In this document: piece by piece, positions 1 through 64,000 of the stretch
How positions within the stretch are numbered: position 1 is the stretch's first letter
Layout of the letters: the number at the start of each line of letters is the position of its first letter
Source: a virus
IMG/VR virus record: IMGVR_UViG_3300012663_000526
Span: 32,001 to 96,000 of that record
Direction: 5' to 3' (one strand)
Length of the DNA stretch: 64,000 bases
Program-made: the position numbers and the translations under genes
The notes under the pieces: generated by a model
Told to the model about the DNA's origin: nothing
What the model saw: the letters and a program-made list of their open reading frames with translations, nothing else
Databases searched by the model: none

Positions 1-2
1 CC

Positions 3-1058
3 TTTATAAATGTACTTCCCTCAGAGCTTGCGGAGTTGTCACAAGACGCTATAAATAGTGCTTTAGTTATGGGTCTACATATGACAAAAACATATGATGA
101 CACTTTAAATACAATAACAGTTTCTTCTACTCTTACAAACGTAGACAATACATCGGATGCAGATAAGCCAATATCAACTGCTACATCAACAGCATTAGCA
201 CTAAAAGCTCCTTTAGCCAATCCCGCTTTAACTGGAATTCCAACAGCACCAACTGCTGTGTCTACAACCAATACAACTCAAATTGCAACAACAGAATTCG
301 TAAAGACTGCAATAGCAAATGTTATTGATTTAGCTCCAGGTGCCTTAGACACGTTAAATGAACTCGCCGCCGCAATCAATGATGACGCTTCATACGCATC
401 TACAGTTACTACTGCATTAGGACTAAAAGCTCCTTTAGCCTCACCAACATTTAGCGGAAACGTATCTCTCCCAGCAACTACATCTATTGGAGATGTGTCT
501 AGTACAGAAATATCTTATTTAAATAATGCAACCAGCGAAATACAGGCACAAATAGATCTCAAAGCCCCATTGCTAAATCCAACTTTTACTGGAACGGTAA
601 GCGGAATTACAAAAACAATGGTTGGACTTGGAAATGTTGATAACACTTCAGATTTAGAGAAGCCAATATCTTCTTTAACAGCAACACGTATTGGCTTGTT
701 AGAAACTCAAGTTGTAGACGGATTAGCTGCAAAGGTTGATAAGGCAACTATACCAACATTAAAGTCAGACACTGCTTACACAATTAGCAATCAAACAGAT
801 AGATATAATAGAATTGAATTTGACGCTTCAACAGCAATTACAGTAACTATTCCAACAAATATAAATGATCCGTGGCCAATAGGCTCAAGCTGTGAAATTA
901 TGCAGGCTGGAACTGGAAAAATAACTGTAGTTGGTCAATCTGGAGTAACACTAAGAGCCCCAGACAATCAATTTAAAACTAGAGTTCAATGGAGCACACT
1001 AATTCTTGAAAAAAGAGGCACAAACGATTGGCTAGTATCTGGAGATTCTGATCTATAA
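3..1058 (+). CDS. Virion fibre/tail-fibre-like protein, 5'-truncated by the window edge
   Basis: Frame is open from nt 3 (FINVLPSELAEL...) upstream of the TTG at 36. Fibre repeats KAPLASPTF(T/S)G, NVDNTSD.DKP(I/V)S and LDTLNELAAAINDD. C-terminal Q.G.G...W...GD cap typical of phage fibres. Confidence 0.75.
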   Translation, partial: FINVLPSELAELSQDAINSALVMGLHMTKTYDDTLNTITVSSTLTNVDNTSDADKPISTATSTALALKAPLANPALTGIPTAPTAVSTTNTTQIATTEFVKTAIANVIDLAPGALDTLNELAAAINDDASYASTVTTALGLKAPLASPTFSGNVSLPATTSIGDVSSTEISYLNNATSEIQAQIDLKAPLLNPTFTGTVSGITKTMVGLGNVDNTSDLEKPISSLTATRIGLLETQVVDGLAAKVDKATIPTLKSDTAYTISNQTDRYNRIEFDASTAITVTIPTNINDPWPIGSSCEIMQAGTGKITVVGQSGVTLRAPDNQFKTRVQWSTLILEKRGTNDWLVSGDSDL

Positions 1059-2458
1059 TGGGACTATCAAGAAAAAAAAGAAATATTGTATCCTCAAGAC
1101 TAAAGGCATTTGTATTTTTCCAAGATAGTTTTAATAATTATTTTAAGGGCGGATGGAAATTTAGAAGAGGTCAATGGACAGCTGGTTCTTCTACTGCATC
1201 AACAGCATATAGCTCATCTCTTTATCCAATGGCTTCAGTTCCAATGAAAGATCCAAATGTAACTATTTCTATTAAAAATCCAGGCATTGGATCAGGTGCC
1301 GCTCTTTGGGTAACAGATGAAGGTAACTGGTACGGATTAGTTTCTTCACAAGTAGCAAGTCCTGGAACAGGAGCATGTCTTTCTGTAAATCCTTATAATC
1401 CTTGTGGAGCAACAAATGGTTGCGAAGGCACTGGAGGAAATTGTTACGGAAGCGGCGGATGCTCAGGCACTGGAGGAAATTGTGTTGCAACTGGCGGAAA
1501 CTATGCTGGCACAAACTATGAGTGCCAAGCTTCAAACCCAAGCTGTAATGTTGAGTATGCAAATTGTGTTGCAACTGGTGGAAACTGTAATCAAGGTGGA
1601 TTTAACTGTAATACATTTGGCGGAAACTGCAGGGCTACAGGAGGAAACTGTAACACTGGTGGTGGAAACTGTAGAGCTGGAACTGGTGGAAACTGTTCTC
1701 AATATGGTTGGTGCGGAATCCCATTTGCAGCAAGCTACTGGTGCTGTAATAGATATAATCCTTACAATCCATGCCCAAGCACTAACCCATACAACCCTTG
1801 TGTTAACATAAACCCATATAACCCATGTGCAAGCTTAAACCCATATAACCCATGTGTAAACATTAACCCATATAACTATTGCATAAATATAAATCCATAC
1901 AATCCATGTGCATCCACAAACCCATACAATCCTTGTGTTAACGTAAACCCTTACAACCCATGTGCATCTACTGTTCCTAGAGATCAGTATAATCCAGTAA
2001 ATCCATGTGGCTCCACAAACCCATATAATCCATGTGGCTCCGTAAACCCTTACAATCCATGTGCTGGAGTCAACCCATACAACCCTTGTGGTGCAGGAGG
2101 AAACTGTGCTGGAACTGGTGGAACATGTAGCTCTTATGCAACTACCTATCCAAGATACTTACAGCTTATTAGGTTTACATCAAATGTTGCAACAGCTATA
2201 TATACTTTCACTTTAGATGCAGTAACAAGCTATGTTCAGATGAAGGGTCTAAAAATTCAAATATCAAATGCCACCAAAGGTGGAACTACAGCCACAATAA
2301 CAGCCAAAGCATACTCTGACACCGCAATGGTGACCCAAATTGGAAGTGATTTGATATATAACGCAACAGGTGTTAATATTGTAGCTAACTACGGAATAGT
2401 TGTTTCTCCAAGCAGCTATAACCAAGAAAGTTCACTTGGAGAAATTACAATATCGTGA
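1058..2458 (+). CDS. Cys-rich repeat protein: probable beta-sandwich (ConA-like) domain split by a 251-aa Cys-ladder insertion
   Basis: Start overlaps the upstream stop (TAATG). All 32 Cys lie in aa 107-357. Flanks (FQDSF...W...GSGAALWVTDEGNWYG / YLQLIR...TITAKAYSD...YGIVVSPS) are beta-strand rich. Confidence 0.8.
   Translation: MGLSRKKRNIVSSRLKAFVFFQDSFNNYFKGGWKFRRGQWTAGSSTASTAYSSSLYPMASVPMKDPNVTISIKNPGIGSGAALWVTDEGNWYGLVSSQVASPGTGACLSVNPYNPCGATNGCEGTGGNCYGSGGCSGTGGNCVATGGNYAGTNYECQASNPSCNVEYANCVATGGNCNQGGFNCNTFGGNCRATGGNCNTGGGNCRAGTGGNCSQYGWCGIPFAASYWCCNRYNPYNPCPSTNPYNPCVNINPYNPCASLNPYNPCVNINPYNYCININPYNPCASTNPYNPCVNVNPYNPCASTVPRDQYNPVNPCGSTNPYNPCGSVNPYNPCAGVNPYNPCGAGGNCAGTGGTCSSYATTYPRYLQLIRFTSNVATAIYTFTLDAVTSYVQMKGLKIQISNATKGGTTATITAKAYSDTAMVTQIGSDLIYNATGVNIVANYGIVVSPSSYNQESSLGEITIS
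1376..2128 (+). repeat. Coding tandem repeats: ~21-nt (xxTGGNC) block followed by ~27-nt (xxxNPYNPC) block
   Basis: Directly visible, e.g. repeated aacccatacaacccttgt and actggtggaaactgt. Third-position divergence shows selection at protein level. Confidence 0.95.
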
Positions 2459-2468
2459 GGAGTATATT

Positions 2469-2675
2469 ATGACAGAAAACATCCCAACCTGGGAAAGAAT
2501 AGGTTCAGGAGAAGGGCCTGCTCAGATTGCCTTCGCTTTGGTTTTAGATGGCATCGTTCAGCAAGTTATGTCTACAAATGTAGCCACAGCATCTCTTTTA
2601 TTAGAAGGACCACAAATTATAAGATGTAAGGATGACGCTGAAGTTGGAATGACAGTTGAACAAGCTGCGCTCTAA
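2469..2675 (+). CDS. Small hypothetical protein (possible fibre chaperone), paralog of 3378-3686
   Basis: GAGGAG SD before ATG 2469, preferred over 2400. IAFALVLDGIVQQVM...LLLEGPQII aligns with YSIALVLDNEVQDIL...MLMSNPVIV. Confidence 0.7.
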   Translation: MTENIPTWERIGSGEGPAQIAFALVLDGIVQQVMSTNVATASLLLEGPQIIRCKDDAEVGMTVEQAAL

Positions 2676-2703
2676 GTAACACCCTAATAGAATAGAGAAG
2701 TAA

Positions 2704-3381
2704 TTGAGAATAATAAAGTTTATTCCGTTTGGCGGAAGGAAAAACCTTATGCCTCCATCTATATCAAAAATACCACAATGGTGGAAAGATGGAGAAACAT
2801 CTACATCTGCTGGAACTCCAGGACTTAAGTCGTGTGTTCCCTTTATGGAAATAATGAAGTCTGGATATACAATAAATTTACCATTTGATATATTTGTTTC
2901 TAGGAATGAAGATGGAACTACAAATTTAAGATGGAACGCTCCAAATGAAGCTGGTTGGCCAAACTTTATTGAAGAAAGACCACCAGATCTTGGGAAAACA
3001 ATTCCAAGACCAGCAGGACATCTTCCAAATGGATTTGTATGGACATCACAATGGTCATGGAAAACTCCAAAAGGATATAGTACGATAGTAACTCATCCAT
3101 TTAATAGATTTGATCTTCCATTTACTACAGTATCTGGCATAGTAGATTCAGATAAATTTCAGGGAAATGGAAATATTCCATTTTTCTTAAAAGAAGATTT
3201 TCAAGGCGTAATTCCAGAAGGAACTCCAGTAGCCCATATATTTCCATTCAAAAGAGATAAGTGGAAGTCTTGGGTAGATGATTCTGTGGTAGAGTCTATA
3301 TATAAGAATCAAATAGCTAATTTAAGAGAGCCTGATGGTTCGTATAAAAAGGCATTCTGGGTAAAAAAGGTGTATGAATGA
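2704..3381 (+). CDS. dUTPase-fold-like hypothetical protein (DUF6065-related), copy 1
   Basis: Motifs IPQWWK, KSCVPF, WKTPKGYS, HPFNR, SGIVDSD, IPEGTPVAHIFPFKR. Resembles dUTPase motifs 3 and 4; no Gly-rich motif 5. Confidence 0.7.
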   Translation: MRIIKFIPFGGRKNLMPPSISKIPQWWKDGETSTSAGTPGLKSCVPFMEIMKSGYTINLPFDIFVSRNEDGTTNLRWNAPNEAGWPNFIEERPPDLGKTIPRPAGHLPNGFVWTSQWSWKTPKGYSTIVTHPFNRFDLPFTTVSGIVDSDKFQGNGNIPFFLKEDFQGVIPEGTPVAHIFPFKRDKWKSWVDDSVVESIYKNQIANLREPDGSYKKAFWVKKVYE

Positions 3382-3686
3382 TATTTAAAAAGAAAAACAG
3401 GATTGAAAAAATAAATCCAAAAACAGATAACTTTAAGGAACCAAAGACTTATCACGAAGAAAAAAAGATATACTCAATTGCACTAGTTCTAGATAATGAA
3501 GTTCAAGATATTCTTAGAACAGAAGAAAGACTCTGGGCAATGTTAATGAGTAATCCAGTAATAGTAGACATTACGGACAATGAGACAAGACCACAATTAA
3601 ACTGGGAATACAACGAGGAAACAGGAGAGTTCACAAATCCAAATGCAATTCAACCCAACAACGAAGAAGATCAAAGCTCTATCTGA
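3378..3686 (+). CDS. Small hypothetical protein (possible fibre chaperone), paralog of 2469-2675
   Basis: ATGA overlap with upstream gene. ALVLD.EVQ motif. C-terminal WEYNEETGEFTNP resembles the W.Y....F..P ends of fibre-associated chaperones. Confidence 0.7.
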   Translation: MIFKKKNRIEKINPKTDNFKEPKTYHEEKKIYSIALVLDNEVQDILRTEERLWAMLMSNPVIVDITDNETRPQLNWEYNEETGEFTNPNAIQPNNEEDQSSI

Positions 3687-4323
3687 AGATATTAGAATAG
3701 ACTGGGAAAAACCTTCCCCAGCTTCAAAAGAAATACCTAAATGGTTTAAAAAAATTGAAGCGGTAAATGATGAAAATCATGATATGACAATAAAGAAGTG
3801 CATCCCTTTCTTGGACACACTTACAACTGGATATATGTTTAAAACATCTGCAGATGTAATATATGACGAAGAGTATCATAGATTCTTAGACAATGGTGTA
3901 TCTGAAACCGTTACACTTCATCCTACATTTCAAATAGAAAATATGGAGATAGATAGCAATCTACACCCACTTCCGTATAAATGGATTAACAAGTTTATGT
4001 GGCAGACTCCTAAAGGATACAGCACCATGTTCTTGCACCCATTAAACAGAACAGACCTTCCATTCCAATCTATATCTGGTATCGTAGATACAGATGACTT
4101 TCCTTTGTCAGTACAGTTCCCGTTTTTTATGAAAAAGGGATTCTCTGGTTTAATACCAGCAGGAACTCCAATTATTCAAGCCATACCTTTTAAAAGAGAT
4201 GACTGGGATCTTAAGTTTCCAGATCAACAAGAATCTTACGAATACGAAGGTTTTTGGAATTGGTTCCAGCCTCCTATGGCAAAGTACAAAAGGCAATTCT
4301 GGAAGAGAAAGCGCTATCAGTGA
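3643..4323 (+). CDS. dUTPase-fold-like hypothetical protein (DUF6065-related), copy 2
   Basis: IPKWFK, KKCIPF, WQTPKGYS, HPLNR, SGIVDTD, IPAGTPIIQAIPFKR, YKRQFW. Clear paralog of 2704-3381. Confidence 0.7.
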   Translation: MQFNPTTKKIKALSEDIRIDWEKPSPASKEIPKWFKKIEAVNDENHDMTIKKCIPFLDTLTTGYMFKTSADVIYDEEYHRFLDNGVSETVTLHPTFQIENMEIDSNLHPLPYKWINKFMWQTPKGYSTMFLHPLNRTDLPFQSISGIVDTDDFPLSVQFPFFMKKGFSGLIPAGTPIIQAIPFKRDDWDLKFPDQQESYEYEGFWNWFQPPMAKYKRQFWKRKRYQ

Positions 4324-5159
4324 AAGACAAGAAAACTCCATGGGATATTTTTAAGTCTAAGGGTCAAGAAAAGGTATCCTTAGAGGATGAAGTAAAAAAA
4401 GACTACATAAATGATGACGACTTCTTGGTGCCAGAAAAAACTCTAGCATTTTACGCTACAAGAGATACTAGACATAATTTGTCAGATGTGATGGAAAGTT
4501 TAATTGGTCACCCGAATAGGGATTGGTTTGCAGTCACAGCATTTTCTTTTTGTCTTCCATTAACAATAGCAAATCAATATGGATTTGTAGTAAAGTCAAA
4601 TTGGGATATGGAAATAACTTGGGATGGTAAAGCAGAGTCTTCGCCTCAGATAAAATCAGATGGTTGGCAAAACCATGATTCAATTCAGCCTATTATAGGA
4701 GATTTTGCAAATGGAATAATTAGCCTAGAAAATGCGTTTATAGTAAGAACCCCAAGAGATACGAATCTAATGATCATGCAGCCTCCAAATTACTTTATAC
4801 CAGGACTTCACACAATGAGTGCCGTAGTTGAAGCGGATAACCTTAGAAGAAATTTTACCTTCAACATAAAGGTTACTGAGCCAAATAAGGTTATAAATAT
4901 TAAAAAGGGTGACTGGCTTGCGGCATTTATTCCAATACCAAGATTTTACGTAGATAGCTTTGAGATGAAAGACGCATTTAAGCTCTTTGGCGATGAAGTA
5001 ATAAAAAACGAGCTAGAGTCCATGCATAAGCTTGGTTGGGAAAGGAATAATCAAGACTATGATAAAATTAATGGTTCAGGAAGAAGATATTTTAAGGGCA
5101 AGCATGTAAATGATACTCCTTATAGAAATCATCAGAAAAGGGCGGGGTTAAATGGATAA
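4320..5159 (+). CDS. DUF6065-like protein (divergent third member)
   Basis: GTG 4320 overlaps the upstream TGA. RDWF...FCLPLTIANQYGF, QPPNY, AVVEAD, FTFN, IKKGD..A.FIPIPR. Confidence 0.7.
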   Translation: MKDKKTPWDIFKSKGQEKVSLEDEVKKDYINDDDFLVPEKTLAFYATRDTRHNLSDVMESLIGHPNRDWFAVTAFSFCLPLTIANQYGFVVKSNWDMEITWDGKAESSPQIKSDGWQNHDSIQPIIGDFANGIISLENAFIVRTPRDTNLMIMQPPNYFIPGLHTMSAVVEADNLRRNFTFNIKVTEPNKVINIKKGDWLAAFIPIPRFYVDSFEMKDAFKLFGDEVIKNELESMHKLGWERNNQDYDKINGSGRRYFKGKHVNDTPYRNHQKRAGLNG

Positions 5160-5421
5160 TAGCGATATTCCTAAGTGGAAGAATGTCCCAGCTAGACCAT
5201 GGGATTTGTTTAATAAAAAAATAGGAAGAGTTCCTTCTGAGGTTGCGGCTGAAAGATTTGAAATTTGCAAGGCTTGCCCTAGATATGTAAAATCTACACA
5301 TCAATGCTTAGAGTGTGGATGTATTATGAATTTAAAAGTTAAGCTGCCTAATGCCGAATGTCCTTTGGGTCATTGGGGCCAAGTAGACTTAGAAGAGAGT
5401 ACAGACTTAGATAAGGAATAA
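5152..5421 (+). CDS. Small Cys-cluster (CxxC...CxxCGC...CP) protein
   Basis: RFEICKACP...QCLECGCIM..K..L..AECPLGHW; six Cys. Confidence 0.75.
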   Translation: MDNSDIPKWKNVPARPWDLFNKKIGRVPSEVAAERFEICKACPRYVKSTHQCLECGCIMNLKVKLPNAECPLGHWGQVDLEESTDLDKE

Positions 5422-5440
5422 CGATTTATGCTTAATTTAA

Positions 5441-5457
5441 GGTATAATTAAAGCATG
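5441..5457 (+). promoter_or_regulatory. -10 box (TATAAT) 6 nt before ATG: probable leaderless promoter
   Basis: TATAAT at 5443-5448, ATG at 5455, no SD. Confidence 0.6.
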
Positions 5458-8415
5458 GCTACGTCATTCCCAACCTCAAAAGATACTCTGATTAATCCAC
5501 AACCTCTGGATTCACCAGAATTAGTATCACATGCCGCCCAGCATGCTAACGCAAATGACGCAATTGAAGCCCTTGAGACAAAGGTTGGAGTTAATAACTC
5601 TGCTGATGCCACATCCCATGACTATAAAATAAGAACCCTAGAATCTTATGCAATTAGCTATGAAACAGCTCAGGATGCCGCAGGAGCCCTTTTAGGACAC
5701 ACTAACCATACAAACCTTATAGCGACCTATGACGATGTTTTAAATGAAGTTAGACTTTCAGTAGCCGCTCCAGATGTTGCTAGAACAATTTATCAAACTG
5801 CCAAAAATGAAACAGGATCTACACTGGCAAAAGGAAAGCCAGTATATGTAACTGGAGCAGTAGGTGCATCAGGAAAAATTAAAGTTGGGCTAGCCTCAAA
5901 TGTATCAGAAGCACAATCAAGCAAGACATTTGGATTTACAGCAGAGTCTATTTCTAATAATAGCGAAGGCCAAATAATTACAGAAGGACTTCTTTCTAAT
6001 ATTAATACAGTTGACGGAGCTGACGGAGATCCTGTATGGCTTGGATCAAATGGTAGTTTAATATTTGGTCTTGTCAATAAGCCAAAAGCACCACAGCATC
6101 TTGTATTCCTTGGAATTGTTGTAAGAGGCGGACATGCCAATAACGGATCAATATTTGTTAAGATACAAAATGGATTTGAGCTTGAAGAATTACACAATGT
6201 TTTAATTAAGTCTCCAGCAAATAGTCAAGCTCTTGTATATGATTCAGCTTCAGGTTTATGGAAGAATATAAGCATAAATGCTGGAACTGGAATAACAAAA
6301 ACATACACTTCGGTTCCCCCCAATTATCGTGGAGACTATGACAACGGTGCATACTATGCAATAAATGATGTTGTCAGCATCCCAGTTGGAAGTCCATACG
6401 GAATAGTAGGTTCATATTTTATAAGGTCTGGAAATCCAGGAAACCCAGGATATCCTCCAGAGCCAGGCGGAGCAACAAATGCTTCTTGGACTTTATTTGA
6501 TTTTTCTTCAAGTATAACTATTGGAGTAGATACTTCAGTAATAGCAACTCAATCTTATGTAACTACAGCAATATCTAATTTGCTAGATGGAGCACCAGCC
6601 GCTCTAGATACTTTAAATGAATTAGCAGCAGCAATAAATGACGATGCTTCTTATGCAGCAACAATAACAACTGCACTAGGAACAAAATTAAACTCAACAA
6701 CTGCAGCCACTACTTATCTTGCCCTTGCAGACACAGACGAAAGAATACAAGATGTAGTTGGGGGAATGGTTTCTTCAAATACTGAAGGCGGAATTGAAGT
6801 AACATACGATGACCCAACAGGAAAGCTTAATTTTAGTGTCACCCCAGCGCTTATAACAGAGTTTGTAGAATCAGCACAAGATGCATCAGCCTCATTATTA
6901 AATCACTCAGATCATAATAAAATAACAGCTACATATAATGACGAAACAAATAAAGTAATATTAAATGTAGATGAGCCAATTAAGGTTAGTGTTTCAGCGC
7001 CAGCAAACCCATTAAATGGAGATAGCTGGTTTGATCATCAGACTGGAGTGCTTTATGTTTACGATGGCTCATACTGGATTGAAGTATCAGGCGGAACTGG
7101 CTTTACAGCTAGCGGTATAAATGACTTGCCAGATAGTATTGCATATTTAGATGGAGTCACAAGTAACGTTCAAACACAATTAAATGCAAAAGCTCCACTG
7201 GCTTCTCCAGCTTTAACTGGTACGCCAACTTCTACAACTGCTTCTGTAGATACAAATACTACACAGATAGCGACTACAGCATATGTAATGGGTCAAGGAT
7301 ATGCTAAGTTAGCAGGTCCAACATTTACTGGAACGGTTACGTTGCCATCTACAACTTCTATAGGAACAATAACATCAGCGGAGCTTGGATATGTTGACGG
7401 AGTAACCTCATCAATTCAAACACAAATAAACACTAAGTCTCCTTCTGTTTCTCCAACTTTTACAGGAAACGTAGTTCTTCCGTCTACAACATCAATTGGA
7501 AATGTTTCAGATATAGAGATTGGGTATTTAGATGGAGTAACATCTTCTATCCAAACTCAAATAAATACAAAATTAGCAACTGCATCTTTTAGCTATGTAA
7601 ATATGGTAAAGGCTACTTATGCAAATGTTGGCTCACTTCCTGCCGCTGCTTCAAATACTGGAAAAGTTATGTATGTAACTGCTGACGGATATATGTACTA
7701 TTCAACAGGAGCAACTTGGGTAAAGATTGCAAAATTTAACGATACAACAGCTTTAACATATAATATTAATGCGCTTACAGATGTTGATACTGGAACCGTT
7801 GCCCCATTAGTAAATCAAGTATTAGCATGGAATGGGTCTCAGTGGGTTCCAGCAAATCAGAATTCAGCAACCCCATCAATAACATTAGATGACATTACAA
7901 ATGTTGATTTTTCTGTTCCTCCTGAAACTGATGATGTTCTTACATATAATGGTTCAGAATGGGTTGCGGCTGCTGGAGGAAATTCAGTTGTAGAAATACC
8001 AGCCTTTGCAGATTTAACAGATATATTCCAAACAGCAGACATGATTGCTTATCCAGCAATAACAAGGCTAACTGTTACTGCTGCAGGATCATCTGGATAT
8101 GTCTTTGGAGATCAATATAATAATACAGTAAATCCAACAGTTTATGCTATATCAGGAACAACAATTGCATTTAATTTAAATGTGCCAGGTCATCCATTCT
8201 TAATTCAAACATCTGGCGGAGCTAACTCTAACGCAGGACTTGTGCATGTATCTACAGATGGAACTGAAAGTGTTGGGGGAAATGCACAGGGTAAAACAGA
8301 AGGAACTCTTTACTGGCGCATACCATTCAATACTACTGGCAACTATAAATATCAATGCTCAATTCACGTTGGGATGAATGGAGTTATTACGATTAAGGAT
8401 ATTGCTACAATATGA
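5455..8415 (+). CDS. Mosaic virion fibre protein with CBM5/12-like insert and C-terminal cupredoxin-like domain
   Basis: Fibre repeats (LDGVTSSIQTQIN, LDTLNELAAAINDD, LTDVD...QVL.WNGS.W). C-terminal GHPF...YQCSIHVGM. Confidence 0.8.
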   Translation: MATSFPTSKDTLINPQPLDSPELVSHAAQHANANDAIEALETKVGVNNSADATSHDYKIRTLESYAISYETAQDAAGALLGHTNHTNLIATYDDVLNEVRLSVAAPDVARTIYQTAKNETGSTLAKGKPVYVTGAVGASGKIKVGLASNVSEAQSSKTFGFTAESISNNSEGQIITEGLLSNINTVDGADGDPVWLGSNGSLIFGLVNKPKAPQHLVFLGIVVRGGHANNGSIFVKIQNGFELEELHNVLIKSPANSQALVYDSASGLWKNISINAGTGITKTYTSVPPNYRGDYDNGAYYAINDVVSIPVGSPYGIVGSYFIRSGNPGNPGYPPEPGGATNASWTLFDFSSSITIGVDTSVIATQSYVTTAISNLLDGAPAALDTLNELAAAINDDASYAATITTALGTKLNSTTAATTYLALADTDERIQDVVGGMVSSNTEGGIEVTYDDPTGKLNFSVTPALITEFVESAQDASASLLNHSDHNKITATYNDETNKVILNVDEPIKVSVSAPANPLNGDSWFDHQTGVLYVYDGSYWIEVSGGTGFTASGINDLPDSIAYLDGVTSNVQTQLNAKAPLASPALTGTPTSTTASVDTNTTQIATTAYVMGQGYAKLAGPTFTGTVTLPSTTSIGTITSAELGYVDGVTSSIQTQINTKSPSVSPTFTGNVVLPSTTSIGNVSDIEIGYLDGVTSSIQTQINTKLATASFSYVNMVKATYANVGSLPAAASNTGKVMYVTADGYMYYSTGATWVKIAKFNDTTALTYNINALTDVDTGTVAPLVNQVLAWNGSQWVPANQNSATPSITLDDITNVDFSVPPETDDVLTYNGSEWVAAAGGNSVVEIPAFADLTDIFQTADMIAYPAITRLTVTAAGSSGYVFGDQYNNTVNPTVYAISGTTIAFNLNVPGHPFLIQTSGGANSNAGLVHVSTDGTESVGGNAQGKTEGTLYWRIPFNTTGNYKYQCSIHVGMNGVITIKDIATI

Positions 8416-8651
8416 TAATGGAAAAAGTAGGTAACTTTGAATGGAAGATTGAGGATAGTGAAAACATTCCTTTTCTTAATCTAACCATTAAAAATGTATC
8501 CGAAAACAAGACGGTATTAATATCAGATGTAGTCTGGGCTACTGGGCGAGAAGACTTTTTGTCTGGAGTATATAATGCTGCGGTTGAGACTTTAAATGGA
8601 GCAGATCATTGCTGCTATGATGGTAAAGTTTCTTTAGTAGAGGAGGCATAA
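8412..8651 (+). CDS. Small hypothetical protein with HCC motif
   Basis: ATGA-coupled to the cupredoxin-tipped fibre; ADHCCYDG near the C-terminus. Confidence 0.65.
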   Translation: MIMEKVGNFEWKIEDSENIPFLNLTIKNVSENKTVLISDVVWATGREDFLSGVYNAAVETLNGADHCCYDGKVSLVEEA

Positions 8652-8652
8652 A

Positions 8653-9852
8653 ATGGCAACTTTTTTCCCAGCTAATCCAAATGTAAACCAAGAATATAAT
8701 GGTTATAAGTGGAACGGTGAAGCCTGGCGTATTATCAATGTTGAGAGAGAAACAGCTCAAGATGATGTTGCAGCAATGCTTACTCATGCAAATCATCAAA
8801 ACATAACTGTCACATATGATGATGCCAACAATAAGGTAATATTTACTGGATTTCCTCAGCTAACTCAAGAGCAGATACAAGACTTCCTTGCACCAATGTT
8901 TACTCATGGAACAAATTCAAATATAACTGCTACATACGACGACGAAACAAATAAAATGATGCTTGAGGCAGTAATACCTCCTTCAAAGGCATATATGTCT
9001 GTTATGGCTCCAGCCAGCCCAGTTGATGGACAGTTGTGGTACGACACTGATGAAGCAAGATCTGGCGTAACTGGTGCATTAAAAATATGGAATGCACTTA
9101 CAACTCAGTGGGTGTTTTTAAATCCAAATCTATCTCAATCTACTACGAACACTTGGACTTCAAATAATACGTTTAGCAATGGTGTAATTATCGGTCTTGC
9201 CGCCGCACCAACTTCTCCAGTAGAAGGACAGATATACTATAACACTGTTTTAAATAGTCTTAAAATATTTGATGGACAATTATGGCAAGATGTTCAAGGC
9301 GGAGGCGGAGGTGGTGGACTAAGTTTAACTTCTACTGACCTAACCGTTCCTCCTAGCACATTCTTCGTAGGATTAATTGCTCCACCAGGTGGCGCTACAA
9401 ATACTGGTGATTTGTGGATTGATATTGATGATGATGCTGGAGAGACAGAATTTATTTTTGCTGGACCTGAAGCTCCAACAAATTATGGAACAGACACCTT
9501 GTGGATTGATACTGACGAACCAATAACAGAATTAATTTACAGTGCAAATGAACCAGCAAACCCATCTTATACAGGAGAACTTTGGATAGATTTAGATGAT
9601 ACTTCAGGACAATCAATTTTGTCTGCTAATACTCCACCGTCTCCTTCAGAAACAGAATTTTGGTTAGACTTAACATCAGAAGAAGGTTCCGTTCTTTATG
9701 CAAACGTGTCAGACTTGCCACCAGCATTAGATTCTTTAGGAGCCCTAGCTTATGTTAGTTCAAATCAATCTTTATATATTGGAACAGCTCAAGGCTGGAA
9801 GAAATTTTACCCAAACTATGATTCAGAAGCTCTTTCTTGGATGGGCTTTTGA
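8653..9852 (+). CDS. Fibre-like structural protein with acidic P...G.LWID repeats
   Basis: GAGGAGG SD. Repeats GDLWIDIDD/DTLWIDTDE/GELWIDLDD/EFWLDL; GQLWYDT and GQIYYNT motifs. Confidence 0.75.
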   Translation: MATFFPANPNVNQEYNGYKWNGEAWRIINVERETAQDDVAAMLTHANHQNITVTYDDANNKVIFTGFPQLTQEQIQDFLAPMFTHGTNSNITATYDDETNKMMLEAVIPPSKAYMSVMAPASPVDGQLWYDTDEARSGVTGALKIWNALTTQWVFLNPNLSQSTTNTWTSNNTFSNGVIIGLAAAPTSPVEGQIYYNTVLNSLKIFDGQLWQDVQGGGGGGGLSLTSTDLTVPPSTFFVGLIAPPGGATNTGDLWIDIDDDAGETEFIFAGPEAPTNYGTDTLWIDTDEPITELIYSANEPANPSYTGELWIDLDDTSGQSILSANTPPSPSETEFWLDLTSEEGSVLYANVSDLPPALDSLGALAYVSSNQSLYIGTAQGWKKFYPNYDSEALSWMGF

Positions 9853-9865
9853 TAACTATTCATAG

Positions 9866-9871
9866 TATAAT
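9866..9871 (+). promoter_or_regulatory. Putative -10 box
   Basis: TATAAT in intergenic gap, followed by GAGGT SD and ATG 9890. Confidence 0.5.
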
Positions 9872-9889
9872 TAAGGCGAGGTATCAAAC

Positions 9890-10510
9890 ATGTCATTAAA
9901 ACGTTGGAACGGCTCAGCTTGGGTTGTAGTAGCAGGATCACGTCCAGGACCACAAGGTCCTCAAGGACTTCCAGGTGCCGCAGCAACAGTTTCTATTGGA
10001 ACTGTAACAACATTGCCTTCAGGATCTACACCAACTGTTGTAAATAGCGGAACATCAGCAGCAGCAGTTTTAAACTTTAGTCTTCCCTCTGGAACACAGG
10101 GCCCAGCAGGTGCCCCAGGTACCCCAGGAGCCCAGGGAACGGCAGGACAAAGAGGTTCTTACAACTATACTGGAATAGCAAATCCAACAGCCTTAAATCC
10201 AGCAAACAAGTTGGGTCTAGATAATTATTTAAATACTACAACAGGCGACTGGTTTCAATACAATTCAACAACTTCTCAATGGACATTGCAAGGAAATATT
10301 CGTGGCCCACAAGGTCAACAGGGTATTAAGGGTGATACTGGAGCGGTAGGACCTTCTGGTAATGAACTGGCAAATGCTATACTAGAGGAGACTACAGTTG
10401 CTAGAGTAGACGCAATGCTTAATCTTGGCTTGTATTATCCAAAATATACAAGTACACTAACTCAAACACAGCTTAACAGTAGATTTGCAGCATCAAGTTA
10501 TTTATTTTAG
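9890..10510 (+). CDS. Collagen-like (Gly-X-Y) fibre protein
   Basis: Three Gly-X-Y blocks, e.g. GTQGPAGAPGTPGAQGTAGQRG and GPQGQQGIKGDTGAVGPSG. Confidence 0.85.
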   Translation: MSLKRWNGSAWVVVAGSRPGPQGPQGLPGAAATVSIGTVTTLPSGSTPTVVNSGTSAAAVLNFSLPSGTQGPAGAPGTPGAQGTAGQRGSYNYTGIANPTALNPANKLGLDNYLNTTTGDWFQYNSTTSQWTLQGNIRGPQGQQGIKGDTGAVGPSGNELANAILEETTVARVDAMLNLGLYYPKYTSTLTQTQLNSRFAASSYLF

Positions 10511-10519
10511 GGAGAAAAA

Positions 10520-13500
10520 ATGGCAAGAAGACAAATAGAAGAAACATACTATACGTTTAACCCAGCAACAAATACTATTGTTGTCCCTAGAATCATTCTT
10601 CAAGACCGCTTAATGCTTATTACCAACACCACTGCGGGTAAGGTAATTTATAATTTTGCAGATAACACAACAAATGCTTATAGCTTTACAATAGACAATG
10701 AATTAGGATATGATCCAAAAACTACAATTGTATTAAAGTACAACTGTAATGGAATGAATGCTAATGACAAGTTGGCAATCATTGTTGATGAAGTTGCGGA
10801 AACAATGACATTTACAGAGCCTCTTCTAGACGCAGTAAATAAGCTTAGAGTAGCTCCACCACAATCACTTATCGATACAGACTTTGAATACGGTGTACAG
10901 GGTTCTAAATGGGAAGCCCTTGTATTAACAGCAAATTACCCTTCATTCTTCTCAAGAGCAACTGGAGGAAACTCGTTTGACCTAGCTTCAATGGTTGGTG
11001 ACGGAGCTTCTCCTAGATCATTAGTTACAGTTAACGTTATTTCACCAGCTACAGACCTTGCAGCTGGAGATGTTATCTCTATACAGGATTCGCTAAACCC
11101 ACTATCAGAAGGAACATACCCAATCCAATCAGTTTCTACTGACGGATACACATTCACATTTAGAGCATCTGGAGTAGTAAGCGGAAACCTAAGAGATGGA
11201 ACACTAACTGCAGTAACAGGTGGAGGAATTTATGACAATGCTCATATTCCAGGAGGAAACGCAGCCGCAGGTTTAAATGGCTGGTCTGCATACTCTGATG
11301 AAGCAGGAGAGTCTACTATTACAGTTACAACAAGTAATCCACACGGATTGCTTCCAGGAACACCAATTCTTATTGGAAACCAAAATCCTGCATGTCCAAT
11401 TTCTGGTACATGGAGAATATTTAACGTTTCTACTCCAAACCAATTTAAGTTTAAAATGACTTCTGCAGTAACAAACTCTTCAATGGTTACAGCGGGAGTA
11501 GGCTTATATGCAAAGCCAAACGGATACGTACAGCATAGACCATTTGACGGCGGAGTTATCTTATCTACTACAGATAACGTATGTGGAGTTAGAGTAGTTC
11601 GTCAAACACGTAGATACTTTAGATACCAGTCTGGTAAGGCTATGCAGTTCTCAACTGGTGTAAAATTTACACCAACATTTGATATTGATGGAATCACAGT
11701 TGCAGGAGTTCTTCCAGGAAGTCAAACAGTTACAGTTCAAACTATTCAAGACCATGGATTACAACCTGGAGCAAAGATTAAGATTGAAGGTGTCGTAACT
11801 GCTGGATCGTATAACCCATGGAATGGAAAATTCGTAGTCACTAATATTCTTGGTACAAACTCTTTCCAATACAATATGGTTCTTACACAAGGACTTCAAG
11901 CAACAGATCAGTTCCCAGGTGGTATTGATGTAAAGGCAACAGTTTATGAGTGGGATGGAGCAGCAACACGTTGTGGTCTTTATAACGATCAGAACGGATT
12001 CTTCTTTGAGTATGACGGAACGTATCTATATGCGGTAAGAAGATTTACAAAGAAAGAATTATTTGGAAGACTATCAGTAACACAAAATTCAAACATTGTT
12101 ACTGGAATTGGAACAAGATTTAGAAAGCAGTTGTTGGTAGGAGAGCAAATTGTTATTAAGGGTGCTAACTATATAGTAGCTGAAATTTCAAGTGATACAA
12201 GAATTGCAATTACTCCAGCATATAAGGGTGCAACAAATGCAACCTCAAGATATTTGATCACTCAAGAAATTCGTGTTCCTCAAACAGAGTGGAGCATGGA
12301 TAGAATGGACGGAACTGGTCCTAGCGGTTACACACTTGATACAACTCAAATGCAGATGGCGTATATCGACTATACTTGGTATGGAGCAGGATTTATTAGA
12401 TTTGGATTTAGAACTACTGAAGGTAACATTGCTTATTGCCATAAAATGCCTAATAACAATACCAATACAGAAGCATATATGCGTTCAGGTAACCTTCCAG
12501 CTAGATACGAAGCAGTTAACTCACCATTCTTTAATACAAAGCTAAAGGCTGGTGGAAATGGAATTGTAGGATCACCACTGGCATCATCAGAAATTCTTAT
12601 GTATGTAGATAGCATTAAGTTCTGGCCAACAGAAGGCTGGTTGATCATTAAGGATAGCTCAGCCGTAGAACTTTGCTCTTATACAATTACAAATCCAGTA
12701 TACAATCAAACAGCTCAGGGATATGCAGTTAATATTAACCGCAGACAGCCTATGACATCGTTCTTTGGCGGAACCCCTTGGGCCCTAAGCGGAACAAATA
12801 ACTCAATTACATTTACTCCAGATTCAACTATTACAAATGGCTCTGGAACATCTCAAGTATCAATTCAGACAATTACAAATACATGTGCTCCAGTTATTTC
12901 ACACTGGGGATCATCAGTAATTATGGACGGAAGATTTGATGATGATAAGAACTTCATCTTCACAGCTGGTATGCAGCGATTTATGAATATTGCAGGTTCT
13001 GGTACAGTTACAGCAAAGGTAACATCTAAGGCGGCATCAGCAGGAACAGCTACTCTTACAACAGCAGCAAACCATGGACTTCAAGCTGGATATCCAGTAT
13101 CGGTTTCAGATGTTAATACAAGAGCTGTTATCACATCTATAGTAAGAACTTCTGCAACAGAATTAACATTTACTACTTCTGGTGCACACAACTTTATTAC
13201 AGGCTACAACGTAAATATCACCAATACAACTCTATCTAATAGAGGGTCTACTGGATTAGTTGTAACAAATGCAATTTTAACAGTTGCAAATGGAACTAGA
13301 ACAATTGCTACAGTCCCAACAACAAATACATTTACAATTACTTTAGCTGGTGCATATGGATATACAGCGCAGCCACAAACTTCATCAGCACTTGCGATTG
13401 AAAATACAACATTTAACGGAACTTATACAGTATCTGCAGTTACAGCAAATACTATTCAGTATACAATACCAAACTCAACATCAATTCCAGCTTCGATTGT

Positions 13501-14083
13501 TACTCCAAACGGAAGCATTCAGCAGTCATTCGGTTCTGCAGCAGTTCCAAGACCACTGATCTCAATCAGAATTGCACCTTCAGCAGATAACGGAATTGGT
13601 AGAAACTATGGTATCCGTGAAGTTATCAATACAATGCAGCTGCAGCTTTCAGAACTAGGAATCTTGGCTCAAGGAACATTCCTTATTCAGGGTCTGTATA
13701 ACGTAGCTAAGTTCCCAACTGGAGTAAACATTCCATCAGATTGGGAAATTAAGAGAGTTCCAGGTGGATCACTTGCACAGGTAATTTACCATGATGGAAC
13801 TGGTGAAATTGGTTCAACCGTAACAACACCTATTACTACAGTGCAAGGCGGAGATCAGGCGTTTGCTTTCTACGTATCTGGTACTGCTACAGACTACAAT
13901 ACAACAACATTCAACCTTTCAAAGGTTAGAGATCTTGGAACATCTATTCTATCTGGAAATGGTAACGCTACCGCTCCAGGATTCCCAAATGGTCCAGACA
14001 TTCTAACAATCGTTGCAACTAACTTAGGTTTAACATCTTCAGATATTTCAGCTCGTCTTTCATGGACTGAAGCTCAGGCTTAA
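10520..14083 (+). CDS. Large virion structural protein with repeated T.TT...HGL..G beta-barrel modules
   Basis: GGAG SD. Repeated HGL modules; VRQTRRYFRYQSGK and DYTWYGAGFIRFG motifs seen in large aquatic phage structural proteins. Confidence 0.7.
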   Translation: MARRQIEETYYTFNPATNTIVVPRIILQDRLMLITNTTAGKVIYNFADNTTNAYSFTIDNELGYDPKTTIVLKYNCNGMNANDKLAIIVDEVAETMTFTEPLLDAVNKLRVAPPQSLIDTDFEYGVQGSKWEALVLTANYPSFFSRATGGNSFDLASMVGDGASPRSLVTVNVISPATDLAAGDVISIQDSLNPLSEGTYPIQSVSTDGYTFTFRASGVVSGNLRDGTLTAVTGGGIYDNAHIPGGNAAAGLNGWSAYSDEAGESTITVTTSNPHGLLPGTPILIGNQNPACPISGTWRIFNVSTPNQFKFKMTSAVTNSSMVTAGVGLYAKPNGYVQHRPFDGGVILSTTDNVCGVRVVRQTRRYFRYQSGKAMQFSTGVKFTPTFDIDGITVAGVLPGSQTVTVQTIQDHGLQPGAKIKIEGVVTAGSYNPWNGKFVVTNILGTNSFQYNMVLTQGLQATDQFPGGIDVKATVYEWDGAATRCGLYNDQNGFFFEYDGTYLYAVRRFTKKELFGRLSVTQNSNIVTGIGTRFRKQLLVGEQIVIKGANYIVAEISSDTRIAITPAYKGATNATSRYLITQEIRVPQTEWSMDRMDGTGPSGYTLDTTQMQMAYIDYTWYGAGFIRFGFRTTEGNIAYCHKMPNNNTNTEAYMRSGNLPARYEAVNSPFFNTKLKAGGNGIVGSPLASSEILMYVDSIKFWPTEGWLIIKDSSAVELCSYTITNPVYNQTAQGYAVNINRRQPMTSFFGGTPWALSGTNNSITFTPDSTITNGSGTSQVSIQTITNTCAPVISHWGSSVIMDGRFDDDKNFIFTAGMQRFMNIAGSGTVTAKVTSKAASAGTATLTTAANHGLQAGYPVSVSDVNTRAVITSIVRTSATELTFTTSGAHNFITGYNVNITNTTLSNRGSTGLVVTNAILTVANGTRTIATVPTTNTFTITLAGAYGYTAQPQTSSALAIENTTFNGTYTVSAVTANTIQYTIPNSTSIPASIVTPNGSIQQSFGSAAVPRPLISIRIAPSADNGIGRNYGIREVINTMQLQLSELGILAQGTFLIQGLYNVAKFPTGVNIPSDWEIKRVPGGSLAQVIYHDGTGEIGSTVTTPITTVQGGDQAFAFYVSGTATDYNTTTFNLSKVRDLGTSILSGNGNATAPGFPNGPDILTIVATNLGLTSSDISARLSWTEAQA

Positions 14084-14095
14084 AAGGGAGAAAAA

Positions 14096-14764
14096 GTGCC
14101 AGACTATAGCACACTCAATGATGAAATCGCAGTCTTAAAATCTAAGATTGATGGATTAACATCTCAGACTCTTACAGCAGAAAGCATCATGTATGTTGCT
14201 GAGTCTCTAACAATTCTCGGAGAGCTTCTAGGGGTAAAAGACATTGTTGGAGCAACAGCTTCTGCTATTTCTGATGTTAATGATGCAGCAGCAGCTGCAA
14301 TAGTAGTTATAAACGGAACCGCAAATGGTGCAGCTGTATCAAGTTTACAAACTCAATATACAAATCTTCAGGCATCTTACAACAACCTTGAGCCTAGAAC
14401 TAATTCTCTAGAAAGTCAAATTAATTCACAGTCTTCAGCTATTGCAACAGCATCAGCTCAAGCAGCCGCAGCATCATTTAGTCCGTGGCAAATAATTACT
14501 GGAACAACGTACCAAGCTTTTGCAAAAGATAGACTGATGGTTGTACCAGTTGCTACACAAGTAATTACATTACCACCTGGCCCAGCCAGAGGTGATGTGG
14601 TTGAAATTATTGATATTGCTGGAACGGCAGCAACAACAAACTTTACAGTAAATAGATCTGGAGAAAGAATAAATGGTCTATTAGAAAACCTTTTGTTTAA
14701 CGTAAACGGAAGAGCAATTAAACTACTATACACAAATACAACATACGGCTGGAGGGTAATCTAA
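14096..14764 (+). CDS. Fibre adaptor-like protein (coiled coil plus ITLP..P..GD.V.IID module)
   Basis: N-terminus paralogous to 16112-16444; ends in the LLY...YGW.V fibre joint motif. Confidence 0.7.
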   Translation: MPDYSTLNDEIAVLKSKIDGLTSQTLTAESIMYVAESLTILGELLGVKDIVGATASAISDVNDAAAAAIVVINGTANGAAVSSLQTQYTNLQASYNNLEPRTNSLESQINSQSSAIATASAQAAAASFSPWQIITGTTYQAFAKDRLMVVPVATQVITLPPGPARGDVVEIIDIAGTAATTNFTVNRSGERINGLLENLLFNVNGRAIKLLYTNTTYGWRVI

Positions 14765-15690
14765 TGCCAGATTTAAATTCGGTTCTAACTTTAGGCTCAG
14801 GACTTAAAGCAGCAGACTTAGCAACAATTGGTGTTACTGGTTCTGCACTAGGAATTACTCCAGCATCATTGGGTGTTGTTGATGCAGAATCTAGATTGTT
14901 TAGAGAAGTAACGGATGGAACTAGAAGGCCATTCTCTATTCCCACGATTAAAAGCCTGCATATGAGAAATAGTGGCTGGTCATATAACTTTTCATCAGGA
15001 GACGCTTGGACTAACTATCATAACTACCTTACTGGAGCAGGATCAAATGCTGACTCAGAAAGAGCTTTTTGGTTCGGCCTTGGAACAAATACAAGACAAA
15101 ATACATTAAACTACTCTGAAACTGGAGATAATCGAGTAATTGAGTATGCTACAAATTCAGTTGTTGGAGGTTTTGAATTAACTTCAGGCCTTGATAACAG
15201 ATCTAACTATTGCCCAATGATTTTTAGAACTATGTTTATTAGAAATTTTCATCCAACATTGTCAAAGACAATTACCATGTGGGGTCATTATTCAAACTAC
15301 TGGTCAGCAGGATATGAGGGGTCAGGGGTAGCAATAGGAACTCCAAATGTTAGTGGCTCATATGCGGCAGTAACAGATATTAACTGGTCAGTTCCAGTAA
15401 ATAGAAGCAGTGGTAACTCTAACTATACATGGTCCTGGAACGTAGCAATACCAGCAAAAACAACAGTTGTTGTAGTACAGGCAAATACAGGATACTACTG
15501 GAGATCTAATCAGTATCTACAAAATAATAAATTTTATGATTTGCATAATACATTTACTGATTTTTGGGTTCAACCAGATCACAAGATGACTCAATCAGCA
15601 GCTTTATATAATGATGTTAATAATGAATTTAACGTAAGAAACTCATATAGAGTGTGGCAATATGCCGCATCACAGTTTGGAGATAGATAA
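14764..15690 (+). CDS. Putative receptor-binding/fibre tip protein (W/Y/N-rich)
   Basis: TAATG-coupled; aromatic and Asn-rich; followed by a chaperone gene. Confidence 0.6.
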   Translation: MPDLNSVLTLGSGLKAADLATIGVTGSALGITPASLGVVDAESRLFREVTDGTRRPFSIPTIKSLHMRNSGWSYNFSSGDAWTNYHNYLTGAGSNADSERAFWFGLGTNTRQNTLNYSETGDNRVIEYATNSVVGGFELTSGLDNRSNYCPMIFRTMFIRNFHPTLSKTITMWGHYSNYWSAGYEGSGVAIGTPNVSGSYAAVTDINWSVPVNRSSGNSNYTWSWNVAIPAKTTVVVVQANTGYYWRSNQYLQNNKFYDLHNTFTDFWVQPDHKMTQSAALYNDVNNEFNVRNSYRVWQYAASQFGDR

Positions 15691-16067
15691 TGTATTATGT
15701 TAAATTTGGACCAGATGGATTCCATGAAGAATCAAAATGGGCAGAGGAATTTCCTGGAGAAGGATGGTATGCTGCTGGAACCGATATTACTGGAAAGTAT
15801 TTTAAACTTTCAAGAGAAGTAGCAGTTGCATTAACAAAAAAGCAGTTTGAAGACCACATGTCGTACCTTGGAAATAAAGCTACTTTTGATGTAGCAAGAA
15901 GAAGAAGAAACGAAGCTTTATCTGAATCAGATTGGACTCAGTTACCAAACAGCCCTTTATCTGATGAAAAAAAGGCACAATGGGAAGCCTACAGAGAAGC
16001 ATTAAGAAACTATCCAGCATTACTGGAAAGTGACATTAATGCAGAATTCCCTGCAGAACCGCAATAA
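15690..16067 (+). CDS. Tail fibre assembly chaperone
   Basis: R..RN..L.ESDWTQLP.SPL...K..W..YR.ALR..P signature. Confidence 0.85.
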   Translation: MYYVKFGPDGFHEESKWAEEFPGEGWYAAGTDITGKYFKLSREVAVALTKKQFEDHMSYLGNKATFDVARRRRNEALSESDWTQLPNSPLSDEKKAQWEAYREALRNYPALLESDINAEFPAEPQ

Positions 16068-16076
16068 TAGCGGCTA

Positions 16077-16085
16077 TGCTATAAT
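16077..16085 (+). promoter_or_regulatory. Extended -10 promoter (TGCTATAAT)
   Basis: TGn-TATAAT, followed by GAGGTG SD and ATG 16112. Confidence 0.6.
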
Positions 16086-16111
16086 TAATACAAAGAGGTG
16101 GTAGTAAAAAA

Positions 16112-16444
16112 ATGACTGACTATTCAACACTTGGCACCCAAGTAACACTGGCCAAAAATAAGATTGATGCTTTAACAAGCTCAACTCTTGATGCCCAGGA
16201 CCTAGTATTTTTAGCTAAGGCTTTAGAGACACTAGGAAACTTGCTCGGAGTCAATGATATTCTTGGAGTAACAAATAGCTCTATTACAAGCGTTCAAACC
16301 GCTGCCGCAGGTCAAGTCAATCTTGTTACTGCCGCTGGAGCAACACAGATTGCAGCAGTAAACACATCTGGTACAACTCAGATCGCACTCGTCGCAGCAG
16401 CAATTAGCAACTATACTTTATACGCAAACATGGGAGTAATATAA
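16112..16444 (+). CDS. Structural protein, paralog of the N-terminus of 14096-14764
   Basis: MTDYSTL....LAK.KID.LTS.TL.A..L...A..L..LG.LLGV.DI.G.T is shared. Confidence 0.7.
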   Translation: MTDYSTLGTQVTLAKNKIDALTSSTLDAQDLVFLAKALETLGNLLGVNDILGVTNSSITSVQTAAAGQVNLVTAAGATQIAAVNTSGTTQIALVAAAISNYTLYANMGVI

Positions 16445-16445
16445 A

Positions 16446-16763
16446 ATGGCTACAATTAGCTTACCAGCAAGACTATACAGCGGCGTAGTACCAAACACAT
16501 CAACACAAATTTGGACATGCCCAGCAGGTGAAACAGATGTTATTACATCAGTTACAGTTGCTAACTTAACAAACGTTGCAAATCAGTGCACACTGAGCTT
16601 TGCAGGAACAGAATTCTTCAAGAACCTAGACTTGGCTCCACGTCAAATCACAGTCCTTGATTTCAAGCAGGTTTTAAACGCAGGAGATGCAATTTCAGTA
16701 TCAGCATCAGTACCAAGCGCAGTTAGCTTGTTCATCTCTGGCGTAAAAGTAACAAATATCTAA
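16446..16763 (+). CDS. Small beta-sandwich structural protein, paralog of 21615-21950
   Basis: P.R...V.N....L....VLN.GD.I....S......ISGV pattern is shared. Confidence 0.65.
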   Translation: MATISLPARLYSGVVPNTSTQIWTCPAGETDVITSVTVANLTNVANQCTLSFAGTEFFKNLDLAPRQITVLDFKQVLNAGDAISVSASVPSAVSLFISGVKVTNI

Positions 16764-16788
16764 TAACAGAAATTTAGGAGAAATTTAA

Positions 16789-18291
16789 ATGGCAGTAGCA
16801 AATAGCACGATACAGCTAATCATTCCAGGTATTGATAAGCTTATTGCAGATAGCTTTACAACAACTCTAGCCTCTAATGCTACTGTTACTGCTATTCAAA
16901 CAAATATTGCTAACGCTGGAAGTATTAGTCAGATCCAGGCTGCATTAGCTGCATTAACTGCAGATATTGGCGCTCTGCCAAATAAAGAGCCTCTCCCATA
17001 CTTTGCAACATGGTCTAACAGAGATAACGATCCAAGAGCAACTATTTACAATAGCGATATGCGTGAGGTTTATAATGGTAAGCCAGATACAAATGCTGAA
17101 ATGTGGTCAGCATGGACTGGAAACAACTATACAAACGGAAACATTGGTTCTAACGGTTGGACATCTAACTGGATGGGATCAACATCATTCTATCAAGCAG
17201 ATACTCACTGGTACTTTAAGGTAAGTGAAGGATATAACAACCCAGGATTTGCTATGAATCCAGATGGACAAGATTCGTGGATGCCTTATTGGGGCGTAAT
17301 TATTGGTAACACTGGTAAGAGACAAAAGATTTCATTGTGGTCAAACGGGTCAGATTTAAGAGTTATGCCAAGAGGAGTTCAAGGTGGAGATCTTGAGAGA
17401 ATTAACTTAAACTCTGCTACCTACGCTACTTGGTTTGGCGGAACCGAGTACGGAATGAACTCTTATAACGAAAGAACGGGAACTCTTATAGTAATTGAAG
17501 CAAAAGACGGATCTAATAACTATCGTTTACACAGATGGATTAACACTGGAACAAACAGATCAATTAATCAATCAAACTTTAAAGCTGGAATGCTACATAG
17601 ATTCGTTTCAGAAGCAAAGGCTGGAACAACTGTTGGTGGAATAGCTTCTTATAACTTCTACGACTTCCAGTGGCAAGCATCTGCTTCTCAAAACTATAAT
17701 GAGTCAAGATATCGTATGCGTATTGTAGCTGGAGATAATGGAATTATTGGTATGCAGAGATTTGTGCCCTCTAACATTACACACTATGCTACGTTTACCC
17801 CAGCATCTTCTACACTAAATACATCATTTAATACAATATCAAATACGACTTCATATGGAATTGAGCAAGGCGGTAAGTACGGAGCTAGACATAATATTAC
17901 CTGGGATAACTACTGGGTAGCAGCATATAACGTATACTACTACTATGGATCTGGAATGAACGTATTCTTTATCGATACCAGAGACCCTAGAAACTACTTT
18001 ATTGGTCAATATGCCTCAACAGACAATGGATGTGCTTTAGTTCCGTTTGATAGAAATAAGTTTATGTGGTCATATCACGTATCTAACTCTGACGGAGATT
18101 CTGGTCAAAGACTAGCAATTGTAGATCTTGAAGGTCCACTAAAGTATGGTAGAACATTATCTGGTACAATTGCTAATGGAGCAAATATTGGTGTTGACAA
18201 GAACGTTATGAACGGTATTTTTGACACAAAGTATACAAGCACAAACTATACATTACTATTGCCAGTACAACGCTGGCCAAGAAATATTTAA
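16789..18291 (+). CDS. Putative receptor-binding protein (possible beta-propeller), paralog of 19058-20581
   Basis: Shared blocks ESRYRMRI.AGDN..IG..RFVPSNITHYATF and NITWDNYW.A.Y..YYYYG.GM. Confidence 0.65.
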   Translation: MAVANSTIQLIIPGIDKLIADSFTTTLASNATVTAIQTNIANAGSISQIQAALAALTADIGALPNKEPLPYFATWSNRDNDPRATIYNSDMREVYNGKPDTNAEMWSAWTGNNYTNGNIGSNGWTSNWMGSTSFYQADTHWYFKVSEGYNNPGFAMNPDGQDSWMPYWGVIIGNTGKRQKISLWSNGSDLRVMPRGVQGGDLERINLNSATYATWFGGTEYGMNSYNERTGTLIVIEAKDGSNNYRLHRWINTGTNRSINQSNFKAGMLHRFVSEAKAGTTVGGIASYNFYDFQWQASASQNYNESRYRMRIVAGDNGIIGMQRFVPSNITHYATFTPASSTLNTSFNTISNTTSYGIEQGGKYGARHNITWDNYWVAAYNVYYYYGSGMNVFFIDTRDPRNYFIGQYASTDNGCALVPFDRNKFMWSYHVSNSDGDSGQRLAIVDLEGPLKYGRTLSGTIANGANIGVDKNVMNGIFDTKYTSTNYTLLLPVQRWPRNI

Positions 18292-18309
18292 GGAAAGAAG
18301 GAGATTAAT

Positions 18310-18606
18310 ATGAAGATAAGCTTTATGCTAGGTGAAGGTTTTGTAGGTCAATTCCTTGAGAATGGTGAGTATGACTTACCTATTGAGTCTGATCTCCCAC
18401 ACCGCTTTGAGTTAAGAGATGGCGTAGTTGTAGATAAGTACGATGGCGTATCTGATGACGAAGTAAAAAGAATTGATCATGAAAGAGCAATCGCTGAGCG
18501 TGAGGCAGTAATTGCTGCAGTAGAGGCTGGAGATGAAATAGAGTCAAATATTCCACCAGAGATTCCACCACTAAACGCTGTTGCACCAGCAGAGGATAAC
18601 GAGTAA
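18310..18606 (+). CDS. Small acidic protein (putative chaperone)
   Basis: AAGGAG SD; follows the RBP-like gene. Confidence 0.65.
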   Translation: MKISFMLGEGFVGQFLENGEYDLPIESDLPHRFELRDGVVVDKYDGVSDDEVKRIDHERAIAEREAVIAAVEAGDEIESNIPPEIPPLNAVAPAEDNE

Positions 18607-18607
18607 T

Positions 18608-19045
18608 ATGCCAATAACACAAACACCGTCATCTATAGTTCCAGCTTTATGGACATACACATATGTTCAGGCACCTATTGATGGTCAAGGAAACCCATAT
18701 TTTAATATTCCTTCACAGTTTACAGACCTTGGAACAAAGACATCTGGAACACTGACACTTGACCTAAAGACATCAAACGTGTTTAGAGTTGTTGCAGGCG
18801 GAGCATTTACAGTAGCATTTTCAAACATTGCTACAACGGCCAACACAGCACAATTTTGGCAACTAGAAATTAAGTCTGGTGGTAGCTACGTTCAGACATG
18901 GCCAGCATCAGTAATCTGGGACGGTGGTGGAGCTTCAAACATTTCACCAGTTCTTTCTCTTGATACAACAGTATTAAATTTTTACACAAGAAATAACGGT
19001 ACAACCGTTTACGGATCATACGCATATTCTGATTTGAAGATATAA
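18608..19045 (+). CDS. Fibre-associated structural protein (GT.TLDL...NVF...WP..V.W module)
   Basis: ATG 18608 directly after the upstream stop; motif typical of phage fibre connector domains. Confidence 0.65.
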   Translation: MPITQTPSSIVPALWTYTYVQAPIDGQGNPYFNIPSQFTDLGTKTSGTLTLDLKTSNVFRVVAGGAFTVAFSNIATTANTAQFWQLEIKSGGSYVQTWPASVIWDGGGASNISPVLSLDTTVLNFYTRNNGTTVYGSYAYSDLKI

Positions 19046-19057
19046 GAGGAGCAATAA

Positions 19058-20581
19058 ATGGCAATTTCAACTAGCAGTACATCAATAGACCTTCCTGGAA
19101 TTGGAGCAACTATGGTGTCTAATTTAGACGCCGCTCTAAATGCTAGCCCAGTAATGCTAAATATTCTTTTAAACTCAAATATCTCTTCAGGTCTTAATAC
19201 ACTTACAACAACAGTAAATACCCTTAGAACTGCAGTAACAGATCTTCCAAATAAGTATCCACTACCAACTTTTGCAACATACGCAAACTATAACAATACT
19301 CCAGGATGGACTATCTATGATAGCGAAATGCAACCAATTGGTGGAGCAAACGGATCAACAGACTTTGAAATTCAAGCTTCATATACTGGACAGAACTACA
19401 CTACAAATAACTGGTCTTCAAACGGAGTAACAAATAGCTGGTCTGGAGCAACTCCAATGCACCAACAAGACGGCGACTGGTACTGTAACATTCCAGGAAG
19501 AGGTTTTGGCCCAGAAGGAATTTTTGCACGTAACCGTGGAACCATGAACTCCCACATGCCATACTTTGGATCAGTAATTGGAGATCGTGGTCTTCGTCAA
19601 CAAATCTCAATTAGAAATGACGGCGCTGGCTTACAAATTATGCCAAGAGGCGCATCAAACTATCTTGAAAACTTAAACTTAAACACAGCAACATATGCGA
19701 CATGGGCTGGAGGAACAACATACGGAATGGTTTCTTATAACCAGAGACAACGCAAACTCGTACTTATTGAAGCTAGAGATGCTGCAAACAACTACAGAAT
19801 GCATATCTGGAGAAATACTAACGTTGGAAGAGACTTAAACTCTGAGACACACGATGTAGGAACTCTACATCTATTCTTATCAGAAGCAAAAACAGCTGGA
19901 ACTCCAGCCGCTACAACAACTGGAGTTTACTACTACTATAACGATTTTCAATGGCAGGAAAATAGCTCACAGAGCTACACAGAGTCACGCTACAGAATGC
20001 GTATAACTGCTGGTGATAATGAATTTATTGGTTTATCAAGATTCGTTCCATCAAACATAACCCACTATGCAACATTCCTTCCTAATATTGCAGGAACATC
20101 TGGAACATTAACAACCAGAGGCGGTATTGGAAATACAACGTCTTATGGTTGGGATCAAGGAGTAGAGTACGGAATTAGAAGCAATATAACCTGGGATAAT
20201 TACTGGTTGGCTTCATACTCACCTTATTACTACTATGGCGCAGGAATGTGTGTAGTATTTAGTGACACCAGAGACCCACGCAACTACTACTTTGGAAGAT
20301 ACACTCAAACAGGAAATGGCTGCCAACTAGTTCCATTTAACGAAGATAAGTTCTTATTTAATGACTCAACAGAAAACTCTGACGGTAACGTTGGAATGAG
20401 ACTATCAGTCGTAGACTTGGGCGGAATCTTTGAGTTTGGTAGAGATGCAACCACATCTGGAATTACAAATGGTGCAACTATTAACTTAAGACCAACAACC
20501 ATGCTGTATACATTTGATACCAGATATACATCAACTAACTATCCAGGACTTATGCAGCCAACATCTTGGACGAATGGATAA
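19058..20581 (+). CDS. Putative receptor-binding protein, paralog of 16789-18291
   Basis: GAGGAG SD; extensive similarity to 16789-18291. Confidence 0.65.
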   Translation: MAISTSSTSIDLPGIGATMVSNLDAALNASPVMLNILLNSNISSGLNTLTTTVNTLRTAVTDLPNKYPLPTFATYANYNNTPGWTIYDSEMQPIGGANGSTDFEIQASYTGQNYTTNNWSSNGVTNSWSGATPMHQQDGDWYCNIPGRGFGPEGIFARNRGTMNSHMPYFGSVIGDRGLRQQISIRNDGAGLQIMPRGASNYLENLNLNTATYATWAGGTTYGMVSYNQRQRKLVLIEARDAANNYRMHIWRNTNVGRDLNSETHDVGTLHLFLSEAKTAGTPAATTTGVYYYYNDFQWQENSSQSYTESRYRMRITAGDNEFIGLSRFVPSNITHYATFLPNIAGTSGTLTTRGGIGNTTSYGWDQGVEYGIRSNITWDNYWLASYSPYYYYGAGMCVVFSDTRDPRNYYFGRYTQTGNGCQLVPFNEDKFLFNDSTENSDGNVGMRLSVVDLGGIFEFGRDATTSGITNGATINLRPTTMLYTFDTRYTSTNYPGLMQPTSWTNG

Positions 20582-20584
20582 TAA

Positions 20585-20881
20585 ATGTATTATGCAATTA
20601 TTAAAGCCAATAAGATAGAGAAGTTTGGTACTCTAAAAGACTTATTCCCAACTTCTGGATTTCCACCAACTGGACCAGACGAAGCCTTTATGACAGATAA
20701 TGATATGCACAAGGTGCTTGAAGTTATTGATCATAAATCTACCACTCACAAGCTAGTTTACTGTGACCCATATATACTAGAAGATAAAGTTTACTGCGTA
20801 GTTGCAGAAAAGTTTACTAAGGCGGAGGCCTCAGAAAATAAAGATGCACTAGCTGCATTTGAAGCATTACAGGGGGAGTAA
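20585..20881 (+). CDS. Small protein (putative fibre chaperone)
   Basis: LFP.SGFP..GPD..F motif; follows the RBP-like gene. Confidence 0.6.
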   Translation: MYYAIIKANKIEKFGTLKDLFPTSGFPPTGPDEAFMTDNDMHKVLEVIDHKSTTHKLVYCDPYILEDKVYCVVAEKFTKAEASENKDALAAFEALQGE

Positions 20882-20884
20882 TAT

Positions 20885-21604
20885 ATGCTAAGCAATCAAA
20901 GATCTATTTATAAGAGAGCTAGATATAGTCAATTTGGACTTAGTATGTGGATTGATGCAACTGCTATTGATAATATTCAAAGAGATGCAAACCAAAAAGT
21001 TTCAGTATTTGAAGATAGAAGCCAATATATAAGACACCTAAGTCAGCCAACTTTGGCAAATAGACCAACATTTATTCCATCTGGAATCAACTCTCTTCCA
21101 TGCGTTAGATTTAATGGAATAGATCAATTTATGCTTTTTTCTGATCAAACACTATCATGGCTTACCGCTTCATCATTTACAGTTTTTTACGTAGCAACAA
21201 AAACATCACAAACCTCTAACTCATTTGTCCTTGGAGGACAATCTGCTGGTACAAGAGCAAACTTAGCTTCTGGATATTTGGCAGCAAATACACACAGAAT
21301 AGTTTTCGGAAATGATGATGCAAGCACAATTGTTCCACTAAAGACACCAGGACAGCCAGAGCTTTACACGATATCTTTTAATGCCCAGACATTGGCAAGA
21401 GTTGTTAGAAGAAATGGAAGCGTAGTTGGAATTGGATCATCAGCAGGCTCACTAGCTGGAATGACAGGACAATCAGTAGGAAGATACCTAACGTCATACG
21501 GACAGTTTGATCTTGGAGAATTAATTATTTACAATAGAACACTTAGTGATTATGAGACAGGCCAAGTAGAGCGTGACTTAATCTCAAAGTGGACAATTAG
21601 CTAG
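20885..21604 (+). CDS. LamG/ConA-like domain protein
   Basis: L.MWIDA...V..F.DRS...QPT..NRP.....IN.LP.V.FNG...GELIIYNR.LS..E...VE..L..KW. Confidence 0.8.
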   Translation: MLSNQRSIYKRARYSQFGLSMWIDATAIDNIQRDANQKVSVFEDRSQYIRHLSQPTLANRPTFIPSGINSLPCVRFNGIDQFMLFSDQTLSWLTASSFTVFYVATKTSQTSNSFVLGGQSAGTRANLASGYLAANTHRIVFGNDDASTIVPLKTPGQPELYTISFNAQTLARVVRRNGSVVGIGSSAGSLAGMTGQSVGRYLTSYGQFDLGELIIYNRTLSDYETGQVERDLISKWTIS

Positions 21605-21614
21605 GAAAGTAAAG

Positions 21615-21950
21615 ATGGCATATATACCAACAAGATTTGCTGGTCCAGTAGCATTAACTACAGTTCCTATGTTGCTATCAACATTTTCAACATCAGGAAT
21701 AGTAAAAGAATTTAATATGACAAACACAAGCAGCGGAGTCCTTTATTTTTCTCTTGCTGTTGTTCCAAGCGGAACAGAGTACGGACTAGATTCTCAAAAG
21801 ATATACACTCTTGTTCCAATTGATGGCAATGAGACAATAACTCTTTCACACTCCCTAGTTGTAAATTCAGGAGATAAAATCTACGGTTTTGGCAGCATAC
21901 CTAATCTGATTAATGCAACAATCAGCGGTGTGTCAATTACTGCCAACTAA
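21615..21950 (+). CDS. Small beta-sandwich structural protein, paralog of 16446-16763
   Basis: See 16446-16763. Confidence 0.65.
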   Translation: MAYIPTRFAGPVALTTVPMLLSTFSTSGIVKEFNMTNTSSGVLYFSLAVVPSGTEYGLDSQKIYTLVPIDGNETITLSHSLVVNSGDKIYGFGSIPNLINATISGVSITAN

Positions 21951-21977
21951 TCAAGATAAACTATGTAGGGGAGAATA

Positions 21978-23621
21978 ATGAAAATAGCACAGGTACTGTT
22001 TGATCAGTCCCAGCAATCATTTTCTGATATCTCTGGAAAAAATTTAGTAGTAGTAAAAACTGGAACATTTAAATCTACACCACCACTTACCTCAAGAACA
22101 AAGAATTCAGTTTTACTCGAACCAACTAATTCTTTAACAATACAAAGCGTTCCAGTAGCTAAAAGGACTCACGAAGAAGAAGATTTCTCTATATCATTTT
22201 ACTTGAAGGTTGGGGACACCTTTGACACCAAAGAAGACATTTTTTATGACTCTTCAAATGGCATAGGAATAAGCATGCTAAAGTCTAATATTATTTTTAC
22301 AATAACAGACTCATCTAATAGCCAAAACTCCGTTTCTTATAAAATTCAGGAAATAGGCAATGCTTATCATATAGCTGCAGTGTACTCTAAAAGAGGCATG
22401 TATCTGTTTGTTGATGGGGTTGCTAGAGCAAGCCTAATGCTAGGTGCAGAGTTTAGCTTTAAGGCAACATCAAATATAAATTTCCTTATAGCAACATCTA
22501 CACATTTCAATTTAATAGATAAAGTAGAGATATTTAATGAGGCAGTTTCTGATAATTATATAAGTTCAGAAATTAATCTAGATTCAGTCTACCAGAACCC
22601 AGGCCAAATAATGAGCCTTGACGATGCATCATATTTTAGTTTTTCTAAAAACTTAAAGCCAATTAAAACTGGATTTTCTTACGGATCCAATAAATCACTA
22701 TCTAGTGCAGCAATGTTCAACGTAGAAGAAATATTTGACAACTATGTAGTTCTGTCTGATGGTGAAGATTCTGGATACTTTACAGATTCAGTTTTCCTAA
22801 CATCAGTTGATAACAATCAGATAGACTGGTATGGTGATTCTGGTGGAATTTCAGTGTCTTACAATACTGATGGCAGTAATACCTATGTTCCCATTGCTAA
22901 CCACTCTAACATTTCAGGTTTTACTGGAGGCATGCTTTATTATAAAGTTTCTTTAACAAGAGATTACTCAGGAGCATCAAGCCCAGCATTTACTGGAATG
23001 GAATTTATATCTTATGACTCTAAAGAGTTTAGATCAGATAACACACTATACTCTTTGGACACTGACTTTAATTATCACGTAGGGAAGTACTCTAACTCTA
23101 TCATAACCCAATCAAAAGAAAACGGAATTAAAACATTATCTGGTGGCATTAAGTCTGCTGGAATAACAGCTAGATCTGTGGAGTTTATGTTCAACCCCTA
23201 TGCGCTTGGACAGACATGTCTATTAGATTTGGGCGGAGCAAGATACTCATGGTCAGGAGCTGGTAGCATAACAAAGACTGGGATATCTTCTATATACGTA
23301 AATGGAGTTAACTTATATAGCCAGACATCCATATCAAATGTATTTAATTCTGGTATATGGCATCACGTTGTCATAACTCTTTCTGAAGATCAAACAGATA
23401 CCCTATATCTAAATCAGTCAAAGACAGGAACACTTATTGGTCCAGACAACAGCTTTGCCCATTTAGGGATATATGATTATGATATGTCTGCAAAGGCTAT
23501 TTCACATTATAGATACCTTACATCCAGAGTTTCAGAGGCAACATTGTCAGATTCCATATCTATAGGCTCAGATTCATATTCTGGCTACAATGTGGACAAA
23601 GTAGTTCTTTCAACACAGTAA
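21978..23621 (+). CDS. Structural protein with two LamG-like domains
   Basis: FSISFYLK...HIAAVYS..MYLFVDG and SVEFMF...IYVNG...WHHVVIT motifs. Confidence 0.7.
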   Translation: MKIAQVLFDQSQQSFSDISGKNLVVVKTGTFKSTPPLTSRTKNSVLLEPTNSLTIQSVPVAKRTHEEEDFSISFYLKVGDTFDTKEDIFYDSSNGIGISMLKSNIIFTITDSSNSQNSVSYKIQEIGNAYHIAAVYSKRGMYLFVDGVARASLMLGAEFSFKATSNINFLIATSTHFNLIDKVEIFNEAVSDNYISSEINLDSVYQNPGQIMSLDDASYFSFSKNLKPIKTGFSYGSNKSLSSAAMFNVEEIFDNYVVLSDGEDSGYFTDSVFLTSVDNNQIDWYGDSGGISVSYNTDGSNTYVPIANHSNISGFTGGMLYYKVSLTRDYSGASSPAFTGMEFISYDSKEFRSDNTLYSLDTDFNYHVGKYSNSIITQSKENGIKTLSGGIKSAGITARSVEFMFNPYALGQTCLLDLGGARYSWSGAGSITKTGISSIYVNGVNLYSQTSISNVFNSGIWHHVVITLSEDQTDTLYLNQSKTGTLIGPDNSFAHLGIYDYDMSAKAISHYRYLTSRVSEATLSDSISIGSDSYSGYNVDKVVLSTQ

Positions 23622-23644
23622 TCTAGCCATAGCCAATACAGTTA

Positions 23645-23673
23645 TGGACTTATACAACAGAAAATGGTAGAAT
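23645..23673 (+). promoter_or_regulatory. sigmaA-type promoter, leaderless
   Basis: TGGACT-17 nt-TAGAAT with TG extension; ATG 6 nt downstream at 23680. Confidence 0.6.
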
Positions 23674-23679
23674 AGAGAT

Positions 23680-24024
23680 ATGCTAAATAAATTAGGTAAA
23701 GCCAAGGTAATTGCAGACAAGACAAAGTACGGGGTCTATGTTTGGGAAATGCCAGATGGTAAATGGGTTGGAGATGACGAAGGTCACTACATGCTTATCC
23801 CAGCAGTATTTGGGGATGCGGAAAAGATTAAGATTTTAACAGAAGCAGCAGAAGGATATGGAGTTACTGAGGGTGGGCCAAAGTTTCTTCCAGGTCGTAG
23901 AAAAGTTTCTGATGAAGAGTATGCTGCACAAGAAGCAAGACTGCATGCTGGTTTGACACCAGATCCTTGGGATCTTGGAGAAGGTTTAGATGCCGCAAAG
24001 AGGATGGTACAAAATGGCCGCTGA
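23680..24024 (+). CDS. Hypothetical protein immediately upstream of portal
   Basis: YGVYVWEMPDGKWVGD...R.VSDEEY..Q..R...GL.PDP; own promoter. Confidence 0.7.
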   Translation: MLNKLGKAKVIADKTKYGVYVWEMPDGKWVGDDEGHYMLIPAVFGDAEKIKILTEAAEGYGVTEGGPKFLPGRRKVSDEEYAAQEARLHAGLTPDPWDLGEGLDAAKRMVQNGR

Positions 24025-25582
24025 GTTTGTTGAAGATACAGAGACAATTGAGATAAGTGGATCTGGCGACATGTTCGCTGGAGTTCGTGGAAATGAATAC
24101 GGTGACCCGTTTAGTCGTGGTCTAGATGACGTAAAGAAGATGAGTGGGTTTAGTACCAACTTTAAAAAGAAGGTTGCTAGAACTGATTTTACAAAGTTCT
24201 TGCGTGGAGATGGCTCACAGAGTACAGCAATCGTAGAGCCATTTATGATTACAGGATACAGCATCTTGGATGTTGTTATGCCACCTTACAACCTGGACTA
24301 TCTTGCAAAGATATATGAAATTTCCTCACCACACTATGCTGCTGTCAACGCAAAGATTGCAAACATTGTTGGACTTGGCTACGACTTTATTGAGAGTGAA
24401 GCAACAAAAGAAAGACTTGCCGACATAGGCGGAGAGAAAGAACTTGAGAGAGCACGTAGAAAGCTTGAAAGATTAAAGCTTCAGATGCATACATGGTTAG
24501 AGAATACTAACGAAGAAGAAACATTTACTGAGACTCTAGCTAGAGTATGGAAAGACTACGAGACAACTGGAAACGGTTATCTTGAAGTTGGTAGAAAAAA
24601 TACTGGAGAGATTGGCTATATTGGTCATGTCCCTTCAGCATCAATGCGTGTCCGTAGATTAAGAGATGGTTTTGTTCAGATCATTGGAAACCAGACTGTA
24701 TTCTTTAGAAACTATGGAGATACAGATACTCCAAACCCAATTACATCAGATGTCGTTCCCAATGAAATTATCCATTTTAAGAACTACACACCAACAAACG
24801 GTTTCTATGGAGTTCCAGATATTATTTCTTCAAAGAACGCTATGGCAGGAAACGAATTTGCTGCTAGATTTAATCTAGATTACTTTGAGAACAAAGCGGT
24901 CCCTAGATACATTATTACAGTCAAGGGTGCAAAGTTGTCCAACGATGCCGAAAGAAAGCTCCTAGAGTTCTTCCAGACAGGTTTAAAGGGCAAGAATCAC
25001 CGCTCCTTATACATCCCACTTCCTTCAGATAACTCTGACTCAAAGGTAGAGTTTAAGATGGAGGCGGTTGAGGCAGGAGTCCAAGACTCATCATTCGATA
25101 AATATAAGAGTGCCAATAGAGATGAAATCCTAATGTCTCACAGAGTGCCAATCAGCAAGATCGGAACACCTCAAGGAGTCTCCCTTGCAAATGCAAAAGA
25201 TGCAGATAAAACATTTAAAGAGCAGGTATGTAGACCATCTCAAAGAACTCTTGAAAAGAGACTTGGTAAGATTATTGGTGAAAAGACAGACATGTTCTTG
25301 ATCAAATTCAACGAATTAACATTGACAGATGAAGATACACAATCAAAGATTGATGAAAGATATCTAAGAATGAAGGTCATTGTTCCTAATGAAATTCGTG
25401 CTAGAATGGGACTACAAGGTTTATCGGGTGGAGATGTACCTGTTGAATTGAACGCAAAAGCAGCCGCTGAGGTAACTACTCAAGCCACAGGCAATAGACA
25501 GCGAGATCAAGAAAGACAGGCGAATCAGGCAGACAACGGTGGAAGCAGAAATGCTCAAGGCGAAGGCCGTCAAACCCAATAG
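24014..25582 (+). CDS. Portal protein
   Basis: GNGYLEV.R, NEIIHFK, YGVPD, YF.N.AVP, EI...HRVP, PNE.R. Start ATG 24014 preferred. Confidence 0.9.
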   Translation: MAAEFVEDTETIEISGSGDMFAGVRGNEYGDPFSRGLDDVKKMSGFSTNFKKKVARTDFTKFLRGDGSQSTAIVEPFMITGYSILDVVMPPYNLDYLAKIYEISSPHYAAVNAKIANIVGLGYDFIESEATKERLADIGGEKELERARRKLERLKLQMHTWLENTNEEETFTETLARVWKDYETTGNGYLEVGRKNTGEIGYIGHVPSASMRVRRLRDGFVQIIGNQTVFFRNYGDTDTPNPITSDVVPNEIIHFKNYTPTNGFYGVPDIISSKNAMAGNEFAARFNLDYFENKAVPRYIITVKGAKLSNDAERKLLEFFQTGLKGKNHRSLYIPLPSDNSDSKVEFKMEAVEAGVQDSSFDKYKSANRDEILMSHRVPISKIGTPQGVSLANAKDADKTFKEQVCRPSQRTLEKRLGKIIGEKTDMFLIKFNELTLTDEDTQSKIDERYLRMKVIVPNEIRARMGLQGLSGGDVPVELNAKAAAEVTTQATGNRQRDQERQANQADNGGSRNAQGEGRQTQ

Positions 25583-25590
25583 ACTAGTAT

Positions 25591-25622
25591 TTGCGTTTTA
25601 ATCTACTAAGAGATATTATAAT
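25591..25622 (+). promoter_or_regulatory. sigmaA-type promoter, leaderless
   Basis: TTGCGT-17-TATTAT, plus overlapping TATAAT at 25617-25622, 6 nt before ATG 25629. Confidence 0.6.
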
Positions 25623-25628
25623 AACACC

Positions 25629-26972
25629 ATGGAAATAACTAAGTCTAATTGGACCACAAGCGGGAACAACATTAAGTTGAGCATTCCGTTTTCAAAGGTC
25701 GATCAAAACAAGCGAACAGTGTCTGGGTATGCAACACTAGACAATGTAGATTCACACGGAGATATTGTTTCTTCTGAAGCCTCACTAGGAGCCTTTATGA
25801 GATTCCGTGGGAATGTTAGAGAGATGCACCAACCTATGGCGGTAGGAAAGGTTGTAGCATTTGAACCTAAGAGTTATTACGATCCAAAAGAAGGTAAAGT
25901 TTATAACGGTGTTTATGTAACATCGTATGTTTCAAAGGGTGCACAAGATACTTGGGAAAAAGTTCTTGATGGCACTCTTTCTGGTTTCTCAATTGGCGGA
26001 TCAATTAAGAAGTCAGATAACGAATTTATTGAAGGTCAGGAAGAGCCAGTAAGAATAATTAAAGATTATGATCTGGTAGAGTTGTCCCTTGTAGATAATC
26101 CAGCTAATCAGTTAGCAAATATTTTTTCTATTGAAAAAGTTAATGGAGCAATGGTTATGAAGGGAATTGCAACAGGAGTTACACCAGAGAATATCTTTTG
26201 GTGTGGACAAGATTCTATTGCAATAACATCAGAAAATGATACAGCAACCTGCGATAACTGTTCATGCAATATGGAACAAATCGGATGGGTTGAATCAACT
26301 GATGTTTCTAAGTCAGAATCAATTAAGCAAATTGTTGATTCATATATTAAAAAGAATTCTGAGATTGAAAACATCGCAGAAGAACGTCGTGAAGCTAACG
26401 ACGGCGTTGATTTAAATAAAAACACAGCCAATGTAGGAGGTACAGAAGTGGCAGAAAATACAGAACTTCAGTCTGAAGTTGTAGACGCACCAGCAGCTGA
26501 AGCAGTTGTTGAAGCACCAGCAGCTGAGGAAGTAGTTGAGGCAGCAGAAGTTGCCGCAGAAGCTCCAAAGGGCGATGAAGAAGTTGTCGAAAAGGCAGCA
26601 GATATTCAAGAGGTCGCCGTAGAAGAGTTAGATTTCGCAAAGAAGCTTGATGAACTCAAGTCGTTCTTCGCTGATAACTTTGCAAAGAATGCATCTGAGA
26701 ATGCAACAGGTCTAGAGTCAGTACGTAACAATGTTGAGGAACTAGTTAAGGGTACAGAGTCAAAGATCGAAGATCTTTCAAAGAAGTACGATGAACTTTC
26801 TGGCATCGTAAAGAGCATGACAGATGCTCTTACAACAACAGAAAAAAGAATTGATTCAGTTGAAACATCAACTGCTATCAAAAAGTCAGCAGACCTTGGC
26901 GGGTCCAATGATGAACCAATTAAGAAAAGCAAGTGGAACGGCACTTTCCTCGGTGTTCGTGAAATTCTCTAA
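25629..26972 (+). CDS. HK97-type prohead protease fused to scaffold
   Basis: V.GYA...D.HGD, REMH, GFSIGG, ELSLVD.PAN; then a Cys linker, an E/A-rich segment and a coiled coil. Confidence 0.9.
   Translation: MEITKSNWTTSGNNIKLSIPFSKVDQNKRTVSGYATLDNVDSHGDIVSSEASLGAFMRFRGNVREMHQPMAVGKVVAFEPKSYYDPKEGKVYNGVYVTSYVSKGAQDTWEKVLDGTLSGFSIGGSIKKSDNEFIEGQEEPVRIIKDYDLVELSLVDNPANQLANIFSIEKVNGAMVMKGIATGVTPENIFWCGQDSIAITSENDTATCDNCSCNMEQIGWVESTDVSKSESIKQIVDSYIKKNSEIENIAEERREANDGVDLNKNTANVGGTEVAENTELQSEVVDAPAAEAVVEAPAAEEVVEAAEVAAEAPKGDEEVVEKAADIQEVAVEELDFAKKLDELKSFFADNFAKNASENATGLESVRNNVEELVKGTESKIEDLSKKYDELSGIVKSMTDALTTTEKRIDSVETSTAIKKSADLGGSNDEPIKKSKWNGTFLGVREIL
26448..26972 (+). CDS. Putative nested scaffolding protein (in-frame internal start)
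   Basis: TAGGAGGT SD then GTG at 26448, in frame with the protease ORF and at the start of the acidic/coiled-coil part. Confidence 0.65.
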   Translation: MAENTELQSEVVDAPAAEAVVEAPAAEEVVEAAEVAAEAPKGDEEVVEKAADIQEVAVEELDFAKKLDELKSFFADNFAKNASENATGLESVRNNVEELVKGTESKIEDLSKKYDELSGIVKSMTDALTTTEKRIDSVETSTAIKKSADLGGSNDEPIKKSKWNGTFLGVREIL

Positions 26973-26995
26973 AGATAAGGCAGGTGAAAAAACAA

Positions 26996-28081
26996 ATGAG
27001 TAATGAACTATTAGAAAAAGCAGTAGTTACAGCGCAGACAGGAGCTAACGCTCTTGGCGTATCAGGCGATGATTCAGCTCGTGGTGGTTTATTAAAGCCA
27101 GATCAAGCTAATCGTTTCATCGACTATATGTTTGATGCAACAGTTGTAACAAAGTTTGCTAGAACCATTCGTATGCGTTCTGACATTCAAGAAATTGACA
27201 AGATCGGTGTAGGCGAAAGAATCCTTAAGGTTGCTACAGAAGCATCTGATACAGGAGCAGCACAATCAGTTGTGTTCGCTAAGATCTCTCTTGCAACAAA
27301 GAAGCTCCGTTTGGATTGGGAGCTTTCAACTGAATCTTTGGAAGACGGCATTGAGGGCCAAGACCTAGAAGACCACATCGCAAGAATGATGGCAACTCAG
27401 GTTGGTAACGACGTTGAGGATCTTATCCTTAACGGAACTGGAACAGGCTCAGATACACTTCTCAAAGCATTCAAGGGTGTTACAAACATCGCAAAGACAG
27501 AAGCACATGTTGTTGACGCAGCAGGTGCAACAATTTCTAAGGCCATCTTTAATGATGCTCTTAAGAAGATGCCACGTCGCTACAAGCAACGTCGCAACCA
27601 ACTTCGTTTCCTTACAGGAAGCAACTTGGTACAGGACTACTTATACAGCCTAACATCACTTCCAGGATCACCAGAAGATATCGCATCTTCTATCGTTCGT
27701 GGAGATGTTGCAGCTAACAATGGTGCTCCAGGAGGAGTAATTCCTTTCGCATACGGTATCCCAGTACTAGAAGTTCCACTTCTAGACGAGAACCAGACTG
27801 GAACATACTCAAGTCCATCAGGTGCACACGGAGACGTACACCTCACATTCCCAGACAACGTAATCGTTGGTGTGAAGCGTGACATTACAGTTCACCGTGA
27901 GTTCAAGCCAAAGAAGGATACAACAGAATATACACTGTTCCTTCGTGTTGGTACAGCAATCGAAAATCCTGACGCATTCGTTGTCGTCAAGAACGTTAAG
28001 GTTGCAGCAGGATACGATACACGTGACTTCGCAGCCCACACAGGCGGAAGCTACACAAATCTTCCAGCATCACGTCCGTAA
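26996..28081 (+). CDS. Major capsid protein (HK97 fold)
   Basis: GGLL.PDQANRFID, KLRLDWELSTESLED, A...GNDVEDL..NG, YGIPV; position after scaffold; biased codon usage. Confidence 0.92.
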   Translation: MSNELLEKAVVTAQTGANALGVSGDDSARGGLLKPDQANRFIDYMFDATVVTKFARTIRMRSDIQEIDKIGVGERILKVATEASDTGAAQSVVFAKISLATKKLRLDWELSTESLEDGIEGQDLEDHIARMMATQVGNDVEDLILNGTGTGSDTLLKAFKGVTNIAKTEAHVVDAAGATISKAIFNDALKKMPRRYKQRRNQLRFLTGSNLVQDYLYSLTSLPGSPEDIASSIVRGDVAANNGAPGGVIPFAYGIPVLEVPLLDENQTGTYSSPSGAHGDVHLTFPDNVIVGVKRDITVHREFKPKKDTTEYTLFLRVGTAIENPDAFVVVKNVKVAAGYDTRDFAAHTGGSYTNLPASRP

Positions 28082-28108
28082 TTATAAATTAGGACAACAA
28101 AGTGTGAG

Positions 28109-28143
28109 AAGGGCCCCTTTCTTTAAGGGGGCCCTTTTCCTTT
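28109..28143 (+). terminator. Intrinsic terminator after major capsid gene
   Basis: aagggcccctt...aagggggccctt stem followed by a T-rich tract. Confidence 0.85.
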
Positions 28144-28156
28144 ATAGTCTGTAAAA

Positions 28157-28165
28157 TGCTATAAT
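28157..28165 (+). promoter_or_regulatory. Extended -10 promoter (TGCTATAAT)
   Basis: Restarts transcription after the terminator; GGAG SD before ATG 28190. Confidence 0.6.
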
Positions 28166-28189
28166 TAAAACAAAGAAATGGAGAAATAA

Positions 28190-28582
28190 ATGTCATTAGA
28201 GTCAATGAAATTGGCCGAACTAAAAAAGGTAGCAGAAGAATTTGCGGTAGATCTAGAATCTGCAAAGACTAAGGCTGAAGTTCTCGCAGCTCTAGCGGAA
28301 GAGGGAGTAACCTCAGAGCTTATTAATAATTTAAAAGCGGTAGAAAGAGAAGAGATTCCACCAGCACCAGTATTTGCTAATGCTGAGGAATTCAATCAGG
28401 ACCCAAGCTCTGCTCTTGTAAAGATGGAAAGATTGAACAAAAGTTATGAAGTTTTTGGATATAGTTTTAGCCAGGAGCACCCATTTGTAGCAATGCCAAT
28501 GGAAGCTGCCATGGAGCTTTTTGACACGCAAGAAGGTTTTCGTTTAGCTACACCTAGAGAAGTTAACGAATACTACTCATAA
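28190..28582 (+). CDS. Protein with N-terminal HeH/Rho-N-like helical domain
   Basis: L..MK.AELK..A....V......K..V...L pattern. Confidence 0.6.
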   Translation: MSLESMKLAELKKVAEEFAVDLESAKTKAEVLAALAEEGVTSELINNLKAVEREEIPPAPVFANAEEFNQDPSSALVKMERLNKSYEVFGYSFSQEHPFVAMPMEAAMELFDTQEGFRLATPREVNEYYS

Positions 28583-28593
28583 GGAGATAATAA

Positions 28594-29523
28594 ATGGCAG
28601 AGATTCACAGTGGCACCAATGGTCCAATCAACTTTAAGACCTATTATAACGGTATAGCTAAAGACCCAGATTCAGGCCCAACCGTAACAATCTACTATGA
28701 AGATGCCACTACTGGAACAACACTAACTGCAAACAATACTGATGTTGACGCAGGAAGCTATTTTGTATACGTCCCAATTGTAGCAACAACTTCATACAAG
28801 TATTTTTACTTAAAGATTGACTATACAATTTCTGGAACAGTATTCTCTGACCGCAAGCACTATCTTGTTACAAGACCATATGCTACAGTTTCAGACATTG
28901 TTGATTACTCTGGGTATGGCGTAGATACAGTAGACACGAACTATAAGACTTATGATGAGATCATGTCTGCTGAAAGATATGCAAGATTTAAGATTAATGC
29001 ATTCACTGGACAAAAGTTTGACTATGGGCAAAAGTCCATATCAGTACTTGGAGACGGAGTAGACGTATTATTATTGCCAGAAAGAATAGAGTCTATATCT
29101 AAAGTATACGAGAACGATGTACTAGTCTATGATTCAGCATCTACAAACAATCAAGTATCATTAAAGGTTACAGACACTAACTATGCAATTGCAATAGATA
29201 AGGGGCCAGGCCTTGAGGTATTTGAGTCTTATCCATATCAAGCAGATAGGCCAAATGCTGGTTACTTTAACAATGGATCAAAGTATACAGTTCAAGGAAT
29301 GTTTGGATACAAGAATGTTCCAATTGAAATTTATGACTGCACAATTAGATTAGCAAATGACTTTTTCCACCAAGACACCACATGGAAGGAGAAGTACGTT
29401 AAGTCTATGCAGACTGGTGACTGGAGCGTTGATATTTCTCCAGCGGCATTTACTGGAACGGGCAACTCTGCAGTAGACAGAATGCTTGAGCCATTTGTCG
29501 CTAACCGTATGGTGGTTATTTAA
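28594..29523 (+). CDS. Head-to-tail adaptor
   Basis: PYAT..DI, INAFTGQ.F, V.G.FGY..VP..I, TGN..VD..L..F; position after capsid. Confidence 0.75.
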   Translation: MAEIHSGTNGPINFKTYYNGIAKDPDSGPTVTIYYEDATTGTTLTANNTDVDAGSYFVYVPIVATTSYKYFYLKIDYTISGTVFSDRKHYLVTRPYATVSDIVDYSGYGVDTVDTNYKTYDEIMSAERYARFKINAFTGQKFDYGQKSISVLGDGVDVLLLPERIESISKVYENDVLVYDSASTNNQVSLKVTDTNYAIAIDKGPGLEVFESYPYQADRPNAGYFNNGSKYTVQGMFGYKNVPIEIYDCTIRLANDFFHQDTTWKEKYVKSMQTGDWSVDISPAAFTGTGNSAVDRMLEPFVANRMVVI

Positions 29524-29954
29524 TGTCAAGAGGCCTTATAGAATCTACCCTAAACATGAAGATGGATGTTTATGAGGTCATTGTTTCACAAGACGAAAAT
29601 ACTGGAGCCCTAGTAAAGAAGTGGGGCTATAAGAGTACTGAGCCATGCTTAGCCAGAGGATATATTTCTGAAACTGGAAGAACTGGCGGAAGCTCAGAAA
29701 AGACTGGTGAAAGATACGAAAATACTGAAAGAATAATTATTGAGACAAAGTATAAGACAACAAAGACACAGAGACTTACTAACATTAGAAATGATAGAGA
29801 CGAAGTAATCTGGTTTGAATTAATTAGTAATAACTACGATACCCCAACTATATTTGATGTAATGGGAGTAACCCCAGTACTTGATCCATTTGGACAGATA
29901 TTATCATTCAACGTAAGCGCTAAGCGCTCAGAGGTACAGAAGCTTGAAGTCTAA
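29523..29954 (+). CDS. Head closure/stopper protein
   Basis: Size and position; QD..TG...K.W motif. Confidence 0.6.
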   Translation: MSRGLIESTLNMKMDVYEVIVSQDENTGALVKKWGYKSTEPCLARGYISETGRTGGSSEKTGERYENTERIIIETKYKTTKTQRLTNIRNDRDEVIWFELISNNYDTPTIFDVMGVTPVLDPFGQILSFNVSAKRSEVQKLEV

Positions 29955-30735
29955 CATAATCTCACAAATTAAATCCGCAGAGCAGGTTATGTCTATGGGC
30001 GGAAGTAGAGGTATGATCAAAGACAATGGATCAATAGCTAAGATAGCTTCAGCACTATATTATAAAGCAGCAGCATTAGACTACTTAGTTAATTCTTCAT
30101 TAACACAGAAAGCAGTAAAAACAAGAATCTTTAATCAGATAAACAAAGACTTTTCATTTTATACAGATGCACAGGCTAGGAGCTACACATCTAGGTTACA
30201 CCATGTATATGAGTGGAGAAGGGCTGGAGACCCGTCAGCGAGGCTCTGGAGCCTTGATATGACCCCTTCTACAGGATACAACATGTCTCTATCATATTCT
30301 TTTAAGCAGTCTAGATCAAATGTTCCAAACACCAGATCATTAAAAAAATATGTATTCAAGGAAAAGGCAAGAATTATGGAATATAGAATTCCAGTAACTA
30401 TTAGACCCAAGGCTGCATCTATAAGATTGGCCTTTGAGGGAAGAGACGGAAAGCTAGTTGTTCTTCCAAAAGGACAAAGCGTTAGAGTTAAAAATCCAGG
30501 CGGAAACAATGTGTATAACGGATTCGGAAGAACCTATGAAAGATTCTTTAAAGGCAATATGGTTAAGACTAGCCTTGAAGATTCTGGAGTTAAGAGCGCA
30601 GTTACTAGAGCTACAAAAACCTCTACTAAAGTTCCAGCTATGATTTCAAGTAAATTGTCTATTGGAAGAATATCTCCAGAGGCTGTAAGATCACTTGCTA
30701 AGGCAAGCGCATTGAGGGAGGCTAACAAAATATAA
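29944..30735 (+). CDS. Neck/tail completion protein
   Basis: Basic protein with LHHVYEW and F..KA..ME motifs; position. Confidence 0.55.
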   Translation: MKSNIISQIKSAEQVMSMGGSRGMIKDNGSIAKIASALYYKAAALDYLVNSSLTQKAVKTRIFNQINKDFSFYTDAQARSYTSRLHHVYEWRRAGDPSARLWSLDMTPSTGYNMSLSYSFKQSRSNVPNTRSLKKYVFKEKARIMEYRIPVTIRPKAASIRLAFEGRDGKLVVLPKGQSVRVKNPGGNNVYNGFGRTYERFFKGNMVKTSLEDSGVKSAVTRATKTSTKVPAMISSKLSIGRISPEAVRSLAKASALREANKI

Positions 30736-31280
30736 TGGCAGACTATTCATTAAATGCAGCAGGAGCCGTAAGAGACTTCTTGTGGAGTAAGTTAAGCACA
30801 ACAAATTCAAATGTAAAGTCTGGTCAGAAGATGTTTGAGCCATCAGACTATCAGATTGATCTATTGAGCGGAACCGAATTTACAATGATACCTATTATCC
30901 CTTCTCAGCAGGATGCCTTGTTGGACGGAGCCCTAGCAGATAAAAATCATATTATCTATGATTATGTGGCGGACGGATATGAAGACAACTGGATGATATG
31001 TAGAGACTCAATGATGTTTACAATATACTCTAAGTCATATGCAGAGATTGCAGAGATTCAGAACCTTATGCTAGATCTATTCAGAAGAATGGACGATACA
31101 GCTAGAGACATAAACAACCATATAGGCTCAAATTCACCATTTATCTTCTTTTCGGTCTCACTGATAGATCTCCTTTCTCCAGAGCCAGAACGTGAAAAGG
31201 TTGGCTGGCAAGCAGGTCAGGTAGTAATCAGATATAAGTATGGAAGACAGATCTCATCAACTACAGGTAGATTCTCCTAG
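30735..31280 (+). CDS. Tail terminator protein
   Basis: Position before major tail protein; size; I.YD...F.IYS pattern. Confidence 0.6.
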   Translation: MADYSLNAAGAVRDFLWSKLSTTNSNVKSGQKMFEPSDYQIDLLSGTEFTMIPIIPSQQDALLDGALADKNHIIYDYVADGYEDNWMICRDSMMFTIYSKSYAEIAEIQNLMLDLFRRMDDTARDINNHIGSNSPFIFFSVSLIDLLSPEPEREKVGWQAGQVVIRYKYGRQISSTTGRFS

Positions 31281-31283
31281 CCT

Positions 31284-31312
31284 TTGCTTTTTAATATGTT
31301 AGGCTGTATTAT
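31284..31312 (+). promoter_or_regulatory. sigmaA-type promoter for major tail gene
   Basis: TTGCTT-17-TATTAT. Confidence 0.6.
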
Positions 31313-31413
31313 TTAACTATCGAGGATTTGTCAGCCTAGCCAGCTGTTCGTTTTAATTGGTAAGATTTTAAGCAATAACTATATCCACAAAAAAGATGGA
31401 GGTGGAAACAAAA

Positions 31414-32091
31414 ATGGCAAATGTAAATAATATTATCGTTGGTGCCGCTAACGTTTGGGTTTCAAAGAAAGATTCAACAGAGGTAGCAGCTTGGCCAACA
31501 TATGCACTACCAACATTTACAGCTAACACAACAGCAGCGACAGCAATGGACGCAGCAACAGGTGCTACAGGCTGGAGAAACGTTGGTTTTACATCAGAAG
31601 GAATTGAAGTACAGTACTCACCAGATTACGGTGACATTCAGGTAGATCAGCTACTTGATACAGCTAAACTTTTCAAGCAAGCAATGACAGTTTCAGTAAA
31701 CACAACACTTGCAGAAGCAACTCTTGAGAATCTTCTATTCTCATTCGCACAAGCAGGATCAACAAAAGATGCTACAACAGGTGCAGGAGCAGATACAGCT
31801 TACGCAAAAGGAACTGGAGGAGAGTCACTAGGACTTGAGGCAGGAGCACTTGGAGCAGAACCAGTAGAAAGAGCACTTGTGTTCATTGGTAACGCACCAC
31901 GTTCAACAGCAGGTGTTAAGAGAGAGCGTCTATACCATGCACGTCGTGTATTGAACGTAGAAGCTTCTTCACACTCATACCGTCGTAATGAAGCAACAGT
32001 ATTCCCAGTATCATTTAGATTGTTACCAGACCCAGCATTTTCAGGCGCTGAGTACGGAATGATCGTTGATCGTCAAATTGCAGCTTCGTAA
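31414..32091 (+). CDS. Major tail (tube) protein
   Basis: NIIVGAA, VGFT.EG..., VDQLLD, T.LAEATLENL, R.EATVFPV.FRLLP; GGAGG SD before ATG 31414. Confidence 0.88.
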   Translation: MANVNNIIVGAANVWVSKKDSTEVAAWPTYALPTFTANTTAATAMDAATGATGWRNVGFTSEGIEVQYSPDYGDIQVDQLLDTAKLFKQAMTVSVNTTLAEATLENLLFSFAQAGSTKDATTGAGADTAYAKGTGGESLGLEAGALGAEPVERALVFIGNAPRSTAGVKRERLYHARRVLNVEASSHSYRRNEATVFPVSFRLLPDPAFSGAEYGMIVDRQIAAS

Positions 32092-32116
32092 TAACTAAAT
32101 TTATTTAGTCTCAATT

Positions 32117-32147
32117 AAATGGCCCCTATTCGTAGGGGCCATTTCTT
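32117..32147 (+). terminator. Intrinsic terminator after major tail gene
   Basis: aaatggccccta-TTCG-taggggccattt perfect stem followed by ctt. Confidence 0.85.
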
Positions 32148-32174
32148 GTCTTAATACCTAGTGTCTGGTAAAAT
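32146..32174 (+). promoter_or_regulatory. sigmaA-type promoter for chaperone/tape measure operon
   Basis: TTGTCT-17-TAAAAT with TG extension. Confidence 0.55.
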
Positions 32175-32207
32175 TGTACAGAGACTAACAGAAATAGGAG
32201 GAGTACT

Positions 32208-32540
32208 TTGGCTACCAAGGTATACGAAACGTACGAAATCGAACTACAAAATGGAACGGTGGTTACACTAAGACCATTACCAATTTCACAATTAAGAGAG
32301 TTTATGACTCACATGGCAAAGCTTGACGGTTCACTAAGTGAAACCCAAGCAGTAGATACACTGCTAGCTGCATCAGCAGTCGCATTAAAAACATCAGCTC
32401 CAGAATTAGCTGCTAACAAGGGTGAACTAGAGAATGCTCTAGACATGCCAACAATTATGAAAATTGTTGAAGTGTGTGGAGGTATCAAGATGGACGACCC
32501 AAACCTCTTGGCGGCAGCTCTACTAGCTGGTCAGAACTAG
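32208..32540 (+). CDS. Tail assembly chaperone (gpG-like)
   Basis: AGGAGGAG SD, TTG start; between major tail and tape measure genes. Confidence 0.85.
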   Translation: MATKVYETYEIELQNGTVVTLRPLPISQLREFMTHMAKLDGSLSETQAVDTLLAASAVALKTSAPELAANKGELENALDMPTIMKIVEVCGGIKMDDPNLLAAALLAGQN

Positions 32541-32860
32541 ATTTAGTTGCCGTAGAATCAGAGGCCTTTTTATTAGGTCTCTGGAAGAATTTTCAAGACC
32601 TGGAGGAGTCAATATCAATGCCTGAACTGCTAGCAATTCTTGAAGCATCAAGAAAAAATAAAAATGAAGAACGCAAGTTCTCTGCTGCTTTGCAGGGTGT
32701 TAAGATTGACGATCCTGAAACAACAAAGTCGTTTGATGATATCAAGCGACGTGCAATGGGCTACGATACAGAAACAAATGACGTAGCATCATTAAGAGGC
32801 TCACTCGCAGAACAGGAAGGTTTCGGAGTAGGTCAAGGCCTAGGTTATAGGGAAGAATAA
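32498..32860 (+). CDS. Tail assembly chaperone -1 frameshift extension (gpGT-like)
   Basis: C CCA AAC slippery heptamer at 32498-32504; downstream ORF is in the -1 frame and ends 3 nt before the tape measure gene. Confidence 0.8.
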   Translation, partial: PKPLGGSSTSWSELDLVAVESEAFLLGLWKNFQDLEESISMPELLAILEASRKNKNEERKFSAALQGVKIDDPETTKSFDDIKRRAMGYDTETNDVASLRGSLAEQEGFGVGQGLGYREE

Positions 32861-32863
32861 CAA

Positions 32864-35800
32864 ATGGCTGATATTTTAAATGTAAAGTTCACCGCCAATG
32901 CTGATTTTGGACAGTTAATATCTGAAGCCAATAGAGCAATGGCGGTGCTTTCTAAGTTTAGAAATCAGGCGCTTACCGAAAATATAGGTTTAAACAAAAA
33001 AGATTTTGATGGTGCGGTAGGTGAATTTAGAAAAGCAGTAACCGCAGCAGGATATTATAACTCATCAATAGTTGACGTCACATCATCAACACAAAAGTTT
33101 GGTAAAGAGTTAGCTGGCCAAAGATTAAAGCTAAAAGATTACTATAGTGCTTGGTCTGAATATAGCAGAGGCGCACAAGGACAAATAAGAAAGCTTGCTC
33201 AAGAGCAAGTTAGAATGAACTCTTCTATTGTTAAATCACTAGGAAGAGATGTATCTGGTGCTCAAAAAGCAATGGTTATTACTCCTACTGGTATTGATGC
33301 AGTAGCAAATGCTTCTAAGATTGCAGCAGCAGAATTATCAATCTATCACAAAGTTCTTAGAGATGGATCAACATCTTTAATCAATTGGGGTAAGAATACT
33401 CAGTGGGCTGGTAGACAGCTTACAGTTGGACTTACACTCCCACTAGCCATATTTGGAAAAACTGCATCTGAAGCTTTTAGAGCAGCAGACATGGAGCTCA
33501 CAAGACTAGCAAAGGTTTACGGCGGAATTGGTGGAGTATCTTCACAGCAGCTAACTCAAGTAAAGAAAGATGTAACAGAACTTTCAAAGACATTAGCTTC
33601 AACATACGGAGCTTCATTTCAAGAAACTATTGCATTGGGTGCAGATATTGCGGCAACTGGTAAAGAAGGAAATGACTTACTAGGATCAATTGCAGAAACA
33701 ACAAGACTAGCTACGCTTGGTGATGTTGATAGACAAGAAGCCATGAAAGCAACTCTAGCTCTTCAAAGCGCATTCAATATGAATACTAAAGAGCTTGCAG
33801 AATCAATTAACTTTCTTAACGCAGTTGAAAACCAGACATCAACAACTCTTGAAGATTTAGTTATTGCTATTCCAAAAGCTGGTCCCGTAATCAAGGGATT
33901 GGGCGGAGATGTAGAAGACTTAGCTCTATTACTAACAGCAATGAAAGAAGGCGGAATTAATGCATCAGAAGGTGCAAACGCACTAAAGTCTGGACTTGCT
34001 TCTATGATTAACCCAACGAAAGTTTCTAGAGATTTATTGATGGGCTGGGGAGTATCTGTGGATGACATAGTTACTGGAAACACTGGTAACGTTGTGGGAA
34101 TGATACAGTCATTGAAAGAAGCATTAGACCAATTAGATCCGCTACAGAAACAACAAGCAATTGAACAACTCTTTGGTAAGTATCAGTTTGCAAGAATTAA
34201 TGCACTTCTTGAAAACATAGGAAAAGAAGGAAGCCAGACTATGCAGGTCTTTGACCTCATGAAGGCTTCAACATCAGAGCTTGGATCAATTGCTGATCGA
34301 GAATTAAAAGCTTTGACAGACTCAGCATCAGGAAGATACAAGAGAGCGCTTGAAACATTTAAAGCTGCCATAGCAGATATTGGAGAGCCATTCCTAAATA
34401 TTATGGCAAAAGTTTTAGATGTTGGAGGCAAAGTTCTTGGCGTTTTTGGAAAGATGCCTGCACCACTAAAAGCATTTGTAACTGGAATGGGTGTCCTTAC
34501 AGCATTGGCTGGACCACTTATTATGCTTACTGGTCTTATGGCCAACTTCTTTGGTTACATAATAAAAGGTGTAAATGCATTAAGACAGTTTAGAAGTGGA
34601 GCAGATTCCTTCAAGCTTGTTACGACAGAAACTATTGCGGCAGATCAAGTTGCAGATGCATACACACAAAGTATTTATTCACAAAAAGATGCAGCAACAA
34701 TTCTTAGAGTGGAGCTAGAAAGACTTGCAATGGCTTACAGAGACCTTGCTTCAAGTCAACAAGGTGGTGCTCCAGGCCCAAATTCTGGAACTGTAATTCC
34801 ACCAACAATCGTAGGTCCAGGCGGAGGGCCTCAAGTTAATGTTCCATCGGAACAACAAAGTCTTGAATCAACAATAAGTTCTATTTCAGCAGATCCAGCA
34901 AAAGCAAGAGCAAAAGAAATGTTTGGAAAAAGAGTTGAGGCTCTTAAAGCAGAAGGACTTGATCAGAAAAAAGCATTTACTGTAGCTATGGCAGAGGTGC
35001 AAGACTCTCTTATGGTAAGTGGAGCTGGCGGAAATGCAACAGGATTTGCAACTGCAGTTCAAGGCGGATTTGCAGGATATCAGGATGGAGTAGTTGGTGG
35101 TTACGGAGGAGACAAGATTGATTTAACTTCTCCAGATGCAATGGACTCTCCAAATATTGCACATACAGATCCAGCTGGTAAAGTAAAGGGTAAGCAAACT
35201 CTTGCCCCAACAGTTCAATCAAAGGGCGCAAACGAAGCTTCTAAAAAATTAGCGGCAAGCCCATTTGAATTTAAGGGAAGAACTTACGATGCTGGTCAGC
35301 TAAGCATATATAGTGATGAAGAACTCATGACAATGGGTTCTCAAGGAGTTTATATGGGATCAGCTGTTAAGGGTGCCCATGAAGCTTACCCACAATTTGC
35401 AGTAGGAGATACTGCAATAAGCGGAAAGAAAACTAAAATTGGTGATGCAGCTGCATCATTTAAGAGAAGATTCGTTGGAAGAAAAGATCAGCTAGCAAGT
35501 CAAGCTCCAGTTTCAACAGTTATGCCAGTTTCTCCAGCTGTACAAAATACCAGAAAAGCCATAGATGTATATAACGATCCAAATACAGATATGGCAACAC
35601 GAAAGTCAATTGATAGAAATAGAAAAAAGACAGGCCAAGCAGCTCTAGGTGGAGTTCCAGATACACGAAAAGTAGAAAAGGGAATGGTAAATTCTGCTAA
35701 GGCAGCAAAACTATTTAATACTAACTTGATGATGTCAGTCGGAACGCTTGGAATGGCAGCATCAATGTTAAATCAAGTAACTGGATTACAAAGTGGACTT

Positions 35801-38311
35801 GTTGCAAAGGCAGGAGAATTTGCAATGGCATTAGGCTATGGTCTTCCAGCAATTAAGGCTTTGGGCGGAGGTTTAAAAACTGTAGGTGGATCTTTAGCTA
35901 AAAGCGGAGGCCTAGTTGGAGGCTTAGGCAGAGGCCTTGCAATGATTGGCGGACCATATGGAATGGCAGCAGTTGCTGGAATTGCAGCCGTAACAATGGC
36001 TATTAGATTTATGCAAAAGCAGCACAAAGAAGCACTTGCAAAAGCAAAAGCAGACATTGATGTATCTGCAGATGCAGTAGAAAAATTTGGCGGACAAGCA
36101 TTAAATGCTCAGTCAGCTTTCAAGGCTCTTTCTGAAAATGCTGGTGCACTTAGATCTAAAATGGCTAGAAGCAAGGAAGATCTTTCGTTGCTTCCAAATC
36201 AAAAAGAGATTGATGCGGTTAAGGAAGATGTTAAGAACCTTATGCAGGATCAGATTAAGGCTGCTGGTGGACTTAAAGATCGTGGAGCGGCTGAAGAATT
36301 TGCAAGAAACCTTAAGGCAACATTAGTATCACAAGGTGTTGCAGAAGCGCAAGCCAACGCAATTATTGGATCAATATTACAACAGGCTGGAAAAGAAGAG
36401 TTTACAGTTCCAGTAATGCTAGCGGTCAAGGGTATAAGCACAAAGGAATCTGCACTAGACGCATTAAGCACTGCAGCAGAAAAAACATTTAATGATATTC
36501 AAGAAAAGCTAAATGCTGGACTATATATAACTGAGGCTACTCAAGGAAGATTTGCAACTCAGATAAGCAACCTTGCAGGACTTGCAGTAAATCAAGTAGG
36601 TAAGTTTGAGGATATAAATGATATAGTAAGCGCATTGCCAGATGGAATGGAAAACTTAAACTTCCAGCAACTTCAGGCTACATACAGCGGACAACAGTTA
36701 TTAGCAAAACTTAAAGAAACAAATGCTCCATTGTATGAAGCATTCATGACAGCAGGAACACTTGGCGACGCAATTACTCAAGCTGCTGCTAATACACTAG
36801 GCTTAGTCAGTGCACTTTCTGGAGTAGAAGCCTCATTTGATGTAGCTGCTCAGCAAGCCCAGAACCTTGCAATAGCAGATGCTTATGGACAGTCAGGAAT
36901 TCAAAAATCATATGACAGAAAGATAGCAGCTGAAAACAAAGCAATTGCTGCTGTTCGTAGAAGAGCTCAGGCAGAAAAAGATGCTGCGGACAATGAAAAA
37001 GAAGCTATTGATGAAAAAATAGATAAGCTTAAAGAAGAAATAGATGTAATTCAAGACGCTACAGATAAGCGCAAAGATCAATTGCGTGTTCAAGAAGAAG
37101 CTGCTAATTTTGAAAAGGAAATAGCTACATCCAGAGCTGAACAAAATGTAGCAATGATGACTGGTAATTTTGCAGAAGCTGCTATTATTGGTTTACAGAT
37201 AGACAAGAAAATGAATGCAAGATCCGTCGACCTTGCAGAAAAAGCAATTGATGATAAAGCTAAAGCAGAAATTGCAGCACGTGAAGAAGAAATTAAGCGT
37301 CATGAAGATAGAAAGAAAGAAATTAAAGAGCTTACAGATGCACAAATGCAAGCAATTGATGCTCGCACAGCAAAAGAAGTTGCTAAGCATCAAGAAGCAA
37401 TCAAAGCAATACAGGCAGCAGCAGCAAAAACAGCAACAGACTTTAGAAAGCTTTATTTAGAAGCAGCTCAAGGCAATGAAAAATCATACAATGACCTAAA
37501 GACTCTTCTTGGAAAAACTGGAGGAGACCTAGGTGTTCTTCAAGGATCATTCACTAAGTTTGCTGAAAAGGCTACTGCTGATTTTAAAAAGTTCTTTACA
37601 AATACCATAAAGTCATTGTTAGGAAGCAAGTATCAGTTAGATGATGCTACTGGAAAAATTTATGAAAATGGTCCAGATGGAAAACGTGGAAAGCAAGTCG
37701 GAGACATGGGCTCAGGCTTCTTGCAGATGTTTGGGTTTACTGGAGGCGCATCTGGTGGAGTTGGATATTTCCCAGCACCTGCAGATATGGTTAAGAGAGG
37801 CGGCCTAATTGAAGGAATGGCATCTTATGTAGCAACCATGAAGTTTAGAGACAAAGATGGTAAAGAATACTCTAAGAATGCAATTGATGGAATGTGGGAT
37901 GGAGCAAGCATGGATGAAGAGACAGCTGCTCTATATGCTAAAGAAACTGGAAAGGGATCTGCATTTCTTGGGTATGCACAAAGATATATGGGCGGACCAG
38001 TAAAGAAAAATTATATGATCAAGGGCCAAAGATTTGATGGAGGTCCTACTCAAAGATCAGCATTCCCATATTTAGTTGGTGAAAAGGGTCCAGAGCTAAT
38101 GATTCCAAATATGAATGGAAATGTGGTACCATCAGATAGGTTATTTAATGCGGTAAGACAAATGAATCTATCAGGCTCTCAAGGCGGAAACGAGTACAAT
38201 ATTAACGTTAGCGTCATGAATTCAGGAGCTACAGCAGATCAAATTGCTAATGCAATTCAGTCTAAGATGAAGCTTATGGATCAAAGAGTAGGAATATCGA
38301 GGAATGTATAA
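32864..38311 (+). CDS. Tape measure protein
   Basis: 1815 aa, Ala/Gly-rich helical; NWGKNTQWAGRQL and AVENQT core; hydrophobic segments; C-terminal YLVGEKGPEL. Confidence 0.93.
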   Translation: MADILNVKFTANADFGQLISEANRAMAVLSKFRNQALTENIGLNKKDFDGAVGEFRKAVTAAGYYNSSIVDVTSSTQKFGKELAGQRLKLKDYYSAWSEYSRGAQGQIRKLAQEQVRMNSSIVKSLGRDVSGAQKAMVITPTGIDAVANASKIAAAELSIYHKVLRDGSTSLINWGKNTQWAGRQLTVGLTLPLAIFGKTASEAFRAADMELTRLAKVYGGIGGVSSQQLTQVKKDVTELSKTLASTYGASFQETIALGADIAATGKEGNDLLGSIAETTRLATLGDVDRQEAMKATLALQSAFNMNTKELAESINFLNAVENQTSTTLEDLVIAIPKAGPVIKGLGGDVEDLALLLTAMKEGGINASEGANALKSGLASMINPTKVSRDLLMGWGVSVDDIVTGNTGNVVGMIQSLKEALDQLDPLQKQQAIEQLFGKYQFARINALLENIGKEGSQTMQVFDLMKASTSELGSIADRELKALTDSASGRYKRALETFKAAIADIGEPFLNIMAKVLDVGGKVLGVFGKMPAPLKAFVTGMGVLTALAGPLIMLTGLMANFFGYIIKGVNALRQFRSGADSFKLVTTETIAADQVADAYTQSIYSQKDAATILRVELERLAMAYRDLASSQQGGAPGPNSGTVIPPTIVGPGGGPQVNVPSEQQSLESTISSISADPAKARAKEMFGKRVEALKAEGLDQKKAFTVAMAEVQDSLMVSGAGGNATGFATAVQGGFAGYQDGVVGGYGGDKIDLTSPDAMDSPNIAHTDPAGKVKGKQTLAPTVQSKGANEASKKLAASPFEFKGRTYDAGQLSIYSDEELMTMGSQGVYMGSAVKGAHEAYPQFAVGDTAISGKKTKIGDAAASFKRRFVGRKDQLASQAPVSTVMPVSPAVQNTRKAIDVYNDPNTDMATRKSIDRNRKKTGQAALGGVPDTRKVEKGMVNSAKAAKLFNTNLMMSVGTLGMAASMLNQVTGLQSGLVAKAGEFAMALGYGLPAIKALGGGLKTVGGSLAKSGGLVGGLGRGLAMIGGPYGMAAVAGIAAVTMAIRFMQKQHKEALAKAKADIDVSADAVEKFGGQALNAQSAFKALSENAGALRSKMARSKEDLSLLPNQKEIDAVKEDVKNLMQDQIKAAGGLKDRGAAEEFARNLKATLVSQGVAEAQANAIIGSILQQAGKEEFTVPVMLAVKGISTKESALDALSTAAEKTFNDIQEKLNAGLYITEATQGRFATQISNLAGLAVNQVGKFEDINDIVSALPDGMENLNFQQLQATYSGQQLLAKLKETNAPLYEAFMTAGTLGDAITQAAANTLGLVSALSGVEASFDVAAQQAQNLAIADAYGQSGIQKSYDRKIAAENKAIAAVRRRAQAEKDAADNEKEAIDEKIDKLKEEIDVIQDATDKRKDQLRVQEEAANFEKEIATSRAEQNVAMMTGNFAEAAIIGLQIDKKMNARSVDLAEKAIDDKAKAEIAAREEEIKRHEDRKKEIKELTDAQMQAIDARTAKEVAKHQEAIKAIQAAAAKTATDFRKLYLEAAQGNEKSYNDLKTLLGKTGGDLGVLQGSFTKFAEKATADFKKFFTNTIKSLLGSKYQLDDATGKIYENGPDGKRGKQVGDMGSGFLQMFGFTGGASGGVGYFPAPADMVKRGGLIEGMASYVATMKFRDKDGKEYSKNAIDGMWDGASMDEETAALYAKETGKGSAFLGYAQRYMGGPVKKNYMIKGQRFDGGPTQRSAFPYLVGEKGPELMIPNMNGNVVPSDRLFNAVRQMNLSGSQGGNEYNINVSVMNSGATADQIANAIQSKMKLMDQRVGISRNV

Positions 38312-38313
38312 CA

Positions 38314-38745
38314 ATGCCATTTAAAATATCGCTCCCTAAAAGTTCCCTTGTAGAGATAGAGTCTACCACCGACACTTGGAATAAACTTACTGAGCACAAC
38401 CGTGGCCCACTTGAGATGTCAACAGAAAGAATTGAAGAGACCAAGCGTATGGCAAACGGAACTTTGAGAAAGTATTATATTGCTGATAAGAAGTCATTCT
38501 CGATGTCTTGGGATTTTGTTCCAGGAGCTCAAACACATTTAGTAGATACAGCATGGTCAGTCAACGACCTACAAACATTCTACAATTCAGCAACTGGAAA
38601 AGCATCATTTAGAATTAGAATCAAAAAAGCGGATGGCACATATGAGGGTCCATATACTGTCATATTTTCAGGTTTTTCACCCACTATTGTAAAACGTGGA
38701 GTAGATACTTTCTATAATCTGTCAATAGAAATGCAGGAGGTTTAG
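38314..38745 (+). CDS. Distal tail/minor tail protein
   Basis: Directly after tape measure; RMANGTLRKY..ADK..F..SW. Confidence 0.7.
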   Translation: MPFKISLPKSSLVEIESTTDTWNKLTEHNRGPLEMSTERIEETKRMANGTLRKYYIADKKSFSMSWDFVPGAQTHLVDTAWSVNDLQTFYNSATGKASFRIRIKKADGTYEGPYTVIFSGFSPTIVKRGVDTFYNLSIEMQEV

Positions 38746-41718
38746 TTGATAAGCATCCCAGCATTAACACAGATCCTATCTGAGAATACATCAGTAAAGG
38801 CATTGCCTAAAGTCATATTTGAATACAATATGAATGAGATGGCTGGTACAGTTGAAGTTACAACTTCTTCTACTCAATCAGATATTATAAAAGAACTTTT
38901 CCCAGCTAAGTCTATAGTTCAATCATTTAGACCATCAAAGGCTGGCGTTAGATACGCAATCCTAGGCACAGGCCTTACTCTTGGCACATATAAGACTAAA
39001 GTAATACCTACAACAAGAACGTATATGGTGGATAAGAATATCCCATATACCTATTTCTTAGCTCAAGGTAGCGCTGTTGCAGTTGTATCATATAAGAATA
39101 AAGCTGGAACAGCAGCTCAAAATATATTGACCAATAAGATATCTGTTAGAGTAGAGACTGGTCATGGCTCAAATGCAATAGCAATTGGATCACTATACAC
39201 TGGAGCAATTCCTTCAAGTGGAGTAGTAGACATCTGGTATAACGGAACAGCCTGGACTACAACAGAACCATCAACATATGCAGCACCACAATCAATATCA
39301 ACTTTGACAGTGACTGTATCTGGTGGAACATTTAATTCAATTATAGAGGTTTCTCCAAAGTACGTGCTTGATGTAACCAATAGAGTTATCTCAGTATCTG
39401 TTGACAAAGATGACTCAATGAATGATGACAAGCTGCCAGTAGGAATGCTTACGGCAAATGCAGCATCAATAAATCTATCAACTATAGTTCAAGATGATAT
39501 GGTTCAATTCCTTCGTGGTGATGCAATTGTCTCAAACAAAGTAATGATAACAAATAATATAAAATGTACAATTAGATTTATTATTGAAGATACGCACTCT
39601 GTTCAGCAGGGGGTATTCTATATTAATGACTACAGCTCTGATGACTACGGAAACTATTCAATTAAAGCATTAGACGTAGCTAAGTTTTTACAGGAGATAC
39701 CTTGCCCAGAGATAATGCTACAAGATTCATCATTTCAGGCAATCATGTGGAGAATGCTTGACTCAGTAGGATTTGTAGACTATGATTTTTCAAAATGTAC
39801 ATCCGATGTACTAACCTGTAGATATTGGTGGGGAGATTCAAACAAGTCTGTATGGCAAGCAATACAAGAAATTTGTAGAGAAAGCCAAACGGTAGCATAC
39901 GTAAATGAATCTGGAACCTTAGTCTTTGTAGATAGAAATACATTCTATAGCTCAATACCAAACTACACATGGACATTTAGATCAACCCCACTTGCAAACA
40001 TGAAGCCAGACATTATTAGTCTGTCATCTTCATCCAGACCAACAACCAATGCGGTTAGAATTAAATATAATGTTCCTACAACAAGTTCTCAAGAAGCATC
40101 TTCTCAGCCACTGTGGACTGAGCAATCCCCATCCACACTATTTGCTGCTCCGTATAAAGGAATATCTTCAGGATACATTCTGTATCCAGAAAGAGGTGTA
40201 TTCTCAGATGTCATTCCGACAAGGTTTAATTCGTTTGTTTTGATCGGCGGAGAGATAATAGAGTATGACGCCATAAGATTCCAATCACCAGATGGAGAAG
40301 TAGACATTTCTTCTGCAGGTCAGTATCTTGAATTAAGAGCCAAGCATAATAATAATTTAAAGCCAGTGGGCAAGCTAAAGATAAAGGCAAGAAATGTATT
40401 TGGAACTCCAAATACTACTGCAAACCCAGTACAATCCCCAACAGCAATTTTAGATGGATACTCAGCAAAACAGATTAAGCTAGGAACTACAACCAATAAT
40501 ACCGTTGCACTAGCCAAGGTTTGCTCAATGAATCAATCTGGGAACAACATGTCAGCACTATCAATAAGTGCATCAGGATCAAAAGATGATCTTTATGTAG
40601 TTAGTAAGACATTCCCAAATATAGTAGACTCAGAGTTTTTTCAGGTAGGAACTGCAATAGGATTTGAATTGGCATCTGCTACCCAAATAGGTATACAGCA
40701 AACTTCTGGAATGACATTTTTCTGGAACTCAACCACTAACAGCGGATACTTACTTCTTCTTTATTCAACTAGAGCAGCACAAGATGTAAAGCAAAAATCT
40801 GAATCGGCGCTATACAAGGTTACAAATGGTTCAGCTGTTCTTCTATCAAGTGTAACATCTAATATATTTGAGCAGTCTTTTTATGGGCTTGATATTTTAG
40901 TCCACAAAGAGTCTGGAAAAAATACAATATTTATTAGTATAAACGGAAGCACTCTTGAGTATGAAGATACATCTAATCCTGTAGCAGCAACATCAACCAT
41001 AGGTCTTGTGGCTGGAGGACAATCAACGGCATACTTTGATTATCTATATTCATTAAAAAGAGACGCATTTGTTTTAGACATATCTGCATCAAGAACTAAT
41101 GGAAAATTATTAGCAAACTCATTCTTTCAAAAATTTACATACGACTCAGCCACATCAAGCACTTTAAAGTATGATGAATTTGGTGATGTAATTAGAGAAC
41201 TTTATAAGGCAGAGGCTCAATACGACTCTGCATATGCAATTGCTGCTCAAGCCTCAGATGGACTAGCTCAAGTTGTTGGCCAAAGGCTTGGATACTACAA
41301 AGGCGAGTTCTACGTATTTAACACATCCTCATCCACCCTTGCTCTGGCAGGCGGAGATGGAAAAGACTTATTTGTATATGGAGTATCAGTAGCCAATGCA
41401 GGACAAAACTTTTATAACTCAGACGACAAGATAACTGATGTTAAGCAGATCACATCCTTTGATTCACAATGGATTCAAAGTAAAGAGGCTGCTAAAAGCC
41501 TATCAGACTTCCTAACAAAACAATGGTCAAAGTCGACAATTGATATTGATATGGAGATATTTGGTAATCCAGTGTTGCAGGTTGGAGATATAGTAACAAT
41601 TAACTATCCAGAGCGAGGATTTGATGGATCTGGCAAATTTGTGATTAGGTCTATATCCCACTCAATGGATGTTGGAATAAATACTAAGCTTAAACTACGT
41701 TCGATTTATTCGGCTTAA
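38746..41718 (+). CDS. Tail tip/hub minor tail protein
   Basis: G.FY, VWQAIQE, G.L.F, C-terminal S.WIQS...A...GNP.LQ.GD.V.I. Confidence 0.75.
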   Translation: MISIPALTQILSENTSVKALPKVIFEYNMNEMAGTVEVTTSSTQSDIIKELFPAKSIVQSFRPSKAGVRYAILGTGLTLGTYKTKVIPTTRTYMVDKNIPYTYFLAQGSAVAVVSYKNKAGTAAQNILTNKISVRVETGHGSNAIAIGSLYTGAIPSSGVVDIWYNGTAWTTTEPSTYAAPQSISTLTVTVSGGTFNSIIEVSPKYVLDVTNRVISVSVDKDDSMNDDKLPVGMLTANAASINLSTIVQDDMVQFLRGDAIVSNKVMITNNIKCTIRFIIEDTHSVQQGVFYINDYSSDDYGNYSIKALDVAKFLQEIPCPEIMLQDSSFQAIMWRMLDSVGFVDYDFSKCTSDVLTCRYWWGDSNKSVWQAIQEICRESQTVAYVNESGTLVFVDRNTFYSSIPNYTWTFRSTPLANMKPDIISLSSSSRPTTNAVRIKYNVPTTSSQEASSQPLWTEQSPSTLFAAPYKGISSGYILYPERGVFSDVIPTRFNSFVLIGGEIIEYDAIRFQSPDGEVDISSAGQYLELRAKHNNNLKPVGKLKIKARNVFGTPNTTANPVQSPTAILDGYSAKQIKLGTTTNNTVALAKVCSMNQSGNNMSALSISASGSKDDLYVVSKTFPNIVDSEFFQVGTAIGFELASATQIGIQQTSGMTFFWNSTTNSGYLLLLYSTRAAQDVKQKSESALYKVTNGSAVLLSSVTSNIFEQSFYGLDILVHKESGKNTIFISINGSTLEYEDTSNPVAATSTIGLVAGGQSTAYFDYLYSLKRDAFVLDISASRTNGKLLANSFFQKFTYDSATSSTLKYDEFGDVIRELYKAEAQYDSAYAIAAQASDGLAQVVGQRLGYYKGEFYVFNTSSSTLALAGGDGKDLFVYGVSVANAGQNFYNSDDKITDVKQITSFDSQWIQSKEAAKSLSDFLTKQWSKSTIDIDMEIFGNPVLQVGDIVTINYPERGFDGSGKFVIRSISHSMDVGINTKLKLRSIYSA

Positions 41719-41720
41719 AT

Positions 41721-41729
41721 TGGTATAAT
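41721..41729 (+). promoter_or_regulatory. Extended -10 promoter (TGGTATAAT)
   Basis: 9 nt upstream of ATG 41739. Confidence 0.55.
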
Positions 41730-41738
41730 GGAGATATA

Positions 41739-42164
41739 ATGACAAAAAACACGCCAACAATTCATGAGGTCAAAGACAAGCCAAAGATTGTCGTAGACAA
41801 AAACTCCCCTGCCGCCTTCCTTGTCTCATCAAAATTTATTAAGCCAGAGGACACATATAAGATATCTGGAAGATCTATGGCTGAGTTCACAGAAGAGAAC
41901 CCAGAGGGCGAAGAGCCAGGTGAGGGAAATCTTACAGGCGAAGGGGCAATTAAAGCACCAGAGTTCACAGATATTTTCTTAAAGTATAATAATTCATTTG
42001 AGAATGTAAATTCTTCAAACAAATACGGAAAGCTATACAACGTATCAGGAACCAGCAGAGCTTTAGTAGAGCTAGAGTTTAAGATAATGATCCCTCTTGA
42101 GCTAGCTGATGTTATTACTGGAATTGAAATATTATCTGACAATGAGGTGGTTTCTGAGATATGA
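41739..42164 (+). CDS. Hypothetical tail-region protein
   Basis: ORF in tail tip operon with its own promoter. Confidence 0.6.
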   Translation: MTKNTPTIHEVKDKPKIVVDKNSPAAFLVSSKFIKPEDTYKISGRSMAEFTEENPEGEEPGEGNLTGEGAIKAPEFTDIFLKYNNSFENVNSSNKYGKLYNVSGTSRALVELEFKIMIPLELADVITGIEILSDNEVVSEI

Positions 42165-43054
42165 TAACTGGATATTATGTAATTAAAGATGGAGATAAAG
42201 AAATCTCTAGATCAAATAACGTGGTTACAACTATAGGTAAAAGACATATACTTAACTATCTAGCAGATAAAATCTCTGATAGGTCTAGGTCTATTGGAGT
42301 TGGAATTGGATCTTCAACAGCAACTCAGGCAGACTATAAGCTAGAGTTTGAAATAAACAAGTATAAGGTTTATACATCAACTATAGACTATGCAAACAAC
42401 ACTATAATTATGAAAGCCCAACTACCTTTGCAGTTGGCCGCAACAATAAGTGAGCTTGCACTATTTCCTGGAACATCTTCAGAGAGATCATCTGATAACA
42501 GAGTCATAACATTTTTTAATAACGATGCTACATGGACTAATGGTCTTTATGTTTCGGAGTCTTCAAATTCTAAAATTAATAATACATCGTTTCAAATAAC
42601 ATCCTCAAGTGGTACTGCTGTGGTAGCTACATCAACAGATATACCATTTGACATATCTGGATACTCAACAGACGATTCTATATCATTGGCTTTTAAGCAA
42701 AGCGATGCAAACCTACAAAGAATAGTTATAAAGCTATATTCATCAGACACAGATTATTACTCATATACAATCAACGGAACTGCATCAGTTGGACATAGAA
42801 TTGTAGAGGTCCCACTAGTAGATTTTCTTGCTAATCCAGTGGGTGATCCAAAAGATTCAATAAGCAAGATTTCAATAGAAGTTAAGGCAAACACATCAAC
42901 AACATCAGTAGTAGATTTTGACGGAATAAGAATAAATGACAATGATACTTATGTGCAAGAAACAGGAGCTATAAGTAGAGCTGCATTATCAGTACCAATT
43001 ATAAAAGAGTTTGGAAGAATATTAGACTTAGAGTATAGGCTGGTGATTGCATAG
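42161..43054 (+). CDS. Minor tail protein (fibre attachment-like)
   Basis: N.VTT.GK..I..YL...IG.G......DY.L.FE...I.E..L, as in fibre-anchor proteins. Confidence 0.65.
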   Translation: MITGYYVIKDGDKEISRSNNVVTTIGKRHILNYLADKISDRSRSIGVGIGSSTATQADYKLEFEINKYKVYTSTIDYANNTIIMKAQLPLQLAATISELALFPGTSSERSSDNRVITFFNNDATWTNGLYVSESSNSKINNTSFQITSSSGTAVVATSTDIPFDISGYSTDDSISLAFKQSDANLQRIVIKLYSSDTDYYSYTINGTASVGHRIVEVPLVDFLANPVGDPKDSISKISIEVKANTSTTSVVDFDGIRINDNDTYVQETGAISRAALSVPIIKEFGRILDLEYRLVIA

Positions 43055-45348
43055 TGCCACTAGAATCAGGAAAGTCGTCATTTGCAGCACAGCAAGCTCA
43101 GTCATATAAACTTGCTAAGTTGCCTGACAGGGCACCAGGAGTTGAAGAAAGATTCTTCATAAGGTACATAGGTAAAGATGAAGAAGGTAATAAAATAATT
43201 GGAGACTTGTCTCCTGCATTAGTTTTTACAAATGCTGGACTTGAGACTAAGGTATTTCCAGCTCCTTCCCTTACTCTTACAGCACAGTCATTCTCCTACC
43301 TTGCGGCATGGGAAAAGCCAAGCTCTTCTGTATATCCAAACTATTTGTATACAGAGGTATATGAATCTACAACATTAAATAATTTTACAGCCCAGCAACT
43401 AACAGACCCAGCAGTTGGCGGAATGGGAACTTTTACCTCAAACTCTGTTGTTATACCAACTGGAGCTTCATTAACTCTTAGATATGTAAAGATAAGACAT
43501 GTTATGACATCTAATGGTGTTTTAGTGTATAGTCCTTTATCTGCTGCAGCAACAGTAACTCCAACAACTCCAGATGCTTCAGATCAAACTCCACCAGATG
43601 TTCCAACAGGATTTGCGGCAACTGGATATAATGACACTACAGATCCATCTGGAAACACTGGATATGTATTATTAAGTTGGACGGCTTCATCAGCATCTGA
43701 TGTAAAAGGATATACGGTAAAGTTTGGAAGAACGGCTTCTACACTAGATACATACATGACATTTGGAAAAGTTACTAATGGTAGACTTGATAACTTAAGA
43801 GCAGGCACAACATACTACTTTGCAATTGCATCAAATGATGGTGTAAATAATAGTACATTTTCTTCAACAATTTCTGCTTCAGTTCCAGCAGATGCTACTG
43901 CCCCAGTAGCGCCAAGTGGATTATCTGCAGTAGCTGGATTAAATAATATAATTGCTTATTGGAATAGAAACTCCGAAACAGACGTAGATCTTGGAAGAGG
44001 AACATATCAGTTCCAGTTAGCTACAGCAAACACATTTCTTCCTGCAAACATACTTTATGACAGATCTGGATCGGCAACAGTAGCATCATTTACTGGCCTT
44101 ACAACTGGAACAGCATATTATATTAGAGTAAGAGCAATTGATTCTACTGGTAACGTAGGGGCATGGTCATCTGTAGCAAGTGCAACTCCAGGAACAGTTT
44201 CTGCTCAGTCGTTGTTAACATCTGGAACTATTGTGGGAGATTTGATTGCTGCAGATACAATTGTTGGATCAAAAATTATTTCTGACAGCATTGATGCTAA
44301 TAGACTGAAAACAAACACTGCCTTAGTTGGAGTTTTAAATGTTGGTGCAACTAACGGAATAACAATTGATGGTAATTCAGCAAATAGGTCTATATATATC
44401 GGTGCAGGAACTTATGGAAATGCAAATACCCCTTTTTATGCTGCAAATGTATCTGGTATAGGTAAGTTCAGTCTTGGAGATAAATTAACTTGGGATGGAG
44501 CTAATTTAGCAATCAGCGGCGCAGTTAGCATAACATCAAACACCACGCTTGGCGCAGACCTAGGAATTATAAATGCAAGCGGTACGATATATCTTGGGGC
44601 AAGTAAATTTGCAACCAATGATAGAATTTTATTGAATAGCGGAGGGCTATTTGCATATCCATCTGGAAGTAATACTCCAAACTTTGCATTATCAAATGAT
44701 GGAACAGCAGTATTTAGAAATTCTATATCAACTGGAGGAACATATCCTTTAGTACTTGATGGACAAAATGATAGAATTGTATTTAGTAATGGTGGCGCAG
44801 GATTTACTCTAGATCAAGATGCTGAAACTGTAACAACTTATAGTATTACAGGATATACCACTGATACTGGAGACAGCGATGATTTTTGGTACAATAGATA
44901 CTATGCAACATGGATTCCTATTTATACTACATCTGTTACAGAAGCCAACTCTATATCTTTAAAAAGAACTGCCTCTGGAGGCGCTCAGCCATCTCTAACT
45001 CTTTCTACTGCTGGAACAGGTTTTACTAGAATTAAAAATGTGTCTTCTGATACTTCAATGTCTGAAATTTTGTTATCTGACGGAGGTATACAATTAAATG
45101 CTGGAGTTAAGGGTGGATACAAAATAGAAAACCTAGCAAGCGCCCCACACTTAACTTATACTGGATATCAAACTGGATCTAATGCTGAAATAGGAGTTTC
45201 TGTAATAATAAAGTCTGATGGTACTTTAACAACTGGAAGAGCTTTTTATAAAAGCAACGGATCAGAAAGTTCAATAACAAATGTTAACAACCCAGTTTGG
45301 CCTGGAGTAGGTTTAATTGGCGATATTATATTTAGCACATCAGACTAG
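43054..45348 (+). CDS. Tail protein with fibronectin type III domains
   Basis: D.TPP.VPTG...LSWTAS...GY.V...L..GTTYYF.I.S...N.S; two to three Fn3 units. Confidence 0.8.
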   Translation: MPLESGKSSFAAQQAQSYKLAKLPDRAPGVEERFFIRYIGKDEEGNKIIGDLSPALVFTNAGLETKVFPAPSLTLTAQSFSYLAAWEKPSSSVYPNYLYTEVYESTTLNNFTAQQLTDPAVGGMGTFTSNSVVIPTGASLTLRYVKIRHVMTSNGVLVYSPLSAAATVTPTTPDASDQTPPDVPTGFAATGYNDTTDPSGNTGYVLLSWTASSASDVKGYTVKFGRTASTLDTYMTFGKVTNGRLDNLRAGTTYYFAIASNDGVNNSTFSSTISASVPADATAPVAPSGLSAVAGLNNIIAYWNRNSETDVDLGRGTYQFQLATANTFLPANILYDRSGSATVASFTGLTTGTAYYIRVRAIDSTGNVGAWSSVASATPGTVSAQSLLTSGTIVGDLIAADTIVGSKIISDSIDANRLKTNTALVGVLNVGATNGITIDGNSANRSIYIGAGTYGNANTPFYAANVSGIGKFSLGDKLTWDGANLAISGAVSITSNTTLGADLGIINASGTIYLGASKFATNDRILLNSGGLFAYPSGSNTPNFALSNDGTAVFRNSISTGGTYPLVLDGQNDRIVFSNGGAGFTLDQDAETVTTYSITGYTTDTGDSDDFWYNRYYATWIPIYTTSVTEANSISLKRTASGGAQPSLTLSTAGTGFTRIKNVSSDTSMSEILLSDGGIQLNAGVKGGYKIENLASAPHLTYTGYQTGSNAEIGVSVIIKSDGTLTTGRAFYKSNGSESSITNVNNPVWPGVGLIGDIIFSTSD

Positions 45349-45361
45349 ATAGGAAATAAAT

Positions 45362-48300
45362 ATGGCTGGGAAAAGCTACCTAAAAAATGATTCTGGCAAT
45401 TGGGCCAGAATTAAAAAAATGTACATCAAGACTGGTGGTACAACATGGACTGCTATAAGAAAAGCCTATCTAAAAAATGAACAGGGTCTTTGGAAAAAAG
45501 TATTTGATACTGGAAGCAATAGGCCATTTATTAGAGGCGGCGATTTTCCAAAAATTAGATTAAATACTTATAGAACAAATAGTGGGTCTGCAGGAACTAT
45601 AAACCCTGTTATTGAAGCGCCACCAGTTCAATTTGCTGGACCAAGATCTAATAACGTTCAGGGAGTTACTGAAGCTCAACCAGTAGAAGGATACCCAGAC
45701 GATAACATGGGAACTATGCTATTTGGATACGATGGTGATTGGGTCTCTGGAAATGGTACTTCTATGACCGCATCATATGCTTGGTTTTATAATAATGATG
45801 GAAATCCAAATGTTTTAGAGCCGTTTACAAATACTAACCCAACTTATAATGATAGAGTAACTAATGACTCAACCAGATTTAAAGATAAACTTACTGGATT
45901 TCTTTATGGATGCTCAGTTTATTTTAGAGTAACGCAGACAAATTCTGCTGGATCAGCTTCAGAAGTTAGCGTTCCAGTTAGAATAATTAAACAACCACCA
46001 AACAATTTTACTTTTGTTATGACCGCCCCAGGATTTGGAGCAATAGGTGCCCCTAAAGTAGTAACAATTGCTGGAGAAAATTTATGGTATAACGCACCAG
46101 ACCAGTATGAATCAAAAATAGAATGGTTCTCTGAAGATAGCATAAACTCACCATTATTAAATTCTACAACACTTGTTAAGACACAAACTTTATCGTCAAC
46201 TACCGCAACAACAGAAGGTGATGGAACTGCAATAAATGACACAAGTAGCTATACCCCTAGCCAATCAAATCCTAGAGGGTATTCAGATTCAAATAAGTAT
46301 TTGTTTGCAAGATTAACCTTGAAAAATAGCGGAACAGAGTATACTGGAAACCAAAGGGTATTTACAGTAAACATGACTTCTCAGGTTGGAACAGTTAATG
46401 AAAAAACTCCACAGTGGGGAGAAGAAATTTATGTATCTACAAACGGCTTCATCGGCCTTGCTGGATCTACTAGTAACTCTTCGATATCTGATACCAGTAC
46501 TAATGGTCACGTACTAAGTTTTTTAAATAGAGATTTAAAGCAAAACAATTTAAGGTATTGGGCTGATACAACAAAATATATAGTTGATTGGTCTGGAAGG
46601 CTTTACGACGCAGCATCTGCTACCGTGACATATAGGTATCAAGCCCATTTCTATCCAGGGCAAAACTATGTTGACGTTTACTTTATAAATTATGCAGGGG
46701 GCGCTTCAACAAATGCCTACCTATTCAATGGTCAGCAACAAGTTCCCTGGATACCAAGATCTGCTAGCTCGGCTTTTAGAATAAATATTAAGAGTGGCGT
46801 TGCAGTTGAAGCAATAACATATAATCCTACACCTACTACAGACTTTATAGCAGTACCAACAATGAATGAGGCTGATGATGCGGTAACAACATTAACATTG
46901 ACTAAAGGTGTTGCAAAGCCAGTAAACCAAGTAAACCCAGAGTTTCAGTTGGTATCTGGAAATGCAAATAAAGTTGGGGCCACTTATAGACTTACTAGTG
47001 GAACTTGGTCGGAAAGCCCAACAGAATATAATTATTATATTATCAAAAATGATATCAATGGAACGACATTAGCAAATAGCGGTTGGACAACAAGCACATC
47101 CTACAACTATACTTTTACTGCTACCAGCACACAAACTGTATCAGGATACGTTCTTGCAAGAAATGCTGGAGGAGAAGGCATTGGTGCTTATGCAACTTCT
47201 ATTGGTCCAATTACAATAGACTTTACGCCACCAAACCCAACAGGAGTAACTTGGAATGGAACAACCTTTACTGTAAGTTTTACTGGAGGAGCAGGACCGT
47301 ATTACCAGCTTTGGTATGTTAACTCTACTTCTCCAACTGCACCTACGGTAGATACGGGATATGATTCTTCTGGACTTCTTCCAACATCTCCTGGATCTGT
47401 AACCTATACTCCAGGATTTACTCCTTCTGCAGGAGACACATACAACTTTTGGCTTAGATCAGCAACATCTGCAACTGCATCATCTCCCAATGTTGATAAA
47501 GGTCCATATAGCTCAAACTCTGTATCTGTTGTTATTCCTGGCCCAGCAGCGTTTTCAATCTCTATTTTTGATAGCACTGCAACTCCAACTCAGCCAAGTC
47601 TTTCAACAAGCTACACGTCTCCCAATGTAAATATTGATTGGGCAGATGATACCGTTGCAACTGGAGGTTGGCAGAGCTCTATCAGTGGTGGAACGCAAGG
47701 AACAAGAACAAATACAAGATCTGTATCAAATGACTTTTGGTCAGTAACTGAAGGAAGTTCTTATTCTGGGTCGGTGTATGCAATAAATTCAAATAAGACT
47801 GTAACTATGTCCTGGGGAAATGTTGCTGGCGCAGTCAGCTATAGACTAGACTATGACATAAATGGAGGAACAACTCAAACACTAACAAACCTTACCTCAA
47901 CTAGCCATACAGTAACAACTACTGGAGCGGTGAGAGTTCTTGGAATACGAGCATACTCAGGAGCAAATAATACTGGTGTGATGAGATTGGGATCTTATGA
48001 TAACCAGCTTTCTATAACTCCTACAAATAAAATTTCTGCAACATCAAATTGGTCTTTGACAATTCCAGTTACTCCAATTATTCCAACTATAACAATAGCA
48101 GCAAACAGCGGAGTAACTCAAAACGCTGGAACTATCAACTGGACATCTACAAATCAAGCAAAATATAGCGTAAACGGAACATTTGCCGTGGCAGAAACAG
48201 CATCTACTACAGCAAGGTCTGTATCAAAAACTGGACTTACAGCCTCAACAACATACACTGGAAGAATTATTGTTACTTCTTCTACTGGTGATACTGCATT

Positions 48301-48865
48301 TGCAGACTATAGTCTTAGAACTTCAGATCCAGCAACTAACTATACTATTACATATAACTCTAATGGTGGAACTGGAACCATGGCGGATACAGTTGGAAAT
48401 GGTTCAGTTACCTTGAGGTCAAATTCATTTACTAGAACAAATTGCAACTTTGCTGGATGGGCAACTTCAGCAGGAGGAGCAGTTGTCTACGCAAACCAAG
48501 CTGCATATACATTATCGGCAGACGCAACTTTGTACGCAAAGTGGACAGCAAGAACAGTTAGTGCGGCAGCTCCATCAAACTTTGCTTTTGATGGAAATAT
48601 AACTGCTAGCACAAAAAGATGGTCTTGGAGTGCTCAGACAACTGTAACTAACGGAACCTTTGTTAGCTATAGGTGGGAGCTTTCAACCACAAATCCTAAC
48701 GCAGCTGGCTGGGATGGAGTGTTTACAACTGGAACTCAGGCAGCTACTAGCCGTACCATAACAGTTACAAATGCTGCTTCAAACCCTAGATGGATGAGGG
48801 TATGCGTCAATGCTACAGACGGATTAGGGGCAGCAGTCAACGGCAGCTTTACAGCCTGGAAGTAG
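45362..48865 (+). CDS. Tail fibre/adhesin with Ig/Fn3-like modules and an InlB B-repeat (Listeria-Bacteroides repeat)
   Basis: YTITYNSNGGTG.M......F.R....F.GW.T.......Y.......TLYAKW; N-terminal triple Y.K....W motif. Confidence 0.75.
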   Translation: MAGKSYLKNDSGNWARIKKMYIKTGGTTWTAIRKAYLKNEQGLWKKVFDTGSNRPFIRGGDFPKIRLNTYRTNSGSAGTINPVIEAPPVQFAGPRSNNVQGVTEAQPVEGYPDDNMGTMLFGYDGDWVSGNGTSMTASYAWFYNNDGNPNVLEPFTNTNPTYNDRVTNDSTRFKDKLTGFLYGCSVYFRVTQTNSAGSASEVSVPVRIIKQPPNNFTFVMTAPGFGAIGAPKVVTIAGENLWYNAPDQYESKIEWFSEDSINSPLLNSTTLVKTQTLSSTTATTEGDGTAINDTSSYTPSQSNPRGYSDSNKYLFARLTLKNSGTEYTGNQRVFTVNMTSQVGTVNEKTPQWGEEIYVSTNGFIGLAGSTSNSSISDTSTNGHVLSFLNRDLKQNNLRYWADTTKYIVDWSGRLYDAASATVTYRYQAHFYPGQNYVDVYFINYAGGASTNAYLFNGQQQVPWIPRSASSAFRINIKSGVAVEAITYNPTPTTDFIAVPTMNEADDAVTTLTLTKGVAKPVNQVNPEFQLVSGNANKVGATYRLTSGTWSESPTEYNYYIIKNDINGTTLANSGWTTSTSYNYTFTATSTQTVSGYVLARNAGGEGIGAYATSIGPITIDFTPPNPTGVTWNGTTFTVSFTGGAGPYYQLWYVNSTSPTAPTVDTGYDSSGLLPTSPGSVTYTPGFTPSAGDTYNFWLRSATSATASSPNVDKGPYSSNSVSVVIPGPAAFSISIFDSTATPTQPSLSTSYTSPNVNIDWADDTVATGGWQSSISGGTQGTRTNTRSVSNDFWSVTEGSSYSGSVYAINSNKTVTMSWGNVAGAVSYRLDYDINGGTTQTLTNLTSTSHTVTTTGAVRVLGIRAYSGANNTGVMRLGSYDNQLSITPTNKISATSNWSLTIPVTPIIPTITIAANSGVTQNAGTINWTSTNQAKYSVNGTFAVAETASTTARSVSKTGLTASTTYTGRIIVTSSTGDTAFADYSLRTSDPATNYTITYNSNGGTGTMADTVGNGSVTLRSNSFTRTNCNFAGWATSAGGAVVYANQAAYTLSADATLYAKWTARTVSAAAPSNFAFDGNITASTKRWSWSAQTTVTNGTFVSYRWELSTTNPNAAGWDGVFTTGTQAATSRTITVTNAASNPRWMRVCVNATDGLGAAVNGSFTAWK

Positions 48866-48882
48866 TATATTTTGACTGAATA

Positions 48883-48891
48883 TGCTATAAT
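48883..48891 (+). promoter_or_regulatory. Extended -10 promoter, leaderless
   Basis: TGCTATAAT, ATG 6 nt downstream at 48898, no SD. Confidence 0.6.
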
Positions 48892-48897
48892 TTAAAG

Positions 48898-49119
48898 ATG
48901 ACAGAGTTTACACGATTATCACAAGAAGATAAGATAAGCATACTTAATGAGAGAATAAGAGCTTTGGAGTATAACTTATATAACTTGCAAGTTGGATTAA
49001 TAGAAGAAAATGCTAGAGAAAACGTAATTCAAGAGAACATTGATAATATAAGCTCTGAGATCCTAGAGACTAACAGATGTATTGATGCTTTAAAATCTGC
49101 CCTGGCTTCTTTGACCTAA
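48898..49119 (+). CDS. Small coiled-coil protein, paralog of 49174-49398
   Basis: LS..DK.S.LN.......NLYNL...L.E.NA is shared. Confidence 0.7.
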   Translation: MTEFTRLSQEDKISILNERIRALEYNLYNLQVGLIEENARENVIQENIDNISSEILETNRCIDALKSALASLT

Positions 49120-49129
49120 TATGATTGAC

Positions 49130-49159
49130 TTGCACAGCACAAGCGTATTGTGATATAAT
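49130..49159 (+). promoter_or_regulatory. sigmaA-type promoter
   Basis: TTGCAC-18-TATAAT with TG extension; GAGGAG SD. Confidence 0.55.
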
Positions 49160-49173
49160 AATAGAGGAGAAAC

Positions 49174-49398
49174 ATGGCAACTACAACTACAACACTAACA
49201 AACGCAGACAAGATGTCTGTATTAAATCAGCACCTAAAGAGTACTGATTTTAGTATCTATAACCTAGAGATTGACCTATTAGAGGCTAATGCAGGAACAG
49301 TAGATACAGAGGCAGTAGCCTCAATAAACTCTAGACTATCAGGACTAACAGCAAAAAGAGCTGTTGTTCAAGCAGAGCTAGATCTATTATCAGAATAG
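49174..49398 (+). CDS. Small coiled-coil protein, paralog of 48898-49119
   Basis: See 48898-49119. Confidence 0.7.
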   Translation: MATTTTTLTNADKMSVLNQHLKSTDFSIYNLEIDLLEANAGTVDTEAVASINSRLSGLTAKRAVVQAELDLLSE

Positions 49399-49406
49399 GA
49401 AAATAA

Positions 49407-49604
49407 ATGGTAGAAAAAGCGGAACTTATAATTACCGCTCTTCAGCAACGTATTGGTGAGATTGTCTCAAATTATGAGACACAAATTGCCATACTCAGAG
49501 CAGAGTTAACAACAGTAATAAACGAATCAGAAAAAGAAAAGGCATTAGATGAGTATTCTGAAGAAATTCTACAAAAGATCTCAGAAGCCACTGACGGTCA
49601 GTAA
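49407..49604 (+). CDS. Small coiled-coil protein
   Basis: ALQQRIGEIVSNYETQIAILRAE. Confidence 0.65.
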   Translation: MVEKAELIITALQQRIGEIVSNYETQIAILRAELTTVINESEKEKALDEYSEEILQKISEATDGQ

Positions 49605-49974
49605 TAAACTATACGGCGTTGCCTATCCAATATCTGGACTTTTTTATAAAACAGAAAGAGGATATTTTTATATCAGGTCAGGCAAAAGATATAAGGTTTA
49701 TTCTGATAGGTGCTTTATTTCCTGGGGAGTAAAGGCAATAGAGTCTGACTTTATTAATATCTCTAAGATGCCTTACGCTGGAATACTAGGCTTTAGAGAC
49801 GGCACAATCATTCATAACCTTGCAGATGGTAAAATATATATAGTGTCTGATAATAAAAAGCTTCACATAAAGACTCCAGATGCCTTCCCAGAAGGATGGA
49901 TTGAGGCAAATAAAGTTATTGTTAGCGAAACAGAAGTTGATCTTCATAAGGAAGGGGTGGCAATAATTGGTTAG
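49549..49974 (+). CDS. Hypothetical protein with two internal repeats
   Basis: SGLFYKTERGYFYI.SGKRY versus DGTIIHNLADGKIYIVSDNKKL. Confidence 0.6.
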   Translation: MSILKKFYKRSQKPLTVSNKLYGVAYPISGLFYKTERGYFYIRSGKRYKVYSDRCFISWGVKAIESDFINISKMPYAGILGFRDGTIIHNLADGKIYIVSDNKKLHIKTPDAFPEGWIEANKVIVSETEVDLHKEGVAIIG

Positions 49975-50431
49975 TGTAAACGTACAAGAGTTTAGTGCAA
50001 ACAGTCCATTAGACTATGCAGACCTAAATAAGCTAGTATTGGCAATTAAAACAATTGCATCAGCAATGCCAACAATTACCACATCAGCTCCTGCTGGAAG
50101 TACTACAGCAAATGTGGCAAATACCGCTTCAACAATTTTAACTGGATCGTATCAAATAACAAACGCCCCAGCCCTTGGCGCAAAGGGTATAGGAGGAAAC
50201 TATACTGTTCCCTTCATGCGTGACAATAAGCCAGTAACATTTTCATCTCCCCCATTTGTTGTTGCATGGGCAGCAACAGCTAATCCTGGATCTGGAATGG
50301 CAATTCTTAATAAGAATGGCGTTACAACAACAACAAATTTTCCAGTTAGAGGTGGATGGGTTTCAAGAACAATCACTGGAAACTTTTACGTTCAGTACAT
50401 AGCAATTGGCACTGAAATTCCATCTGCATAA
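49967..50431 (+). CDS. Hypothetical protein, possible short fibre/lectin-like
   Basis: PLD..DLN N-terminus; F..PP.V.A...F...V.YIAIG C-terminus. Confidence 0.6.
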   Translation: MVSVNVQEFSANSPLDYADLNKLVLAIKTIASAMPTITTSAPAGSTTANVANTASTILTGSYQITNAPALGAKGIGGNYTVPFMRDNKPVTFSSPPFVVAWAATANPGSGMAILNKNGVTTTTNFPVRGGWVSRTITGNFYVQYIAIGTEIPSA

Positions 50432-50435
50432 TAGA

Positions 50436-50464
50436 TTGTAATATCTAAAGTCTTATAGTATAAT
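50436..50464 (+). promoter_or_regulatory. sigmaA-type promoter
   Basis: TTGTAA-17-TATAAT before the HNH gene. Confidence 0.55.
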
Positions 50465-50473
50465 AGTTATAGT

Positions 50474-50749
50474 ATGACACGGTATCAGCCGATTAAAAGC
50501 TGGCATCAAAGAAATACTATGATTAGTCGTAATGGCTATATCCTTGTATGGGTGCCAGAACATCCCAAAGCCTTCGCAGGAGGCTGGTATTACGAACACG
50601 TTTTAGTCATAGAGAAAGAGATGGATAGAATGGTTAAGTCTACTGAAACTATTCATCATATAGACGAAGATAAAACAAATAATCAAACATATAACCTATT
50701 TATATGTTCAAGAAGAGAGCACGACAAAGCGCATAGACAATGTGCTTGA
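50474..50749 (+). CDS. HNH endonuclease (free-standing)
   Basis: GY..V..PEHP...YEH.LV.E...E.IHHIDEDK.NN...NL......EH...H. Confidence 0.88.
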   Translation: MTRYQPIKSWHQRNTMISRNGYILVWVPEHPKAFAGGWYYEHVLVIEKEMDRMVKSTETIHHIDEDKTNNQTYNLFICSRREHDKAHRQCA

Positions 50750-50774
50750 CATAATAGAAACAATAGATTATTAT
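50746..50774 (+). promoter_or_regulatory. Consensus sigmaA promoter
   Basis: TTGACA-17-TATTAT. Confidence 0.7.
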
Positions 50775-50824
50775 TAAATAAAGGCGACGAAGAGTCGTCT
50801 TTCTACATATATGAACGGATTTTT

Positions 50825-51649
50825 ATGACACAAGCAAAGAATGACCTTAAATGGATGCTCTCATCAGATCAACAGTTTCCATATCAAGATGATAAGATGA
50901 TTGAGCTTTGGTTTAAGGTAATGAAATGGTTTAAGCCAGACGTTGTAGACTACCTTGGCGACACAGACGATCAGGCATGCTACAGCAGATATACTGAAGG
51001 CAAGCCAACAGAATTTTTAAAGGCTTATAAGAATGATGACGTTACAAATGATTTAGAGTTAATGATTAAGGATATGAGAATTGAAGCAAGCGGAGCAAGA
51101 GAGTTTTATGCTCGAACAAGAAAGCTCGCTCCAAAGGCACAGCTTTTTTCTGCTTTAGGTAATCACGATATTAGAATCTTTGACTACTTAGATAAAAAGA
51201 TTCCAGAGTATGCAAAGCATGTAACTCCAGAAGCTTTATGGAGCCTAGATTCTTTGGGTTATGAATATATCTATTACGACAGCCTGCCAAGGAGACGTTT
51301 TGGAGATATTCACGTTCATCATGGTATGTCAATAGCAGCAGGCGGTGCAGTTAGAAAAGATATGGAAGATATGCAGGTGTCACTGATCAGAGGACATTCT
51401 CATAGAATTGCATCTCATATGGTCACCTATGAACTTAGAAACAACGGTCAGGGAGAAACTCTTCGTGGCTACGAGATTGGTCACATGTGTGACGAAAAGG
51501 GTCCAGGAATGAAGTATACTCAGCATCATGACTGGCAAAAAGGTTTTGCTATTGCTCATATCGAGAATGGAAACTACCCACATATTCAAATGATTCACGT
51601 TTCACCAGACTATACCTGTGTAGTCGATGGAAAGAAATTTACACTATAA
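50825..51649 (+). CDS. Calcineurin-like metallophosphoesterase
   Basis: SDQQ, GDxxD, GNHD, HG and GHSH motifs. Confidence 0.88.
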   Translation: MTQAKNDLKWMLSSDQQFPYQDDKMIELWFKVMKWFKPDVVDYLGDTDDQACYSRYTEGKPTEFLKAYKNDDVTNDLELMIKDMRIEASGAREFYARTRKLAPKAQLFSALGNHDIRIFDYLDKKIPEYAKHVTPEALWSLDSLGYEYIYYDSLPRRRFGDIHVHHGMSIAAGGAVRKDMEDMQVSLIRGHSHRIASHMVTYELRNNGQGETLRGYEIGHMCDEKGPGMKYTQHHDWQKGFAIAHIENGNYPHIQMIHVSPDYTCVVDGKKFTL

Positions 51650-51721
51650 GAATTCGTAGCAAAACTACGATAGAAAGAAAATGCTCTAGCAATAGGGCAC
51701 AAACAGTATAAGGAGAAAAAC

Positions 51722-52129
51722 ATGGATGGATTAGTAATTTTTGGTGCCTCATTGGTTACCATTGTTGCAACATCTCTAATTAAGACAGTAAGAATGTCAC
51801 CTAAGTCAAAGAGCACACTAGCACTTGTAACCAGCGCAGTAGCAGGAATTGCAACAGCATGGATCCAAAGCGGTGCATCTTTATTTAGTGGAGATTCGCT
51901 TCAGTCTGCTATGCTAGTATTTGGTACCTCACAAGCTATCTATAACTTGGTTCTAAAGGGTACACCTGCAGACGCTATTTTGGAAAAGTCATTTGGCGGA
52001 GGAAATAAGTCAGTTGCTCAAGCAACATCAATGGCTTCACTTCTTTCAGATATTGTAAAGACAAATAAGCCAGCAGCAAAGAAAACAACAGCAAAGAAAG
52101 CATCTGTAAAAAAGACCTCAGATAAGTAG
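51722..52129 (+). CDS. Putative holin with Lys/Ala-rich C-terminal tail
   Basis: Three hydrophobic segments; AAGGAG SD; KPAAKKTTAKKASVKK tail. Confidence 0.6.
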   Translation: MDGLVIFGASLVTIVATSLIKTVRMSPKSKSTLALVTSAVAGIATAWIQSGASLFSGDSLQSAMLVFGTSQAIYNLVLKGTPADAILEKSFGGGNKSVAQATSMASLLSDIVKTNKPAAKKTTAKKASVKKTSDK

Positions 52130-52137
52130 GTCTAGAT

Positions 52138-52323
52138 ATGAGATGCAAAAGATGCCTTGGTTCCGTGTTCTTAGACAGAGTATTTTCTCAGAAATTACAC
52201 GTAGAACTTTTTTGCATCAGGTGTGGTAAAAGATGGATGTTAGATAAAGAGAGGAATGCATTAGGTAGATGGCTAGACGCAAAGGAAAGACGCTATCTAA
52301 AAAAGTCAGGTATTTCTTCGTAA
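52138..52323 (+). CDS. Zn-ribbon protein
   Basis: CxxC...CxxCG. Confidence 0.7.
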   Translation: MRCKRCLGSVFLDRVFSQKLHVELFCIRCGKRWMLDKERNALGRWLDAKERRYLKKSGISS

Positions 52324-52787
52324 ACGAAATGCTGCATAAAACGCTGCATGTAAATCGTAGTAGTGATATTGTGACGGCGTGGTGTTATTCTCAAAAGAGA
52401 AGAACTGCCTACTCTTGGTCTGAGACTCAAAAGGGTATGGAAAAAGCCTACACAATCACAGAAGTAGCTAACATTCTAAATCGTCACAGAATGACGATAG
52501 ATAAATATATTCGTGATGGAATAATTAGAACTCCAGAAAGAAGTTATAAGATTGACGGTAAGTTTGACTCTTACGGCAAATACTTTTTTTCTGAAAAAGA
52601 GGTTCTAGAACTTCACGACTATTGCTCAACGGTCAGTGTAGGGAGGCCACGCAAGGATGGATTAGTAAATTCATCTGGTCTCCCTACCAGATCTGAGGTT
52701 AGATCAATGCTAAAAGAAACATCAACATTATATATAAAAAATGACTCAGGGGAATTTATTCCAGTTTGGAAGGAAAACGTATGGTAA
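52269..52787 (+). CDS. Helix-turn-helix DNA-binding protein (MerR/excisionase-like)
   Basis: YTITEVA.ILNRHRMTI..YI..G.I. Confidence 0.75.
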   Translation: MARRKGKTLSKKVRYFFVNEMLHKTLHVNRSSDIVTAWCYSQKRRTAYSWSETQKGMEKAYTITEVANILNRHRMTIDKYIRDGIIRTPERSYKIDGKFDSYGKYFFSEKEVLELHDYCSTVSVGRPRKDGLVNSSGLPTRSEVRSMLKETSTLYIKNDSGEFIPVWKENVW

Positions 52788-53086
52788 GAAAGCGGAAGAA
52801 GAAACAGGAATATACACTTCCTCAAACTGAATTCAATATTGCAAAGAACAGTAGCCTATATTTAAAGAACGCAGCAACTATGTTGTCTAAGGCTGCATCT
52901 ATTGCTGAGATGTCTAATGATACAGACACACTTCTTCAAATAGCTGGAGCGTGGCTAGAAATTGGTAAAGAAGATAAGAGATCAAAGAAGCCTAAGAAAA
53001 AGCCTCAATTGTCAGTTGGCTTTACACCGCTTATAGAACGTGATATTATTGAAGAAGAAGAGGATGAGGATTACGACTATGAGTGA
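52781..53086 (+). CDS. Hypothetical protein
   Basis: AAGGA SD before ATG 52781. Confidence 0.6.
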   Translation: MVRKRKKKQEYTLPQTEFNIAKNSSLYLKNAATMLSKAASIAEMSNDTDTLLQIAGAWLEIGKEDKRSKKPKKKPQLSVGFTPLIERDIIEEEEDEDYDYE

Positions 53087-53282
53087 GAACACAAAAGTAA
53101 AAGTAGATTTACAGTACACACGTAACCTTGGCAACTATGAAAGTATCAAGGTTAGCATTGGTGTAGAAGATTTTTTGCGGTCAGAAGAGAATGTAGATAA
53201 AGCTACTGAGCGTGTATACGCATTTGTGGAGGGTAAGCTAATCGAAAAAATGCAGGAGATTGAAAAGGAGCTTAAGTCTTAA
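53079..53282 (+). CDS. Hypothetical protein (TRNLGNYES motif)
   Basis: GAGGA SD; motif common in actinophage replication regions. Confidence 0.65.
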   Translation: MSENTKVKVDLQYTRNLGNYESIKVSIGVEDFLRSEENVDKATERVYAFVEGKLIEKMQEIEKELKS

Positions 53283-53617
53283 TGGCTAAAGAAGAGGCGA
53301 GACAACCATACATCCTCATCTCAATCTATGAGATGCTATATAAGGAAAAATATAATCGTGCTCCTAAGATTAATAAGTATCGTGAAAAGTGGGCTATGCA
53401 GGATGTTATTGATAGTATAGGTTTTGATCGTGCAAGAGATGTTATAGAGTATTACTTTAGGACAAATAGGCCAGGACACCCACTTCAACATTTCTTCTTT
53501 AATTTTGACAAGCTTGACCATGTAATGCTAGAATTAGACAAAGACAAGTTAGCTAGAGAAAAGCTAAGAATGCAAACAAAACAAATGGTAGAAGAAAGAG
53601 AATCACTTGAACACTGA
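53282..53617 (+). CDS. Hypothetical protein, possible helicase loader
   Basis: Coupled directly upstream of DnaB; function inferred from position only. Confidence 0.55.
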   Translation: MAKEEARQPYILISIYEMLYKEKYNRAPKINKYREKWAMQDVIDSIGFDRARDVIEYYFRTNRPGHPLQHFFFNFDKLDHVMLELDKDKLAREKLRMQTKQMVEERESLEH

Positions 53618-54866
53618 AGCGGCAGTAATTAGTGCGGTATGTAAGAATAAGGATATCTCTGTTCTTATGCAGGAGAATGTAGACGATCTTTTCCAATCGC
53701 ATAAAGATGTTTGGGAAGGCTTAAAGTCCTATTACTCTAAGTTCAAGTCTGTTCCAGAAGCAGATGTTCTATCAGATAAGTTCAGAGACTTTGATGCAAT
53801 TGCTACTAATGCGGAGACTGGATACTACTTAGACCAGTTAAAGAACGAATTCCTTTCTGGAAAGATTAGAAATCTATTATTAAATACAGGTTCAGCCCTT
53901 AAAGAAAATGCTGCTTCTCGTGTAGTTGCTGATATGCAAAAAGAAATATCAAAGCTTGGTAAGTACACAAACAACGTAAGAGACGTAGACCTAACAGACT
54001 ATGAGAGTGCACAAAAGCATATCATGGCACTACGTGAGCGCTCAGATGCTATGGGAGGCTCTCCAGGTATTGCTACAGGGTTTAAGGCTATGGATATTGC
54101 ATACCCAACTGGTATGGCTCCTGGACACCTAATCGTGGCTATTGGATGGCCAGGACGTGGTAAGACATGGCTTACATCTTACCTTGCATGTAAAGCTTGG
54201 GAGCAAGGATTTAAGCCAATGATCGTATCCCTTGAAATGTCTCCTGAGAATATGCGTGATCGTATTTATACAATGCTAGGTTCAGGACAATTTAGGGCTA
54301 GTGATTTTGCTCGTGGAGATGTTAACATTGACGACTTTAGTGCATGGGGTAAAAAGCGTTTTGCCGATAAGCGTGGATTCATTTTGGTGTCTAATGAGGG
54401 AATGGCTGATGTCACTCCAGCAACAGTGCAGGCTAAGATTGACCAGCACAAACCAGACTTAGTTATCCTTGATTATCACCAGCTATTCACAGATACTAAA
54501 AGAAGCAACGGTGCTACAGAGCGTAACATGAATATTTCTCGTGAGTTCAAAATGCTAGCCGTAAGTAATAATATTCCAGTAATTGATATTACTGCAGCAA
54601 CTATGGACGATGTATCAGATCAAGATGCACCACCAATGTTGTCTCAGGTCGCTTGGTCAAAGGCTATCGAATATGATGCGGATATGGCTATTGCTATCCA
54701 CAAGCATACCGATACAGACCTTATTGAGGTGGTTTCTAGAAAGAATAGACATGGAAAAAACTTCTCATTCTATTTAAATTGGGACATTGACAGGGGTATA
54801 ATTGAAGAAGTATACCAGAACGGAAGTCAGAATGACCCACAGAAAGATTCACCGATTTCAGGTTAA
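53607..54866 (+). CDS. dnaB: Replicative DNA helicase (DnaB family)
   Basis: GWPGRGKT Walker A, SLEM, LVILDY, IEYDAD, KNRHG. Confidence 0.93.
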   Translation: MNTEAAVISAVCKNKDISVLMQENVDDLFQSHKDVWEGLKSYYSKFKSVPEADVLSDKFRDFDAIATNAETGYYLDQLKNEFLSGKIRNLLLNTGSALKENAASRVVADMQKEISKLGKYTNNVRDVDLTDYESAQKHIMALRERSDAMGGSPGIATGFKAMDIAYPTGMAPGHLIVAIGWPGRGKTWLTSYLACKAWEQGFKPMIVSLEMSPENMRDRIYTMLGSGQFRASDFARGDVNIDDFSAWGKKRFADKRGFILVSNEGMADVTPATVQAKIDQHKPDLVILDYHQLFTDTKRSNGATERNMNISREFKMLAVSNNIPVIDITAATMDDVSDQDAPPMLSQVAWSKAIEYDADMAIAIHKHTDTDLIEVVSRKNRHGKNFSFYLNWDIDRGIIEEVYQNGSQNDPQKDSPISG

Positions 54867-55161
54867 CGGCATCATACGTGATGACGCAGACTTTATACGA
54901 CTAAGAAATCAGTACGAGAATTTATTAACTCACCAGATGAGGATAACTGGATATGTCAGGGCACTTGACATAAACCCAGCCTTTTCGGTACAATTTAATA
55001 CTATAGAGCAAAATTACAACTTCGTGTTTACAATGCATGGAGTCTTCGTGGGAAAGAGAAAAGCGTGGCATTCAGAGGGAATGGTTCAGGGTCAACTGAT
55101 ACACAGATATACGCCCCATTACAAATCAGAGCTGTCCTCAGAGCGATCAATGTCGAAATAG
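54832..55161 (+). CDS. Hypothetical protein
   Basis: Between helicase and primase. Confidence 0.6.
   Translation: MTHRKIHRFQVNGIIRDDADFIRLRNQYENLLTHQMRITGYVRALDINPAFSVQFNTIEQNYNFVFTMHGVFVGKRKAWHSEGMVQGQLIHRYTPHYKSELSSERSMSK
54965..54994 (+). promoter_or_regulatory. Intragenic promoter candidate upstream of primase
   Basis: TTGACA-18-TACAAT. Confidence 0.45.
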
Positions 55162-56066
55162 TTTCACAAACTGGCAATGACTTTCTATGCCTTTGCCCAT
55201 TTCACGGAAATAGAAATACTCCAAGTTTTAGCGTAAGCAAAGAGCGTGGTGCATTTATCTGTTTTAATCCATCATGCGGAGAAGCAGGAAGCATTATTGA
55301 GTTAGTAAAAAAAATGACAGATAGAAATGACTTTGAATCTATTAGGCTTATTGCTTCTAAGGAAGAAGAGATTGTAGAAGATTTTGAAGAAAGACTTTCT
55401 GACATGTTGGTAGACTCAGAAGATCTAAAAGAGTTTGATATGGCTATTATTACCAAGCTATCTTCTGAAATGTCAGGCAGTAACGCTGGAAGAGATTACA
55501 TGCATATACGTGGATTCAATGATCAGACAATATTGGATTTTGATATTGGATTCTCTTCAAACCAACAGATGGTCACAGTTCCAGTTCACAGTGCAGACGG
55601 AAAGTGTATTGGAATTGTAGGAAGACACATAACAGAAAAAAGATTTAAGAATTCACCAGGCTTGCCAAAGAGCAAAACTGTATTCAATATACATAGAGCT
55701 AAGAAGGTAAGTCCAGTGGCTATAGTTACAGAGGCATCTTTTGATGCTATGAGATTACATCAGGCTGGCTTTCCAAATGGAGTTGCTACTCTTGGTGGAC
55801 ACATCTCTAATGATAGTATTAACCTTTTAAATAAATATTTTACTAAGGTTATTATTATGACAGACAATGACCAAGCAGGCAGAGAGCTTGGATTGGCAAT
55901 TGTAAAGAAGCTAAAGGGCAAAGAAGTCCTATGGGCAGTTTACGATCAAAGTACAATATATCCGCATGGAGCAAAAGATGTTGGCGATATGACTGATGAG
56001 GAAATTAAACATTGTGTAAACAATGCTATACCCCATTACGAGTACTCCAATAATATGATACAATAG
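55065..56066 (+). CDS. dnaG: DNA primase (CHC2 zinc finger plus TOPRIM)
   Basis: CPFH...TPSF...CF..C; TEASFD; TDNDQAG; KD..D. Confidence 0.92.
   Translation: MAFRGNGSGSTDTQIYAPLQIRAVLRAINVEIVSQTGNDFLCLCPFHGNRNTPSFSVSKERGAFICFNPSCGEAGSIIELVKKMTDRNDFESIRLIASKEEEIVEDFEERLSDMLVDSEDLKEFDMAIITKLSSEMSGSNAGRDYMHIRGFNDQTILDFDIGFSSNQQMVTVPVHSADGKCIGIVGRHITEKRFKNSPGLPKSKTVFNIHRAKKVSPVAIVTEASFDAMRLHQAGFPNGVATLGGHISNDSINLLNKYFTKVIIMTDNDQAGRELGLAIVKKLKGKEVLWAVYDQSTIYPHGAKDVGDMTDEEIKHCVNNAIPHYEYSNNMIQ
56056..56064 (+). promoter_or_regulatory. Extended -10 promoter for ssb
   Basis: TGATACAAT; AAGGAG SD downstream. Confidence 0.5.
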
Positions 56067-56114
56067 AAGTAACGGGGCATTTATAGCCTCAACTATAAAA
56101 GGAGAATATATAAA

Positions 56115-56792
56115 ATGAGTATCGTTCGTGGTCTTAAGAATATGAATAAGACATTAGATAAACCAACTTATAACAGCGGTGAAAGCTCAAAGGCTCGCTG
56201 GCTTAAGCTTGAAGATGGAGAGAGCATTAAGATTCGCTTTCTACAAGAGTTAGATCCTGACTCACCAACATATGACGAAAAGATGGGCCTAGGTTTTATT
56301 GCACTAGAGCATACCAATCCAAAAGATTATCGTCGCAAGGCACTAGACACAATGGAATCAGACGGCAGAGACTGGGCTAATGAACAGCACCGTAAGGACC
56401 CTAAAGCAGGCTGGAAGGCTCGTAGCCGCCTTTATATCAATGTCCTAGTAGATGACGGCAAGGAAGAGCCATACGTGGCTATCCTGTCTCAAGGAACAAG
56501 CGCAAAGACAATCACTCCAACTCTTATCGAGTATGCTGGAGAAATGGGAAGTATCTCGAATTGCACATGGCGTATTAAGCGCACAGGAACAAAGACAGAT
56601 ACAAGTTACACAATCATTCCACTTGCTAAGGATGAAACACCATTTGATGCATCAGGATTAGAATTAATTGATCTTGAAAAAAGCGCAGTCAGATATGTAC
56701 CTTATGCAGAGCAAGAAGCTTTCTACCTATATGGTGATGGCGGAGCTGCAGAAGAATCAACAGAGACAACAACCTCTAACCTAGAGTGGTAA
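56115..56792 (+). CDS. Single-stranded DNA-binding protein (gp32-like)
   Basis: W.KL.DGES.KIRF, W..R.R.YINV, I.R.G..TDT.Y; acidic C-terminal tail ending in W. Confidence 0.8.
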   Translation: MSIVRGLKNMNKTLDKPTYNSGESSKARWLKLEDGESIKIRFLQELDPDSPTYDEKMGLGFIALEHTNPKDYRRKALDTMESDGRDWANEQHRKDPKAGWKARSRLYINVLVDDGKEEPYVAILSQGTSAKTITPTLIEYAGEMGSISNCTWRIKRTGTKTDTSYTIIPLAKDETPFDASGLELIDLEKSAVRYVPYAEQEAFYLYGDGGAAEESTETTTSNLEW

Positions 56793-56802
56793 AAAATTAA
56801 TC

Positions 56803-56828
56803 TATAGGGGGGCGAAAGCCCCCCTATA
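56803..56828 (+). terminator. Strong hairpin between ssb and dnaE (terminator or stabiliser, no U-tract)
   Basis: tataggggggc-GAAA-gcccccctata; perfect 11-bp stem. Confidence 0.7.
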
Positions 56829-56842
56829 AGTAATGGAGAATA

Positions 56843-59800
56843 ATGAAAGACTTTACACACCTTCACGTTCATAGCTATTATAGCCTTATGGATGGGTTGA
56901 ATTCGCCTGCAGAATTAATGCAGGCAGCAAAAGATCTTGGACATACATCTATTGCCATTACTGACCACGGAACTTTATCTTCTCACAGAGAAATGCAAAT
57001 TGCGGCGGAAGAACAAGGATTAAAACCTATCCTAGGTTTAGAAGCATACATATCGCCTACAGACAGGTTTGATAAGTCGTCTAAGACAGATAAGAGTGTT
57101 CAGGCTTATAACCACATCATCTTGCTAGCAAAAGATGAAAATGGATTAAAGAATTTAAATAGGCTTTCAGAGATTGCGTGGACTGAAGGATATTATCATA
57201 AGCCTAGAATTGACAGAGAAATTTTGGCTGAATATAAAGAAGGAATCATTGCACTGTCTGGATGCATGAATGGTCTTATCTCAAAAGCAATTATTCGTGA
57301 AGAGTATGACGAAGCAAAGGCACTTGCTAAATGGTTTAAAGATACATTTGGTAATGACTTTTATATGGAAGTACAGCCGCATAACCCACAAGATCTTAAT
57401 AAAAAGCTGCTAGAGCTTGCAGATGCTTATGGCATTAAGCCTATTGCAACAGCAGACTGTCACTATGCTAAGGCAGAAGATCGTGCAACAGAAGAGGCTA
57501 TGCTTATTCTTTCAACATCACCAAAGATTAATAAAGATGCAGACTTTGAGGCATCACGAAAGATGACAAACATTTTTGAAAGACTAAATTACCTATACCC
57601 AGAAAGAAAAATATCTTTCCAGGATATCAATGTGTATGTTTCTTCAAGAGAAGAGATGCAAAAAGATTTTGTTGAGCAGGGGTTTACTAGAACTGATATC
57701 TATGACAACACTTTAGAGGTTTCAGATAAGATTGGCTCATATGAATTTAGAAGAGGCTTAGACTTACTCCCAGTACCAAAGACAAATGCTGACAACAAGC
57801 TAAAAGAGTTGGCATTAAATAGTCTTAAGGAGAAGGGACTAAATAAAGAGTCTCACGGAAATGATGAGTATGAGCTTAGACTAGATGAAGAATTACAAAT
57901 CATCAAGGATAAAAGTTTTGCTTCGTACTTCTTGGTTGTTGCCGATATGATTAACTTTGCAAAGAACAAAGATATCATGGTTGGTCCAGGACGTGGATCT
58001 GCTGCTGGCTCATTAGTCTGCTACTTACTTGGCATTACTACTGTAGATCCAGTAAAATTTGATTTGTTGTTCTTCCGTTTTATCAATCCAGAGCGTAATG
58101 ACTTTCCTGATATTGATACAGACTTTGAGGATCGACGTAGAAAAGAAGTTAAAGAGTATTTGAGAAAGAAGTTTAAGCACGTAGCTTCTATCTCAACGTT
58201 TACATATTTCAAGGATAAAGGAGTCGTAAGAGATGCTGCTCGTGTATTTGGAGTACCACTATCTGAAGTTAATAAAGCGCTTAAGCAAGTTGACACGTTC
58301 GAAGAGTTCGAAACAAGCCCAAACGCATTCTGGTTCAGAGAAAGATATCCAGAAGTAACTGAACTAGCAAGAAGTCTTCGTGGCAAGATACGAAGTGTTG
58401 GTATGCATGCTGCTGGAATGGTAGTTGCAAAAGACGAACTTGTAAAGTTTGCACCAATTGAAACTAGATCTGATAAGGATGATGACGTCAGCGGACGAAT
58501 CCCTGTTGTCGCATACGATATGGATACTGTTGCAGACATTGGTCTTATTAAGATCGACGCACTTGGATTAAAAACATTATCAGTTATATCTGACACACTA
58601 AAGATGATTAGTGACAGGCATGGAAAGCATATTGATTTAGAGTCACTAGACCTAACTGATCCAAAAATATTTGAAGATCTATCAAAAGGATTTACAAAAG
58701 GTATCTTCCAGGCAGAAGCAACACCATACACAAACCTTCTAATAAAGATGGGTGTTAGTACCTTTGAAGACTTGGCTGCCTCAAATGCTTTGGTTCGTCC
58801 AGGAGCAATGAATACTGTAGGTCATGCATACATAGCCCGTAAAAAGGGACAGGAAGATATTGTTTATCAGCACGAAATAATGAGACAGTTTACGGAGAGA
58901 ACTTATGGCGTTATTATTTACCAGGAACAAGTTATGCAAGCATGCGTACACCTTGGCGGTATGTCCATGTCGGAAGCAGATAAAGTTAGAAAGATCATTG
59001 GAAAGAAAAAAGATGCTAAAGAGTTTGATGAGTTTAAGGAAAGATTCGTTGAAGGCGCTTCAAAGCATATTCCAGTCAAAACTGCTGAAGAGCTTTGGCA
59101 TGACTTCGAAGCACACTCTGGATATTCCTTTAATCGCTCTCATGCTATTGCTTACTCTCTTCTTAGTTATTGGACTGCTTGGTTAAAGCACTACTATCCT
59201 ACAGAGTTTATGTTTGCAATTCTTAGAAACGAGCATGACAAAGATGCACGTACTGAGTACCTTATTGAGGCAAAGAGACTTGGAATCAAGATTCTACTTC
59301 CTCACGTAAATGAATCAGATTTAGATTTTAAGATTCAAAAAGATGCAATTAGATTTGGTCTTTCAAATATTAAGTTTATATCTGATAATATTGGTAAGAA
59401 GTTGATGGAAGCTGGTCCATTTAAATCCTATAAAGATTTAGAAGATAAAGCTTCTGTTAAAGGTAGTGGAATTAACTCCAGAGCTTTAGCAGCACTAAAC
59501 TCAATTGGAGCAGCAGCTTTTGAAGATAATCCACGAACTGGTAAAGAGTCAGAGAACCTATATGAGTATCTAAGTATTCCAAAGTTTGATCTTGGAAGAG
59601 TGTCTCCACACATTAAGGCACAGGTCACAGCACTTGAAGACTTCGAAGAGCGTGGAACATTCGTTATGCTTGCTATGGTTAAGGGAATCAAGAAGGGCAA
59701 CGGATGGTCCAGAATCGAAATGGTAGACGAGACTGGAACTATTGGAGTATTCCATACGGAGCAAACACAAATTGAAGTCGGCAACATGTACTTCTTCTTG

Positions 59801-60127
59801 GTCGGAGACAATAGAATCCATAGATATGTTACAATAGATGATGTAGCAAATAGGGTTAATGATACATTCGTAACATTCCTACACTCAGAAAGTTTAAATA
59901 TACCAGATGCAATGAAGATGAGCGTAAGCCTTCTCCCATACAGAACAAAGCAGGGGAAGTCTATGGGCCATTTAATTATGTCTAATAGTTCTAAGGAACT
60001 TACTCGTGCAATTGTGTTTCCACAATCATACGAAAAATTAAAATCAAGAATCAAAGATGGAATGATATACATTCCAGAGATTGGCCAAACAGATGATGGC
60101 ACTTATTCGCTAAGGAGCGTAAAATGA
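56843..60127 (+). CDS. dnaE: DNA polymerase III alpha subunit
   Basis: PHP motifs HLHVHS, TDHG, DCH; GRGSAAGS; PDIDTD; MHAAG; KID.LGL; YQEQ; FNRSH. Confidence 0.97.
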   Translation: MKDFTHLHVHSYYSLMDGLNSPAELMQAAKDLGHTSIAITDHGTLSSHREMQIAAEEQGLKPILGLEAYISPTDRFDKSSKTDKSVQAYNHIILLAKDENGLKNLNRLSEIAWTEGYYHKPRIDREILAEYKEGIIALSGCMNGLISKAIIREEYDEAKALAKWFKDTFGNDFYMEVQPHNPQDLNKKLLELADAYGIKPIATADCHYAKAEDRATEEAMLILSTSPKINKDADFEASRKMTNIFERLNYLYPERKISFQDINVYVSSREEMQKDFVEQGFTRTDIYDNTLEVSDKIGSYEFRRGLDLLPVPKTNADNKLKELALNSLKEKGLNKESHGNDEYELRLDEELQIIKDKSFASYFLVVADMINFAKNKDIMVGPGRGSAAGSLVCYLLGITTVDPVKFDLLFFRFINPERNDFPDIDTDFEDRRRKEVKEYLRKKFKHVASISTFTYFKDKGVVRDAARVFGVPLSEVNKALKQVDTFEEFETSPNAFWFRERYPEVTELARSLRGKIRSVGMHAAGMVVAKDELVKFAPIETRSDKDDDVSGRIPVVAYDMDTVADIGLIKIDALGLKTLSVISDTLKMISDRHGKHIDLESLDLTDPKIFEDLSKGFTKGIFQAEATPYTNLLIKMGVSTFEDLAASNALVRPGAMNTVGHAYIARKKGQEDIVYQHEIMRQFTERTYGVIIYQEQVMQACVHLGGMSMSEADKVRKIIGKKKDAKEFDEFKERFVEGASKHIPVKTAEELWHDFEAHSGYSFNRSHAIAYSLLSYWTAWLKHYYPTEFMFAILRNEHDKDARTEYLIEAKRLGIKILLPHVNESDLDFKIQKDAIRFGLSNIKFISDNIGKKLMEAGPFKSYKDLEDKASVKGSGINSRALAALNSIGAAAFEDNPRTGKESENLYEYLSIPKFDLGRVSPHIKAQVTALEDFEERGTFVMLAMVKGIKKGNGWSRIEMVDETGTIGVFHTEQTQIEVGNMYFFLVGDNRIHRYVTIDDVANRVNDTFVTFLHSESLNIPDAMKMSVSLLPYRTKQGKSMGHLIMSNSSKELTRAIVFPQSYEKLKSRIKDGMIYIPEIGQTDDGTYSLRSVK

Positions 60128-60372
60128 ACGAAGATATGCAAGAAGTTAATCAAGATGGACCAGTAGCACCTTTTGAAGGTAAGCTAGATATTAGCCATGT
60201 TGTTTCAGTTATTATGGATCACATTGGTGGAGTTGTAAGAATTCCAGCAGATAAGTTTACTAGTTCTATGACTGTAGATAGAAAGTTAATCCTAGAGTAC
60301 GACAACGAAGCACGTGACTTTATTATTACAATTGAGCAGGGCTTAGTTAATCAGGTGGCTGAAGTTGAGTAA
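60124..60372 (+). CDS. Hypothetical protein
   Basis: AAGGAG SD; ATGA overlap. Confidence 0.6.
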   Translation: MNEDMQEVNQDGPVAPFEGKLDISHVVSVIMDHIGGVVRIPADKFTSSMTVDRKLILEYDNEARDFIITIEQGLVNQVAEVE

Positions 60373-60706
60373 TCTAGTAACAGACTACGGTCTAGACGCC
60401 TTTGCAGCAACCCTACACGAGACTGCAATTGAAAAGGGATTCTGGGATGGAGAAATTTCATACGACAAGCTTGGCAATAAACTGGCTTTAGTTCATTCAG
60501 AAGTAACCGAAGTTCTAGAAGCTTTACGAAAGTCAAAGGGTAGCGAAGAAGTGGTGGAAGAAATCTCTGATGTTATTATCAGACTTTTAGATGTCTATGC
60601 AGCAATGAGAAATGCTGGAATAGTAGATCACTCCCTTGACGAAATCTTACACAAAAAGATTGATAAAAATTTATCTAGACCAAAGCTTCATGGGAATCTT
60701 TTCTAG
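60365..60706 (+). CDS. MazG-like nucleotide pyrophosphohydrolase
   Basis: LVHSEVTEVLEA.RK...EE.SDVIIR.LD...K...N..RP..HG. Confidence 0.85.
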   Translation: MSNLVTDYGLDAFAATLHETAIEKGFWDGEISYDKLGNKLALVHSEVTEVLEALRKSKGSEEVVEEISDVIIRLLDVYAAMRNAGIVDHSLDEILHKKIDKNLSRPKLHGNLF

Positions 60707-60991
60707 ATGACACTCGGCGGTTACTTCCTATATGGTAGCGAGGGAGAACTACTGCTAGTTATTAAAAGCAACAATGAAGATCTTTTATTAACTATTATTA
60801 AAAAGCTACAAGCTTCAAGAGATAAAGATATTAAAAAACTAGGATCAGAATTAGAGGAAAATTTTCATGACAGAGATATCAGAAATTCTAGCAAAGCTAG
60901 ACCCCAAAACAAGACAAAGAGTTCAAGCCGCAGTAGAAGTGGAAACACTAAAACAAAAGACACCAAGCATAGGTCTAAACCTAGCACTTAA
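60707..60991 (+). CDS. Hypothetical protein overlapping the recA 5' end
   Basis: Starts right after the upstream stop; last ~41 codons overlap recA in another frame. Confidence 0.5.
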   Translation: MTLGGYFLYGSEGELLLVIKSNNEDLLLTIIKKLQASRDKDIKKLGSELEENFHDRDIRNSSKARPQNKTKSSSRSRSGNTKTKDTKHRSKPST

Positions 60992-61868
60992 GGGTGGCTT
61001 TGGGCATGGAAGACAAATTTTAGTATGGGGAAATAAGTCTGCTGGAAAATCTTCTTTCTGCTTACAAATGATTGCAGAGGCACAAAAAGAAGGAAAGACC
61101 TGTGCATGGATTGATGCGGAACATTCCTATTCTCAAGAGTGGGCTGAGAAGTTAGGAGTTAACTCAGATGAGCTAATTTATTCCCCAGCAAAAACAATAA
61201 ACGATATGGTTGACGTAGCACAACAATTGATGGAAGCTGGTGTTGATATTATTGTAGTGGATTCTATCTCAGCACTACTACCAGCAATCTATTTTGAAAA
61301 AGATAGTACCGATTTAAAGAAACTAGAAGACACCAAGCAAATTGGTGCGGAAGCAAAGGACATGACACATGCAGTCAAAATGCTTAACTACGCAAACAAG
61401 AACACACTACTTGTACTCATTTCGCAACAACGAAATCAATTTGGATCTATGCATGCTAGCCACATCCCAACGGGAGGAATGGCAGTTAAGTTTTTCTCAT
61501 CCACAGTTATCAAGCTTTGGTCTTCGGAGGCTGAAGCTAACTCTATCAAATCTGGCATTACGGTTGGTGACAAGATTATTGAGCAGAGAGTTGGAAGACC
61601 CGTTAACTGGATTGTTGATTACAACAAACTCGGCCCCCCTAATCTATCGGGGCAATACGACTTCTATTATCAAGGAGACCACGTAGGAATTGATGAAGTA
61701 GGAGAAGTACTTGATGTTGCTGAACAGCACGGAGCTGTTGAAAAAGGCGGAGCATGGTATACTATAGGTAAAGAAAGATTTCAGGGTAGAGCAAAAACTG
61801 TTCAATATCTTAGAGAAAATCCTGACGTAGTAGAAAGCCTGAAGGCAAAAATATATGGGCAAGATTGA
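60867..61868 (+). CDS. recA: RecA-like recombinase
   Basis: GNKSAGKS Walker A, IDAEH, VVDS, TGG.A.KF.S, KGGAWY, QGR. Confidence 0.93.
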   Translation: MTEISEILAKLDPKTRQRVQAAVEVETLKQKTPSIGLNLALKGGFGHGRQILVWGNKSAGKSSFCLQMIAEAQKEGKTCAWIDAEHSYSQEWAEKLGVNSDELIYSPAKTINDMVDVAQQLMEAGVDIIVVDSISALLPAIYFEKDSTDLKKLEDTKQIGAEAKDMTHAVKMLNYANKNTLLVLISQQRNQFGSMHASHIPTGGMAVKFFSSTVIKLWSSEAEANSIKSGITVGDKIIEQRVGRPVNWIVDYNKLGPPNLSGQYDFYYQGDHVGIDEVGEVLDVAEQHGAVEKGGAWYTIGKERFQGRAKTVQYLRENPDVVESLKAKIYGQD

Positions 61869-62049
61869 AGATCTAATAGGCAAACAGCCTAAGAAGACTG
61901 TCATATCAGAAGACAAAATAGAAATGGGTGGTGCATTTAGTTGCCAAACCTGTAACAAAGTTGTTTCCGAAGCAGAATATAATCGTGCAGAGTACTTTGT
62001 ATTTTGGACTTGTCCAGATGGGCATATGTCAAGGGTAAATTTAGCATAA
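61855..62049 (+). CDS. Zn-ribbon protein
   Basis: CQTC...CPDGH. Confidence 0.7.
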   Translation: MGKIEDLIGKQPKKTVISEDKIEMGGAFSCQTCNKVVSEAEYNRAEYFVFWTCPDGHMSRVNLA

Positions 62050-62360
62050 TGTCAGAGCGTGGAGAAGTAAAGCGTGATGGAGCTAAAGCTCAAAAGAATA
62101 GTGGCCGTGGTGATTATCAAAAGGGTGATGCACAGTGGAAACAGTTTCTTGTAGATTATAAAGAAGCCTCAGCCTCATTTACGCTTAATAAGCCAGTATG
62201 GTCAAAGATATGCACAGATACATTTAAAGTCAATAGAGATATGTATCCAGCACTAAAAATAATACTGGGAACAGATTCCAAAGTAAGACTTGGAATAATT
62301 GAATGGGCAATTTTAGAAGAGTTAATTACATTTTGGGAGGATAATCATGGGGTCAAATAA
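62049..62360 (+). CDS. PD-(D/E)xK Holliday junction resolvase-like protein
   Basis: E......A....NSG.....KGD......VDYK; start 62049 coupled to the upstream stop. Confidence 0.7.
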   Translation: MSERGEVKRDGAKAQKNSGRGDYQKGDAQWKQFLVDYKEASASFTLNKPVWSKICTDTFKVNRDMYPALKIILGTDSKVRLGIIEWAILEELITFWEDNHGVK

Positions 62361-62490
62361 TAAGCATCCAATGAATAAAACTGTCATAAAGAATGGCAGA
62401 ATAGTAAGAATTCGTAAGGACGGAGCTATTAAGGCTGATCTAGGTCCATACTTAACAGTACATAAGAAGAACTTGGAGAAAAAGAAGTGA
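62347..62490 (+). CDS. Small basic protein (47 aa, not in ORF track)
   Basis: GGAGG SD; MGSNNKHPMNKTVIKNGRIVRIRKDGAIKADLGPYLTVHKKNLEKKK. Confidence 0.65.
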   Translation: MGSNNKHPMNKTVIKNGRIVRIRKDGAIKADLGPYLTVHKKNLEKKK

Positions 62491-62600
62491 CAACATTTCT
62501 TTTCGGATTACTACTTGGATTTGCTATTGGCTATCCATTCGGATTATTTATAGATAGATTGGATAAGCATGTCAGACAAAAGCATACTAGAGCTAATTAG
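62487..62600 (+). CDS. Small single-pass membrane protein (37 aa, not in ORF track)
   Basis: GGAG SD, GTGA overlap; MTTFLFGLLLGFAIGYPFGLFIDRLDKHVRQKHTRAN. Confidence 0.55.
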   Translation: MTTFLFGLLLGFAIGYPFGLFIDRLDKHVRQKHTRAN

Positions 62601-62898
62601 TGATGTAACAGAATTTAACGACCTTCATGATTTAATGAAGGACGAGCAACTTGATAGGGCATTGGCAATCATTGTTAAATTAATAATGAATCCTGACATT
62701 CCTTCTGCTAAAGCACCAATGCTAATCATTGAGCTACAAGCTATAAGCGCAAAGCTTACGGTACTGGCTGCCTACTATACTACTATAGCCAGAGACAAGA
62801 GCGGAACTTTAAACTATAATAAAAAGAATATTTATTACTCTGCTAAAGAGGCAATAGATAGACTGGTTGACGCTCTAAAGTATGCTGCGAGAAACTAA
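62569..62898 (+). CDS. Hypothetical helical protein
   Basis: KKN.YY......I..LV.ALKY motif. Confidence 0.65.
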   Translation: MSDKSILELISDVTEFNDLHDLMKDEQLDRALAIIVKLIMNPDIPSAKAPMLIIELQAISAKLTVLAAYYTTIARDKSGTLNYNKKNIYYSAKEAIDRLVDALKYAARN

Positions 62899-63672
62899 AT
62901 GGGTAGAGATTTAGTAACAAATTTAAAATTTAAAAAGACTATGGGCCAATTTGATCCCATAGCCTTTGGTCAAATGATGAATGAAGCGTATACTGCAAAT
63001 AGAAATTTAGATAGATACGCAAAGAAGCATACCTTCTCTCCAAGCACAGTTGGCTATGGATATGGAATGTGTCCAAGATACTGGTTTATAGCTTTTAATG
63101 GTTGCGAGTTTGAGGATAATTTTGATGCAATTGCTATTGCTAATATGGAAAATGGTAAGCAGGCACATGAAAGAATTCAAACACTACTAGAATCCGCTGG
63201 GCTAGCTAAAGAATTAGAAAGAGAAATTCTATGTGATGATCCTCCAATCAGAGGATTTGCAGATATGATTGTTGACTGGTATGGTACAGAAATTATTGGC
63301 GAACTAAAAACTGTTCGTGATGAAGTCTTTGCCGCAAGACAAACTAGCATGGCTCCTACTACATCACACTTAATTCAGCTTCTTCTTTATATGTGGGTTG
63401 AAAAGCTTGATGAAGGATTCCTAATGTATGAAAATAAGAATAGCAATGAAATTCTTATTATGCCAATTAATATGAATGATAGGCATAGAGCGCTTATTGA
63501 AAAAACTATTGACTGGATGAGAGTCGTGTACAAAAACTATCAGGCAGGACATCTTCCAGAAAGACCGTTTACAAAGAGCACCCCTACTTGCAAGTACTGT
63601 CCAGTAAGAAAAGAATGCTGGTCTGGAGAGCATGGAGATTTAATTATAGAGAAGCTGGATCTTCCAAAATGA
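62899..63672 (+). CDS. Cas4-like PD-(D/E)xK exonuclease (stand-alone)
   Basis: PS....C.R, G...HE.IQ, G.AD, ELKT, Q...Y, C..C.....C; four-Cys Fe-S pattern. Confidence 0.88.
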   Translation: MGRDLVTNLKFKKTMGQFDPIAFGQMMNEAYTANRNLDRYAKKHTFSPSTVGYGYGMCPRYWFIAFNGCEFEDNFDAIAIANMENGKQAHERIQTLLESAGLAKELEREILCDDPPIRGFADMIVDWYGTEIIGELKTVRDEVFAARQTSMAPTTSHLIQLLLYMWVEKLDEGFLMYENKNSNEILIMPINMNDRHRALIEKTIDWMRVVYKNYQAGHLPERPFTKSTPTCKYCPVRKECWSGEHGDLIIEKLDLPK

Positions 63673-63962
63673 TATGTGCTAGATTTGAGTGCTCAGCAAC
63701 ATTTGAGCCAAAGACTCACAATCAAAAGTATTGCTCTGATGAGTGTTGCCGTATTGCAACTAATAAAAGAATCATGGAAAAATACTATGAGAAGAAGGCC
63801 ATTAGAAGCGGTGCAGTTAGAATATGCAAGAATAAAGGTTGCGAAAAACAGCTCAGCAGATATAACTATGAATCAGTATGCTCATCTTGTGAGTCCTCAG
63901 CAATAAAGAATGCTAAGAAAAAGTTATTGGATATGATAAATGACGCTGGCAAAGCTAAATAA
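63669..63962 (+). CDS. Cys-rich zinc-finger protein
   Basis: C....C...F......QKYCS.EC...C....C...LSRYN....C..C. Confidence 0.7.
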   Translation: MICARFECSATFEPKTHNQKYCSDECCRIATNKRIMEKYYEKKAIRSGAVRICKNKGCEKQLSRYNYESVCSSCESSAIKNAKKKLLDMINDAGKAK

Positions 63963-64000
63963 AGTAAGCGCATCTACCGTAATTGGTATAGACGCATCTA
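63940..64000 (+). CDS. 5' end of a RuvC-like resolvase (truncated by the window)
   Basis: MTLAKLNKVSASTVIGIDAS; IGID matches the first RuvC catalytic strand. Confidence 0.5.
   Translation, partial: MTLAKLNKVSASTVIGIDAS

What the first reader, a model, noticed from the sequence alone, without database searches (positions are those of the whole stretch)
1376..2128. Mirror-symmetric 32-cysteine ladder: a predicted disulfide-zipped hairpin stalk with compensating irregularities
Seen: exactly 32 Cys, all in aa 107-357. C1-C16 are mostly spaced by 7 (xxTGGNC) and C18-C30 mostly by 9 (xxxNPYNPC). Pairing Ci with C(33-i) makes several irregularities match. The only double-length gap on the way out (C6-C7, 14 aa, GGNY where a Cys is expected) faces the only long gap on the way back (C26-C27, 15 aa, PRDQY). 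The single NPYNP unit on the outbound side (C1-C2) faces the GTGG 7-mer on the return side (C31-C32). The 6-aa spacers C2-C3 and C30-C31 face each other. The aromatic variants GGFNC (C10-11) and NPYNYC (C22-23) also face each other. Inference: a two-stranded antiparallel filament with 16 disulfide (or metal-thiolate) rungs, built from two different complementary repeats and inserted into a globular beta-sandwich. I do not recognise this architecture as a described phage fibre fold.
Basis: partly seen in the sequence, partly recalled or inferred. Interest (0 to 1): 0.93.

Follow-up and report, generated by a model that had tools for sequence, protein, structure and literature searches.

The report
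Cysteine-laddered two-armed stalk on phage lectin
A fibre-cluster protein of an uncultured freshwater phage is a sugar-binding-type beta-sandwich from which a 250-residue loop runs out and back as two different but complementary repeat strands, most likely pinned rung by rung by 16 matched cysteine pairs, a design that recurs in hundreds of undescribed phage proteins but has no published description that I could find.

Summary
ORF 1058-2458 (466 aa) has exactly 32 Cys, all at aa 107-357, with the stated spacings.

The mirror pairing is supported by relatives rather than by this sequence alone.
- 74 close homologs and 453 clusters at 50% identity carry mirror-symmetric Cys spacing. Cys number is even in 176 of 181 Cys-bearing homologs.
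- Repeat numbers on the two arms change together (8/8, 7/7, 4/4, 15/15 units). Bulges move in register.
- GGN-type units always face NPYNP-type units: 214 heterotypic pairs, 0 G/G.

The flanks form one ConA-like lectin/CBM sandwich, like actinophage receptor-binding heads (Z up to 15.5). AlphaFold2 did not model the stalk (pLDDT below 50), so geometry and disulfide chemistry remain inferred.

The gene overlaps the stop codon of an upstream fibre gene. It is followed, in nearly all related loci with enough downstream sequence, by two DUF6065-like genes. In all 40 Cys-bearing loci, but in none of 15 Cys-free ones, a six-Cys DUF6171-like gene lies nearby. That contrast is one evolutionary event only.

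Best reading: a disulfide-stapled stalk on a phage adhesin. The scan has met this family before on other DNA; those follow-ups agree. I found no paper describing it.

The parts
1058..2458 (+). Gene for the 466-aa lectin-fold protein with the Cys-laddered stalk (P0001). The ATG at 1058 overlaps the TAA of the upstream fibre gene (TAATG).
   Evidence: ORF list; sequence at the junction; 74 homologs plus 453 clusters at 50% identity; single copy in the complete 107,950-bp genome.
1058..1375 (+). N-terminal half (aa 1-106) of the ConA-like beta-sandwich. The first ~20 basic residues are poorly ordered and are a possible docking tail.
   Evidence: AF2 pLDDT above 90 for aa 20-110; VIA-align matches span 16-466; 99% identical in P0002 while the arms are 84-88%.
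1376..1696 (+). Outbound arm, C1-C15 (aa 107-213). One NPYNP 9-mer, a 6-residue junction, then GGN-type 6/7/8-mers interrupted by the 14-residue bulge.
1481..1525 (+). Outbound bulge C6-C7 (aa 142-156, 14-residue gap).
   Evidence: AF2 puts a strand at 149-157 with pLDDT about 67. The bulge shifts by one rung in P0005-8 together with the return bulge.
1694..1747 (+). Tip, C15-x5-C16-x9-C17-C18 (aa 213-230). A 10-residue aromatic loop (GIPFAASYW) closed by C16/C17, with vicinal C17-C18.
   Evidence: Two tip alleles (WCGIP... and NCL[IV]YGSYY[IV]SCC) are exchanged between near relatives, and the second is kept across distant subfamilies. AF2 strands at 216-218/228-230.
1745..2128 (+). Return arm, C18-C32 (aa 230-357). 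Eight NPYNP 9-mers, the 15-residue bulge, three 9-mers, a 6-residue junction, then one GTGG 7-mer.
1961..2008 (+). Return bulge C26-C27 (aa 302-317, 15-residue gap), facing the outbound bulge.
   Evidence: AF2 strand at 304-311 with pLDDT about 69; co-shifts with the outbound bulge in homologs.
2129..2455 (+). C-terminal half (aa 358-466) of the ConA-like beta-sandwich, the most conserved part of the family (YPRYL, ATITAKAYSD, TQIGSDL, TNYGI).
3..1058 (+). Upstream tail-fibre protein (open at the window's 5' end), whose stop codon overlaps the start of the ladder gene.
   Evidence: PHROG tail-fibre families at E about 1e-26; a fibre-like hit lies directly upstream in many, though not all, related loci; TAATG overlap.
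2704..4323 (+). Two DUF6065-like paralogs (2704-3381, 3643-4323; phrog_7084), each preceded by a small gene (2469-2675, 3378-3686). The DUF6065-like pair follows the ladder gene in nearly all related loci with enough downstream sequence, Cys-free ones included.
4254..5159 (+). Third paralog, a Pfam DUF6065 protein.
   Evidence: Pfam PF19541, E 8e-30; present in part of the related loci.
5152..5421 (+). 89-aa DUF6171-like protein with six invariant Cys (C-x2-C-x9-C-x2-C-x-C-x12-CP) and an RPWD motif. It lies within 0.07-3.8 kb downstream of every Cys-laddered homolog with enough flank and is absent near Cys-free homologs.

Best explanation
The gene encodes a virion appendage protein, most likely an adhesin, of a complete 108-kb freshwater phage. 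The phage has a long tape-measure protein and is related to ~130-kb Streptomyces phages.

Residues 1-106 and 358-466 fold together into one ConA-like lectin/CBM beta-sandwich. The 251 residues between them run out and back as two arms in fixed antiparallel register. The outbound arm is built mostly of 7-residue C-x-x-T-G-G-N units. The return arm is built of 9-residue C-x-x-x-N-P-Y-N-P units. A G-type unit always faces a P-type unit. Near the base the two types swap sides across a symmetric 6/6 junction. A 14-residue bulge faces a 15-residue bulge. The apex is a 10-residue aromatic loop.

Each Cys Ci sits opposite C(33-i). I infer that in the released, oxidised virion these 16 pairs are disulfides, giving a nested ladder that makes a thin Gly/Asn/Pro-rich stalk without a hydrophobic core stiff and protease-resistant.

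The conserved sandwich would dock on the fibre apparatus or bind a conserved glycan. The fast-evolving stalk and its tip would contact the host envelope.

Shown:
- The fold of the flanks.
- The mirror register.
- The co-variation of repeat number, bulge position and unit type.
- Conserved synteny in fibre modules.

Inferred:
- Disulfide chemistry.
- Stalk geometry. An extended ribbon at roughly 23 A per rung would be about 35 nm long. A compact stack of turns would be under 10 nm.
- The adhesin role.
- Help from the neighbouring six-Cys DUF6171-like protein in forming the rungs.
For: (1) 32 Cys lie only in aa 107-357, with mirror gaps.

(2) The family is large: 74 close homologs and 453 clusters at 50% identity. 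Of 206 homologs of 250 aa or more, 176 have an even Cys number, 5 odd and 25 none.

(3) Indels are compensated relative to independent landmarks. Unit counts are 3+8|8+3, 3+7|7+3, 4+7|7+4, 5+4|4+5, 4+4|4+4, 6+3+3|3+3+6 and 15|15. In other clades 10-mers face 12-mers, 9 face 11 and 6 face 8, in equal numbers. Distant members have mirror-symmetric gap strings, such as 12x6-18-12x6 or 2 3 3 8 92 16 92 8 8 2 3.

(4) Pairing is heterotypic. In mirror register there are 214 G/P pairs, 0 G/G and 7 P/P. One, two or three swapped units at the base are matched on the other arm, and in P0061 the whole stalk is swapped.

(5) Rung numbers of 13, 14, 15, 16 and 19 all occur. This does not fit sites built from four Cys (two rungs each).

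(6) Cys-free relatives keep matched arms, for example P0105 with 10 and 10 seven-residue units around a 97-aa knob. The two-armed stalk is therefore the family's basic design and the Cys are added staples.

(7) AF2 models the flanks at pLDDT above 90. Its only strands inside the stalk lie at the base, at the two facing bulges (149-157, 304-311) and at the tip.

(8) The flank fold matches CBM66 (Z 15.5), the mycobacteriophage Douge baseplate protein (14.4), the TM4 gp23 receptor-binding domain (13.2) and the phage J-1 Dit CBM2 (12.0).

(9) Context: the start overlaps the stop of a fibre gene, synteny is conserved down to about 35% identity, and flanks are 99% identical where arms are 84-88%.

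(10) The six-Cys gene is present in 40 of 40 Cys-laddered loci and 0 of 15 Cys-free loci.

(11) Virion disulfide networks have precedent (PMC10811340, PMC13576161).
Against: - There is no direct evidence for disulfides. Assembly happens in a reducing cytoplasm, and the genome shows no sulfhydryl oxidase. It holds only one thioredoxin-family gene, far away.
- AF2 gives pLDDT below 50 for the stalk here and in the short-stalk relative P0213, so no model supports SG-SG proximity.
- The constant two-residue excess of the return arm (7/9, 9/11, 10/12, 6/8) has no structural explanation yet.
- Four sequences break the balance: P0011 (6 against 2 proximal units), P0017 and P0027 (odd Cys, 6/5 and 5/6) and P0063 (truncated). 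Short-read assemblies break in these repeats, so these may be artefacts, but that is not shown.
- The association with the six-Cys gene is one evolutionary event, because the Cys-free loci form one clade.
- The adhesin role rests on fold and context only. No cultured phage in the collection has the protein.
Confidence: 0.62

Rival explanations
1. Same two-armed register, but the Cys are reduced and hold metal ions (Zn or Fe thiolate sites shared between arms) rather than disulfides.
For: The virion assembles in a reducing cytoplasm. The co-inherited neighbour has a rubredoxin/zinc-ribbon-like C-x2-C-x9-C-x2-C-G-C pattern, which could be a metal-handling protein. The mirror spacing would be the same.
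Against: Two thiolates per rung are too few for Zn or Fe. Sites using two rungs would require even rung numbers, but 13, 15 and 19 rungs occur. Cys-to-Cys spacings of 6-12 residues are not knuckle-like. The protein has no His and few Asp/Glu.
Confidence: 0.12
2. The rungs are made between chains. Arms of two or three subunits pair in an antiparallel domain-swapped dimer or a trimeric bundle, so the ladder cross-links an oligomeric fibre.
For: Most phage fibres are trimers. Mirror spacing fits an antiparallel swap equally well. A constant length difference between arms could reflect inner and outer strands of a bundle.
Against: A single-chain hairpin closed by a conserved tip loop is simpler. 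The excess is a constant two residues, not a constant ratio, which suggests a local feature at each rung rather than a longer path around a bundle. The closest structural matches listed were single carbohydrate-binding-type domains, and no fibre shaft or coiled-coil match was listed.
Confidence: 0.1
3. The Cys form only local loops (Ci-Ci+1, beads on a string), or are a compositional feature of low-complexity repeats. The mirror pattern would then be coincidental.
For: Short C-x5-8-C loops are common in Cys-rich repeats. AF2 gives no hairpin model.
Against: Local pairing predicts no link between the arms. Yet unit numbers, bulge positions and unit types co-vary across many independent architectures. 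Arms with 13 or 15 Cys cannot be fully paired within themselves.
Confidence: 0.03

Closest known systems
ConA-like lectin/CBM domains, including heads of actinophage and lactophage receptor-binding proteins (CBM66 4b1m; Douge baseplate protein 8zdo; TM4 gp23 C-terminal domain 9n6a; J-1 Dit CBM2 5ly8)
   Same: The flanking 215 residues model confidently as the same beta-jelly-roll sandwich (Z 12-15.5, 149-173 aligned residues). The gene lies in a fibre module.
   Different: Sequence identity is 7-14%, with no Pfam, PHROG or PDB sequence match. None of those matched entries is described as carrying a long two-armed Cys-rich insert. The sugar-binding residues were not examined.
Beta-hairpin antimicrobial peptides and the cyclic cystine ladder of theta-defensins (PMC13001179, PMC10096437)
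   Same: Nested, mirror-order Cys pairing across two antiparallel strands.
   Different: From my own knowledge of these peptides, they have 2-4 rungs in about 18-25 residues with identical-type strands. Here there are 16 rungs over 251 residues, with two different complementary repeat types and 6-9 residues between rungs, as an insert in a globular domain.
Stalk and knob of bovine ultralong CDR H3 (PMC5994613, PMC8602281)
   Same: A two-stranded antiparallel stalk projects a small disulfide-closed tip from a beta-sandwich. Stalk length is a functional variable.
   Different: The antibody stalk is about 10-12 residues per strand and is not cross-linked; its disulfides are in the knob. Here the stalk itself carries the rungs and is ten times longer.
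Gp38 adhesin of T-even/S16-like phages (PMC12032242; Dunne 2018 as cited there)
   Same: A monomeric tip adhesin with conserved Gly-rich motifs alternating with fast-changing segments. The repeats act as recombination sites.
   Different: Gp38 is a three-layer polyglycine-II sandwich without a Cys ladder. P0001 has only GG per 7 residues. No sequence match was found, and the fold was not testable because the stalk was not modelled.
Disulfide networks in phage virions (Milano tail PMC10811340; siphovirus tail tube PMC13576161)
   Same: Precedent that phage particles use disulfides for mechanical stabilisation.
   Different: Those are single intersubunit bonds in sheath or tube lattices, not an intrachain ladder in a fibre appendage.

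Membership tests
ConA-like lectin/glucanase (CBM-type) beta-sandwich fold | Two-sheet jelly-roll sandwich of about 200 residues | tested here: met
   AF2 pLDDT above 90 for aa 20-110 and 350-466. VIA-align gives Z 15.5 (4b1m, rmsd 2.7, 149 aligned), 14.4 (8zdo) and 13.2 (9n6a). Foldseek gave only weak lectin hits (E above 0.03).
ConA-like lectin/glucanase (CBM-type) beta-sandwich fold | Sequence membership in a curated lectin or CBM family | tested here: not met
   No Pfam family at E<=0.1, no PHROG, no PDB sequence match at E<=10.
ConA-like lectin/glucanase (CBM-type) beta-sandwich fold | Carbohydrate binding | not testable with these tools
   Conserved W84, D87, W91, S420-D421 and Q427 could form a site. 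No assay or ligand model was available.
Cystine-ladder beta-hairpin (nested Ci/C(n+1-i) disulfides) | Mirror-order Cys positions on two antiparallel arms | tested here: met
Cystine-ladder beta-hairpin (nested Ci/C(n+1-i) disulfides) | The pairs are oxidised to disulfides | not testable with these tools
   The stalk was modelled at pLDDT below 50, and the tools return no coordinates. This needs mass spectrometry.
Gp38-type polyglycine-II sandwich adhesin | Glycine-rich motifs with Gly at every third residue forming PGII helices, and an N-terminal Gp37-attachment domain | tested here: inconclusive
   The units carry only GG per 7 residues, and no sequence match was found. The stalk fold was not modelled, so a fold comparison was impossible.
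Zinc-ribbon or rubredoxin-type metal sites | Pairs of CxxC knuckles giving four ligands per metal | tested here: not met
   Cys spacings are 6-15 residues, there is one CC and no CxxC, and no His. Odd rung numbers occur in relatives.
CXXX-repeat radical-SAM-matured fibre proteins | Cys at every fourth residue with an adjacent radical-SAM maturase | tested here: not met
   The period is 7 or 9, not 4. There is no Radical_SAM match in the complete genome, while the control genomes all matched.

The most novel reading that the evidence does not exclude
This would be a new kind of protein fibre. A heterotypic two-strand ladder has a Gly-Gly-Asn strand and an Asn-Pro-Tyr-Asn-Pro strand that fit each other unit by unit. 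They are stapled by up to about 20 nested disulfides. The length is tuned by paired gain and loss of units. The ladder is built with the help of a dedicated phage-encoded six-Cys DUF6171-like factor (and perhaps the DUF6065-like proteins). That would be a virus-encoded system for oxidising or templating a virion protein made in a reducing bacterial cytoplasm.
Probability: 0.3. Interest if true: 0.9.

Novelty: new variant of a known kind. Interest (0 to 1): 0.8.

Why it matters
If the ladder is real, it would be by far the longest nested disulfide ladder I know of. It would show how to build a long, thin, core-less rod from two complementary short repeats. That is of interest for protein design and for understanding how phages of freshwater actinobacteria reach their receptors.

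The family is large: 453 clusters at 50% identity. It is entirely unannotated and absent from the cultured phages searched. It provides a ready natural experiment, because paired changes of repeat number act as compensatory mutations at the scale of whole units.

The link to a six-Cys small protein gives a testable handle on how a phage could form many disulfides in a protein made in the cytoplasm.

Tried and rejected
- AlphaFold2 of P0001 with a 75-row alignment and of the short-stalk relative P0213 with 101 rows: flanks were confident, the stalk was below pLDDT 50. There is therefore no SG-SG test and no stalk geometry.
- Foldseek against the PDB: no match at E<=0.001.
- Complex prediction with three copies of P0213: no verdict (score 0.00). 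This is not evidence either way.
Context came from the search for related loci instead.
- tblastn of the whole protein and of the C-terminal domain against 50,697 phage records: no match.
- Pfam, PHROGs and PDB sequence searches: nothing.
- A DNA palindrome as the source of the symmetry: no inverted repeats.
- Radical-SAM maturation: none in the genome.
- Erv/ALR oxidase search: no match, but the control genomes did not match either, so this is uninformative.
- Tentaclins (PMC10743442) were read as a possible described relative. They are C-type-lectin/Ig proteins with a short DGR-mutated hairpin and are unrelated.
- Sequencing runs: no RNA holder was listed. Contigs laid on the gene are fragmented in the repeats and gave no usable linked indels.
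- A strict count of Cys before and after the tip motif balanced in only 24 of 42 sequences. Nearly all the rest differ by two, because of extra local Cys pairs. I therefore used unit runs and landmarks instead.
- The phylogenetic contrast for the six-Cys gene gave only one independent pair.
Full report
**Observation**

ORF 1058-2458 (+) is the only long frame over the finding. Its 466-aa product (P0001) has 32 Cys at aa 107-357 (nt 1376-2128) and none elsewhere. The gaps between successive Cys are 9 6 7 6 7 14 7 7 7 7 7 7 7 8 6 10 1 9x8 15 9 9 9 6 7.

- The 14-residue gap faces the 15-residue gap.
- NPYNP (C1-C2) faces GTGG (C31-C32).
- The two 6-residue spacers face each other.
- NQGGFN faces VNINPYNY.

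Shuffling the return-arm gaps reaches the observed mirror correlation in about 1% of trials. That is suggestive, not decisive. There is no inverted DNA repeat. The 21- and 27-nt repeats are only 72-89% alike. The symmetry therefore lies at the protein level and is old.

**Family**

A word-indexed search gave 74 homologs, all unnamed and all from metagenomes. A profile search of 1.84 billion representatives gave 453 clusters at E<=0.001, of which 118 were at E<=1e-30. IMG/VR gave 68 loci.

Of 206 homologs of 250 aa or more, 176 have an even number of Cys, 5 an odd number and 25 none.

Gap strings are mirror-symmetric throughout the family. Examples:
- 12x6-18-12x6
- 2 3 3 5x6 ... 5x6 8 2 3
- 2 3 3 8 92 16 92 8 8 2 3

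Among 109 representatives with an even number of at least 10 Cys, 71% of mirror gap pairs agree within two residues, against 46% after shuffling. 48 are individually at p<0.05.

Two landmarks are independent of unit counts: the long gaps, and the conserved tip motif C-x5-C-x9-C-C. Relative to these, the numbers of proximal and distal units on the two arms are as follows.

| Sequence | Outbound (proximal+distal) | Return (distal+proximal) |
|---|---|---|
| This protein, P0002 | 3+8 | 8+3 |
| P0003, P0004 | 3+7 | 7+3 |
| P0005-8 | 4+7 | 7+4 |
| P0010 | 5+4 | 4+5 |
| P0012, P0013 | 4+4 | 4+4 |
| L007 (bulges 12/14 and 10/12) | 6+3+3 | 3+3+6 |
| L008 | 15 | 15 |

Other clades use other unit lengths but keep equal numbers:
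- 10-mers against 12-mers: 7/7, 4/4, 3/3, 2/2.
- 9 against 11: 5/5, 4/4, 3/3.
- 6 against 8: 5/5.
- 7 against 9: 5/5, 2/2, 1/1.

Between P0001 and P0005, a unit gained before the outbound bulge is matched by a unit gained after the return bulge. A unit lost beyond the bulge is lost on both arms.

Exceptions are P0011 (6 against 2 proximal units), P0017 and P0027 (odd Cys, 6/5 and 5/6) and the truncated P0063. Short-read contigs break inside these repeats, so assembly error is possible but not shown.

**Complementary unit types**

In mirror register, 31 proteins give 214 G/P or P/G pairs, no G/G pair and 7 P/P pairs. The P/P pairs all come from proteins whose extra basal CxxCxxC shifts the simple count.

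At the base the types swap sides. One (this protein), two (P0010-13) or three (L007) P units on the way out face the same number of G units on the way back. The swap happens across a symmetric 6/6 or 11/11 junction. In P0061 the whole stalk is swapped.

In this clade the return unit is always two residues longer than the outbound unit, whatever the unit length. A constant difference rather than a constant ratio points to a local feature at each rung. I have no structural explanation for it.

**Cys are staples on an older design**

Cys-free relatives keep matched arms. P0105 has ten and ten 7-residue GSNYG-type units around a 97-residue knob. P0075 has arms of 50 and 52 residues.

Many Cys-bearing relatives add local pairs (CxxCxxC at the base, CC in a bulge). 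As a result the count of Cys before and after the tip balances exactly in only 24 of 42 sequences and differs by two in nearly all the rest. Rung numbers of 13, 14, 15, 16 and 19 occur. This speaks against metal sites made of two rungs each.

**Structure**

AlphaFold2 with the 75-row alignment models aa 20-110 and 350-466 at pLDDT above 90 as one sandwich. The stalk is left below 50. The only strands inside the stalk are at the base (107-119 / 350-360), at the two facing bulges (149-157 and 304-311, pLDDT about 67-69) and at the tip (216-218 / 228-230).

A short-stalk relative, P0213, gave the same picture. Long base strands at 101-124 and 206-230 lead out of the sandwich, followed by low confidence.

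Foldseek found nothing at E<=0.001. VIA-align against 48,161 chains identifies the flanks as a ConA-like lectin/CBM jelly roll:
- CBM66 4b1m, Z 15.5
- Mycobacteriophage Douge baseplate protein 8zdo, Z 14.4
- TM4 gp23 receptor-binding domain 9n6a, Z 13.2
- Phage J-1 Dit CBM2 5ly8, Z 12.0

The stalk's geometry is therefore open. An extended ribbon at about 23 A per 7-residue rung would be roughly 35 nm long. A stack of turns, which the Gly/Asn/Pro-rich composition would also allow, would be under 10 nm. Both figures are my own estimates.

**Context**

The genome is a complete 107,950-bp virus record with direct terminal repeats.
- It has an 1815-aa tape-measure protein.
- Its portal is 59-62% identical to those of ~130-kb Streptomyces phages.
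- The gene recurs in freshwater metagenomes of at least seven studies.
- The gene's ATG overlaps the TAA of an upstream tail-fibre gene.

Downstream lie a small gene, two DUF6065-like paralogs each preceded by a small gene, a Pfam DUF6065 protein, an 89-aa DUF6171-like protein, and another fibre gene. The ladder gene is followed by the two DUF6065-like genes in nearly all related loci with enough downstream sequence, down to about 35% identity.

The DUF6171-like protein has six invariant Cys in the pattern C-x2-C-x9-C-x2-C-x-C-x12-CP. It lies within 0.07-3.8 kb downstream in all 40 Cys-laddered loci with enough flank and in none of 15 Cys-free loci. However, the Cys-free loci form one clade, so this is a single evolutionary contrast.

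**Rates of change**

Against P0002, the flanks are 99% identical, the arms 84-88% and the tip 78%. Against P0006, the flanks are 84-89% identical, the arms 64-66% and the tip 50%.

Two tip alleles exist. They are exchanged between otherwise close proteins (P0003 against P0004). One of them, CL[IV]YGSYY[IV]SCC, is kept across subfamilies that share only 35-50% identity overall. The tip is therefore a conserved cassette, and possibly the folding nucleus of the hairpin. The arms change fastest.

**Interpretation**

The best-supported reading is a lectin-fold virion appendage whose insert is a two-armed stalk in fixed antiparallel register, stapled by 16 Cys pairs.
- I put the register at about 0.9.
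- I put disulfide chemistry in the mature particle at about 0.65.
- I put an adhesin or host-contact role at about 0.55.

Rivals are metal-thiolate rungs, interchain rungs in an oligomer, and local loops. The local-loop reading is contradicted by the co-variation.

**Comparison with what is known**

The nearest described things are:
- ConA-like heads of actinophage receptor-binding proteins (same fold in the flanks only).
- Beta-hairpin antimicrobial peptides and the theta-defensin cystine ladder (same pairing logic, with few rungs) (PMC13001179, PMC10096437).
- The bovine ultralong CDR H3 stalk and knob (same idea of a projecting two-strand stalk, without rungs) (PMC5994613, PMC8602281).
- Gp38 adhesins (Gly-rich motifs alternating with variable segments, a different fold) (PMC12032242).
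- Virion disulfide networks (PMC10811340, PMC13576161).

Five literature searches found no description of this family.

**Earlier notes of this scan**

The same family was seen in at least six other genomes. Follow-up agents reached the same general reading. I tested the claims independently here.

- Landmark-based compensated indels.
- The heterotypic G/P pairing with its matched swap point.
- The constant +2 rule.
- The conserved tip cassette.
- The parity argument against metal sites.
- The association with the six-Cys gene, based on a single event.

Noticed in passing
window 5152-5421: An 89-aa DUF6171-like protein with six invariant Cys (C-x2-C-x9-C-x2-C-x-C-x12-CP) and an RPWD motif. It is present downstream of all 40 Cys-laddered homologs with enough flank and of none of 15 Cys-free ones, but the Cys-free loci are one clade, so this is a single contrast.
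   Followed up: partly
window 2704-3381, 3643-4323, 4254-5159: Three DUF6065-like paralogs. Two of them follow the ladder gene in nearly all related loci with enough downstream sequence, Cys-free ones included. Their only relatives among cultured viruses are hypothetical proteins of haloarchaeal tailed viruses (HF2, HRTV) and one cyanophage. Function unknown.
   Followed up: partly
window 1376-2128 and homologs P0010-P0059, L007, L008: In this clade the return-arm unit is always two residues longer than the facing outbound unit (7/9, 9/11, 10/12, 6/8; bulges 10/12, 12/14, 19/21). More distant clades use equal periods (5/5, 7/7, 8/8, 10/10, 12/12). No explanation found.
   Followed up: partly
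window 1694-1747; P0003 against P0004: Two alternative tip cassettes (WCGIPFAASYWCC type and NCLIYGSYYISCC type) are exchanged between proteins that are otherwise 80-90% identical. The second type is conserved across distant subfamilies.
   Followed up: partly
P0105, P0075, L055-L058 (relatives): A Cys-free clade of the family has the same sandwich and two matched arms of 7-residue GSNYG-type repeats (10 and 10 in P0105) around a Tyr/Ser/Thr-rich knob of about 90-100 residues.
   Followed up: partly
window 1056-1060: The stop of the upstream fibre gene and the start of the ladder gene overlap (TAATG), which suggests translational coupling.
   Followed up: yes
genome G000:C1:5283-5522 (outside the window): A thioredoxin-family gene (59 bits, above Pfam's cut-off). 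It is the only classical thiol-redox protein found among those searched for in the phage genome, and it lies about 28 kb upstream of the ladder gene.
   Followed up: no
window 1058-2458 in runs X1, X2, X4, X7: Short-read assemblies from four freshwater studies break into many small contigs inside the repeat region and show several co-existing variants. Repeat-number exceptions seen in metagenomic proteins (such as P0011) may therefore be assembly artefacts.
   Followed up: partly
window 1-21000 against 21978-48865: The fibre gene block that holds the ladder gene lies upstream of the portal and capsid genes, apart from the tape-measure and minor-tail block (32.8-48.9 kb). It is not established whether these fibres sit on the tail or elsewhere on the particle.
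   Followed up: no

What the first reader, a model, noticed from the sequence alone, without database searches (positions are those of the whole stretch)
1694..1750. Aromatic knob at the hairpin apex (CSQYGWCGIPFAASYWCC)
Seen: a clearly non-repetitive segment at the ladder's symmetry centre, rich in W/Y/F and closed by a vicinal CC. Inference: a receptor-binding loop held at the end of a long thin stalk, conceptually like the stalk-and-knob of bovine ultralong CDR-H3. It could reach through an S-layer or capsule.
Basis: inference. Interest (0 to 1): 0.72.

Follow-up and report, generated by a model that had tools for sequence, protein, structure and literature searches.

The report
Exchangeable four-cysteine tip of phage stalk
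An uncultured phage's tail-fibre-associated protein carries, at the far end of a long cysteine-stapled hairpin, an 18-residue aromatic four-cysteine cap that exists in two discrete versions swapped between phage lineages. It is most likely an exchangeable host-contact tip, but it is not hypervariable in the way an antibody loop is.

Summary
The peptide CSQYGWCGIPFAASYWCC is real. It forms residues 213-230 of a 466-aa ORF (window 1058-2458, +) whose start overlaps the stop of a tail-fibre gene, in a complete 108-kb phage that encodes WhiB, so the host is probably an actinobacterium. It sits at the centre of 32 cysteines, with 14 on each side.

AlphaFold2 and a fold search show that the N- and C-terminal thirds form one ConA-like lectin β-sandwich (Z 15.5). 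The cysteine-rich insert and the cap are not confidently modelled, so burial could not be judged.

Every cap-bearing relative keeps the spacing C-x5-C-x9-CC. Two types occur:
- **T1:** WCG[IV]P…CCN, the window's type.
- **T2:** GNCLVYGSYYxSCCK.

On a tree of the base domain, T1 needs at least 4 changes. Near-identical proteins differ only in about 45 residues around the cap. Synonymous divergence jumps in the insert, and dN/dS stays below 0.35. This is cassette exchange under purifying selection, not hypermutation, and the genome holds no DGR template.

T2 is among the most conserved parts of its proteins. T1 has two short variable patches. The hevein resemblance fails (8.9 bits against a 27.8 cut-off).

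The best reading is an exchangeable host-contact tip, analogous to gp38 (confidence about 0.45). The scan has noted this family before on another genome.

The parts
3..1058 (+). 3' part of the upstream tail-fibre gene; its stop overlaps the start of the cysteine-ladder gene (TAATG)
   Evidence: PHROG tail-fibre families at E 1e-26 to 1e-27.
1058..2458 (+). Complete CDS of the 466-aa cysteine-ladder protein (P0001)
   Evidence: ORF listing and translation. Homologs: 74 clusters at 90% identity and 453 clusters at 50% identity.
1058..1417 (+). N-terminal half of the ConA-like beta-sandwich base (residues 1-120; highly conserved GAALWVTDxGNW motif)
   Evidence: AF2 pLDDT of 92-97 for residues 21-110. 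VIA-align gives Z 15.5 to CBM66, 14.4 to the Douge baseplate protein and 13.2 to the TM4 gp23 RBD.
1376..1693 (+). Ascending arm, residues 107-212, with 14 Cys, mostly xxTGGNC at a 7-residue period
   Evidence: Cysteine positions. The Cys count equals that of the descending arm in 19 of 32 homologs, and the differences are even in all but one.
1484..1537 (+). Non-repeat mid-stalk bulge on the ascending side (residues 143-160); a second variability hot spot
   Evidence: Top-ranked entropy windows at 147-153. AF2 strand 149-157, pLDDT about 67.
1694..1747 (+). The cap: CSQYGWCGIPFAASYWCC (residues 213-230), type T1, frame C-x5-C-x9-CC
1748..2128 (+). Descending arm, residues 231-357, with 14 Cys, mostly xxxNPYNPC at a 9-residue period
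1961..2005 (+). Mid-stalk bulge on the descending side (residues 302-316), facing residues 143-160
   Evidence: Entropy hot spot at 302-306. AF2 strand 304-311, pLDDT about 69.
2090..2455 (+). C-terminal half of the beta-sandwich base (residues 345-466)
   Evidence: AF2 pLDDT of 86-98. The fold matches span residues 16-466.
2469..5421 (+). Co-conserved downstream cassette: small protein, DUF6065-like p225, small protein, DUF6065-like p226, DUF6065 protein, and an 89-aa Cys-motif protein
   Evidence: The same gene order follows the ladder gene in viral loci down to 36% identity. Pfam DUF6065 at E 8e-30. The Atlas places p225 in DUF6065-like clusters.

Best explanation
The 18-residue cap is the distal end of a tail-fibre-associated adhesin-type protein.

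- **Architecture.** The conserved ConA-like beta-sandwich, formed by the N- and C-terminal thirds, is the constant part and probably docks the protein on the virion or fibre. A roughly 225-residue two-armed repeat insert folds back on itself and is stapled by paired cysteines: 14 rungs plus two pairs in the cap.
- **The cap.** A fixed four-cysteine frame (C-x5-C-x9-CC) holds a small cluster of aromatic side chains. Only 18 residues and two cross-links are available, so these side chains probably cannot all be buried. They would therefore be offered as a contact surface, most plausibly for a cell-wall glycan or another conserved surface structure of an actinobacterial host.
- **How specificity changes.** It does not change by point hypermutation. 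Whole cap cassettes (T1 or T2) and a mid-stalk bulge are exchanged by homologous recombination, with the flanking GGNC and NPYNPC repeats as plausible crossover sites. This resembles the hypervariable segments lying between glycine-rich motifs in T-even gp38.

Shown: the architecture of the base, the Cys parity and symmetry, the two cap types, their repeated exchange, and purifying selection. Inferred: disulfide chemistry, exposure of the aromatics, virion location, and binding to the host.
For: - **Gene position.** The gene follows a tail-fibre gene with a stop/start overlap and lies inside a fibre cluster. The order fibre, ladder gene, DUF6065 cassette, fibre is kept in viral loci down to 36% identity.
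- **Base fold.** A ConA-like lectin fold, also used by actinophage receptor-binding and baseplate proteins: CBM66 Z 15.5, Douge 8zdo Z 14.4, TM4 gp23 RBD Z 13.2, J-1 Dit CBM2 Z 12.
- **Conservation gradient.** The base is the most conserved part and the insert the most divergent, as in receptor-binding proteins with a constant proximal and a variable distal part.
- **Cysteine pairing.** The insert has an even Cys count in 98 of 101 family members. Ascending and descending counts are equal in 19 of 32. A one-repeat indel next to the cap is matched on both arms (alignment; Cys counts 14/14 against 13/13).
- **Cap frame.** It is invariant, with two types.
- **Exchange.** T1 needs at least 4 changes on the base-domain tree. 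P0003 (T1) and P0004 (T2) are 89% identical and differ almost only in about 45 residues around the cap. P0007 and P0009 have nearly identical bases but different cap and bulge blocks.
- **Recombination signal.** Between the window and L002, dS is 0.07-0.11 in the base and 0.5-0.7 in the insert, with dN/dS of 0.09-0.18 across the insert (cap 0.18).
- **The cap is dispensable for the fold.** Some lineages lack it or carry a different Tyr-rich module. A Cys-free homolog, P0075, keeps the plan of repeats, aromatic centre, repeats.
- **Precedent.** The gp38 design of conserved Gly-rich scaffold plus variable tip segments is described in PMC3157838, and the Pam3 gp24 equivalent in PMC9608196.
Against: - No structure supports it. 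AF2 pLDDT is about 30-44 over the insert and cap and 36.5 for the isolated cap with flanking repeats, so exposure of the aromatics is an assumption.
- The T2 cap is nearly invariant between proteins whose bases are only about 50% identical. That fits a conserved partner or a structural role as well as, or better than, a host receptor under an arms race.
- The lectin-like base could itself be the receptor-binding domain, as in TM4 gp23.
- No homolog has been characterised: no Pfam, PHROG or PDB sequence hit and no match in cultured phages.
- Virion incorporation, oligomeric state and disulfide formation are all untested.
- The host is inferred only from WhiB and from portal similarity to Streptomyces phages.
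Confidence: 0.45

Rival explanations
1. The cap is purely structural. The aromatic residues and two cystine links form a small hydrophobic plug that nucleates or terminates folding of the long hairpin and fixes the register between the 7-residue and 9-residue repeats. Receptor binding, if there is any, lies in the ConA-like base or in the neighbouring fibres.
For: - The length and Cys frame are fixed in all cap-bearing homologs.
- T2 is under very strong purifying selection (rank 34 of 433 windows), and dN/dS is below 0.35.
- The base has a classic carbohydrate-binding fold that other actinophages use as their receptor-binding domain.
Against: - About 21 of 54 representatives placed on the tree build the hairpin with no such cap or with a different module, so it is not needed for folding.
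- Two unrelated-looking sequences (T1 and T2) fill the same frame and are repeatedly exchanged between otherwise near-identical proteins. A neutral structural plug would hardly behave this way.
- The cap is the most variable region among close relatives.
Confidence: 0.22
2. The cap is a docking or oligomerisation element. It plugs into another phage protein (fibre tip, baseplate, or one of the co-conserved DUF6065 or Cys-motif proteins acting as chaperone or partner), or it clusters with the caps of neighbouring subunits. The lectin-like base would then be the distal, host-facing end.
For: - T2 is near-invariant across deep divergence, which suggests a conserved ligand such as a phage partner.
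- The ladder gene is strictly linked to a downstream cassette of unknown function.
- ConA-like domains are distal receptor-binding domains in TM4 gp23 and similar proteins.
Against: - The base, not the hairpin, is the most conserved part, and conserved parts of phage fibre proteins are normally virion-proximal.
- T1/T2 switches occur between proteins whose remaining sequence is nearly unchanged.
- The loci available here contain only one T1/T2 switch, so co-variation with neighbouring genes could not be tested.
Confidence: 0.18
3. The T1 cap is a degenerate hevein-type (CBM18) chitin or peptidoglycan-binding motif, homologous to the plant and fungal CCSxxGxCG domains.
For: The window's own sequence CSQYGWCG matches the hevein core motif almost letter for letter (reading against the known PROSITE-type pattern, from my own knowledge). 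Pfam Chitin_bind_1 is the only family that aligns there.
Against: - The Pfam score is 8.9 bits at E 2.4 against a cut-off of 27.8.
- Ser-Gln is specific to the window's closest kin. Relatives read CAQY, CRTQ, CRTF or CKTY, and the hevein CC doublet upstream is N-C here.
- A T1 profile search of all PDB sequences at E up to 10 returns only GH11 xylanases (E 0.012), with no hevein or WGA chain.
Confidence: 0.05

Closest known systems
Gp38 tail-fibre tip adhesins of T2/T6/S16-type phages (PMC3157838; S16 gp38, PDB 6F45, as cited in PMC9608196)
   Same: - The gene lies immediately downstream of a tail-fibre gene.
- There is a constant attachment part plus a specificity part.
- In the specificity part, conserved Gly-rich repeat motifs form the scaffold and short non-repeat segments carry the variability.
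- The gene is a mosaic consistent with recombination between lineages.
   Different: - No sequence or profile similarity.
- The constant part here is a ConA-like beta-sandwich, with the variable part inserted inside it.
- The scaffold is a two-armed hairpin with 14+14 paired cysteines, not a Cys-free polyglycine-II sandwich.
- The tip comes in two discrete, conserved alleles, not four hypervariable loops.
Glycine-rich distal domain of cyanophage Pam3 fibre gp24 (PMC9608196)
   Same: A beta-sandwich domain extends into an elongated Gly-rich stem whose diversity increases towards a distal tip proposed to bind the receptor.
   Different: Pam3 gp24 is the trimeric fibre itself, has no cysteine ladder and no discrete cap, and is unrelated in sequence.
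Stalk-and-knob of bovine ultralong CDR-H3
   Same: A long, thin two-stranded stalk presents a small disulfide-rich mini-domain at its end.
   Different: - In the bovine antibodies the knob is about 40 residues and hypervariable in sequence and in Cys pattern, and the stalk is a plain beta-ribbon.
- Here the knob is 18 residues with an invariant Cys frame and two alleles, and the cysteines are mostly in the stalk.
- Diversity comes from recombination between phage lineages, not from somatic mutation.
Hevein / CBM18 chitin-binding domain (Pfam PF00187)
   Same: A local motif, C-S-Q-Y-G-W-C-G, with aromatic residues on a small cystine-stabilised frame.
   Different: It fails the family threshold (8.9 against 27.8 bits). 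The motif is not conserved in relatives. A profile search finds no hevein chain. The Cys pattern differs.
ConA-like receptor-binding and carbohydrate-binding modules of actinophage and siphophage tail tips (TM4 gp23 RBD 9n6a, Douge baseplate 8zdo, J-1 Dit CBM2 5ly8, CBM66 4b1m)
   Same: The base domain has the same fold, with Z 12-15.5 over about 150-170 residues.
   Different: Sequence identity is 7-11%. No roughly 225-residue cysteine-ladder insert was noted in these matches; their structures were not inspected.

Membership tests
Hevein / Chitin_bind_1 (PF00187, CBM18) | Profile score at or above Pfam's gathering threshold | tested here: not met
   8.9 bits at E 2.4 against a cut-off of 27.8 bits, on the isolated 45-aa piece. 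The full-length scan gave no hit.
Hevein / Chitin_bind_1 (PF00187, CBM18) | Core motif C-C-S-x2-G-x-C-G with the Ser and aromatic sugar-binding residues conserved in relatives | tested here: not met
   The upstream residue is N-C, not C-C. Ser214 and Gln215 vary (A, R, K / Q, R, T), and Tyr216 varies (Y, F, Q, S). Only W218-C219-G220 are invariant within T1.
Hevein / Chitin_bind_1 (PF00187, CBM18) | Detectable similarity to solved hevein or WGA chains | tested here: not met
   A T1 profile against 177,635 PDB sequences at E up to 10 returned only GH11 xylanases.
T-even Gp38 adhesin | Sequence or profile homology to gp38 | tested here: not met
   No PHROG family at E up to 0.01, no gp38-related Pfam hit (only a weak Bflower match, E 0.47), no PDB sequence hit at E up to 10, and no tblastn hit in 50,697 phage records.
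T-even Gp38 adhesin | Gene immediately 3' of the distal fibre gene | tested here: met
   The start codon overlaps the stop of a PHROG-assigned tail-fibre gene. The order is conserved in related loci.
T-even Gp38 adhesin | Conserved Gly-rich motifs alternating with variable segments, arranged as a mosaic | tested here: met
   GGNC and NPYNPC repeats are conserved, while the cap and mid-stalk bulge are variable and exchanged. This is an analogy of design and says nothing about ancestry.
T-even Gp38 adhesin | Polyglycine-II sandwich fold | tested here: inconclusive
   AF2 pLDDT is about 30 over the insert, so no usable model exists.
ConA-like lectin/glucanase fold (base domain only) | Structural superposition on solved members over most of the domain | tested here: met
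   VIA-align: Z 15.5 (CBM66, 149 aligned, rmsd 2.7) and dozens of lectins and CBMs at Z 9 or more. The model's pLDDT exceeds 90 in this part. Foldseek alone was weak (E 0.04).
DGR (diversity-generating retroelement) target | A template repeat elsewhere in the genome that matches the variable region | tested here: not met
   A blastn search (word size 7) of the cap region against the complete 107,950-bp genome found only the gene's own internal repeats. A reverse-transcriptase gene was not searched for.
   The Cys count is even in 98 of 101 inserts. Arm counts are equal in 19 of 32, and the differences are even in all but one. An indel is matched on both arms.
   This needs mass-spectrometric disulfide mapping or a solved structure.

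The most novel reading that the evidence does not exclude
Aquatic actinophages carry a previously undescribed class of adhesin. A lectin-fold base projects a cystine-zipped two-stranded repeat stalk, and its end displays one of a small set of interchangeable 18-residue, four-cysteine aromatic mini-knobs (T1, T2 and a longer Tyr-rich form). The knob type sets which cell-surface structure is engaged. Lineages switch host or receptor by recombining knob cassettes at the flanking repeats. This would be a natural 'stalk-and-knob display' system outside the immune system.
Probability: 0.35. Interest if true: 0.78.

Novelty: new variant of a known kind. Interest (0 to 1): 0.6.

Why it matters
If the cap is the host-contact tip, it would be a new structural solution for phage receptor binding. 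It would also be a compact, disulfide-stabilised display scaffold whose natural cassettes can be exchanged.

It would give a simple sequence marker (T1 or T2) to test against host assignments in a large, uncultured group of whiB-encoding phages. The family has 453 clusters at 50% identity.

The T1/T2 dimorphism across deep branches is a concrete, testable case of recombination-driven specificity switching. Even if the cap proves to be only structural, the family shows that about 16 paired cysteines are tolerated in a phage protein made in a reducing cytoplasm. That raises the question of how and when they are oxidised, and what the co-conserved DUF6065 cassette does.

Tried and rejected
- **Sequence annotation.** Full-length P0001 gave no PHROG or PDB sequence hit and only a weak Pfam match (Bflower, E 0.47, 11.3 bits against a cut-off of 25). 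Neither tblastn nor megablast matched any of 50,697 cultured-phage records.
- **Hevein homology.** Rejected.
- **T2 profile against the PDB.** Nothing found.
- **GH11 xylanase match of the T1 profile.** E 0.012, 19 bits. It aligns a beta-hairpin without any of the cysteines, so I treat it as compositional.
- **Bflower (PF21784) match to the NPYNPC repeats.** 17.2 bits, below the cut-off of 25; treated as low-complexity.
- **DGR hypermutation.** No template repeat in the genome.
- **Positive selection.** dN/dS is below 0.35 in every region and pair. Many dS values in the insert are saturated.
- **Cap in other protein contexts.** A search restricted to residues 196-245 found only the same family.
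- **AF2 on the full alignment and on the cap plus four rungs each side.** Both were of low confidence in the region of interest, so burial and disulfide connectivity could not be judged. No fold search was run on the cap model.
- **Function of the DUF6065-type neighbours.** No PDB sequence relatives and no papers.
- **Co-variation of cap type with neighbouring genes.** The fetched loci contain only one T1/T2 switch, so there was no power to test this.
Full report
**Observation**

Window 1694-1747 (+) encodes CSQYGWCGIPFAASYWCC, residues 213-230 of a 466-aa ORF at 1058-2458. The finding's end coordinate, 1750, includes one further codon (Asn231). The ORF's ATG overlaps the stop codon of an upstream gene that matches many PHROG tail-fibre families (E about 1e-26).

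The protein has 32 cysteines, all between residues 107 and 357. Fourteen lie in an ascending arm of mostly xxTGGNC units, four lie in the cap (213, 219, 229, 230), and fourteen lie in a descending arm of mostly xxxNPYNPC units. The cap is therefore at the symmetry centre and is non-repetitive.

It is 28% aromatic against 11% for the whole protein. It is the only 18-residue window of the insert with five or more aromatics, and it holds the insert's only two tryptophans.

**Genomic setting**

The window is bases 32001-96000 of a 107,950-bp IMG/VR virus record with direct terminal repeats, rated complete, with 38.8% GC. The surrounding 23 kb is dominated by fibre and virion structural genes, followed by portal, protease and capsid genes.

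The portal is 62% identical to those of roughly 130-kb Streptomyces phages. The genome also encodes a WhiB-family protein above Pfam's cut-off (45.8 bits). whiB is the marker that a published study used to identify actinophages in freshwater metagenomes (PMC10914622). An actinobacterial host is therefore likely, but it is inferred.

**What the protein is**

Full-length P0001 has no PHROG or PDB sequence match, only a weak Pfam match (Bflower, E 0.47), and no match in 50,697 cultured-phage records. It does have 74 homologous clusters at 90% identity. A profile search gave 453 clusters at 50% identity with E up to 1e-3, of which 317 were at or below 1e-10. All are unnamed metagenomic proteins.

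AlphaFold2 on a 75-sequence alignment models residues of about 17-120 and 345-466 with pLDDT above 90 as a single beta-sandwich. The cysteine-rich middle is at pLDDT of about 30. A full structural scan places the sandwich in the ConA-like lectin/CBM fold:
- CBM66: Z 15.5
- mycobacteriophage Douge baseplate protein: Z 14.4
- TM4 gp23 receptor-binding domain: Z 13.2
- phage J-1 Dit CBM2: Z 12.0

The hairpin is thus an insertion of about 225 residues inside a lectin-fold domain of the kind that actinophages and siphophages use at their tail tips.

**Is the hairpin reading sound?**

Several independent counts support it.
- In 101 family members whose insert I could delimit, the number of Cys is even in 98, with a range of 0-42.
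- In 32 cap-bearing representatives, the ascending and descending arms have equal Cys counts in 19. In all but one of the rest the difference is even.
- The window protein and its closest relative have one extra repeat on each arm, right next to the cap, compared with the next relatives: 14/14 against 13/13.
- The only moderately confident elements AF2 places in the insert are strands 149-157 and 304-311 (pLDDT about 67-69). These lie in the two non-repeat interruptions that face each other under Ci-C(33-i) pairing.

Actual disulfide chemistry and connectivity were not, and could not be, tested.

**The cap across the family**

Every cap-bearing homolog has exactly C-x5-C-x9-CC. Two types fill this frame:
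- **T1:** C-x4-W-C-G-[IVP]-P-x6-C-C-N. This is the window's type.
- **T2:** C-[KR]-x-[FYW]-G-[NY]-C-L-V-Y-G-S-Y-Y-x-S-C-C-K.

Other lineages have no cap, or a longer Tyr-rich module that also ends in CC. A Cys-free relative, P0075, keeps the plan of repeats, aromatic centre, repeats, built from GSNYG units. Across the 101 inserts, the most aromatic 18-residue window falls in the central fifth in 39 cases, about twice the expectation.

Among 54 distinct close relatives (at least about 77% identity, including members of the 90% clusters), mean column entropy by region is:

| Region | Entropy (bits) |
|---|---|
| Cap (213-230) | 1.01 |
| Cap loop (220-228) | 1.36 |
| Arms | 0.48-0.52 |
| Base | 0.18-0.28 |

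The mid-stalk bulge (147-160 and 302-312) is equally variable. At short range, then, the prediction holds.

This is not hypervariability, however. Much of the signal is the T1/T2 dimorphism. Within T2 (24 representatives spanning about 45-95% identity) the cap is among the most conserved windows of the protein: entropy 0.52, rank 34 of 433, against about 1.5 for the arms and 0.8-1.0 for the base. Identical T2 18-mers occur in proteins whose bases are only about 50% identical.

Within T1 (9 representatives) the cap is of average variability (rank 278 of 449). W218, C219, G220 and P222 are invariant, and there are two variable patches, 214-217 and 223-226.

Pairwise dN/dS is 0.18-0.33 for the cap and at most 0.26 elsewhere. 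No second copy of the cap DNA exists in the genome, so DGR-type targeting is excluded.

**How the diversity arises**

On a maximum-likelihood tree of the base domain alone (54 rows), T1 needs at least four changes even if only the well-supported branches are counted. T1 proteins are nested within T2 clades in three deep groups.

P0003 (T1) and P0004 (T2) are 89% identical, and their differences are concentrated in about 45 residues centred on the cap. P0007 (T1) and P0009 (T2) have virtually identical bases and proximal stalks but different cap and bulge blocks.

Between the window and locus L002, synonymous divergence is 0.07-0.11 in the base and 0.49-0.73 in the insert. This is the signature of imported sequence, not of local selection. 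The cap and bulge therefore behave as cassettes exchanged by recombination. The conserved repeats that flank them are plausible crossover sites, but I did not map breakpoints at the DNA level.

**Mechanistic reading**

The layout is a conserved base, a divergent and mosaic distal insert, a gene just downstream of a fibre gene, and a Gly-rich repeat scaffold with exchangeable non-repeat segments. This parallels the gp38 adhesins of T2/T6/S16-type phages (PMC3157838) and the Gly-rich stem with variable tip of cyanophage Pam3 gp24 (PMC9608196). There is no sequence relationship to either.

I therefore favour, at about 45%, the view that the cap is an exchangeable host-contact tip that presents aromatic side chains, plausibly to a cell-wall glycan. 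The extreme conservation of T2 fits a very conserved target. That target could equally be a phage partner or a structural requirement, which is why the structural-plug rival (about 22%) and the docking or oligomerisation rival (about 18%) remain serious. The base itself could also be the sugar-binding part.

**The hevein resemblance**

The window's CSQYGWCG looks like the CBM18 core, but several results count against homology.
- Pfam Chitin_bind_1 scores 8.9 bits (E 2.4) against a cut-off of 27.8.
- The Ser-Gln and the first aromatic are not conserved in relatives.
- A T1 profile finds no hevein or WGA chain in the PDB even at E up to 10. It finds only a marginal, cysteine-free match to a beta-hairpin of GH11 xylanases.

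I reject membership. Convergent use of aromatics on a cystine frame remains possible.

**Neighbourhood**

In viral-contig loci down to 36% identity, the ladder gene is followed by the same cassette. It comprises a small protein, two DUF6065-like proteins (p225 and p226), usually a bona fide DUF6065 protein (E 8e-30), and an 89-aa protein with CxxC-type motifs. Their function is unknown: there are no PDB sequence relatives and no literature. A role in folding, oxidising or modifying the hairpin is an open idea from a sister note and was not tested here.

**Limits**

- Sequences in the entropy and count analyses are phylogenetically related, so the counts are descriptive and are not independent trials.

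**Prior notes**

The scan had already noted this protein family on another genome (e1-6027164). There, a follow-up agent reached the same general reading of a disulfide-laddered hairpin inside a lectin-like domain, with gp38 as the closest known. Sister notes on this window describe the ladder and the downstream cassette.

What this report adds:
- the fixed four-Cys frame of the cap;
- its two discrete types;
- their repeated exchange between lineages;
- the contrast between T2's strong conservation and T1's small variable patches;
- the rejection of hevein membership.

Noticed in passing
window 2704-5159 (p225 at 2704-3381, p226 at 3643-4323, DUF6065 protein at 4254-5159): Three DUF6065-type paralogs lie in a row, each of the first two preceded by a small paralogous protein, and they are followed by an 89-aa Cys-motif protein (5152-5421). 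The block is linked to the ladder gene in related viral loci down to 36% identity. Its function is unknown.
   Followed up: partly
own genome G000:C1:104942-105115 (outside the window), locus L038: A WhiB-family gene (45.8 bits against a cut-off of 23.6) points to an actinobacterial host for this 38.8%-GC phage. The portal is 62% identical to those of Streptomyces phages of about 130 kb.
   Followed up: partly
protein P0075 (412 aa, metagenomic homolog): A Cys-free family member whose insert is built from GSNYG-type 7-residue repeats on both sides of an aromatic-rich centre of about 85 residues. The two-arm-plus-centre plan therefore does not depend on cysteines.
   Followed up: no
window 1484-1537 and 1961-2005: The two non-repeat interruptions of the stalk (residues 143-160 and 302-316) face each other, are as variable as the cap among close relatives, and are exchanged together with it in some pairs. 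This may be a second specificity site on the side of the stalk.
   Followed up: partly
window 1404-1811 (+) and 1272-1574, 1532-1702, 1635-1778 (-): Open frames of 47-135 aa overlap the repeat region in other frames or on the other strand. They are probably by-products of the repetitive codon composition and not genes.
   Followed up: no
window 5455-8415: The 986-aa fibre protein has a weak plastocyanin/azurin-type Pfam match at its C-terminus (PF00127, E 0.066, below the cut-off) and a PHROG 'baseplate wedge tail fiber connector' match. A sister note proposes a cupredoxin-like tip.
   Followed up: no
locus L027:6001-7040: The tblastn match to the ladder protein in this locus, translated in a single frame, contains 16 stop codons after the N-terminal base. 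This could be a frameshifted or decayed copy, or a frame change in the match. It was not examined.
   Followed up: no

Follow-up and report, generated by a model that had tools for sequence, protein, structure and literature searches.

A six-gene set coupled to a cysteine-rich fibre-tip gene of an uncultured lake phage: a putative minimal module for tip maturation or tailoring

Results

Genes at the locus

The stretch of DNA analysed here (the window, 64,000 nt in full) comes from a virus, an uncultured lake phage. An actinobacterium is its probable host, but only the arrangement of cysteines in a WhiB-like gene and a single homolog labelled Actinobacteria point to this. Between positions 2469 and 5421, six genes lie on one strand, overlapping or nearly abutting, directly behind the gene of a 32-Cys protein, here called the ladder gene.

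1058 to 2458, plus strand: ladder gene, an ORF of 466 aa, fibre-tip-like, with 32 Cys in central repeats; outside the coordinates of the cassette
2469 to 2675, plus strand: A, small protein of 68 aa, c1 family
2704 to 3381, plus strand: B, 225 aa, TTG start; DUF6065/phrog_7084 family, dUTPase-like fold, invariant Cys (KSCVPF)
3378 to 3686, plus strand: A', small protein of 102 aa, c1 family
3643 to 4323, plus strand: C, 226 aa; DUF6065/phrog_7084 family, dUTPase-like fold, invariant Cys53 (KKCIPF)
4320 to 5159, plus strand: D, 279 aa from GTG; diverged third paralog, Cys kept (SFCLPL)
5152 to 5421, plus strand: E, 89 aa, six invariant Cys

Gaps are found at two junctions, namely 10 nt between the ladder stop at 2458 and the ATG of A, which follows a GAGGAG site, and 28 nt between A and B. 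All other neighbours overlap, B and A' by 4 nt (the ATG of A' lies on the stop of B, ATGA), A' and C by 44 nt, C and D by 4 nt, and D and E by 8 nt. The longest ORF of D begins at 4254. We read its start as the GTG at 4320, since this codon overlaps the stop of C (GTGA; TGA at 4321-4323), and the resulting 279 aa agree with the homologs (279-288 aa). The next fibre gene begins at 5455. The genes flanking the cassette match tail-fibre and virion-structural families, and the gene upstream of the ladder (36-1058) matches tail-fibre PHROGs. The gene order and tight packing described in an earlier, sequence-only reading of this DNA are thus confirmed by the ORF coordinates, the overlaps and the near-abutting genes.

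Conservation of the set behind ladder homologs

The claim of the same reading that the cassette is coupled to the ladder gene also holds in relatives, where about 40 of 80 related IMG/VR loci show the order ladder homolog, c1, DUF6065, c1, DUF6065. Both terminal domains are kept in the ladder homologs, whose middle part is rich in Cys in some and free of it in others. Behind homologs with 0-1 Cys (10 loci) the c1-DUF-c1-DUF unit is equally tight and E is absent; in the Cys-free clade, 2-36 nt lie between the tip gene and the first DUF6065 gene. Because A, B, A' and C follow Cys-rich and Cys-free tip homologs alike, they do not appear to be a thiol system. That the cassette is a conserved helper set of the ladder gene seems to us an evenly balanced proposition.

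The small proteins A and A'

A and A' give no pairwise BLASTP alignment, and searches of Pfam, PHROG and NCBIfam assigned A to no family. A profile built solely from A'-type proteins does match A (E 8e-9), so that by sequence comparison both are diverged members of one small-protein family, c1, which comprises 69 genes in 47 of the 80 loci. Members of c1 also follow tip genes that have E but no DUF6065 gene, and in 31 of 112 cases the gene immediately before E is a c1 gene. The presence of c1 behind tip genes without DUF6065 genes suggests that A and A' may serve the tip protein and not B and C. The predicted complex of A' with C gave a median ipSAE of 0.46 against 0.00 for the best of three controls, which is weak support. 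In the calibration, 58 of 80 solved complexes passed this mark, as did 2 of 110 mismatched pairs, yet at an ipSAE of 0.60 or less the passing cases comprised just 7 of these complexes and both mismatches. The prediction runs agreed in at least 62% of contacts, with a partner pLDDT of at least 70.

By language-model features, the nearest named clusters of A' are tail-fibre assembly families (0.79-0.82), which we take as a lead only. Neither A nor A' matched Pfam, and the tail-fibre assembly model Caudo_TAP (PF02413) had no match in the genome at an E limit of 10. With lambda Tfa and P2 G as single-sequence templates, hhalign of the c1 profile reached probabilities of 13.8% and 1.1%, respectively.

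Three paralogs with an invariant cysteine

The proteins B, C and D all match phrog_7084 (E 1.9e-32, 9.2e-38 and 7.5e-10, respectively) and hence are paralogs of one viral family. Two dUTPase-fold proteins and a separate DUF6065-like protein had been described here; this division does not stand, as all three belong to phrog_7084. D also matches Pfam DUF6065 (PF19541; 104.4 bits, cut-off 26.6, E 8.4e-30). B and C fall below this model, and close relatives of C carry it. The identity is 36% between B and C and 20% between D and B. The phrog_7084/DUF6065 family as a whole forms 2768 clusters at 50% identity, mostly viral.

The N-proximal Cys (C53 of C), pointed out before in all three proteins, proved to be real and invariant, as it occurs in 153 of 153 family representatives (100%). 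Its context is K-x-C-x-P, and it is the single invariant Cys of the three larger proteins, with no CxxC. D151, the Asp of the GIVDxD strand, is conserved at 98% and, like the Cys, is kept by B, C and D. Further conserved positions over the 153 sequences are G63 (100%), K51 (98%), S127 (99%), T175-P176 (99%), R185 (98%) and K223 (99%). Judged from the alignment, these residues look like an active or ligand site. D retains the Cys and has lost most of the other family-conserved polar residues.

Members of the family are also found as lone genes far from fibres. In this genome, DUF6065 genes stand beside Hsp20, thioredoxin and Cpn10, and the fourth paralog overlaps the end of a thioredoxin gene; in HF2 and S-RIM4, family members lie near ribonucleotide reductase. 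The role of the family extends beyond work on fibres.

Fold resemblance to dUTPases

The AF2 model of C (pLDDT 85.9) supports the dUTPase-like fold proposed earlier, at the level of the fold. In a VIA search, the top 22 matches all belong to the dUTPase/dCTP-deaminase superfamily (Z 8.9-5.2, 110-128 residues aligned), the best with an rmsd of 3.0 A over 117 residues (Z 8.9), and the next fold follows at Z 3.2. Foldseek likewise returned only dUTPases as top matches (probability about 1.0, best E 1.1e-3). Of the five dUTPase motifs, only strings resembling motifs 3 and 4 were seen. Such remnants had been claimed for all three proteins; B and C carry GIVD(S/T)D and GTP..(H/Q), and D carries AVVEAD and GDW..A. 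The Gly-rich C-terminal motif 5 is indeed missing from B, C and D, as had been noted, and the C-termini are basic and aromatic (YKRQFWKRKRYQ).

At the level of sequence profiles, B, C and D gave no match to the dUTPase family PF00692 in Pfam at E up to 1. This family was found neither in the whole genome nor in eight related lake-phage records, of which six are 95% complete or more. For the DUF6065 family, neither a profile search of the PDB nor an hhalign comparison with a dCTP-deaminase-like protein gave anything. Since the resemblance lies at the fold level only, we infer the placing of the conserved residues on the nucleotide pocket. A canonical dUTPase role for B, C and D is unlikely.

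The six-Cys protein E

E has six invariant cysteines (C39, C42, C52, C55, C57 and C70) in the pattern C-x2-C-x9-C-x2-C-x-C-x12-C-P and is probably a small metal-binding module. It matches phrog_13558 (E 1.5e-14) and stays below the cut-off of Pfam DUF6171 (PF19668; 18.7 bits, cut-off 27, E 0.0023). Its AF2 model (pLDDT 79.5) gave no fold match in the PDB.

Cys-rich proteins (at least 3% Cys) are encoded by 38 of the 90 ORFs upstream of E (42%), compared with 1.9% of 570 other same-strand ORFs of the same loci, and on the DUF tree, where the Cys-free tip genes form one clade, the link between E and Cys amounts to only two independent contrasts (sign test, p 0.5). With a stricter filter (at least 8 Cys and at least 3% Cys), 34 partners of E fall into 16 BLAST clusters. 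Among the cassette members, only E is linked to Cys-rich neighbours. The co-occurrence with Cys-rich fibre genes that had been anticipated for the DUF6065-like and CxxCGC genes is thus seen for E and fails for A, B, A' and C, given the 10 Cys-free loci. In L019, L022, L024 and many other E loci, E directly follows a Cys-rich tip gene with no DUF6065 genes, and in some cassettes headed by E the upstream protein is not Cys-rich. Moreover, the E domain forms the C-terminus of Skp1-type GlcNAc transferases in L013, L014 and L022, and a thioredoxin gene stands directly before E in L053, L054, L072 and L115.

Enzymes in the same slot of sister phages

Among 72 non-redundant loci, 41 have a recognisable tailoring enzyme at a distance of up to 6 kb. 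The slot is occupied by Gnt1-type GlcNAc transferases (PF11397), GT2-TPR and GT61 glycosyltransferases, P4H-type 2OG oxygenases (PF13640), a methyltransferase, a Trp halogenase or thioredoxin. These occupants are a better fit to the side-chain modification module suggested by the sequence-only reading than to its thiol-oxidation relay. The modification module meets with the difficulty that this phage has no recognisable enzyme of the families searched for: the genome gave no match to PF13640, and the transferases of the sister phages, used as tblastn queries, found none here.

Syn9 gp43 matches the profile of the B/C family (E 5.8e-10) and lies within an array of halogenases and dioxygenases, just downstream of the Syn9 fibre and fibre-assembly genes. 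A protein with a "conserved cysteine, dUTPase fold" was noted by Iyer, Abhiman, de Souza and Aravind in 2010 (PMC2938197). With Syn9 gp43 as a member, the DUF6065 family corresponds to that protein. For the Syn9 array, Iyer et al. proposed secondary-metabolite synthesis, not virion tailoring (PMC2938197).

Discussion

Our data describe a compact set of genes that accompanies a phage fibre-tip gene. We give about an even chance to the reading that the six genes are an accessory set dedicated to the fibre-tip (ladder) protein, forming a minimal putative tip maturation or tailoring module. The tip protein as the client, catalysis by B, C and D, and the role of E are what we infer within this reading. 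The six proteins would be made together with the tip protein from one late transcript and, inside the infected cell, would act on it ahead of fibre assembly or in its course. A first sub-module, which goes with the tip family whatever its Cys content, would consist of A-B and A'-C, in each of which a small c1 protein precedes a DUF6065 protein. Here, B and C would be enzymes, not passive chaperones, whose invariant Cys would work in a pocket descended from the nucleotide site of dUTPases, and A and A' may assist them as small partner proteins or as adaptors for the client. A second sub-module would be formed by the diverged paralog D and by E, to which it is coupled in translation. As its Cys-linked component, E would most likely dock a tailoring enzyme onto Cys-rich tips or handle their Cys or metal state.

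A bolder form of this reading, tentative and in our view unlikely, would make DUF6065 a new class of putative protein-tailoring enzymes on the dUTPase fold. With the invariant Cys and the former nucleotide pocket, they would covalently modify receptor-binding tips, for instance by way of a nucleotide-activated donor or through an intermediate linked to Cys. E would be a metal ribbon that docks tailoring enzymes onto Cys-rich tips, the enzyme being D in this phage and a glycosyltransferase or oxygenase in others. If so, any modification of the ladder in this minimal system must come from the DUF6065 proteins. In Skp1, hydroxyproline glycosylation is carried out by the prolyl 4-hydroxylase PhyA and the GlcNAc transferase Gnt1. 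The sister phages resemble this and chlorovirus-type tailoring in that their slot holds P4H-type 2OG oxygenases and PF11397 transferases, one of the latter fused to the E domain, whereas the present phage keeps just the E domain and the DUF6065 proteins, with no match to the P4H-type enzymes or the sister transferases. The Syn9 array is comparable in having gp43 as a member of the B/C family and in its position directly downstream of fibre and fibre-assembly genes. However, the single Syn9 copy is set among ten dioxygenases and two halogenases, while the present genome has three copies in tandem, one more elsewhere, and no match to the other enzyme families searched for.

Small co-transcribed genes directly downstream of a receptor-binding fibre gene are also known from lambda stf-tfa, P2 H-G and T4 gp37 with gp38 and gp57A, where, as here, the helpers vary together with the tip. 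The cassette might therefore be non-catalytic, with A and A' as tail-fibre assembly chaperones and B, C and D as minor virion components or trimeric scaffolds, capping or connecting the trimeric tip. We consider this unlikely, although the place right after the fibre-tip gene is the usual one for phage assembly chaperones, c1 follows tip genes even without DUF6065 genes, and the language-model neighbours of A' point, as a lead, to the same families. The dUTPase fold, moreover, is typically trimeric, as are fibres. Across 153 diverse sequences, the invariant Cys together with Lys, Ser, Asp and Arg residues that hardly vary resembles an active or ligand site, which argues against such a passive role, as do the occurrence of the family far from fibre genes and the failure of c1 to give anything with lambda Tfa and P2 G or of the genome to give anything with Caudo_TAP. 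Six genes, three of them with an enzyme-like fold, also set the cassette apart from these helper systems. Another possibility is that B, C and D, or an ancestral form, are nucleotide enzymes (an odd dUTPase, a dCTP deaminase or a pyrimidine-nucleotide modifier with a Cys nucleophile) and that their place by the fibre is incidental. C shares the beta-barrel of the trimeric dUTPases and dCTP deaminases, its only fold matches, GIVDxD and GTPxxQ recall motifs 3 and 4, and PF00692 was not found in this genome or the eight related records. Ribonucleotide reductase adjoins lone family members in HF2 and S-RIM4, and a gene resembling it follows E directly or after one small gene in L006, L007, L053 and L054 and lies about 3.7 kb upstream of the ladder gene in this genome. 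Nevertheless, this explanation is improbable in our view. DUF6065 proteins (about 225 aa) have N-terminal and internal additions and an invariant Cys absent from dUTPases, and they are without motif 5 and without profile similarity to dUTPase or dCTP deaminase. HF2 has its own dCTP-deaminase-like gene besides the DUF6065 homolog. Three tandem, translationally coupled paralogs are kept right behind the tip gene across about 40 loci, and the family alternates repeatedly with protein-type 2OG oxygenases and accompanies halogenases and glycosyltransferases.

The idea that the whole cassette is a cytoplasmic relay forming or isomerising disulfides in the 32-Cys ladder, with the Cys of B, C and D and the CxxC of E passing on oxidising equivalents, was drawn by analogy with the poxvirus E10R/A2.5L/G4L pathway. 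Both cases involve a virus-made, Cys-rich structural protein in a reducing cytoplasm and a linked small Cys-motif protein. The enrichment of E beside Cys-rich proteins, the thioredoxin genes directly before E in four loci, the fourth DUF6065 paralog on the end of a thioredoxin gene and the one invariant Cys each in B, C and D would all fit. Most of the cassette is, however, independent of the Cys content of its client, as c1-DUF-c1-DUF stands equally tight, with E absent, behind tip homologs with 0-1 Cys in 10 loci. The single conserved Cys of the DUF6065 proteins makes no redox pair, E occurs in fusion with glycosyltransferases and often stands at the head of arrays of 2OG oxygenases behind a protein that is not Cys-rich, and only some relatives have thioredoxin in the cassette. 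A search for the flavin sulfhydryl oxidase Erv1/ALR (PF04777) gave no match in this genome, which counts little since it matched in none of 14 control genomes. As an account of the whole cassette, the relay is thus not supported and seems very improbable.

The reading of the set as a tip maturation or tailoring module would bear on a wider question. Phage arrays of oxygenases, halogenases and glycosyltransferases beside fibre genes have been without a known substrate since 2010, and the conserved-cysteine dUTPase-fold protein that travels with them has so far had no assigned function. The locus offers a stripped-down version consisting of the tip gene, two small proteins, three DUF6065 paralogs and a six-Cys protein. 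Because none of the recognisable enzyme families searched for is present, the role of DUF6065 is directly testable here. If nothing is modified, the set would be an unusual multi-protein chaperone system for a fibre. If the tip is chemically tailored, host range in abundant lake phages would be determined at a further, new level.

Gene organization of the cassette

The record that contains the window is a complete genome of 107,950 bp with direct terminal repeats, of which the window covers bases 32001-96000. The GC content is about 38%, and a search for near-identical DNA gave no match among isolated phages. The window opens with 24 kb that encode tail-fibre and virion-structural proteins. 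Here we confirmed from the ORFs that a six-gene cassette lies behind the Cys-rich ladder gene, in the order and tight packing described by the sequence-only reading.

The ladder gene and the genes of the cassette
1058-2458, + strand: ladder gene, 466 aa with 32 Cys, immediately 5' of the cassette
2469-2675, + strand: A, small protein (c1 family)
2704-3381, + strand: B, DUF6065 protein
3378-3686, + strand: A', small protein (c1 family)
3643-4323, + strand: C, DUF6065 protein
longest ORF from 4254, start read as GTG 4320 and overlapping the C stop, + strand: D, DUF6065 protein
5152-5421, + strand: E, six-Cys protein

Overlaps of 4, 44, 4 and 8 nt and gaps of only 10 and 28 nt show that translation of the genes is coupled, and from 5455 the next fibre gene follows. 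In the region 5455-8415 and 8412-8651, we observed that a 986-aa fibre resembles phrog_677 (baseplate wedge tail fibre connector) over its C-terminal 180 residues; Pfam gave no match in this region, for which a cupredoxin-like copper site had been proposed. Outside the window, G000:C1:104867-105202 (coordinates of the whole record) shares 49% identity with a 117-aa sister-phage protein that has a WhiB-looking Cys pattern, which hints at an actinobacterial host.

Family and predicted fold of the DUF6065 proteins

The sequence-only reading had distinguished two dUTPase-fold proteins from a separate DUF6065 protein. The family membership holds, the separation does not: phrog_7084 is matched by all three, which makes B, C and D paralogs within a single family, with 36% identity between B and C and 20% between D and B, and D matches Pfam DUF6065 with an E-value of 8.4e-30. 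A fourth paralog lies outside the window at G000:C1:5717-6367. The family comprises 2768 clusters at 50% identity and is mostly viral; tblastn with D gave no match among isolated phages.

The proposed dUTPase-like fold was borne out for C. Using an AlphaFold2 model (24 homologs as input, pLDDT 85.9), we found that the best 22 VIA-align matches all belong to the dUTPase/dCTP-deaminase superfamily (Z 8.9 to 5.2), herpesvirus dUTPase-related proteins among them. The best match had an rmsd of 3.0 Å across 117 residues, and the next fold reached Z 3.2. The top Foldseek hits were likewise all dUTPases (best E 1.1e-3). At the sequence level, phmmer and profile searches of the PDB with the family returned chance-level hits only, and hhalign of the family against the dCTP-deaminase-like protein of HF2 gave a probability of 0.4%. 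Judged from the model, the link to dUTPases is thus one of fold only. Both this fold and the conserved Cys of the family have been in print since 2010 (Iyer et al., PMC2938197).

Across 153 family sequences, Cys53 and Gly63 (numbering of C) are invariant, and conservation reaches 98% or more at Lys51, Ser127, Asp151, Thr175-Pro176, Arg185 and Lys223; the Gly-rich motif 5 is absent. The alignment therefore agrees with the earlier observations of a retained N-proximal Cys and a missing motif 5. D has kept the Cys and Asp151 and has lost most of the other conserved polar positions.

The c1-DUF pairs follow the tip-gene family

A and A' gave no pairwise BLASTP alignment, and an HMM built from A'-type proteins alone matches A with an E-value of 8e-9. 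The c1 family has 69 genes, found in 47 of 80 related loci, and a search for annotated relatives found none. Its language-model neighbours weakly indicate tail-fibre assembly proteins (0.79-0.82). Neither Pfam nor PF02413 nor hhalign supported homology to Tfa proteins. We also rejected the idea that c1 descends in reduced form from the 2OG oxygenases found paired with DUF genes in other loci, since the c1 HMM matched no 2OG protein. The predicted A'-C complex had a median score of 0.46 against 0.00 for the best of three controls. Among 80 solved complexes the benchmark mark was passed by 58, and among 110 mismatched pairs by 2; scores of 0.60 or below, where A'-C falls, account for only 7 of the solved complexes that passed and for both of the mismatches. 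With a contact agreement of at least 62% and a partner pLDDT of at least 70, the prediction weakly suggests that A' pairs with C.

In our DUF-centred survey, which covered 80 IMG/VR loci carrying a relative of C, the order tip-gene homolog, optional c1, DUF, c1, DUF recurs in about 40. At both the N- and the C-terminus, the tip-gene homologs retain the domains of the ladder protein. Their middle varies: it is Cys-rich in some loci (8-34 Cys) and has 0-1 Cys in 10 others, in which 2-36 nt separate the tip gene from the first DUF gene. Since c1-DUF pairs stand behind both kinds of tip, they track the tip-protein family and not its cysteines. Of the 11 loci with D, 10 have E as the next gene or as the one behind an intervening thioredoxin gene.

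The distribution of the c1-DUF pairs bears on the main proposal of the sequence-only reading, which took the whole cassette for a cytoplasmic thiol-oxidation module serving the ladder protein. It had asked for an association with Cys-rich genes across phages; we found one for E and none for the c1-DUF pairs, and thiol oxidation by the entire cassette is not sustained.

Cys-rich proteins are linked to E

E was present in all 29 scorable loci with a Cys-rich tip homolog and missing from 10 of 11 without one, but the Cys-free loci form one clade of the DUF-gene tree, so that only two independent contrasts exist and, once corrected for phylogeny, the link between E and a Cys-rich ladder was not significant. 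In the exception, L016, E stands beside another Cys-rich ORF.

An E-centred survey of 120 loci, retrieved with a degenerate DNA pattern for the E motif, yielded 112 non-identical E genes. In 38 of 90 cases, the ORF richest in Cys within 1.5 kb upstream of E contained 3% Cys or more, a level reached by 1.9% of 570 other ORFs on the same strand (odds ratio 37, uncorrected for kinship beyond a count of 16 clusters). Those clusters come from BLAST grouping of the 34 partners that pass a stricter filter (8 or more Cys, with a Cys content of 3% or more). A c1-like gene lies immediately 5' of E in 31 of 112, and many loci combine a Cys-rich protein, c1 and E without any DUF gene. Among the cassette members, Cys-rich clients are linked only to E.

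E is also often the first gene of arrays of the type E, 2OG, DUF, 2OG, DUF, 2OG behind a protein that is not Cys-rich. The E/2OG oxygenase/DUF6065 array recurs in L089, L104, L107, L122, L142, L155, L159, L163, L176 and L204; in it, an oxygenase precedes each DUF6065 gene, the place taken by a c1 small protein in the window. At L013:6630-8072, L014:6630-8072 and L022:2190-3482, a natural fusion places an E-type six-Cys domain at the C-terminal end of a Gnt1-type GlcNAc transferase (PF11397). Fold searches with E gave nothing at Z of at least 2 (VIA wide) or at E of 10 or below (Foldseek), which is not informative on whether the fold is new. Candidates for E are a metal ribbon, a docking domain or a redox protein.

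As a separate observation, a 654-aa ORF at G000:C1:27520-29385, outside the window (L206-L208), weakly matches the ribonucleotide reductase large subunit, and its homologs come after E in L006, L007, L053 and L054, with at most one small gene intervening.

Possible roles of the DUF6065 proteins

In sister phages, the DUF pairs adjoin a variety of enzymes, at least one of them no more than 6 kb away in 41 of 72 non-redundant loci.

Enzymes adjoining DUF pairs in sister phages
Gnt1-type GlcNAc transferase (PF11397)
GT2-TPR and GT61 glycosyltransferases
HAD-nucleotidyltransferase
NAD-epimerase-like protein (recognised by sequence only)
N6/N4-type methyltransferase
P4H-type 2OG oxygenase (PF13640)
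tryptophan halogenase
APS-kinase-like protein
thioredoxin

By tblastn, the transferases and oxygenases of sister phages have no homolog in this genome, nor did PF13640 or PF00692 match it. Erv1/ALR had no match either, which is weak evidence since that search matched no control genome.

A comparable setting is seen in Syn9, whose gp43 is matched by the family profile (E 5.8e-10). It has two tryptophan halogenases on one side and a series of 2OG oxygenases on the other, in an array directly downstream of the fibre and fibre-assembly genes. Between the latter and the halogenases is gp40 (L213:12455-12949, 165 aa), whose N-terminus by eye loosely resembles the c1 core (ALV..EG.I.QVV). In the literature, we found no paper containing 'DUF6065', none connecting 'dUTPase-like' with tail fibres, and nothing specific on virion glycosylation.

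Members of the family also occur far from fibre genes. The HF2 homolog (HrrHF2_475) adjoins ribonucleotide reductase, and that of S-RIM4 lies 0.8 kb downstream of nrdA/nrdB; other single copies are flanked by an SNF2 helicase and DNA polymerase A, or adjoin a halogenase. A canonical dUTPase is absent from all 8 related lake-phage records searched, and HF2 encodes a dCTP-deaminase-like protein (L212:1237-1848, GFIDPGFRG) besides its DUF6065 homolog. The fourth paralog of this phage (252 aa) begins within the 3' end of a thioredoxin gene, between Hsp20 and Cpn10 (GroES) genes, in a region rich in chaperone and redox genes (G000:C1:4450-7772, outside the window; L083). The family may have a nucleotide role, but this is hard to square with the presence of three coupled paralogs just after a tip gene.

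Overall, the cassette is real, and we take it to be a set of helper genes conserved together with the fibre-tip gene. For the DUF6065 proteins, the wider context of the family favours tailoring or maturation as the candidate role. This phage carries a minimal version of the cassette, which makes the question testable.
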